Of a stretch of 41,949 nucleotides of DNA, positions 1-41,949 are shown one piece after another. The notes below the pieces were generated by a model. It worked only from the letters and a program-made list of their open reading frames with translations. It had not been told where the DNA came from and did no database searches. This DNA is from Atractiella rhizophila (lineage: Eukaryota): contig MU271259.1 in NCBI GenBank assembly GCA_021432655.1, positions 1 through 41,949 on the forward strand, written 5' to 3'. The position numbers and the translations under genes were made by a program. How positions within the stretch are numbered: position 1 is the stretch's first letter; each line of letters begins with the position of its first letter.

Positions 1-318
1 GCGGGACAGTGGGATCCTGTCACGCTCCCACCTAGCAATACTAATCTCTAATCCACGCTTTGCTTCAAAGTTGTTAACTCCTTGTGACCCATAAACTGTG
101 CCTGCATTCAATCGGCATACTCAAACAGGCCTTATCTTATGTAGCCGACGGCTGTTGGCTGGATTCTTGTCTCCGCTTGCACTCAAACTCTGAGCTTCGC
201 TGAAGTTTCAGCTCATTGGTAATTGTGAGACGTGTGCTGAGTTGAACGATGGGCACGGACGGGCAAAAGGTAGTAAGTCATTCCAGTCCCACAAATGTCT
301 GTTACGTCCTTATCTCTA

Positions 319-1003
319 TCACTTCTTCTTCCGTTCATCTTTCCCCTGCATCCCTGTGGTCGTATTTAAAGCAGTAGGCGGCAGACCTAACAAGTGAAAC
401 AAAGGGTTTACAAGCTCTTCATCTGTCTCCACGACAACAGCCCTTCCTTCCACACCGAGCCCGTGGCTTGCTCCAGAAGAGCTCGAAGCTGATGGTCCCG
501 AGCTTCGAAGCTTATTGCTCCCCTGTAAAGTCGAAACCTGAGCTGAGGTGGAAGTCTGTGTTGTCTGCCTCTGCAATTGCAGCCTCTCAATTATCGAGAG
601 ATTTGTGTCCGCCTTTGTTTCAAGTTGCGCTGTTTCCGGCCTTCATATTCTGTTTGCGGAAGAGTAAGAAGGCGTACCAATTTTATGCTCTAACGAGATA
701 ATTTTTTCCATTTCTTCAATTTCAGCCCTGTTGTGGACTTCAGGCCACGTGCAATTCATCTCTTCTGGCAATAACTGGTGCAAGTGAGCGGAGCGTGTGC
801 ACGTCCCTTGTAACAGACCATTAGGATACTGTTTTGAGGAAGAAAATAGAGGTTAGCTCACCACAAACCGGTTTGACACCATCACACCTGATCACAGTTT
901 ATTAATGAGACAGACGACATGGAAATTGAACCTACCGCACTTTTCTCGCCTTGCAAACCAAGCATGCATTATTTCTATTCAGCGGAGCTTGCTTCGTATC
1001 CAT
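319..1003 (-). CDS. Zn(II)2Cys6 (GAL4-type) fungal transcription factor; 3' end uncertain
   Basis: Hand-spliced exons 1003-936, 887-862, 806-678 and 629 onward (all GT-AG) give MDTKQAPLNRNNACLVCKARKVRCDGVKPVCGTCTRSAHLHQLLPEEMNCTW. This has six Cys in zinc-cluster spacing, followed by coiled-coil-like EEMEKIISLEHKIAQLETK running into ORF 319..576. Confidence 0.85.
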
Positions 1004-2223
1004 CCTCGACTCCCTGATTGCCGCTAACTCTCCTCTCGGTATCCATCGTCCTAAAGCAACACTCGTCTTTTCTACCCCTTCGAATCAAGCATTGTATTCG
1101 TCACCATCCCTTTCCGTTAACAAAGTTCGCGCGTCATAGGCTCCCGCGCCAGGAATTGGCGGAGCGACCAGAGCTGTTTCTCGCCACTGACGCTCGAAAA
1201 CTGGCAGAGGAGGTGTTGGCAGAACCAACGCTGCTTCGCACCTCGGCCAACGGAGTGACCGGAGGACCGCTCGCACGCTCAAAACTCCAGGAAGTAGTGT
1301 TCAGGCGATTAGATGGCTATTGATGACTGCAGATCCATGTCCTTGCTTGCTGAGATTATGTGAGGCAAAGTTCACATACGGATATCCGGACGGCAGAGAA
1401 AGTGCGAAGGCATTTGGAATACTTAATATTTCGAGGTCGCCACCAGCTTGCACATCATTACAAGTTCAATCCACATACAGTAGAGATAGTCGCAGTATAA
1501 GAGTTATGGTAAATGGAAAGAATATTGACAGTGGGAGAACGCCATCGGTCATTTTAAGTTCATTTCATCAAACCAGACGTTGACGATTGAATCCTAGCAT
1601 TCGCGAAATCATAAAAAGTATTAATCCCCATGTTAGCAATGAACTGGTGCGCCAGTGGATAGTAATAGAAAGGAAAATATTGCAAGGTTACTCATAAATT
1701 GAGAATAGCTGTAGGAAAGGTACTGGAAATGTTTAAACATTGTTGCTGCCTATCCGTAGGCAGCATTAGACTAGCTCGCCTTAAATCAATTCGATGTGAT
1801 CAACCATCTCCATAACCAATCATTTCCCATTGTGCTCACAAAGCAATCACCGGTAGCTAATTCAAGTTGGTTTAACTCGAGCAAGGAGACAACAAGAATA
1901 AAGCTGATAAAGTGTCGTGTTCTCAGGGAGCCTATTTCATTCTACATATCATTCAATTACTACAACGTTCACACACGATATTGGCTGAGTATTGGTCTGG
2001 CTGAGCGGCTGAGCATTGTCCTCTCAGCACCAGCACTTGTGGCAGCACAGTAATGTCACATCTCGTCGCCAATTGCTAAATCAGGAAGACGGCGCTGCCA
2101 CCCATAACTTGAGCAGCATGTTTCAACACTTGCCAGTGCATGCCTTGGGGCTTTCTTCACGCAGCGAGACGATTCCTTGCTGTACAATCTCTCTCCCAAG
2201 TGCGCCACTGGCAATCACGTAAA

Positions 2224-5200
2224 ATGACTTCGCAATATCCCAAATCATACGGAAATTTCGACTTGCTGATTGGTCCCGTGAAAGACTCGACCAGTGAAGC
2301 GGAATTGGTACTGTGGAGAAGTAGAAAGAGTGGGTTGAAAGTTGCTCTCGTAGCCGATGATGGTTCGTCACTGCAATGGATCCCCTGCACTCAAACAAAA
2401 CAAAAATACAGGACCTTTAGTGGAGGGGTATTTTACCGGTAGGCACTTCGTTCGGACTCAGTGATTAACTTGGACAATTGCCTAATGTCATCTTTGTAGT
2501 TGCGACTGAGATTTTTGACGAGTATGCTGGCCGATCGTTCCCAGATTCAGCAGACGTTTGGCTCACATCGTTTCTCCAGTTCTGGGAGGCCGCATACACT
2601 TGAACAGTCTGTCTGTCTCTATATCCTGGGATCCTAAATATCTGATGCGTCTAGTATAGCCTAATCTTTCTGGGAAGCGAAAAATACCCTTACAAAGGAG
2701 TATTGGATACCCTTGCAAACCGCTCATTTGCCCAAGGGTAAGTGAAATTATTGTAGTCAATATCAGGACCTGACCCGATTTTCCGTACAGAACGAATGCC
2801 TGGACAGATACCACGCATACGTGGGTCCTCCTCTATCAATGAAGCTCAACTGAGAGTTGTCACAGATGCTACACCATGAGCACGGCTGGTCAGGAGGGAT
2901 TTTTGAAGCTTCTTCCAGGTTCATTTTTACCTCAGTTGATTTTCTCATCTAACAACTTGCAGTATATGTGGATCATCTGCTCTACCCGTACGAAGTTGAA
3001 TTTGTTCAACCTTAACTCAAATGGGTATCAGCACTCTGACGGATTCTGGATTCACGACAGAGGTATACTCAACATCCATAAAGTTGAAATTCTGGCTTAT
3101 GCGCCACTGTGTAGGTATTCCACATAAATGGTTTGGGTCAGGAGGCGGGCGTTGTCTTTTCCGAAATGCAGGGTCGAGAGAATACGAGCTACGATCTGAT
3201 GGCACTACAGTCAGTCTGGTCCATTTTGTTAATGACCACTACTGATGCTGGGACTCTTAGGACACAGCGCCTGATATATCCAGAAGGCAGTGGATATCGA
3301 AGTGAGACTGGGGGGCTTATGGAGAAGCTGCGCGTCCTGGACTGCCAACAGAGTATTTTCTCAGTTTGGCTTGATGACTTGATTCACAGTTGATATGCAG
3401 TTCGGGACTATCATTCACACACATACGTGCCGCACAACGTACTGTTGCTGGTCGTTGGGTCTGTTAATCCCCAGGAACTTCTTGAGACTCTTCAGAGGAC
3501 AGTTGAAATTTCAGCAGAAGGACACGGACAAGCTCACGGTCCCACGGGGCCATCCGAATGGAAACGACCATGGGTTGAAACCCCTTCGGCTTATCGTGAA
3601 CCGAGGAAGCTTGTAGAGAAGATTGACGTTATTGAGTTTCCGGACGAAGAAGATGACGAAGAAGGGATGGGGGAGGTCGTCATTACTTGGCTTGGACCTT
3701 TGACGAGAGTATGTGGCACTGGTCACCTCAATAACGGCTAACTGTGCGCTGCAGGATTTTCTGTCTCATAAAGCACTGGATATTCTTTCGGATTACCTCG
3801 CCGACAGTGCTATTTCACCTTTCTATAAAGAATTGGTAGACATAGACGAGCCAATCTGTACACATCTCTATTTCTCCCTCAACGACGCCCAACAAATTAC
3901 GATCGACCTCAATCTATCTTCCGTCCCAGTTGGTGCTTTGAACTCAGTGACTACGAAAGTCAAGGCTTTGCTCAAAAAGGTCCAAAACGACGGAATCGAC
4001 ATGGCAAGGATGAAGGCTGTGTTGAGGAGGAATCGAGCAAAAATTTTAGATTCGGGAGAGACGTCCTTGCCGAGCTCTTTTGCAGACAGCATGATTTCAG
4101 GCGAGCACTTTCTGCCGCTTCAGGCTAACATTTAACAACAAAGGCAGACTTTTTATACGGTCAGAGGGAGGGAGAGGATATTCCTCATCTACTCAACGAT
4201 ATTCAAATGTACAAGGAACTCGATGATTGGGGAAGAGAGGAGTGGCTTCAATTGCTGCGAAAGTACGCCATATTGTTGCCCGCTGGCGCTGACTGAGAAC
4301 AAACCCAGATGGCTCATCGAACCAGAATTCGTAGCAGTGGTTGGAAAACCTTCTGAGAAGTTGTCGGAAGAACTGAAAGCGGCGAACGAAAGACGACTGG
4401 AAGAGACAAAAAAGACCTATGGTGAAGAGGGATTGAAGAAGCTGGAGGAAGCCCTGAAATCTGCTCAAGAGAAAAATGATCGGAAGATTCCAGTAGAAAT
4501 GCTCAAGAGCTTTAAAATACCCAACGTGGATCAGGTGCGGTGGTACGATGTGAAGACTGCAAGAAGTCGTGGAGTTGCTAAAGATACGAAGGATCGATCA
4601 GCGATAAATCCTGAACTTCAATCCCAAATAGATGAGGAAGGAACTTCCAGTCCCTATTTTATACAGTTCGATCGTTCGTCCTTTATCACTGTCTCCTGCC
4701 ATGTTTCTCACCATGCTTTCAGATGTCAAGTCAAATTTTGTCACCATCCGCTTCTACATGTACCCTTCAAACGTGCCAGAACACCTCCTAGCCCTTCTTG
4801 CGATCTGGAATGCGGCATTCTATCACCTCCCTCTCGTCCGCGCCGACGGTAGACGCCTCGAATACGAAGAAGTGATAACGGGATTGGATGAGGATACGGT
4901 AGAATATTCAGCACATACTGGGTGGAGTGCTCTACAGGAGCTGATGGTGGTGCGCTTGAAAGTGGAGAAGGACAACTATGAAAAGGGGGTTCACTGGTGT
5001 GTATCTTTTCCGCTGCGTAGAGGTGATAGGGAAGCTTGAATAGGATGAGAGACTTGTTGTGGGGGACCGAATTCGACTTGGACCTGTAGGATTTCTCTCT
5101 GTATTCCTCTCACCAACTCAGCATGGTGCAGGATCAAGATTGAAGCCACGAAACTGCGACAGTCGCTCTCCGCCGAAAAGCGTGATGGCGCAACTATGGC

Positions 5201-6573
5201 TAGCGCTCTGTTTGATGACATGACCCTGGAGAGCACTAAATCGTTGAAGGTGTCAATGGGAATGTTTGCGCTCATGGAATATATGCCAGCATTCTTTGAG
5301 AGGTTGGAGGAGGATCCAGCTCAGCTCAAGAAGGATTTCGAGCAACTTAGACGATGTTTTGTTGACCCTGCCAATATGCGGATATCTGTTATTGGAGATA
5401 TCGCTGGCTTGAAGAACCCCTCTTCCACCTTCGCCAGCTTCAAATGTGATAAAGTGCGTCCTATTTCCCTTCCGAGCACTTGCTGATCATGTAACAGGAT
5501 CCGATATATCGACAGCCTTATCTTGCCCAGGCTGTCCTAAGTGAATTAGGCAAGAACCCTTCAAAGAGGGTACGTCCCATCCATTCCATTGAATGGATAA
5601 TCATCAATAATTTCAGGCCATCATTCTCGCAATGGGTTCAATCGAAAGCAGTCACGCATACCATGCATGTAAAGGCGAGTATTCAAAGCCATCTTCAAGA
5701 CTAGGAACAACTCACCTTCTTACAGGACCTACCGCATGGGACCATCCCGACATCCCTGCACTTCTTGTACTGCAAGGGATCCTGAACGATATGGAAAACT
5801 TTTTCTGGCGCAGTAAAGATCTCAGCTCTAGTCAGGAAAGCTTTTCCTGACAAGGTGTTGCAGATGTCCGTGGAGAAGGTTTGGCATACGGCTGCAGCAT
5901 CTCCTTGAACATCGACACAGGTCTTGTCTACCTGAATATCTATCGGGCTCCAATGGCTTCAAAGGCTTTCTTGGCTGCAAAAGAGTTGGTCGATAGGGTC
6001 GAGAGAGGAGAGGTACACTTATCGCGTTCTTCGTACGACCCAGTTGACTCGCTTCGTATTAGATCGAAATTGATGATATTACGATCGAGAGCGTGAAGAG
6101 TAGCTTGGTTTATGGTACCGCCGAGCAGGAGAAGACGCGTCCAAAGGCTGTCCGTTTGTTTTATTGCTCGTTTCAGGTTCATTGACAATGCTCCAGGCAA
6201 GTTCTTCTTTTATCAATCAAGCCCTCAAAGGTGTTGGGCCATTCTTCAAACGTGATCGATTATCTCTCATTGCTGTAAGTGACTTTGTTGCTCTCTTGCA
6301 GCAACTGACTCAGTTGCGTCGGAACGTCTTTCGTAGACCGTAACACCCGAAGATTGTTTGCGAGTCCTCAAGAAGTGGGTTTCGCCACTTTTCAATCCCG
6401 CAACCTCAATCGCTGCTGTCGCGGCTTCAAAAGCAACAGTTGGAGATATAGAAGATGCGCTGAAGAACGTCGGCTACCAGGTTGAAGTCAGAACTTTGGC
6501 TCCTACCAATGGTGACGGATCGGAAGAGGAGAGTGATTTCGAGAGCGAGGAGGAGTCCAACTCGGAAGAATGA
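2224..6573 (+). CDS. M16C (pitrilysin/insulysin clan) zinc metallopeptidase, Sdd3/YOL098C-like; many introns
   Basis: Spliced N-terminus reads ATEIFDDSGRPHTLEHLIFLGSEKYPYKGVLDTLANR...TNAWTD...TAGQEGFLKLLP, with the inverted HxxEH zinc motif. Also GVVFSEMQGREN, GYRSETGG and GLAYG. Ends in an acidic tail at TGA 6571-6573. Confidence 0.9.
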
Positions 6574-6639
6574 CGTTACATTTCTCTTTCAATAGATGCA
6601 TAGTGCCATCATCTGATCCCCAATTCCTTCCATGTTATG

Positions 6640-6710
6640 ACGCGAACCGTAGGTCGTAAGATCTTGAAGGACGCGTAGGTATGTTGTGGTCACGTGAATC
6701 TACCACGCGG
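6640..6710 (+). promoter_or_regulatory. Cluster of MCB-like elements plus an E-box upstream of the RecQ gene
   Basis: ACGCGA 6640-6645, ACGCGT 6671-6676, TCACGTGA 6690-6697 and ACGCGG 6705-6710, all within about 155 bp of ATG 6794. Confidence 0.5.
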
Positions 6711-6793
6711 TTCCGACGTGAACATCAGAGATGGCTTTCTAGAGGAAGCGCCTGTTTGATTGTCTCTTGATCTGTACCAAAAGCGTTATCGAG

Positions 6794-9700
6794 ATGTCTA
6801 CGAGCTTTCAGCACTTTCTAGGACAATACCACTCCGAATACGACACCACTCCGACCTCGAACGCTCCGACCTCCTCACGAGATCTTTCAACCAAGAAACG
6901 GGCTTCTCCCAATCAGGATGACACTAGAGGGAGGCGGAAAGTGAGAAGGATATCTGAGGAAATCGCAAGCGTGTCTGCAAAAGAAGAGCCATTGCCTTTC
7001 AACGAGTGAGTGTCAGAATTTCACGAAGACGCGAGTTCAATAGGGTCGAAGCGTGTCGCACTCTGCGAAATCCACATCTCGTACTCCTTTCCACCAGAAA
7101 TCTCCCAATTCGGCTGTTCGTATCCCAGTTGAAGATGCCAATCCTTACGCCAGTGCCACACACGTCCAGCATAAGGAATACCTTAAGGCTAGCCATTCTA
7201 TCCTGTTTGCGCTTCGTCCCTTTGCTCATGTGTCCCGTTCAGTACAAGGATGATTCCATAGAGAAACTACGACATGCGTTGGAGTTTGTCCAAGCAGAAT
7301 TGGATTCAGCCACTGAAGTGTTCAAAAACGGTATCATCTCAGGAGATGACACGACTCACCCGCTTTCCTTGATGTAAGCTCCAACTTCCTGGATTCAAGC
7401 TCACATCATAAATGATAGGAATCACTTTGGGTCTCGGTTGCGCCTGCTCCAATTTCTCATCAACGCAAAGTCATCCACTGCGAAGCCAGCTCGCCCTCAG
7501 GTCGGCGCAGACCACAGTGGGGTATCTCAACCCCTCGCTCGAGTTGTCTCAGATCAGTCTGAAAGTTACCAAACGCCTTCCCCATGTCTCTCCCCTTCGG
7601 CACGGATCAAACCTCTTCCATCGCTCGTCGTTGATGAACCGCCGAGTCTCGTTCCCCCTCCTCGTCGAAAGGCCAGACTGGTAGAGTTTGTATCGATGCA
7701 TGAAGATGCTCAGCCGCTCGTCAAGAGCTCATATTTTGAGAAACCCGATCGCACAAAACGGTCTCTTCCGCCCAAGTTCGGCAAGGAGACAGCTACCGAG
7801 AATATTGATGTGACAGAGGAGTCCTCGTTGCCTCGTTCTATTATCAATCTCGATACAACGGACGACTCCTCCATGTCTCGCTCCGCTATCGATGTTAATC
7901 GTGAGGCTTCGGCTCGCAACAGCTCGTTCAGACCTAGCGCTGGAAATACTACGGATGCTGCCATCCTCCCTCCATCGCTGATAACGAGGGCTGCATCCAC
8001 TGCTGCACCTCCGCCTGGCTCCGCAGCCAAGCCAATAGCTCTTAGCTCATCACCAAGGGCATCGACCTCTGCATTAACGATTGACGACGATGAACTCCTT
8101 GACGATGAGGAGTTGCTGGCCATGGAACGGGAGGCATTGGCCAACGCTGCGGTTCCAGGCCGTTTACGACCTGCTCCGGTGGAGAGGTATGTTTGGACAG
8201 ATCAAGTGTTCAATATTCTGCGTTCGCGATTTAAACTCGAATCTTTCCGTACGAATCAATTAGAAGCAATCAACTCTACACTCTCCGGCGAACATACCTT
8301 CGTGCTCATGCCTACAGGTGGCGGAAAGTCTCTGCTCTATCAACTTCCAGCACTCGTCAGTAAAGGGAAAACGAAAGGCGTGACAATTGTAGTCTCCCCA
8401 CTCGTCAGCTTGATTCAAGATCAAGTCCGCAGCCTGGTTGATAAAGACATTCCTGCTATCGCTATCAGTGCAAGTTCGAAGGAGAGCGAGAAGAAGTTTG
8501 TGTGGGAAGATCTGAGACGTCCTGAGCCGATAACGAAGTTGATCTACGTCACGCCAGAAATGGTGTGTAATTCGTTCCACACCGTCGCAGCTACTTAGGA
8601 GCAAGGTAGATCGCGAAAAGTGATAATTTCCGAGACCAGATCTCCAGTCTGCACAAACGCAAGCTCTTTGCAAGGCTGGTTATTGACGAATCACACTGTA
8701 TGTTGTCTCAGTCAGAAAGCTGCGAAAGATCCTTTCTAATTACTAGCCAGGTGTATCCCAATGGGGCCACGACTTTCGTCTGTCACTTCCTTCTGACTCA
8801 ACCAAAAACTGACGTTGTGAGTACAGGTCCCGACTACAAATCTCTGGGAACATGGGCGAAGCAGTTTCCAGGCGTCCCCATCCTCGCTCTCACTGCCACC
8901 GCCAACTCTCGGGTACAAGTTGACATTGTCAACGTGCTGGGCATTAAGGGCTGCAAAGTCTTTAAACAGTCGTTCAACCGACCTAATATTTCCTACGAGG
9001 TCAAGGCTCGCCCAAAAGATTGGAATACAGAGGTTTCAAGATATATTAAGGAAAGGCACAAGAATGAATGCGGGATCATTTACTGCTTCTCAAAGAAAAC
9101 GTGCGAGGAAACGGCTATGAAGCTAAACGAATTGGGACTAAACTGCAGTCATTATCACGCCGTACATTATACATTCTCTTCCATCATTTCCCGTCCTGAC
9201 TGTTCCAATAAGGGCATGTCTGCCAAGGATCGAATGGACGCTCAACAGAAGTGGCAAGAAGAAAAAGTTAAAGTCATCGTTGCCACCATTGCGTTCGCTT
9301 TTCCTCTGTTTTCTCTCCATTTTTGCTGATTCCGACCCTAGGTTTGGCATGGGCATCGATAAAAAGAACTGCCGCTTCGTGATTCATCGATCCATGCCGA
9401 ATTCCCTAGAGGGATATTATCAGGTCTGTTTCTCCCCTGAGCCGACAATGTGTTTTAACATCAGGAATAGGAAACTGGGCGGGCGGGTCGAGATGGGAAG
9501 AAGTCGGAATGTGTTCTTTACTTTTCCAACCAAGATTTTATCTCGCACATCCATATGATTAATTCGGACCGCGATATACCGAGGGAACAGAAGGATCGCA
9601 AGATTGAGAATCTTCATCGCATGCAGTCGTATTGCATAAACACTGTGGACTGTCGGCGAACGCAAGTGCTCCAATATTTCGACGAAAGATTCGATTCCAG

Positions 9701-10594
9701 TAAATGTCGACGGACCTGCGACAACTGCTGTATGGATACTGCGCAGATCAAAGAGGTCGACGTTACCGATCACGCCAAAGCATTAGTGGGAATTGTCAAG
9801 GAGTTTGGAGGTGGAAACGTCACCGCTAGGCAGATTATTGATATTTATCGTGGCAGCAAGAATAAAGCCGTACGTTACTGAACCTTCTCCTTTGTCCTTC
9901 ATCGAAACTTTCTGCAGTTGGTAGACGCTGGTCACAACAGTTCACATTTCTATGGCAAGGGAACGGAGATTAGCAACGGCGATGCTCATCGCTTAATGGT
10001 CATGTTGACCATTGATCGATATATCGAGGACAAGTGCATTTCACGAGGAGATTTCACTCACACCTATGTGGTGGTACGTGCTGAAATATCCTCCTCGTAG
10101 CAACATCTGACAGTCTCAAGTAGCTGGGACCTCAAGGGAACAAGCTTCTTCATGGGAATATAAATGTAAAGATGAACGTTTCTCTGAAGAAGCCGACGAC
10201 CAACGGAGCGGCTCGTTACGAGGCGCCTCCAAGAAGCAAACCGCGAGCTCAACAGGCTGACGACGGAGGCGACTGGACTGTGACGATCGGCACCCGTAAA
10301 AAGGCATCTACCAGTAAACCTGGTCGGGATGTTATTGCGGTGAAAGATGATGAAATGGGCGATCCAGTGGACGAATACTATGAGTAAGGTTCGGAATTTG
10401 ATACTGGGTTCGCAACTGAACAATGTCATAGACCTGCTCGTCCCAAGAAAGCTGTCGAGTCGCGTGCTCCCAAACCTCGTACCACTACCAAAACATCCCC
10501 TTCATCCGGTAGCAAATCTAAGGCCCAGAAGGTGGCCAATCGTCACGGGTTAGGTAGCAAAAAGTCTATTGCCCCCATGTCGCTTCCTAGGTAG
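6794..10594 (+). CDS. SGS1: RecQ-family DNA helicase (Sgs1/BLM/Rqh1-like)
   Basis: Motif 0 FRTNQLEAI, motif [22 protein letters not shown], spliced [58 protein letters not shown] zinc domain CRR...FDE...CRRTCDNC and a winged-helix segment. Confidence 0.92.
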
Positions 10595-10759
10595 CAACAT
10601 CCTATTTTCTGCTCCCGAGTGGAGTTATATGGTATCAGGCTGATTCCCTTGTTCAAATACCGTCGTCAGTAAAACGAATACGAACAAGTAGTATCCATCA
10701 TACTCGGCACTATTTGTACCTTGAATTTGTCAGAGTAAGGTACAGAATACATGAAATTC

Positions 10760-13368
10760 TTATGCATTTTCTTTCCCTTTGACTGGTTTCTTCCCCATGC
10801 GGTGCTTGTCTTTCCCGATAACAGTTACACCTTTCCGTCCGACCAACTTCTCCATCATCTCCTTCTTTCCTCCTCCGCCTCTTTTTTCCTTCGCCCTCTG
10901 AATCCGTTCTGCAATCGCTTTCCGCTCTTTTCGCTTTTTCTGCCGTGCACTCTTCTTCTGTGCAGGAGTGAGGGCGTCTTTGGAGGAAGAACTGTTGGCG
11001 GTATAGATTTCCTCTGGAGCGAGAAGAGTAGCCGCAGAAGTTGCGGTGGGGAGCGCTGACTCCATCGCGAGGGACGGCAGATTGGTGATGGTTGTGATGG
11101 TTGTGTTTGGCTGGCAATAGTCAAGTCAACTCAGTCGTTCAAATGAAGTGGGACACTTACAGCTTTCGGTGTGAATCGAGCGTTGCTTAAGGCGTCTAGC
11201 TTACTACTTAGCTGCTCAAATAACAACTCTATCTCGGCATGCTGTTTCTTCGTTTTCTCATCTAATGCCGCATCTTTCTTGAATGTAGGATCGACGGCGG
11301 CGGCTTTATCTTTATTGAACTCGTCTTCGTAGATTTCCGCAAGAGACTTTTGGGATTGGGTATTTTCCAGCTCGAAGTAGCGAGATGGAAGTAAAGCAGA
11401 GAGATCGTAGCTGTGTTTTCGGACGACGTCATCAAAAGAACCCTGCGTGCCAGATTAGGACACATTTTGCAACCCGCTACTGAGGACGTACTTCTAGTAT
11501 CCTTCGTTTGATCATCTCCTCAAGGCTTTCGGTTCTTTCTTGTGTGACGACTGGAACAACCTTGCTGACGTGCTCGAACTCAAGATCCTGCTCCAGAAGG
11601 GAATTTACAGGCCGCTCCTTGGATCGCACTTCTCCTCGCATCATCCATTCTTTCTGTGACACATTCTCCTCTTCAAGGGATTGTATTTGTCGAGTTAACG
11701 AGCGAAGACGAGATTCATGTTTTGTTAATCGAGCATTGTTTGTCGTTTCCGACTCCGACTCGTCCTCCGAATCCGAAATGTCGTCGGAGAACAGGTCTTT
11801 GGTCATCCGTCGCATAGTCGCTGTTCCTCCTTTCGAGGACGAGCCAACCGCTGAAAGTTTCTGTTGATCGCCATCGGCTTCGTCATCCTCACTCTCGCTC
11901 TCATCGTCATCTTGGTCCATCAATCCATCCGCTCCTTCTACTCCTTCCATATCCAAATCTTCACCTTCAAAGCCGTCAGGCCACTCCGCATCTTCCTCGT
12001 CCATCCCAAAATCCTCTCCATCTTCTTCGCTGTTGCTGTCGCTTTCGCTATCCTCTTCCCAATCTTCTGGACCCAGCATCTCACTCAGTTTCCCAATATT
12101 CCCTTTCTCCTTCGTCAAGAGCATCTTAACTTTGGGGACTCCGAATTTCAGGATGAGTTTACGCAGAATCTCTCCCTCTCCTGCATTGGGACGTGGTTGG
12201 ATAGGCTTGACGCGAACGACGGAGGAAAAGGAAACTTGTTTCTTGCCATTCTTCGTTTCCTCTTTGACAGGAGGATGGGTGGTGGATGATTTATGTTTGG
12301 GAGCACGAGGTGGGGGAGCGAAGAAGTCCTTGAACTTCAAATCTGAAGAACGGTGAGCCAAGCGGTGCAAGAATGAGGAAGAGCAAACCAGAGGCAGCGG
12401 TATCATCCCCTTGTTCATCTAGGACTGGGGCAAAGAGGTCGATTCCAAAATCGCTCGTGGTCTGAAAATCGCGTTCTCCAGCATCTGTCTCCCGATGGAA
12501 ACTGCTGAGTGAGAAAAAGTCGTCATCAACCGCTGAATCTGATCGTCTGTTTCTCTGGTAAGCAAATGTCACAAGGACATAGGATAGACGTACGATTTTG
12601 GAAGCGACTGCGTTGATTTTAGAATAGGTATTCGGGACACCATATCGTCTTCTTCGTCTTCGCCATCTAACAAAGCTCGTTTACGCTTCTTCTTGTTGTG
12701 TGGACTCCCCTCGTCGTTGAGGGACGTAACATAGTCCGGGCCCAAAGGGACGTCTTCAACTTCTTCCTCCTCAACGCTAGAATCGCTTTCATCCCCTTTC
12801 GAATCCTCGCTTTCGTCGCTCTCCTCACCAATCAAATCCTGCTCCATTCCCACCACCTTTTCTGCCACCTTGCTCAGCCATCCTCCCTTAAGCTCGAGTT
12901 GATCCCATATTGCTAGAGGTGTGAACTTGTCGCCTAGGAAGAGCTCCTCGATTGGTGTTGGCTGAAGAGGTTGCGATTGTTTCTGAGCGTCAAGCTTAGC
13001 TTTCTTGGATTTGGCGGAGGAGCGAGTGACAGGGGTATCTGCGGAGGGTTTGATGGAGTCAAGGAATGCAGACAGGTGTTTGATGGACTTTGTATCCTCT
13101 TTGACGCCTTCAATCTCGTTCAACACACATTCCCATGCTTTCAATCAAGAGTAAAGAGCTCACTGAAGTCAAACAGCCGCTTCGTAACTCCTAAAAGCTC
13201 CTCCAAAAACTGCTTTCGGTCACCTTCAAAGGTTGCGTTCGCAGGCAGACGATCAGGTAGATTGTTGATCAAGAAATGAGCTTTTTCGCCCAAATTATCA
13301 AGAAATTCCGCGTATTGGGTGTCTACTGGTTCGACTTCAGCGTCTGCGGGCAAGAGAGGGTCGAACAT
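10760..13368 (-). CDS. MPP10: U3 snoRNP / SSU processome protein Mpp10
   Basis: IWDQLEL, DDDFFSL, acidic middle region, LEEENVSQKEWMMRGEVRSKERPVNSLLEQDLEFEHVSKVVPVVTQERTESLEEMIKRRI, LDALSNARFTPK, MESALPT...LLAPEEIY and a Lys-rich C-terminus. Confidence 0.93.
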
Positions 13369-13563
13369 CGTGAGCGTGAGTAGCTGCCAGCAAAAGAATG
13401 GCTGCACAAATTTTTGGATCCTGATGTCAAACCTTAACAACTGAAGCCGGAATAATGGAATATCTGGTGTCAGCTGGGACTGCGAATTGCAAAGTGGAAG
13501 GGGTCATCAGTGCTATATAAGCATTTGTTAGCGAGAGAGAAGTAGTTTATTTTTGTTCTGAGA

Positions 13564-14730
13564 ATGTCTGTCCGTCATGTCGTTTTTGATCTTTTTGGGA
13601 CCATCGTCACTCCGAAACGTCCAGTTCATGAACAATACGTACGACTCATTTTGGACATTCTGCAATTGATTACCTGACGACATCTATAGTTGACAGTAGC
13701 TAGGAGGCATGGCTTGAAGTTGCCCAATAGCGATGACGACACATTGATGGAAACAACTTTGAAATCCAACTTGCGTGCAGGTCCGTCCTGCTGCTCCTGA
13801 CCATGACAATGGCCCACAAATTCTTTCCAGCAATGAAAAGAACCGATGCAGAGCACCCTACCTATGGCAAGGCTACCGGTTTGAACCCTGAGCTGTGGTG
13901 GTCAATGGTGATCAAACGAACGTTCGTTTCTTCAGGTGTGGCAGAAGCAGGTACGCTTCTCTCGCCTTCTACACGACGGACGTATTTTCATGTTGTAAAA
14001 GACTTTGATTCGGTCTCTGGAGACTTAACCCGATCTTTGATTCATCGGTTTGCCTCTAGGGAAGGCTACTCCCTCTTCCCAGATGTCTTGCCCTGTATCC
14101 AAGCCCTCCGTGCATCCTCTCCTCCCATCAGCATCGGGGTCGTTAGCCAAACCGATATGGCCCCTCAAATACTCGACTCCTTCGGTTTCCTCTGGACCCC
14201 AAACACGTCTGGTCGTGCCGAAGACCGAGTAGCTGTGGACGATGATGATGAGGCACTAGGGGCTGCGAAGGGTTGCATCGACGGCCGTAATGTGATCACG
14301 AGCTGGGAGATCGGTTCGGGAAAGCGTACGGAGGAGATTTGGGAGGCCGCTTTTCGGAGGGTGAACGATGTTAGAGAAGGGGCAGGGTTGGAGAAGTTGC
14401 GAAGGGATGAGATTCTGGCCATCGGCGACGATCTCGAATTGTGAGCCCATTTGACACCCTTCGTGTCCATGTGCTTCCCTTCCCGGTCTCTGCCTTAATG
14501 CTGCTGCTCATGCACTCATGCTTCGTTGCTTTTTTTGCAGAGACTTCCTCGCGCCACGGCGCTTCGGTTTTCAAGCGCTCCACCTTGATCGCTCACCGGC
14601 ACCCGCTTTCGGCACCCCCGATGCCGGTGGTGCTGGCAGTGTGACGTCACCACCCTCCACTAATTCTGTTCCTTCTGTTCATTCAGTCCCAGATCTCTGG
14701 AACTTAGTGAAGCTGCTCTCTCGCTTGTAG
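13564..14730 (+). CDS. HAD-superfamily hydrolase (HDHD3/REG-2-like)
   Basis: MSVRHVVFDLFGTIV (motif I), IGVVSQTD (motif II), SWEIGSGK (motif III) and spliced IGDDLELDFLAPRRFGFQALHLDR (motif IV). Stop TAG 14728-14730. Confidence 0.88.
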
Positions 14731-14948
14731 TGCGGTTTAGGAATGCAAAATCATTTGCTGATTGCTAATAGCATCAAGATTCCACGGAATTCAGGTCTGC
14801 GGTCGAAAACAGCGAAGCCCATCTAGTGATCATCGGGACGTATAGGCGTTAGAACGGTTTGTTCTCGAGATCTCTTCTCGGGAAGGACCATATGATGTAT
14901 TTTCATTGCACCAACGGAAGCTGACGTAGCGAGGAATTCCAACATTGC

Positions 14949-14957
14949 TATATAAAA
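14949..14957 (+). promoter_or_regulatory. TATA box of the sugar-porter promoter (copy 1)
   Basis: TATATAAAA followed by a CT-rich leader, 144 bp upstream of ATG 15093. Confidence 0.6.
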
Positions 14958-15092
14958 GGCAGTTGCTTCTCAGTCCTCCCTCACACTTCATCACTTCATC
15001 TCACACTTGACAAACCCCTTTCCCACGACTTTCCCACGCCCCACCTCACAACAAAAACTTCGCCTCCAGACAACAACAACCAACCAAGAAAG

Positions 15093-15542
15093 ATGGGTCG
15101 CATAGCCATGAACGTAAGGGGAGCCTCGATAGGATTAGAAGCTATTCTCGTCGGACTGCTGGCAAGTGTTGGAGGATTCATCTTTGGTAAGCTGCTTGCT
15201 TCCGTTTAAGGCTTCAAGCTCATAATCGTGGATAGGATATGACACTGGGTAACCCTTAGTGAGCCCATTTGACACCCTTCGTGTCCATGTGCTTCCCTTC
15301 CCGGTCTCTGCCTTAATGCTGCTACTCATGCACTCATGCTTCGTTGCTTTTTTTGCAGAGACTTCCTCGCGCCCCGACGCTTCGGTTTTCAAGCGCTCCA
15401 CCTCGATCGCTCACCCGCTTTCGGCACCCCCGATGCCGGTGGTGCTGGCAGTGTGACGTCACCACCCTCCACTAATTCTGTTCCTTCAGTTCATTCAGTC
15501 CCACATCTCTGGAACTTAGTGAAGCTGCTCTCTCGCTTGTAG
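15093..15542 (+). CDS. Predicted chimeric 96-aa ORF: sugar-porter exons 1-2 spliced to the duplicated HAD last exon
   Basis: Exons 15093-15186, 15236-15248 and 15359-15542 join in frame: MGRIAMNVRGASIGLEAILVGLLASVGGFIFGYDTG-DFLAPRRFGFQALHLDRSPAFGTPD...LVKLLSRL*. Expression is unknown. Confidence 0.4.
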
Positions 15543-15768
15543 CGTGGTTTAGGAATGCAAAATTATCGCAACATTTGCTGATTGCTAATAGCATCAAGAT
15601 TCCACGGCATTCAGGTCTGCGGTCGAAAACAGCGAAGCACATCTAGTGATCATCGGGACGTATAGGCGTTAGAACGGTCTGTTCTTGAGATCTCTTCTCG
15701 GGAAGGACCATATGATGTATTTTCATTGCACCAACGGAAGCTGACGTAGCGAGGAATTCCAACAATGC

Positions 15769-15777
15769 TATATAAAA
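15769..15777 (+). promoter_or_regulatory. TATA box of the sugar-porter promoter (copy 2)
   Basis: TATATAAAA 144 bp upstream of ATG 15913. Confidence 0.6.
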
Positions 15778-15912
15778 GGCAGTTGCTTCTCAGTCCTCCC
15801 TCACACTTCATCACTTCATCTCACACTTGACAAACCCCTTTCCCACGACTTTCCCACGCCCCACCTCACAACAAAAACTTCGCCTCCAGACAACACCAAC
15901 CAACCAAGAAAG

Positions 15913-18217
15913 ATGGGTCGCATAGCAATGAACGTAAGGGGAGCCTCGATAGGATTGGAAGCCATTCTCGTCGGACTGCTGGCAAGTGTTGGAGGATTCA
16001 TCTTTGGTAAGCTGCTTGCTCCCGTTTAAGGCTTCCAAGCTCATAATCGTGGATAGGATATGACACTGGGTAACCCCTCTATTCTTCTACCGTCGACGGC
16101 GCTCATCTCTGTCAAAGACAAATCTCTGGCTTCTTGGCCATGGACGACTTCCTCCTCCGCTTCGGAAACTGCACAAACCGAGCAGACGCATCTACCTGCC
16201 ACATCCCCACAGCGAAGGAGGGGTTGATTGTTGGTCTGCTCAGTATCGGTTGTGGAATAGGAGCATTAATTGGTCAGTTTTCGATGTGTTGCATCGAGGA
16301 AGTAAAAAGCTCAGTTGGGGATGTGCATATCGTTAATAAAGGCGCCGATCTTGCGGATCGTCTAGGGAGAACGAGAGCGATGTCCGTTGAATGCCTCGTC
16401 TTCACAATTGGCGTCGTCATTCAGAGTATGTTTCCCTAAACGTCATACGTAATGAGAGCACTTATTGTTCAAACAAGTTACCTCATTCTACGCTTGGTAT
16501 CAAGTCATGATTGGCCGATTCGTTGCTGGTATGTGATCTGTCGATATATTGTTTCGTGACGGTGACGCTGAAGGTTTGCAATAGGTTTGGCGGTGGGAGC
16601 ACTCTCAGCTGCGATTCCAGTGTACCAATCAGAGACTGCCCCCAAACAGATCAGAGGAAGTTTGGTGGCTACTTATCAGCTCATGATCACAATCGGCATT
16701 CTCGTCTCTAACGCCTTTGGAGTCGGAACGTCCACTCTGGGGAATTCTGGAGAATGGAGGATCGTTATGGCTCTGGGACTAGTCTTCTCGACATTCTTGG
16801 GAGTCGGAATCCTATTCGTGCGTTACAACCTGTATTCTCTCTCCGACTCGTTTTCTGATGCTCAAACAGGTACCGGAGTCTCCACGCTGGCTTCTTCACA
16901 GATCAAGGGAGGAAGAGGCGTATCGAGCTGTTTGTAGATTGCGAGGCGTTTCAACTGAAGCCGATGATCCCCTTGCTCAATCGGACTTCCAAGAAATGGT
17001 GGCAAGCGTCAGAGAGGAGAAGACGATCGAACCTGCCACTTGGTTGGACGCTTTCCGATGGGAGAACAAGACTCTCTACAGGACTCTTCTCGGTGCAACT
17101 TTGCAATGTTTGCAACAACTGACTGGGTATGCACTATTCTTTCCGATTGGAAGTTAGCTTGCTCATTGTAGTTACGCAGAGCCAATTATTTCTTCTACTA
17201 CGGAAGTGCGTATATCTGCCTACTGTCTAACTGTGTCTCACGTTGGTCCAGCTCAAATCTTTAACGGTGTCGGAATCAGCAATCCTTTCGTTGTCCAACT
17301 CATCCTTGGTGCCGTAAACGTTGTAACCACGTTTTTGGGTATCTGGCAATTGGAGCGTTTTGGCAGGCGCTGGCCTCTGATCATTGGTGCTTTATGGGTC
17401 AGTCTTTTCTATTTTGATATAGTTTCGACCTCGCTAACCATCCCCTCGTAGCAATCTGCATGGGTATGAACTATTATCTGTGGATTTGATGAAGCCTCTC
17501 ATATCTGTCCACAGCTTTTCGTTTTCGCTGCCTCAGGAACCGCAAAGGATCCCACGGAAAATAAGGGAATTGCCAACCTGATGATCGTCGCAGCTTGTTT
17601 GTTCATCACCGGTTTCGCTTCGACTTGGGGACCGGGTATTTGGATCGTTATTGGCGAGACCTTCTCCTTCAGGACTAGGACGAAGCAGGGAGCCATCGCG
17701 ACCGCTTCGAATTGGTTGTGGAACTTCATGCTGGCTTTCTTCACGCCTTTTGTCAGTGCCTCTCATACATTTCTCTGCATTAGATTTGACAGTCTACATG
17801 TCTAGATTACCGGCGATATTGGCTACGCATATGGATTCGTCTTTGCAGGGTGTAATTTTGCATCAGCGCGTTCGTCATTTCATTCTAACGCGGAAGATCG
17901 TTTCTAATCAGGTCTCGTAGTTGTCGTTTATTTCTTCCTTTACGAATCTTCCGGTTTATCGCTTGAAGCTGTTGACCACATGTACAACGATCCTAACGTG
18001 AAACCTTGGAGTTCCAGCAAGTGGGCACCTCCTGGTCAGTACTCTTTCCCCTGAGGTGATCTACATTCCTAACGATTTGTAAATATCAGGATACAAGAAT
18101 CGTTACCAGTTTGCGGAAGCTTTAGAGAGCGGAAAAGAAGCGCCGATGGAGAAGGAGTCGAAATCTTCTTCTTCTGGAGTTGGTACATCGCACGGCGAAA
18201 AGACGGAAGAAGCATAG
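15913..18217 (+). CDS. MFS sugar porter (hexose/monosaccharide transporter)
   Basis: GGFIFGYDTGQISGFL, ADRLGR, PVYQSETAPKQIRGSLVATYQLMITIGIL, PESPRWL, QQLTGANYFFYYG, ERFGRR, WGPGIWIVIGETF, ASNWLWNFMLAFFTPF and ESSGLSLEAVDHMY. Many short introns. Confidence 0.95.
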
Positions 18218-18416
18218 TTTAATTGAGAAGAGGGTTTAATTATTAGCAGGAATGGACTGCCACATTCCTCAAGCATAATATGTGTACTTTTATCAAGATA
18301 GTCAGTTGTGTAATGTGATATTTATACCAACTAGCTGGCTGTCAATAAAGTCGCTTACTCGTCCAAGCTAGTCACGCATTCGTTATTCTTGCTTTAAGAG
18401 AGATATCAGAGGAAAT

Positions 18417-19403
18417 TTACCAGACTTTCTTTGCTGCAGCAGCAATCTTGTCCACCTCAGCTGTGACCTTTTTGGTGATTTCATCAAGCTTCGGATAGAC
18501 CTCAATTCTTTTCTTCGTTCAACAAGCATCGGAAGGAACGTACCTTCTTTCCATCACGGAACACGTCGTCCTTTGTGCTCCTATTCTGCTGCTCATCAGA
18601 CTTGATATCCTTCTGTGCTTGATTCTTCAGATTCCGAATCGCAACTCTCGCATGCTCGCAGACCTCAGCCGCTTTTCGCGCAAGGTCCTCCCTCACTTTG
18701 TTGTCGGGCCTGCATTTGGTTGAGCAGTCAAAGGCAGTTCAACTCGAGAAGCAGGAAACTTACGGTGCGATCTTAACCAGAAGAGAGTTCGGTGTTGGAC
18801 CAGCATTGGGTGACAGTTTAAGATGTGATGTTTGCAAGGCGTTCATGACTAAACCAACAGCCTAACACCTGCACTCAGTTGAATCAGTCTAGGGAGAGAA
18901 AATGCTTACATCCGTGCTGTAAACGTCAATCTTGAGAGTGCGTGCATCTTGTACGGAAACAGCAGCGTATTCCCTCAACGGAAACTTCTGGCTCCCCTGT
19001 AATACAGTGACAGCGTCCAAAAGACCTTCAATCTCAGTTAGTTCTTACATGCACGTAAAGAGCTTGTATGAGCAACCGTACGGTCCGTCACTCGCCCTGC
19101 TCGTCCTACTACGGGCACCAATGCAACCTGTAACTTCTCGACTTGACTACGCATTCCACCCTCCACCTTCTTCACATTAAATTTGGGCTCTACAAGATCT
19201 GATTGGTCTGGAGCGTCCTTCGGTGCCTCCATGTCCTTAGTTTTCTTTTTCTTCGCGACCACTCTACTATGAGAAAAGGGACGTTGCTGTATTGCTTGGG
19301 CTGGTAAAGAACTAGTTGTGTACAGAGCGATTCTGTATGGGTATGCTGTTCGTAATGCCGAATGAAGGGTTCGGCCCATAGCAAATAACGGTCGTCTAAC
19401 CAT
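18417..19403 (-). CDS. RRF1: Mitochondrial ribosome recycling factor
   Basis: Arg-rich, acid-free presequence MVRRPLFAMGRTLHSALRTAYPYR; GRAGRVT..LLDAVTV; PLREYAAVSVQDARTLKIDVY; LKLSPN; EHARVAIRNL; LDEITKKVTAEVDKI. The exact stop is uncertain because a terminal intron is possible. Confidence 0.85.
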
Positions 19404-19529
19404 TTGAGCGTTCTTAAGGAAGAGAAATAAAGACGGAGACAGGGGAACTTGAGAGCTTCTAAAGTCCGCAGCAAAGCTTATTGGGGGTTACTGCAAGTTT
19501 TCCAATTAAACGACTGCATCTCTTTGAAG

Positions 19530-20085
19530 ATGAATTCGCTGTACACATCCAATTATGAACACTTTCTTCAAGAACATTCCACTTCCACATCAAACCGCAA
19601 TCAAAAGGGCAAAGGCAACAATACGTCGAAAACACCTACGCCCTGTGACTCCAGTGTAGAGACTGTTCGAAGCTTGAGTGTGAGTGGGCGGAGGAGAGCC
19701 AAAAGCACAGAAACGAAGGATCCTGAGATAGAAGGAGTGTACTTAGAAGACGAGTTGCCGAGTTTTCCATTCCAATTTCGCGCAGGGGAGAGAGATCTGA
19801 AGCGCTCTGTAGATGACTTGCCGGATTCCTCACTCCTTGAAGTTCTTCATTATTACGCAGCAAGATTTTATCAAGTGAATGGGATGCTTGAGGGTGGAAT
19901 GGCGAAGCGAAAAGTTCATCCGACACACCAAGACGAAACCAACATGCAAGGCAAAATGGATGGGAGTGCTCTAATTGCTCTTGGTCAGTCTCTCTTACTC
20001 TCGCTATTTGGCTTAAGTACTGCATTTTTTTGTAGGAGTGATAATGGAGGAGACAGTGAAACATTCATTAGGTCGTCAGTCATGA
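19530..20085 (+). CDS. RRN10: Rrn10-like RNA polymerase I upstream activation factor (UAF) subunit
   Basis: LPDSSLLEVLHYYAARFY and MDGSALIALG|VIMEE (one intron) match the fungal Rrn10 pattern as I recall it. Spliced stop TGA 20083-20085. Confidence 0.65.
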
Positions 20086-20955
20086 ATATGCGATTTCGAC
20101 ACCAGTCGACATCATAGTTGCGCTAATTTTGAGAGCATTGTCTCATGGGTCCGTGCGCATGTCGCACATGCACTCGGTTTGGACGCTGATTATTCATTGT
20201 TATGATCCTCATATTCCTGTCCACCTTCTTTCGCCGTTTCTTTCGTTTCCTCCGAGTCTGTTCCTCCTGTGACATCGACCGCTTTAGTTGAAGCATCACA
20301 ATATAAACGTGATGAACAATTGGCACTCATCGTGATGCGAAATGACAAAGTTTCATCTCGCCTCACTCTTCTAACGCCTTCCAGGCATATTCAGTTCTGA
20401 TCCTTTGACCCTTCTTCCTTGCCTGAAATTAATCCCCCCACAAAACGGCCTCCGCAAAACCGCAACAACCGAATGGGGAAAGAACGGAAAGCCGGGAAAC
20501 CCCCACCCAACAAGGGGCCTGCCTAAGGAAACAAACCCCGCCAAGTTGAAAAAAAAGGAACAAGAAAAAAGTTGGGAAATTTAACAACCCCCGGGGGGTC
20601 CGAACCCGCCCGAAAAAGAAAGAACCTGCAGATCTGGCAGGATGCCACTGGTGAACCTTCAAAATGCGCCAAGAGATACACCTGGAATAGAGCGTATTTA
20701 CACGCTCGCCTGGAAGAAAGTGACTTGTCTTTGTGGGCTAATTTGTCTTCATCGTCGAGTCGTCCGCCCTCCAGATTCAACCGCCGGGATTCTTATCCTG
20801 TTGGGCTTTAGGGCGGCGCGGGTACCAGACGTCTGAATTTAACAGACTTTTGGAAACAATAAAATGAAGGCAAAACGATGGAGCAGAACGGCGCCAGTTG
20901 CCACCAAGCCTTGAAAGGTCACCTCTTCCTGTAAGGTTGTACTCGACAAATCACT

Positions 20956-23900
20956 ATGACCTCCCATTTCAAATCATTGTCCCTTCTCTCTCTATGCATA
21001 TTTCTTGAAGTTCTTGGGCAAGAACCCGAAGCAGGAGCAGAGGAACGAAACGGAATCCGACCTCAAACGGGTTGGACTATCTTGGGAGCTTTCGCCGGTG
21101 CAATCTGCCTCATTTTTCTGAGTGTTTGGCTCAGGTGAGTGGTTCTATCATGTTCCCATGCACCGAACTCCTGCTGAAACATCGGTGCAGGAATTTCTGT
21201 GATTGGTCAACTTTCTTTTTTGGCCTTCTTTGCTCACCTTTCACGATACTGGAGGTGATCCTCCAGAAACTGCAGGTGATCCTCTGCGTTCCAGAGGATC
21301 GCCGGTTCAGTCTCACCTTCTGGATCGACCCTAGCCTTTCCGGCAGAAATCGAAGAATATATTACTATATAGAACAAGTCATGAAGAAGCTGGTTCTTGA
21401 TCCATCGTATGACCTGGTTGCAGCCGAGAAGCTTCGCTTTAAATTGTGAGCCTTCCTGTTTCGATTAACTGTTTTCTCTAAAGTATTTTGCTTAAACCGT
21501 TTGGGGAAAAGTAAAGTCGAAAAGTATCTCAGGAACTCAAAGAAGACGCATACAACGTGTTTTGCTGAGGTTTGGCGCACTTTTGATTCACAATTAAACG
21601 AACTCTCCAGTGCCCTGTTGCGTTCAGCACCCTCCGAATGCTTCCTTCTACGGTGGGAGCAGACGACTCGTCGCACACTTTCCGGCCTTCAGAGAGCGGT
21701 TAGGCTCCTTGACTACTCAGTGGCGGATCTTGTGAAGGTGCAGAACACTGGCGTTCAGAACACCTTCGAAGAGTGGCTCATGGTCAGGTCGCAGCAGGAC
21801 GGGTTGCCCGCTGTATGTATTCCTTTTCAATGCAACAGCTGACTGAGCTAGGCCGCAACCAGTCCTTAAAACGTATGATAAAAGTCACCTTCTTCTCCGC
21901 TGCGGTTCAGGAAAGTACGGGCGACGGGATTAGGAGCTGGATTCTCAGATGGTATCGGAAGGAGATGGGGGAAGTTGGCGCAGAGAGTGAGAAGAGCCAC
22001 CTACATGACCTTCCATACCTTCCACGCCATGGTTGGAAGAAGAGGAAGAGAATGGAGCAAGATTGCATGCTTTTGATAAGATGTGCAACCTTATTCCGTA
22101 CGCTTATTTTCCCTCAACACAATTGCCTTAAAAACATGAGACAGTTGACTTGGATGCACCGACAAGCACTTCTTCCTACGATACCCTTTTTGCATCTCCG
22201 ATTCTGAACCACGAGCGATCTATTGCACCAGAAGCAGCAGAGCGGCGCCGGGTCAGGATTCGCGCATTGTTTGGGGATACGCAGGAGATGGGAGAATGGA
22301 AGGAGCAGATAGGAAGCCTGAAGGATCAGGTTATCTCTTCATCCTTACTCACAGCCTTTGCTCACAAATAGCATAGCTACTATTGACAACCGTGAAGAAA
22401 TCCTTGCAGTCCGGCGCAGCAGACAGATTGCAGCGTTCCCTAACAGCAGGGAAGGATGGGGAAGAAGGTCTGTCCAGTGTCGTCTTGCGGCGCATTAGAG
22501 GATATTGACAGCCATGACTTAGACCTCAAATACATCCTGGACCTCCTCAAGTTCTTACCGGATTCTCAAGGATGTGAAGCAGTAATCGACGTTCTCGTAC
22601 AATGGATCTCAACGAATGTTCGGAATAGAGGTACGGCATATCACGAAGTAGACTCGGAGGGCAGTGAAGAGGCATTCGATGCCGCATCCTATGTCAACCA
22701 TATGATGGTTGCTTTGAATGATGTAGCCGTGGATGTGAAAGCGTTAGGAGAAGGTGCTTGTTTCGATGAAATCAGGACCAAGGTCGTATTTTATCGAAGA
22801 AGATGTCCATGGCTGATGTCGAACAGGTTTCGATGGAAATTGTAAACGCGACGGGACAGGCAGCAAACTTGCTTTCGTCATATCTTGACAACATGTTGAG
22901 GATGCAAAAGGACCCATTATCTGGACCGTCGCTTGACAACAGCGTCAAAAAGATGGTGAGCCCCACTATCACTCTCTCGCATAATGTATGAGCTGAAGTT
23001 CATCCAGTTGCACATATACTCTTTTCTACAAGCAAAGGACGTCTTTCTTGAACTACACGCTCGACGGCTTGCGAGGAGGATCATAAGATTCGGACATGTG
23101 GATGAGGGGAAAGAAAGGGAAATCGCTCAGCTTATTTTGGGGAGAGAGTCAGAATATGGTCAAAAAATCACCCGACTGCTTGCCGGTACCTTTTCTCCAT
23201 GTGTCTTTTGTCCTCGAAGCTGATAGGTTCTTAGACGTAGACTCGTCAAAAACATTGGTTCAACGATTCAACCAAGACAGAAAACCCGGCATCGGTTTGT
23301 CCACTCCTTTGTGCTTTGAGCCAAGTTTGATGGGTTCGCCACCTTGCAGCCTTTCGCGCCATTGTATTTTCTGCTTCTGCCGTAACCCTCCCTCCATCCG
23401 ACATCCATGGTATCAGACTTCCCAAGGAGCTTGGACTTTCACTTGACGAATTCAATGCGGTTTTCAACACGGCGCACCAGTGAATTTCATTTTATCCCTT
23501 GAAATGAGAGCTAATAGTGGCGCAGAGGGCGGAAACTAACATACTTGCTCCACCTTTCAACTGTTGAGCTTCAGACGTTATTTACGACCACCAAATATAG
23601 AATTCAAGCATCAGTTCCCCAAGCCACCATTCTCCTTCTCTTCACCGAACATCAAACAGATATCAACGCGGCTAGAGTCGCACAAGCAGTAGGATTGTCG
23701 GAGAAGGCAGCTGTCTTACTCCTCGAAGGATTGGTTAAGCGAAAGCTGTTACTTTCTGAGAATGGGGAATACTGTCTAAACTTTCGTGAGACCTTCACCA
23801 ATAGATGCGGCAACATTACTGAGGGTTCCATAGAATTTTCCAGTAACAGGGTTCAAATACCACTTCAGGGTCTCAAGGTGGATAAGCATAAGGAGGAAGT

Positions 23901-24304
23901 ATCAGCAGCAATCAAACATGTCGACAAGAGTCGACTTCTCACAATAGAGGCCGCAGTCGTTCGGTGAGCTGTTCTTGCGGTGTTACCTTCTTCGATTAAT
24001 CATTGCATGTGGCTTCTTAGAGTGATGAAATGTTCGAAAGAGCTAACAACACAGAATTTGGTGACTGTCGGTCTTGATTTCCATCAAGTATTTGGTGATT
24101 CCATTGCTTGCCTCTAGGAGACAATCAGCGCCGTCCGTGGCCAATTCAAACCTGTCATAAAGGATATCGACAACGCCGTCAGAGCACTGGTTGAAAAGGG
24201 ATTCTTGAGCAAAAACGATGGAGAACCCGAGACCTATACAGTGAGTCTCCGTATTCCATTACATTTTCTTCACGTCTGACTCTTTCTGGTAGTACGTTGC
24301 ATAA
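20956..24304 (+). CDS. Divergent cullin-family protein with predicted N-terminal signal peptide and transmembrane helix
   Basis: Cullin homology segments AANLLSSYLDNML, YSFLQAKDVFLELHARRLARRII, EYGQKITRLLADV and GRKLTYLLHLSTVEL. Neddylation motif RLLTIEAAVVR|VMK; IKDIDNAVRALVEKGFL; C-terminal YT|YVA* (TAA 24302-24304). The 5' exons were joined by hand, so the N-terminal extension is less certain than the cullin call. Confidence 0.85.
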
Positions 24305-24758
24305 CTCCATGCAGCTCTACAGATTTCATAAACACGCGATGTCAAGGTTTCCGTTTTACACACCGAGTTTGAGACTGTACTTGTGTTCAAAAGGTCGTAC
24401 GTCGATTCAAATTTCCTCTATTAAGCGACGTTTGTTGTTGTTTTATATTAATGGTAGTAGATGTTTCTCGAAACAAGAACTATGAGCCAGGTTTGTAAAA
24501 CGGAGTCAGATGGAATTTTCGCAATGAACATCATATTCTGATATCCTCCTGAGCCTCTAACCTTTAGAGCACAGTTGACTCTGATGAATTACGGCTCCGT
24601 TGCGCATTACGACCACTTTACAGTAACGTGAAGTTCATGAAAAGTTGAAGTTGTGAACGTTCGCCTAGCTACAATGACTCACTGAAACGGGATGTGTGTA
24701 ACACACCGGTCAATCGCCCATCAAGTTGTTCAAAATCACATAGGGATCGTGACCTGAG

Positions 24759-25756
24759 ATGGTTTCATTCGGGCTTCCCAAATCCTGGGAAGCGGAGGCT
24801 AAAGCGCGTTTCGACAAGCATTTCAATACACTCACCTCTCCCTACGTCACCGTACCTGCCACCGCACTCACGACAGTCCTCCTCACCTTAGGGTACCTGA
24901 GATTTTCGAAAAGGCGGTTGAAACGCATAAGAAACGTGGACCACCTTGAGCCATGGGTTATTGAGAGTGGAAAAGTCCTGAAGGGCAGAGTGACGAGGTG
25001 CGCTATTCACCCATTTAACAATGGGCCGACGCGAAGAACCCGTATTGGACGGGTGAAGTGTAGGGGATGGAGACAATTTCAGGTTCTACCATCGACCCGG
25101 GTTATATAGACTCCGCAGAGTCCCATCAAGCAAGACAGTTACGTGCACTTGTGCGCGAGGGCGACTGACCTGCTTATCTTCGACCGTTCTTAGACCTAAA
25201 GGATGAAACGTTGCATATCCGTCTCGCAGGTGTTGACGCTCCAGAAGCCGCACATTTTGGGAAACCTGCTCAGCCATATTCTGCTGAAGCTCTACAGTGG
25301 TTGACCAAGTATCTCAATGGCCGAAATGTTGCCGTGCGCCTGTTCTCCAAAGATCGGTATGGACGTGTCGTGAGTAGTCGAATATTCTAAATTGCAGAAT
25401 TAATTTTGATCAGGTTGGAATGACTTATATCCGTCGTTTCCCTTGGCTCTGGCGTACAAATGTTTCAGAGGAAATGCTTAAAGCTGGCTGTGAGCACCAT
25501 CTTCCAATCAAGTTTTGGATTTGACAAGGCGCAAAGTGGCAACTCTCTACGAACAGGATGGTGCACAATATGGAGGGTCCTTAGAACGCTTCAAACAGCT
25601 TGAGGCAACAGCGAAGTGGGTATCTCTCGTCACTACTCATCTATTTGCTGAAAGAGGCATAGACAAAAAGGCAGAGGGATGTGGGCGAAACCCATGTGGG
25701 GGAAGGGGGCTTACGAAAGTCCTGCTGAATACAAGAGACGACATTCAGGCGCCTGA
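24759..25756 (+). CDS. LCL3: Lcl3 staphylococcal-nuclease-like (TNase) endonuclease with an N-terminal TM segment
   Basis: [72 protein letters not shown] and ESPAEYKRR. Confidence 0.9.
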
Positions 25757-26252
25757 AAAATGTTGCCTACTAAGTATGAGGACATTCGGATATGTTGTTG
25801 TAAATAGGATAACTAGTCGTGAAGCACTGTGCATTTTATGGTTCGCTTTGTCTTTTTTTGAATTGGTCTGCAGCTTTAATTGAAAGAAAGGCTACTAGCC
25901 GGCTCCATGCATGCAGTTTTACCAACCGCAAATGGATTCGTTGAAAGTACCAGACTGCATATCTGTCTGCTTGATGAGAATGGTCGCATTTGGTTTCGAT
26001 TCCTTGGTTTGCCGCAGTTGCATAATTAAACTTCGCCCCAACCTTCTGTACAATTTACACACCATACAGATATTTCGATATCTGTTCATCTGTGGTTGTT
26101 TTCAGTTTCGTCGGCTCAGCCTACCGCGGCCAGCAGGAACAAATTGTGGCGATAGAGATTGGGGTGCGGAGTTCGCATTGTCTCTAACAGCTGTATTCTA
26201 TTTGAGACGTGTCGAATTGGTACCACGTTTGCAGGCACCTAAGCGTTGTACA

Positions 26253-27491
26253 ATGGCGGCTTTTTCTCAGACGAGTTTTAATGCAGCAAGGTAAGTCTTT
26301 GCGGCTACGATTCATCTTCACGAATTAAGCAACATGGTTCTCAGATATCTATCCGCTCGCCCGTCTGTCTTCGCAAGTAATTTCCCCAGCCGTAGTCTTA
26401 CCTTTCCAACATCTTAGCGCGTATCCTTCGCGGGTATACAATGTCCTCAAGAAGTATCACTATGAGCTCTATGGAGGTGCTCCTCCTGCCGGCTTAGGTG
26501 CAACCGTGGCCATTGATCTCGGTTGTGGACCTGGAACGGCAACTCACTCACTTTCTCGCTTTCCCTTCTCGAAGACGATAGGCATAGAACCATCCCCTCA
26601 AATGATTTCCGTAGCGCAGAACTCTGCAAGAGATATTTCTAAGCTGATTGTGACGACGGAGACTGACGCTCAACCTGGAGAGGTGGAGTTCAAAGCGGGA
26701 AATGCGGAGGAGACAGTGAAAGAGTTATCTGAAGCAAGCGTAGATTTTATTGGAGCCGGTCAGGTATACCCCTCTCTCTAAAACATCAGGGAACCACGAA
26801 TAATTCGTCCGAAAGGCAGCACACTGGTTCGACTACGAAGGAGAATTGTATGATGTTTTCGCACGCGTTTTGAAGGAGAGAGGAACAGTTGCATTCTGGG
26901 TTAGCTGGTTCCTTTTCTCGCACATAGTGTCCTGAAACTGTACCAGGGATATGGGGAGATGTATTTTCCTTTCCACCCAGAGCTTTCGGCTGCAATAACT
27001 CAGTATTCGGGTGAAACCTTACGTTCGCTTTCGCAAACGATCATTTCTTCCGTGTCCTGACGAAGGGTAAAGGTGATTTCTGGCAGCAACCAGGTCGCTC
27101 AAAGACAGAGCAACTGCTGCAGCCCATCCCTTTTCCCCCTGATAACGGAAAATGGGACACCTCCTCCTTCGTCCGCATCCAATGCCCTTCACCCACTCTA
27201 TCGATCCCGGAACCAACTACTCTCGTTATACCGGACAATTCTGTTAATCGGCAACTCCTCAGTGGCGAAGATTTATATCTCGAGGAGGAATGGACAACAG
27301 CTAATTTGTTGGAATACCTCAAGACTTGGAGCAGTGCCCATGTGTACAATCGCAAGCATGGGCTAGAAGGGGACGAAGTTATTGAAAAGCAAGTATGGAA
27401 GAAGTTTGACGAATCATTCAAAGAAGACGAGAAATTTATTGTGAGATGGCCAATGGGTTTCATCATGTTCAAGAGGTCTGGAGGGAAGTAA
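26253..27491 (+). CDS. Class I SAM-dependent small-molecule methyltransferase (Tmt1/Crg1-like)
   Basis: MAAFSQTSFNAARYLSARPAYP, AIDLGCGPG, IGIEPSPQMI, SVDFIGAGQAAHWFD, RGTVAFW and EYLKTWSS. Confidence 0.9.
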
Positions 27492-27985
27492 AGCATGCCC
27501 TGCCCTATGATGACTCCAGAATTCTGCAGAACCGGCGCTATTGATGTTGACATTACTGACAAGATATAACACATCAAGCAATATCTCAAAGTGGGGGATG
27601 AACCATGCAGATTTCGATCACTCGTTTTGACAAGTATTCGAATGGTGTTTTCGTTTGTTACAGATAAGATGTAACATCTAGCTGAGAAGTGTTTGGGCAC
27701 TATTTCGGCATTGATTAGATACACCACTGTCATCAAAAAGTATACAAAGCTTGACGATTCAACAACAGTAAGAAGTCGAATCTAAGTGGCGTAAAAAGCA
27801 AAAGACTTTGAAACTCCCGGAAATACATTCGGGGGACAAAAGAAATCAATAAGAATAATACGGCAGTCTAAAGTGCAAGGGACGAAATGAATTTGAGTGA
27901 AAATGGTGTCTTTGAACAAATGTAAACAGATTCATCCAGGAGTTCATGCTGAGTCGTGTCGTAGTACTAAGGGTGGTGTTGTCGC

Positions 27986-30180
27986 TTAATCTGAGCCGTG
28001 AAATGTCGACTGCCTGCTGGGCTGGAGAAACATTTTCTGGCTCGAAGACATGCTCCGAAGTTGTGCCCAGCCTTGTGACTGTGGTCAGCTCTTCAATATG
28101 ACACTCTGGTTAACGAACGCACCTTTGAGCGCAAAGAGCAGCAAAATCTCCACGAAAATCAGGGCGACGAAGGAAACGGTTAGATTGAGGATTCCCATCA
28201 TATGATCTAGGAGTGGCCACCTTCGTCACCACATTGTGCAACATTGCTAAAAAGAGGAGCGCACCCAGTCCATTTCTCATCGCCGCAAAAACCACTTGTT
28301 CTGAGGACTCCACAAAAGTAACTCCTCCGCAAGCGAGGCAGAAGGCAGCTACAAGCTCAGTTGGCGGTCGTGAGGGTAGAATAGAGGACGGCGGCCTCAG
28401 GAAGAGGAACACTGCAATTTGATTTGATTCCGTCATTCATTACAGTCTCACAACAATGAAGAGACGGACCATAAGTCGCCAGTCGTGCGATTCCAAAGAC
28501 AGCCAAGAAGTTTCCCCAAAGCTTATGGATGTCAGTGGAGAACTGATACGTTTGACTACTCTGCACATCAACACGACGCACTGTGTAAGGAGCAGGTACG
28601 TACTGATGGGATCCCATTGCCGCACCGACCAAGAAAATAGTTACGGCTGGAATTGGATTAAAAGAATAACCGTAAGTGATGGGTTTTTGCACTTCAGATA
28701 GGCTGCGATGGTTGAGACGAGAAACGGAGGCGAGAGAAAGCCAATTCTTGATCCGCTTGCTTTCGAGAAGTAAACCCAGAAGTCCCATGTAGCACATCAT
28801 TACAGCTAGGACTATTCTCAGACCCCATCTAAAGCAATGAAGAGAATAGCTAACCAATGCTAATGTGTTGTAGTTCCTTCACCGTTACGGGATCTGCGGC
28901 TGTCTTCCCTGTTCGCTCGCCAAACTGCTGAGTGGCACCATATCTGAAACTTATAATTAATGGAGAATCAAACAAGGAAGGAAGACGGCTCACATGAAGA
29001 TGAAAAAACATTCCACAAATTCTGCAGAAGGGAAGTGATCCCTCCAAGAGTTGGTAAGTGGCTTCTTGTTCCAACTCCATCCCAGTTCGCTCCAAGCTCC
29101 TAGGTACCTCGCGAAAGTCAAGAAACCGTACCAAATGAAGACGGAGCCCTTTTGCCAGCATCAGCACTATCTTCTATTCATAGAAACAGATTAAACAACC
29201 TTAATGACATGAGCAAGACAGTTATTAATGTAGGCGGCTCTGCATTGACCGGTGTAGATAATGCCTCCACTGATGGCGGCCGCAAATCCAAGGAGAACGA
29301 CAGACCGATCTAATCCGATGATTGCGAATTTGACAGCCGTTTGGAGCGCCGACTTCTCCTGTCTCTTGGGAAGATAGTCAAAGTGATCCTTTTCGGGATC
29401 CCAAGAAGGCATCCTCCTATGGGAGTTTCGAACCGATTGTCTATATTCGGAATGAGGGAACGACTCGACGGAGGTCGGTGAGCGAGCTCCTCCGGTTCGC
29501 TCGTCAGAAGCGTCTCCTCCTCGTTCCCGTTCACCGAAGTGTAACCCTGGGTGCGGGAGCAAGTCTTCCCGGTCAACCATTTGCGTGCGAAAGAAATTAG
29601 GTCGCTCAGGTTTAGGAGAAAGATGATGGCGATCGTTGCCCAACTGAGCGCGGAATGCGTCTCCCCCTCATAAAGATTCGGAGTCGACTTCGAGTACGCG
29701 ATACCAAATATCGTTCCAAACCCAAGCGTTGAGAGGAAGGCCAGTTGAGCAGGTATCCACAAGGTATGGTGAGCGGCTTTCAGAAAGAGTGCTGTTGATG
29801 ACCGTAAGCGGCGTGCGACTCGTCGGGAAGAGAAATTACGTACCAGCTGGAAGCGCGATGAAGAAAGATAGTGTCATCGAAACCCAATGTAGCGTCATCA
29901 GGAGAGGTGCTCCATCCTCCCCTTCGGTATGGTCGTAAGCATAGAACGATAGGGGATCATCCCCATGTTCCCTATGAATCCGCTCCTCGTCCAGTTCAGC
30001 CAGAGCCATTCCATGGTGACCACTTCCCACCCCCTCTCCTCCCTCCTCGTGCTGATCCATGTCCATCTCATCCCCATCTCTCCTCGTCAAGGCGTCGATC
30101 GAATGTTCATTGTTAGAGAGTCGTGTGATAGCAGAAGAAAACACGGGAAGAGCCAGGAGCAAGGCGGTGTTGAGCTTCAT
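27986..30180 (-). CDS. Ytp1/DUF2427-family polytopic membrane protein (YCR061W-like)
   Basis: Signal peptide, His/Met/acidic N-terminus, LHWVSMTLSFFIALP, TPNLYEGETH, NCLAHVIK, ELQHISI, NPIPAVTIFLVGAAMGSHQ, IHKLWGNFL and RPPTELVAAFCLACGGVTF. Spliced stop at 27986-27988. Confidence 0.85.
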
Positions 30181-30718
30181 GGCTTCAAAATGGAATAGGG
30201 CCAGACGGAGACAGTTACGACAAGAATCGGGGTGATTACGACAGACGGGTGACTTTTATACATGCAGACTGCTTGAATTAGTGGAGCAGACCTGGTCACA
30301 GCCCCGGGCAAGGCATAAGCTGCCAGGAAGGAAATCGGTCAGCCTGCCGACAGGCGGAACTCGACGGATTCGGCATTGAAGCAATAATGAGGATTGACGG
30401 AAGTAGAAGGACAGAAATAATCGTTTCTGGGATGAAATTGACGCTTGCTTGCTTGTTCTGGCGTAATCTGAGGCTGGAACCAGAGACGGGGTGCGTGTTT
30501 CTCGTTGAGCGGGAGCAAGGAACAACCAAGAACAACAGAAGCCTCTGCCGATGCCGAAGAATCTCGGCACGGAAGCAATTGTCTTTGGTGAAGGAACAAT
30601 CTAATCGGACGGCCGGATCGGCTATCGGCCGCCGATAACATTCTCATCTGAAAAATATCACAGATATATTAATATTATTAGCAGAACAAATATGGACAAA
30701 CATCTTAGAAAGATGTTC

Positions 30719-31969
30719 TCAACGCCTTCGCCTGTCTGAACCTCTGTGAGAGTCATCCTTCTCTCTACGCCTTTCCCGTTCTCTTGAACTGTCCCTATCC
30801 CTCCGCAGCTCTCTATCCCTATCCTTGTCCTTCCTCGAGTCCCTCTCTCGATCCCGGCCCCTTTCCTGTCGTGAATCACTATCCCGCTCACGCCGTGAGT
30901 CTGTACCACGATCCTGATCTCGTCGTGAATACTTCGACTCTTCATACTCGATTTCGCGTCTTCTAGAGGAGTGATGGGGTGAAGATCTCCTGGAATCTCT
31001 TCTGGAACTCGAATGGGAGTGTCCATTTCCACGAGGAGAAGCAGATCTCGATCTGTCCCGCGAAACTGGTGCAGAACTGCTTGAAAACTGTGGATTACCA
31101 TCAATGAGCAGGTTTAAAGATGTAAATGAGGAAGTATGGCGCACTTCATCATCTCTTTCCTTTTCCCTCCTTGTGAGCGGCACAAACTTCTCCTTCCCCT
31201 TTCTCCGCTCCTCACGCGCTCTCTCCGCCCTCTGTGCATCGTCCAATTCGAGCGCGTCCGCCATAGGTTTCGCTCCAATACCTAAGAAAGCTGGTCTCGC
31301 TGGAGGCTGGTAGGCTGGCGTCATGGCGGCACCTTTCTTGAGACCCATCCCTCTTAGCAGTGCTAGTCCGAAAGCGGCCACAGGTACGCGTTCGTAGTCT
31401 TCCAAAGTCGACGAATCAGGTCGGGATTGAACGTCGGCTCGAAAAGCGTCCAGTTCATCCTGTTCCCCAATGTTCGGAGCGTTATCCTTCACTTCGATGG
31501 CTCCAATTTGATTCGCTGCCACTGTCGGATCGGTAGTCGTTGCTGTAAGAAGCTCCTTGAGCGCTTTCTGGTCTTCTGTTTCGTCCACCTTTCCTTCTTC
31601 CTCCTTTATTTCCTCCTTCGCGGGCTCCATGACCACATCCGCCTCAACGTCTTCAACCTTCTCCTTCTTCTTCACAGGTTGCAATCCCCCCTGCCTCGTC
31701 TCGACCTGAACGTCCATGTCCGCCTCTTTTCGCTTCCGAACAAGCGAAGAGTTCCTCCAATCTTTGTCAGGAGCGACGGCAATCACGAGCTCTTCATCCT
31801 GCTTCTTCTGTGCAGCTGACCTTGAGTCGAACTCGACCACCGCTTCGTCCACCGCGACTTCTTCTTCGGAATCGGAGAAGGTGACAGGTTGAGATCTCTT
31901 TGATGGTGCATGAGGTTTATGAGCTGCTTTGGGAGCTGGAGGACGTGAGATCTTGAAGGAGAATGACAT
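30719..31969 (-). CDS. SPP2: Spp2/MOS2-type G-patch pre-mRNA splicing factor with an RS/RD-rich tail
   Basis: RPDSSTLEDYERVPVAAFGLALLRGMG...RPAFLGIGAK (Spp2-type G-patch) and a C-terminal RDRD/RS-rich region. The likely start is MSFSFK at 31969. Confidence 0.85.
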   Translation of the reverse strand: MSFSFKISRPPAPKAAHKPHAPSKRSQPVTFSDSEEEVAVDEAVVEFDSRSAAQKKQDEELVIAVAPDKDWRNSSLVRKRKEADMDVQVETRQGGLQPVKKKEKVEDVEADVVMEPAKEEIKEEEGKVDETEDQKALKELLTATTTDPTVAANQIGAIEVKDNAPNIGEQDELDAFRADVQSRPDSSTLEDYERVPVAAFGLALLRGMGLKKGAAMTPAYQPPARPAFLGIGAKPMADALELDDAQRAERAREERRKGKEKFVPLTRREKERDDEVRHTSSFTSLNLLIDGNPQFSSSSAPVSRDRSRSASPRGNGHSHSSSRRDSRRSSPHHSSRRREIEYEESKYSRRDQDRGTDSRRERDSDSRQERGRDRERDSRKDKDRDRELRRDRDSSRERERRREKDDSHRGSDRRRR

Positions 31970-32128
31970 GTTGTCGTCGTTTCGGGTGGCAAACTTAGCG
32001 GTAGTTATTTCCGAAAATGGAGATTGCCGCCTCGCAGTTTCCTCATAAAAAGGCAATCGCAAGCACCAACAAACTATCATTTCACTGCAGCAATTTTTTT
32101 GGAGCGGACTAGTCACTGTCTTGTGAGA

Positions 32129-33075
32129 ATGCCAGGTGCAGTCATCGACTTCAACGTTTCTCCACCGCGCTCAGGGAAAACACCTCCGAAGCCATCAAAC
32201 ACACTCATCCTCGCCAATCTTCCCGATGCCCTTCTTCAAGACCCTCTTGCCTCTGCTTTCCGGGGACATTTCGCCCATTATGGACGCATGAGGTGTTGGG
32301 CACCGCTCTCGAGCATGGGACGGGTATTCGTCATTTACGACGAGGAAAGCGAGGCCGCGACGGCGAAGCAGGAGATGGATAAGTTCGTCTGGGGGGATGA
32401 CAGAGTCGAGGCGGATGGGGATAAATCTACGGCATGGTACGGTTAGATTTCTTTCGTGTAAGCTGCAGTTCTCGTTTTGGAAGGTCTGGTGGGATTTTTT
32501 GCATCGGAGAAAAGATAGCTGACATTTTTTCGCACTTTGGCAGCTCCCCACTTCGTGTTTACTTCGGCCCACGAACGGATCCTGCGCTCCTATCAGAGCC
32601 TTCTTTCCTCCAGGTCCCAACGACGGACAAGAATTTTTTGATATCCCCTCCTGGCTCTCCGCCGGTTGGATGGGAGCAAATCGTTGAAGATCCGCCAAAT
32701 GCTGCTCCGCTTGCTCAAGACCTCATGCAAGCACTACGGTATTTGACTGTCGGACACGAAGATTTTTCAATGTCTGTAGGTGGAGAAGAGGATGCTACAA
32801 ACTCAGGAACACCAAAGGAGGTTGTGCTCATCGACACTGGGGCAGATTCTAATGTCCCCTCATTGAAGATTTTCAGTCCACCTGATGGCGCTGGTTCTGG
32901 CAGTAGTGCCAGACAGCAGAAGATCAGTTTGGTGAAGGCGACGATTGAATCGATGGGTGGAACAATGGACGACACCCCTTCCTTATCTGTGTTTCCCCCT
33001 GGCGATCCTCTTGAGGAAGAAGATATGGCCGGGGCAGCGCCGAAGATCAAACCTACCGCGAGGCCGCCTCTGTAA
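32129..33075 (+). CDS. RCN1: Calcipressin / regulator of calcineurin (RCAN family)
   Basis: N-terminal RRM-like part (NTLILANLP, WAPLSSMGRVFVIY), the signature KNFLISPPGSPPVGW and C-terminal TARPPL. Confidence 0.93.
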
Positions 33076-33597
33076 TGATTTGTTGGAGTTAATTGTACGA
33101 GTTTAGGTGAGCATCTCCCGCCTTTTGTTGTTTTGGGAAAGAGCTGCGCATAAAAGAGGATGAAAAACATTTCACAGACCTGAACTGATTTCAAGTTCGT
33201 CTCGGAAAGTGAGGACAACAACTTATTGCCTTTGACTTCTGATACCTTTTCTCTGGCTTTCTTTTTATGCTACTTCAGTTTGAGTGTGAACTGACAAGAC
33301 CGTTTACAGGTGCTAGAAAGTGTTGCTTGTGTTTCTACAAACAGTGTACTAGTACTTCTGAAGTGCTTTGTCTCAATGGGATGATGTATGATGTCGTAAA
33401 CCAAAAGTCTTTGTCACAGACGTCTCCCCTACTGCATGAAGCATGAACATCGATTTTGGTAGCAGGATGACTAATAACCGGCCCTTTCCGGTTTAGCCGG
33501 TGGTGAGCATTGGACCTTGAATTCTGGGCAACAGCTACTTCTCAGTGCAGTCGTCCAACCTGATAATACTCTGGCTCAGTTCAACGTGTTGAAAAGA

Positions 33598-34582
33598 ATG
33601 GCGGACGCAGTCCAAAAGCTTACTCCAACCGTCACGCTTATCCGCAACAGCAATCCAGGTCCCTTCACGCTCACCGGGACGAACACCTACCTTCTTCAGA
33701 ACTCAACCGATCCCTCCACTTATACGCTCATCGATACTGGTTCTCCATCTGAATTGTTGCAGCCTCCGAGCTCGTACATTCCCCGTCTGCTCGAAACCAT
33801 CCCGGCTGGAGGCTCAATCACGGATGGTGCCATCTCTCTCTCTCCTTTCGCGAGATGGAGTAGAGCTCATGTTTCCTTCAGTCGTGATTTCTCATTGGCA
33901 TACGGACCATACCGGTGGCATCCCCTCGCTATTTGAGGCCCTCTCTTCAAAAGTCCCGAAGGTGTGGGCACATCCAGCTCTTGCGGATCACTCCAGCCCA
34001 ATCAACGACGACGCTTTCACACCTCTCCGAGACGGGGAGACGTTTCCGCCCCGTCCGTCACTCGAAATTTATCATACGCCTGGTCACACAAAGGACTCGA
34101 TTTGTCTTTTCGATAAAGAGGAAGGATTGCTTTGGACTGCAGATACGGTTCTTGGACAGGGAACAACAGTCTTTGAGAATCTCGGAGAGTATTTGAGCAG
34201 CTTAGAGCGAATGAGAAAGCTCGTTGAAGATGCAGGGAAAGAGGTGCAGATTCTTCCTGGTCATGGACCCATGGTCAAGGAGGGCTTGGCGAAGATTAAA
34301 GAATATATCGATCATCGAAAGCTGAGGGAAAACCAAATCGTTTCAAATCTCAACTCGACTCCAAAAACAATTGAAGGGTATGCAGTCATGTCTTTCTCTT
34401 CACTCACTACTCGCTGAGACTTGATCTACAGTCTCGTCGCTGGAATATATCCTGAGGTGACAGATGAGAACGTCAAGCTCGCTGCAGGTCGAGGTGTCTT
34501 TCAGGTGCTTGAAGTGTTGAAGCAACGAGGAGTGGTCGAGGAAGTAGATGGGAACTGGGTACTGAAACAGGGAAAAATGTAA
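33598..34582 (+). CDS. Metallo-beta-lactamase fold protein, LACTB2-like
   Basis: NPGPFTLTGTNTYLL, LIDTG, SHWHTDHTGG (HxHxDH), HTPGHTKDS, ADTVLGQGTTVF, LPGHGP and EYIDHRKLRENQI. Stop TAA 34580-34582. Confidence 0.92.
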
Positions 34583-34721
34583 CACTGTCCTTCGCCACCG
34601 AAGCAGAATTGTACACTAGATGTCTACTTCTATCCAAGGAATTAAATGGTACCTCTTGCAAGATGGAGCCAGATGTCCGGAAACAAAAATATGCAAGATA
34701 TAGAGAAGAAGCTTTGACGTG

Positions 34722-35849
34722 TTAAGTGCTCAAAGTTGAATGCTCACCTTGCACATTTTGCTCCCCTTCTCGTTGTTCTTCCCCAAAACCGACTAACTCT
34801 CTCATCTTCTGTGTATCCACAACTCCTTCAATGCCTTCCCTTTCAATGGCTATACAGGCCGCCATCGCCACATGGTCCACATGAATCGGTGGAATGCTCA
34901 GCAGATTCGCCATGCTCTTTGCAACTGACGGCAATTCCTGTGCCGGCTTTTCGAAAAAGATTGAGGCGAGAGAATTGGCCTTCAAAGGTAGAGGAAGATG
35001 TGTTTGAACGTAGGACGAGAGGTCTGTCAGCACCGCTGGAGGGGTGGAAGCCGGTCGCAGGTGAGCGTGGTAGATTATGCTGGGACGGAGAAACACAGGA
35101 CGCGTAGTGCGAGCAAGAGGGGTTTTAGAGAGAGTAGAGATGGTGAGTTCGGCTTCTCTCTTGCTTTGGATGTACCCAGAAGGAATGAAAGGTCGAAAGA
35201 TATCTTCTGCCGAAATGAAAACGAAAGGTGACCGGGAATTGAAAGGGGAGGTAGTAGACGAGAACGCATTGAAGATGGATACAGCTATACTGCCTTAATT
35301 TCGTTGTGCGCGGGAGAGAATGGTGAACGTACCAGCGTCTCGATTCAGTTTCTCGTATCCTTCCTCCTCCGCTCCTCCCGCTCTTAACGGATTATCCTCT
35401 TCAAATTCTGGCAACCAAGCCTTGGAGATGCCCCAACCATTTAGCATATCTCTCACAAAACGCTGAGGCGACTGCTTATACGCCGCCGAGGGGAGCAGTG
35501 TTCCGATTGTGGATACGACAGCTGTACATTTGGACAGTTCCTCCACAACGGGTTCGGAAGGGTTGAAGACAGAACCAGAAAGCCACTTTACCTGCGCCAC
35601 AAGTTAAAACGAAGAGTTTTCGAGAGAGAATAAATGTACTTTTTCGGTCCACGCAGGCGTATGTCCACCCGGCGTCTTGAATGCTTTTCCAGAGCGCGAC
35701 AGTGAGGTCACATTCCACCCGCGAGAGAGGGCTGCGCGGCATACAGAGGATCCTGCGAGCTTGTGGTCAGTAGGCTATCGTAAGGACGACGACGAAGAAG
35801 ACCAACCAACATAACCATTACCACCAACCACAAAAATATTTGTCGCCAT
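34722..35849 (-). CDS. Atypical SDR / NAD(P)-binding Rossmann protein, Coq11 (YLR290C)-like
   Basis: Spliced MATNIFVVGGNGYVGSSVCRAALSRGWNVTSLSRSG, AVVSTIGTLL, YEKLNRDA, FVFISAED, GYIQSKREAE (YxxxK) and VFLRPSIIY. The 3' end is uncertain. Confidence 0.82.
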
Positions 35850-35901
35850 CTTCAGAAAAGGTACCCAAGTTGCATCCAACTAAATCAAATGTTGGCAAAT
35901 T

Positions 35902-35915
35902 TTGTCACGTGACAA
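35902..35915. promoter_or_regulatory. Perfect 14-bp palindrome containing a GTCACGTGAC bHLH E-box
   Basis: TTGTCACGTGACAA, 53 bp upstream of the Coq11-like ATG (35849, minus strand). Confidence 0.5.
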
Positions 35916-37279
35916 TGGTCTTTCAAGTTCTTTGTCGTCTTTGTCTATCTCTCTCTCCAGGAGTTTATTTCTCTCTTGCGCGAGTTCTAACAACAACGAC
36001 AGATCTTGTGGCTCTCTTTATAAATATCAAGGAACTCGTCGCACCTGTCTCTCTGATGAGCCCCACCACGAATATCGATTTTCAGTCGCGAACTATATTC
36101 TTGCTACACCTTCCCACAAGACTTAGAGCCACTTAAGATCAGGTATATGTGGCTGCTTTGATAATGACCGAGGGGATTCAGTGCCATTTCGATGTGGACA
36201 AAAGTGCCAGGTGTGCCCTGTTCTTTGCTTCTTTCCGGTCTGTTCCTCAGTGGACGTGCTAATCGTCCTTCATCCACCTTGAATGGATGGATATTGCCCA
36301 ACTAGATCCGTCTAGAAATGAAAGGAGGCAATCTGAAGGAAGACACCTCAAACTGTTGCCCTGAACGCCCAGCTTTGCAAATCTCATCTGCGTCTTTACA
36401 TTCTTCCATTTTTGATGCATTACACCTTCAAAAACCTAAACTAATGCATGCAGGCGCACGAGTTGATCCTTGGATTATAGTTCCCTTTGTTCTTTTGACC
36501 CACGACAGTTTCAGCGCGCCATGTGCCCTGCAGCTCTTCGTACGAGAAGTTGGCTCCTTGATGTTCGAGATTCATGGAGGCTTCTTCATGGAGGCTTCCA
36601 TCCGTGCACGGCACGATCCGAGTGCATGGTGACCAATGAGCAAGATGGCACTTCGGTCTGGGCTCAGCAGCACGACTTCTGAATTCCAACCTCTCATTGA
36701 TTGTCTAAATGTTGCAGCATTTGATTTCTTCTGTTGTTTTACCTGCTGCGGGGTTATTGCCACAATGTCTCGGGTAGAGTCTGTTGGCCGACTCCTCATA
36801 TATCGTTTTCTCAAATTAGCCTACCGCTCTTCGTACATTAAAACTGGATATTCGATGAGCGGTACAGGTGCGCCGAAGGACCACATCGTAGAGATATCAA
36901 TTCGAAATCATTGACAAGAAGAATAAAGTAGTTCTATTCCAATTGTCCTAAGCTGTCCAACTTTCCGTTTGATATTTTGCTTCAAGCGAGACTGAAAAGT
37001 TTCAGCAATAAAAGCCGATCTCCCACGCTTCACCATCAGATCCTACCTGATTCTGCTAGAGCATTGACTTCCGATTTCGCTCAGACTTGTTCATTCAACT
37101 GTCGCTCGGACGTTTTTTTATCTCTTGAGGGGATTCCAGATCTTTGTGTCCTTACCAATTGTTAATACAGGTTCCGTGCAGCACTTCGCTAACATCAATG
37201 CGCTATTAATACTAGAGTCAGCACCAACCTCTCAGACTTGGAGTCGAGTCGACGAGCTGCACTAACCTCGAATCTCTTC

Positions 37280-39943
37280 ATGAATTTTGTTGAAGTAAGG
37301 AGGGACGACGAGCCGAGTGGTCGCAGGAGGTCATCTTCGGTGATCGAACGTGCCACCAATGTCACGCCGCCACCAGATTATCCTGGTTTGCAGCGAGCGC
37401 AGACGATCAGTCAATCTACCTCTCCTTCTTTCGCCTACCAAATTGGAAGGCATGCTGTTCCACCCCTCGTCCAACTCGGTCATGTTCTTGGACACCTGAA
37501 ATTGTTAGGAGTTTTCCACAAGCTCCGAAAGGATGTCAAATGTTCGCGTCAGGAAGAATTGTTGGTCAACTTGCCGTCACTCAATCCAACTCTCACAGCT
37601 TCCTTGGCCACGCCATCTCAAGGTCATGTTTACGTTCCCGCCGAAGTTACCTGGGCTATCTATCTTTCTCGAGCAGTGCATCGATTCGAGTTGTGGTGCA
37701 CAAAAGTGCTCAGGTCGCAATCCGGTCAGGGACATGATAGACTTCAACCTGAAGAATACCCTCCACTGGACGTCCTCCTGGTTTGGCACTCCTTTCTCCT
37801 GAACCCGCGAGCGTATTATGAAGAATCCCTTGGGAATCAACTAGTGCAAAGGCTACATTTTCTTGGAGGAATACCGCTTTCCGAAATGGTGAAGTTACAT
37901 CTGTCACGGTCAATATCTACTGATGAAAAGCGGTTTCAGCACAGCGTAATCGCAGACGACTTTTCGTATTGCCCTTCTCCCCAAGCCAAGAGCAATTGGG
38001 AAAATTGTGTGGATGGCGAGCCGTTTGTAATGTCTGTGAGTAACCCTGTCGACGTTGGCATTCCAACTTACAAGAATCTAGATGCCAAAACCTTCTGATA
38101 GACACAAGTTTCTGTGCCCTGGTTGCAGGTGCGAACATTCAACTCCATATGTCAGTTCCTCGGGGATGGGCTGGGCACAATCTTCGTTCGAGTTTAGATG
38201 CAGTTGCAGGATAGTCATTACCAAAAGCACTTTTGCAGTTCGACGCCTCGCCGCGGTTGTCAAAGAGCGCGTCCATCATGAGGGGTGGACCGCAACGAGC
38301 GAAGGAAAGAGCAAAGGAATTGGAAAGGTCCCTCTTGGCTCATGCCTTATGGGAACGATCCTAGGACCCGATGGCGTGCCTGATGCTGGACGAGCGGAAT
38401 CACTCAACCGAAAGTGGATTCGGCCATTCCACGAGGCGGTAAAAGCTGACCCGACAATTTTCGGCATCGCCGCAGGCTTGGGATGGAATCTGGAGAGTGC
38501 AGAGAAGAGCCTCGTCGCTGCTCGAGCAAAATCAAAAGACGACGAAGCCAAAGTTAAAGCTGTCCATCGCATTTTGGCAGCTTATAGGCAACCTTTTGTC
38601 TCCATTGATCTAACTGCTGCAGTACGCTCCTTGCTCCTCCATCCCATCCCATCCCATCTGCTAAAGTACAGACGAAGGTAAATCGACAATTCAAGTTCAT
38701 CGAATCTATGCATGAGCTCGGATGGCTGGCTCCACGTGCGGCTGAAGAAGCTGCGGCCTTCGTTAATAAGGCGATTTCGAGATATCACAATTTCCTCAAC
38801 CTCATGATCGATCCCAACATTACCAATTTCCTCGTTCCGACACTCGATATTGATCTTGTCTGGCATACTCATCAACTGCAGGATATTCTGTACCGGAAGC
38901 ACACTTTGTTGCTTCTGAATCATATTCCTGATCATGGTAAGGCACTTTCAAGCCATGCTCAGTATCTACAATTAACCTCCAATGGTAAGACGATAAAGTA
39001 GAGGAAAATACTTTAGCGACAGCGTTTAAGGAGACTGGTGAGCATGTTCTTTACTAGATCCTGCGCATGCCAACATTTTGCCTAGCAAAAGCCTGGAAAA
39101 AGAATTTTGGAGCAGATTACTATAATTGTGGCTGCATGGTATGACAATACTCATTGCTACCATGTTATTGTAGACTCAGCTATACCCCAGGCACCGCAAG
39201 ATTCACTGTGGTCGACGCTTCGGGCCAAATTCAAAACTAAACCACAGTCCTCTCCGTCAGCAAATTCATCTTCGTCCTCCCTCCTTTCTACCGGGGCGTC
39301 TATCACCGATCCCGCAACCCATGCGTCGTCTCATAACGCTGTGAGGATTACCAACAACTTCGTTTCGTTTGGTTTTCCCCGCGAACAGCGCGAAGTACAC
39401 TTGAAGATTCAGACCAAGATTGAAGAAAAGATGATCGAGAAAGGGAAGGCGAAACCTGAAGCTCAAGAGCGGAAGTTTCAGCGAGTCTTGGGACACAGTC
39501 CTGCCTTTCAAGGGGCTCTAAAACCTTCTTGCCGCCCTTTTTGGGAGTCGAACACCTCCCCGGTTCTCGGTAACGGTTATGGTTTGGGCTTGTCTGGTAT
39601 GTTTTTGTTTTTTATTTACCCTTCCAATTTACTTCTTTGCGTTTGTACAAAGGTTGCGGAAGTCAGGTTGAGAAAGGTCAAGGACTCTGCGCGGCTGGCT
39701 CTGGCGCTACTTGCTCCGTCGGCATAGGAGGTGGAGGAGGGTGTGCTTCCTGTTTGTCTTCATCCTTCTAAACGATCGCAAGCATAGTCAACTGATCCTG
39801 ATATCTTAGATGCTTCTGGAATCGGAAACTCTGCTGATCAGTCTTCGCAACCAGCCTACACCGACTCGAATGGGCTGAAGGACCTCGATAAGGCCTTAGA
39901 ACTGTTCAAACGGTCGTCCATCATCGCTATTGACGATCTTTAA
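37280..39943 (+). CDS. DUF1399 / glycine-rich-domain (GRDP-like) protein
   Basis: HLKLLGVFHKLR, RAVHRFELW, PPLDVLLVWHSFLLNPRAYYE, IDLTAAV..QFKFIESM, AISRYHNFLNLM, VPTLDIDLVWHTHQL, DH|DDKVEE and a Cys/Gly-rich tail. The start and last exon are approximate. Confidence 0.85.
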
Positions 39944-40404
39944 AAGATTTGTCGCCCGTATAATACCTGTGGCGTTAATCCGACCATTCAACATGCGATT
40001 CTTTAGTTATCCTTTTCAATCTTGGGTATCATCGTTGGTGTAGGGATTGCAACAAGTTGAATCGTCCCAATTTCACTTTCGATTCTGGCCCTGTGGAGCT
40101 GCTCTCGTTTACAACATGTAATTACCCTCCATACTATGTCATCAGACTGTGTTAGAATATATAGGTAACATTCCACACTCTCGCGTGTCGCATTCTGCGA
40201 TTGAAAGCTTGCTCGCCTGACCTGGCTCAATTGTTCCTTTTCTCACCAATCACTCTCCACTCGAATTTTCTCACGTTAATTTGCAATTCGCCATAACCAC
40301 TGCTCGAGCTATAGAATGATATTTATCTTATGCATTAGTGATACAGGTCGATAATGGATCGGAGCCGTCCGTCCGGGAATGAAGTTGGAAGGGAAGAAGC
40401 GACA

Positions 40405-41368
40405 ATGACAATGTTCTCCTCCTTGAAGCGTTCGCTGTCCCGTCCAGCATCAGTGCACTCAACAAACTCAGATGCCCCCTCTCTTCCTCCCCCAATTCCC
40501 CTGCCTGCCATCCCCAAGCTTTCCTCTCCTGACCCGACAACGATACTTTCCCTCCGACTGGCTTACCTTTCACTCGTCCTCGCAGGCCCTGACGGCTCCA
40601 TCAACCCGAAACTGACAGCCAATGGCAGTGTGAATCCTCTCGATTTTGGCCTAGAGGAGAAACGAGCTGGAAAGGCTGTAGGTGATGCTGACGAGGCAGA
40701 GGGAGTGAGCGTAGCTAGGAGGACCGGAGAAATCGAGAAGCAGCTCAAAGAAGTTGTGGATGGTCTGAGAGATCATTCAGTTCGACGGTTTATTGACTCT
40801 TGTACACTCTTCTCACTTTCAATAACAAACGTCTAATTGGCGGCACTTGTAGATAACTTGAACGCTCAACTGTTGAAGCCCCCTCTTGCCGTGGAGACAC
40901 CGAACGACAAGGAAATATCGTACGAATCGAAAGCACTCATTCTTTCGGACATGAGCAATGAGATCATTGCTTTGGAGCGGAACTTGAGGGAGATAGAAAC
41001 GTTCGAACAACGGGGAACGGTCGGCGGAAGGTCGCTGGGAGGTGAGTGTTACCTCCCTGCCTCACTAACTTTGACGCTGACCGCTTCTACGTCCTAATGT
41101 AGAGTCTGAAGAGCTGAAACCGGAAGTAGAAGAGCTTCAGAAACAGACGTTTCCCGAGCTGAGCAAAGGATATGGAACATTAGAAGAACGAACCAGCCAA
41201 CTGTTGGCGGATTATAATCATTATGTGAGTTGCATTGCAGGCTGATTTCAAAGTAAGCTCAATGAAACTCAGGTCGATACCCTCTCCGAGCTGTTCGTGG
41301 AGTGGAACCGCACTCTGGAGGATGTTGAAGAGACATTGAAGCGATGGGAGAAAGAGGATGGGGTTTGA
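40405..41368 (+). CDS. Dynactin subunit p22/p24 (DCTN3/RO10-like)
   Basis: LSLRLAYLSLVLAG, VRRFIDSY, ALERNLREIETFEQRG and LLADYNHY|VDTLSELFVEWNRTLEDVE fit the fungal dynactin p24 pattern. An alternative in-frame ATG lies at 40354. Confidence 0.7.
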
Positions 41369-41675
41369 TTTGATTACGAGCGAGCGATACCTGGTTCTGT
41401 CGGTAAAGCTGGCTGCCTGCAATGTTCTGCGTCATAAAAATCACCGTGAATGGGTCCAGTGTTACACTAACGAGATAAGACATTGACTGCATGATTCATG
41501 TGTAACCAGTTGAGCTCCTGTTTAGCTAACGGGCCATCGCCCTTCCTCGACTTCGGATAACAGGACCCGGTCCGGCGTCTTCAACTTCACGCGCTCAAAT
41601 ACAACCGCCCTCATTCGCTGCTTCCCCAGCACTCTCGACAGCTCCTAGCCCTCCAATCAGAGTCCCACCAGCAAC

Positions 41676-41949
41676 ATGTCCAAAAAGTTCACCGCCAAAG
41701 ACGTTTCGACTCATACCACCGCCAACGACGCCTGGCTCATCATCGAGGGGGGTGTTTATGACGTTTCCGAATTCATGTTAGCTTTCTTTTTGTCAAGCAA
41801 ATAACAGTAACTGACTTAAGACTTATTGGGTACTGAAAATGTAGCGAAGAGCATCCTGGTGGCTCGAAGATCCTGCTAAGAGCATGTGGGAAGGATTCGA
41901 CGGAGGCGTTTTGGAAGTTCCATAGCAAGAAGACTTTCACAAAGACGGC
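41676..41949 (+). CDS. Cytochrome b5-like heme-binding domain protein (5' part; runs off the window)
   Basis: MSKKFTAKDVSTH...DAWLIIEGGVYDVSEF..EHPGGSKILLRACGKDSTEAFWKFH carries the HPGG heme motif. It could be standalone or fused, for example to an acyl-CoA dehydrogenase. Confidence 0.88.

Follow-up and report, generated by a model that had tools for sequence, protein, structure and literature searches.

The fungus Atractiella rhizophila, which lives with roots, carries a gene whose spliced transcript joins a signal-like segment and a transmembrane (TM)-like helix to a full-length cullin within a single reading frame. The gene lies on the forward strand of the 41,949-nt stretch of contig MU271259.1 that was analysed here (the window), and all coordinates below refer to that strand. 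Our preferred reading, to which we give a probability of roughly 0.6, is that it codes for a protein of 857 residues, made up of a complete but divergent Cul1-like cullin and, in front of it, an extension of 123 residues that targets it to a membrane. The analysis shows the transcript with its in-frame ORF, the fold and motifs of a cullin, the hydrophobic segments, and the same elements in relatives. We infer the start of translation at ATG 20956, as well as the targeting of the product, its topology, its binding of a RING protein and its function.

Transcript structure of the cullin gene

RNA contigs from four runs (X8, X1, X2 and X3) were compared with the window. Run X8 gave a single spliced contig of 2,947 nt (depth 17.5) carrying the joint 21134|21191 between exon 1 and exon 2; this joint was seen in that one contig of one run, as X1, X2 and X3 had no cover there. 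Exon 1 (20956-21134) reads as the first-pass annotation, made from the sequence alone, had described it, with a signal-like start, a polar stretch and a TM-like segment in front of a GTGAGT donor. Removal of intron 1 (21135..21190; 56 nt, GTGAGT..CAG) in the X8 contig joins it in frame to exon 2 (21191-21445), just as that annotation had proposed. Intron 2 (21446..21511; 66 nt, GTGAGC..AG), which had been called plausible, is real, since its joint 21445|21512 was found in two of the four runs (X8 and X1). Exon 3 has its last base at 21812.

Beyond introns 1 and 2, the X8 contig crosses 13 more GT..AG introns, bringing the total to 15. The spliced ORF has 857 codons and runs from the ATG at 20956 to the stop at 24302-24304. 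The cullin part (residues 124-857; 21381..24304) is spread over 15 exon segments, the first of which is the end of exon 2, and is interrupted by introns at 21446-21511, 21813-21862, 22098-22144, 22330-22376, 22468-22522, 22783-22826, 22956-23007, 23186-23234, 23295-23349, 23480-23525, 23786-23833, 23964-24020, 24067-24117 and 24241-24292. All joints of this part were present in the X8 contig and several were also found in X1, X2 and X3.

Exon 1 had also been considered as part of a separate small gene, ended by splicing of a weak intron at 21276-21334. This intron is unused in the X8 contig, because the contig is colinear with the DNA from 21188 to 21445. Some X3 contigs run colinear with the DNA through other introns of the cullin gene, which indicates that data of this kind contain unspliced RNA or DNA. 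One X3 contig (depth 2.6) showed a one-base insertion behind 22186, likely an error.

The 5' leader (20812..20955) is covered by the X8 contig from 20811 and by an X1 contig at 20826-21097. A loose end of 28 nt on the X8 contig was identical to window positions 19955-19982, and a donor (CTCTTG|GTCAGT) is found at 19984. The end of an upstream exon (19955..19983), part of an ORF that begins at 19530, is thereby joined to 20812 across an intron of 828 nt (19984..20811; GT..AG, acceptor TTTAG|GG at 20811/20812). As the X8 contig begins in an exon belonging to the upstream ORF, some transcripts at least are read-through forms with the cullin ORF in second place. A Pfam scan of the upstream ORF (19530-19982) and of the ORF at 20642-20836 gave no match. 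An odd low-complexity stretch lies inside the 828-nt intron at approximately 20430-20620.

The cullin part and its relatives

Residues 124-857 were aligned with the deposited A. rhizophila model P0001, and 734 of 735 aligned columns were identical, P0001 having an extra Val. On P0001, the Pfam profile Cullin (PF00888) scored 144.4 bits (cut-off 33.2), with residues 262-625 on positions 228-603 of the 620-position profile, and Cullin_Nedd8 (PF10557) scored 56.1 bits (cut-off 36.9). The 857-codon frame on the X8 contig thus continues to the cullin C-terminus, as had been read from the DNA. No Pfam profile matched the first 260 residues of P0001; in cullins, an adaptor (Skp1, BTB, DDB1 or Elongin C) is bound by N-terminal repeat 1. 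An AF2 model of P0001 (pLDDT 82.2, pTM 0.72) was built from an alignment of 71 rows, 66 of them canonical cullins, with residues 130-209 at pLDDT below 50. The modelled fold is full-length and elongated, with N-terminal helical repeats and a C-terminal globular domain. Foldseek of this model gave an E value of 1.2e-26, and VIA-align placed model residues 1-735 on human CUL1 28-776 with a Z of 34.2 and 643 residues aligned. The Pfam matches, the AF2 model and the fold spanning CUL1 28-776 indicate that the extension was added to an already complete cullin. By sequence match and predicted fold, the cullin part is a divergent, full-length, Cul1-like cullin.

K801 (codon 24028..24030), equivalent to K679 of P0001, falls in the column of the VR-x-MK lysine at which neddylation occurs. 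This column held K in 66/66 canonical cullins and in all four family rows reaching the site. Of the 66 aligned positions at which canonical cullins show at least 85% conservation, P0001 retained 36 and was changed at the other 30. Cullins bind a RING-box protein (Rbx1/Hrt1) via the alpha/beta domain, and the W-P pair conserved in that region was V-T in P0001. Sequence matches in the PDB were found to CUL1 (E ~5e-37, spanning P0001 residues 349-735), CUL2 (6e-33), CUL4B (1e-22), CUL3 (3e-19) and CUL5 (1e-15).

Among 1.84 billion representative proteins, just four close relatives were found, so this is a separate, long-branched group; for a family seemingly this narrow, the reach in biology is limited. 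The relatives compared below are P0002, P0003, P0009 and P0012. Metagenome scans matched 85 stretches with one alignment and 105 with P0012, none of which was confirmed by tblastn. A profile search with another alignment returned P0002 alone and missed even the other members of that alignment, and is hence uninformative. The AF2 model of P0002 (6-row alignment) was unusable at pLDDT 37.6, and the ESM Atlas gave no usable feature match for residues 1-150 of P0012, with structural rows at TM below 0.5 and a model pLDDT of 0.46.

The N-terminal extension and the start of translation

The extension (residues 1-123) opens with a signal-peptide-like start (residues 1-21; 20956..21018) that contains K6 and the core LSLLSLCIFL, the best 10-mer having a Kyte-Doolittle (KD) value of 2.72. 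Read by eye, V at -3 and G at -1 precede Q22, and in P0002 the sequence A-x-A precedes Q21. RNA variants in this segment, E18G (X8 and X1) and G21A (X1), left the frame intact in these runs and would both give a more signal-like start. The polar stub that follows (residues 22-38; 21019..21069) has 17 residues and a net charge of -2, and no N-x-S/T sequon was found in it. Next comes the predicted TM helix GWTILGAFAGAICLIFLSVWL (residues 39-59; 21070..21132), followed by R60. When the presence of a TM helix was checked by Kyte-Doolittle, the 19-mer value of this segment, 2.27, was the maximum across the 857-aa product; the equivalent helices of P0002 and P0012 reached 2.26 and 2.36. The insertion energy of helix 39-59 was negative in a rough estimate.

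A second hydrophobic stretch (residues 65-93; 21204..21290) contains E81, Q85, K86 and Q88. Its KD value of 1.77 in the window compares with 2.56 for P0012 and 2.34 for P0009, in both of which the stretch is as hydrophobic as a TM helix. A conserved linker motif, VILCVPEDRRFSL (residues 89-101; 21276..21314), is common to P0012, where it reads IILCNPEDRRFSF, and P0009, where it reads IILCIPDDRRLSL. The first-pass annotation had suggested that cysteines next to the membrane could be palmitoylated; the sole Cys conserved in the extension is that of the ILC-x-P motif, present in all three sequences that read the window's frame. Exons 1 and 2 matched no family in an exon-wise Pfam scan, and a database search with exon 2 as the query gave no scoring match.

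A set of 66 canonical cullins, scored by 19-mer KD, served as control. No 19-mer of KD 1.6 or above was present in 58 of them, and in the remaining eight the most hydrophobic 19-mer began at residue 144 or beyond. Membrane anchoring of the cullin product is predicted from these sequence properties.

A search for homologues with the same order of signal peptide, TM helix and cullin found P0002 and P0012, in each of which the signal-like/TM start and the cullin sequence lie on one chain. These are two of the three family sequences that reach 5' of M124 and both have the signal-like start, the polar stub and the TM helix; the third, P0009, starts within the second hydrophobic stretch. Over composition-preserving shuffles, the alignment of the extension with that of P0012 had a z of 12.7, and that of residues 1-60 with residues 1-55 of P0002 had a z of 6.1 (0/300 shuffles reached the score in either case). 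Identity to the relatives was 33-41% in the extension versus 52-58% in the cullin part. The P0002 model lacks the second hydrophobic stretch. Its linker reads the frame that is unused in the window, so residue similarity in the linker stems in part from similarity of the DNA and not from selection acting on the protein.

The internal ATG at 21381..21383 (M124) is a possible second start, and a soluble cullin of 734 residues could be made from it only or mainly, with the upstream frame serving as a leader or giving a minor long isoform. We consider this unlikely, although several observations point to it. P0001 starts at M124 and P0003 begins at the equivalent Met, and M124 is retained in four of the five sequences covering the position (Met also in P0003, P0009 and P0012; Leu in P0002). 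The leader holds two uORFs, at ATG 20864 (16 codons) and ATG 20878 (18 codons), both with A at -3, behind the read-through 5' end. Scored in frame by codon usage, with the cullin part as training set, the extension reached +1.4 bits; chunks of the cullin gave 37.5 +/- 9.2 and off-frame reading gave -41.8 +/- 12, which leaves the result for the extension ambiguous. The residue was altered at 4 of the 5 polymorphic sites of the extension and at 8 of the 19 of the cullin part, both small numbers.

However, the 123 codons of the extension are open in frame, and only once spliced. From ATG 20956 to ATG 21381, the 369 spliced nt hold no in-frame stop, whereas the other two frames hold 5 and 3. At this off-frame rate (8 stops in 246 codons), 123 codons in a row would stay open with a probability of about 0.02 by our own arithmetic. 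Parts of the extension recur in P0002 and P0012 at the z values given above (6-13), and P0002, with Leu at the position of M124, could not start there at all. The ATG at 20956 has A at -3 and is the first on the transcript once the uORFs are passed; an in-frame TAA lies 8 codons 5' of it. We favour the 857-residue product, and the deposited model P0001 probably lacks part of its 5' end. If the long isoform were made alongside the short one, alternative starts would yield soluble and anchored forms from one gene.

Membrane topology and comparison with known ubiquitin ligases

For the 857-residue protein we propose that the hydrophobic start would send the nascent chain to the ER and that helix 39-59 would act as the anchor, so that the 17 residues of the stub end up in the lumen or on the outside. 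The cullin, with the neddylation lysine K801, would lie on the cytosolic side, where it could carry a RING partner and attach ubiquitin to targets at the same membrane. The second hydrophobic stretch would lie within or along the leaflet that faces the cytosol, without crossing it. The first-pass annotation had called the product a type I membrane protein. The predicted TM helix is strong (KD 2.27). The second hydrophobic stretch had not been weighed there as a possible membrane segment, and if it spanned the membrane the protein would not be type I and the cullin would be lumenal.

In that case the cullin would be lumenal or extracellular and would have no role as the scaffold of a neddylated ligase, having some other role or none. 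We judge this improbable. The KD values of the second stretch in P0012 (2.56) and P0009 (2.34) do equal that of the first TM helix, and the loop between the two hydrophobic segments of P0012 carries a net charge of +3, as cytosolic loops should. The stretch in the window, however, reaches only 1.77 and carries E81, Q85, K86 and Q88, and its absence from the P0002 model would place the cullins of paralogs on opposite sides of the membrane. Neddylation occurs in the cytosol and nucleus, and retention of the neddylation lysine and its motif in 4/4 family rows argues for a cytosolic cullin. That exon 1 is effectively a small gene of its own, with the spliced form a by-product, is scarcely credible: retention of intron 1 would give an immediate stop (AGG TGA, 21136-21138) that overlaps the donor site and a 60-aa signal-plus-TM peptide from exon 1, and X3 contigs are colinear across other introns of the gene, but no contig of the four runs is colinear across intron 1, the sole contig covering it is spliced, and P0002 and P0012 have the same start joined to cullin sequence.

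Taking the anchored, cytosolic cullin as the preferred reading, we tentatively suggest, at slightly less than even odds, that Atractiella and its close kin possess a small family of integral-membrane cullins. These would be the first membrane-embedded cullin-RING scaffolds, built with a signal-anchor/TM module and, in most members, a leaflet hairpin, and would ubiquitylate membrane or secretory-pathway proteins at the cytosolic face; a soluble isoform from the conserved internal Met may occur.

To our knowledge, cullins are soluble scaffolds wherever they have been studied and reach membranes solely via partners. The architecture had been described as one not known from the literature, and phrase searches for a membrane-embedded cullin in the papers available found none. 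The architecture of a cullin with a predicted anchor of its own is seen only in the small family of the Atractiella product. Hrd1, Doa10/MARCH6 and RNF5/RNF185 are membrane-embedded RING ligases of ER-associated degradation. If our model holds, the Atractiella product would resemble them in holding a ligase module on the cytosolic membrane face via its own TM segment. There, the membrane-bound component is the RING protein, whereas here the cullin scaffold would be anchored, and there is no sequence relation. HIV-1 Vpu with SCF-betaTrCP and prenylated FBXL2 are cases in which soluble cullin ligases are recruited to membranes. As proposed for the Atractiella product, a cullin-RING ligase then acts at a membrane on membrane proteins; however, the anchor is on the viral adaptor or the receptor and the cullin is soluble, while in Atractiella the predicted anchor is within the cullin chain.

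CUL7, CUL9 and APC2 are atypical cullins that combine a cullin core with soluble added domains (DOC, CPH, RBR). The Atractiella product would be like them in joining a cullin core to a lineage-specific addition. It would differ in the nature of that addition, as none of theirs is given as a membrane anchor in the two sources consulted (PMC9507964, PMC11257990). If the model is true, a cullin with its own anchor would be a new route to a membrane-bound ubiquitin ligase. It would also raise the questions of which membrane is involved, which adaptor serves the divergent first repeat, and whether the scaffold undergoes neddylation and cycling by CAND1 and the COP9 signalosome when tethered.

The closest known system, by sequence and by fold, was CUL1/Cdc53, the SCF scaffold, which gave the best PDB match in both respects (1LDJ, 1U6G, 9XZJ). 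Like CUL1, the Atractiella product has both Pfam domains, Cullin and Cullin_Nedd8, as well as the lysine of the VR-x-MK motif. It is unlike CUL1 in that identity is only about 20-25% and in its hydrophobic N-terminal extension of 123 residues, a feature absent from the 66 canonical cullins.

Transcript structure and the deposited gene model

The first-pass annotation interpreted the gene as encoding a membrane-anchored cullin. The architecture of a membrane extension joined to a cullin was real at the transcript level and recurred in relatives, and to this extent the interpretation stood, while the start, the topology and the ligase activity are predicted. The coordinates and residues first quoted for the gene all matched the sequence when the window was re-read. 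The DNA of the window is eukaryotic, and its introns are short. On the forward strand, an in-frame TAA lies 8 codons before ATG 20956, a GTGAGT donor follows exon 1 (20956-21134), the 56-nt intron 1 (21135-21190) ends with CAG, exon 2 (21191-21445) keeps the frame of exon 1, and exon 3 (21512 to 21812) is entered from intron 2 (21446-21511).

Of eight RNA sequencing runs found, four (X8, X1, X3 and X2) were compared with the window, all as contigs. The X8 contig (2947 nt, depth 17.5) spanned the window from 20811 to past 24500 with 15 joints, every one GT..AG after shifts. Its first joint was intron 21135-21190, exactly the in-frame splicing of exon 1 to exon 2 that had been proposed, and its second was the proposed intron 21446-21511, which was also present in X1. 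The remaining 13 joints agreed with the exons of the deposited model P0001, save for one 3-nt donor difference, and beyond the second joint six other X8 joints were also found in X1, X2 or X3. The critical joint, 21134/21191, rests on X8, the sole run of the four covering that place. Splicing of a weak intron at 21276-21334, which would have assigned exon 1 to a separate small gene, was unused in the X8 contig, which was colinear with the DNA over 21188-21445. When the window was spliced at the X8 joints, a single ORF of 857 codons was obtained, which opens at 20956 and has its stop codon at 24302-24304. Differences between runs and window in the coding part were substitutions only, save one inserted base in one X3 contig of depth 2.6.

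With the largest cullin exon as query, two named Atractiella rhizophila proteins were matched, P0001 (735 aa) and P0002 (776 aa), the latter a paralogue on another contig. P0001 corresponds to the window exons and was identical to residues 124-857 of the 857-residue product in 734 of 735 aligned columns. It carries an extra Val at intron 22783-22826: the contigs of X8 and X2 are spliced from the donor at 22783 (44-nt intron), whereas the donor implied by the model lies 3 nt farther downstream. P0001 starts at ATG 21381, the alternative start that had been listed beforehand as a possible refutation.

The cullin part and the hydrophobic extension

In the Pfam search P0001 scored above threshold for both cullin families, with 144.4 bits for Cullin over residues 262-625 and 56.1 bits for Cullin_Nedd8. 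The closest solved structures by sequence were CUL1 (E about 5e-37), then CUL2, CUL4, CUL3 and CUL5, with matches confined to P0001 residues 349-735. AF2 with 6 alignment rows gave a pLDDT of only 37.6; from an alignment of 71 rows, of which 66 were canonical cullins, P0001 was modelled at pLDDT 82.2 and pTM 0.72, residues 130-209 being poorly modelled. Foldseek matched the P0001 model to full-length CUL1 and CUL2 (E 1.2e-26), and VIA-align placed model residues 1-735 on CUL1 28-776 (Z 34.2, rmsd 13.4, 643 residues aligned). Since model residues 1-735 span CUL1 28-776, the cullin is complete from M124 onward, and the 123 residues before M124 are an added part. The cullin part is divergent: only 36 were kept of the 66 aligned positions whose conservation among canonical cullins is 85% or higher, and K801 of the product, the VR-x-MK lysine, is one of these 36.

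Features of the extension were read from Kyte-Doolittle (KD) hydropathy scans and by eye. Residues 1-21 are signal-peptide-like, with K6, a hydrophobic core (10-mer, KD 2.72) and V-L-G before Q22. A polar stretch of net charge -2 (residues 22-38) is followed by residues 39-59, which hold the most hydrophobic 19-mer of the product (KD 2.27) and precede R60. A second hydrophobic stretch (residues 65-93, KD 1.77) has four polar residues within it, and residues 89-101 form the motif VILCVPEDRRFSL. The codon-usage score of the extension, a weak test, was ambiguous; in another weak test, 4 of the 5 polymorphic sites in the extension changed the residue, versus 8 of the 19 sites in the cullin part. 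In a control scan, 58 of the 66 canonical cullins have no 19-mer reaching KD 1.6, and in the other eight the most hydrophobic 19-mer begins at residue 144 or later.

No mention of a membrane-embedded cullin was found in the searchable literature, which leaves most subscription journals outside its reach, and broader searches gave nothing relevant among the matches listed. One report states that a rice cullin is without a TM helix (PMC9309799), and passages of a second paper, which lists T. cruzi cullins, name no TM-bearing one (PMC5976635).

Relatives and predicted topology

P0002 served as the query of a full phmmer search of 1.84 billion representatives, which returned 1577 matches with E no higher than 0.001. 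No more than four of them, P0003, P0004, P0009 and P0012, were close relatives; starting at E 2.5e-26, the remaining matches listed covered only the C-terminal half of P0002. P0003 starts at the Met equivalent to M124, and P0004 is a C-terminal piece. The order sought in relatives, a signal-like start followed by a TM helix, was present in two of the three that extend upstream of the M124 position, the third (P0009) being cut off inside the extension. P0012 opens with a signal-like start and a polar stub; it also has a TM helix (KD 2.36), a strongly basic loop, a second hydrophobic stretch (KD 2.56) and the motifs IILCNPEDRRFSF and HVMKK. P0009 starts within the second stretch (KD 2.34) and carries IILCIPDDRRLSL. 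P0002 has a signal-like start (A-L-A before Q), a stub and a TM helix (KD 2.26), with a different and shorter linker; its residue at the M124 position is Leu.

Against composition-preserving shuffles, the extension of the window product aligned to that of P0012 at z 12.7 (0/300 as high), residues 1-60 to P0002 1-55 at z 6.1 (0/300) and to P0012 1-56 at z 4.7 (1/300). Identity to relatives was 33-41% in the extension versus 52-58% in the cullin part. The P0002 linker SSAFRNIVASVSNSGSTFA matched the unused frame of the window at 21280-21336 in 13 of 19 residues (score 56 vs 20.7 +/- 3.8 shuffled, 0/1000 as high), a warning that similarity of residues in so short a stretch is in part a reflection of DNA similarity. 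Since this linker is in the other frame, either a frameshifting indel and a different intron-1 acceptor would separate the paralogues, or the P0002 model would be wrong in the linker.

In the preferred of the proposed mechanisms, the long ORF from ATG 20956 would be translated and the protein inserted co-translationally, helix 39-59 would hold it in the membrane and the cullin part would lie on the cytosolic side. We infer this orientation because the neddylation motif is kept in all 4 family rows reaching it, and from P0002, which is without the second hydrophobic stretch, so that the cullins of both paralogues would be on the same side only if the stretch is non-spanning. The stretch is TM-grade in P0012 and P0009; in the product it extends over some 30 residues, Pro and Glu among them, and we speculate that it forms a leaflet hairpin or an amphipathic helix.

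A second X8 contig overlapped the window only at a conserved piece, 21936-21974, where bin depth was about 85 above the 17.5 of the main contig. Its loose end at 21936 reads, by eye, PQGIGNAVK, which is P0009 sequence; this shows that run X8 also contains RNA of the P0009 paralogue, whose depth there is apparently higher.

Neighbouring genes and the 5' leader

Pfam searches on long open frames of the window identified eight neighbours, all ordinary genes and none of them ubiquitin-related: a DEAD-box helicase (7378-9326), Mpp10 (11480-12418), a sugar transporter (16572-16934), a methyltransferase (26329-26778), Ytp1/DUF2427 (28360-29873), a G-patch protein (30722-32170), calcipressin (32425-33072) and a metallo-beta-lactamase (33593-34414).

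The first 28 nt of the X8 contig were window 19955-19982, joined to 20812. The implied GT..AG intron, 19984-20811, leaves an exon of an upstream ORF (ATG 19530) and is 828 nt long, versus 44-66 nt for the other introns of the cullin gene. With it, the upstream ORF would run to a stop at 20865-20867 (169 aa), in place of an end behind a 52-nt intron (167 aa). This joint suggests read-through, bicistronic-like transcripts, on which the cullin would be encoded by the second ORF; polycistronic transcripts have been reported in basidiomycetes (PMC4503453). Within the 828-nt intron, 20430-20620 is an odd stretch of short homopolymer runs (CC, AA, GG, CCCCC etc.), which no RNA contig covered over the examined part, 20600-20730; it may be a poor-quality gap fill in the assembly.

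A contig of X1 was colinear from 20826. Two overlapping uORFs occupy 20864-20934 on the forward strand, from ATG 20864 (16 codons) and ATG 20878 (18 codons). Each has A at -3 and ends at least 22 nt before ATG 20956, and these leader uORFs may control translation.
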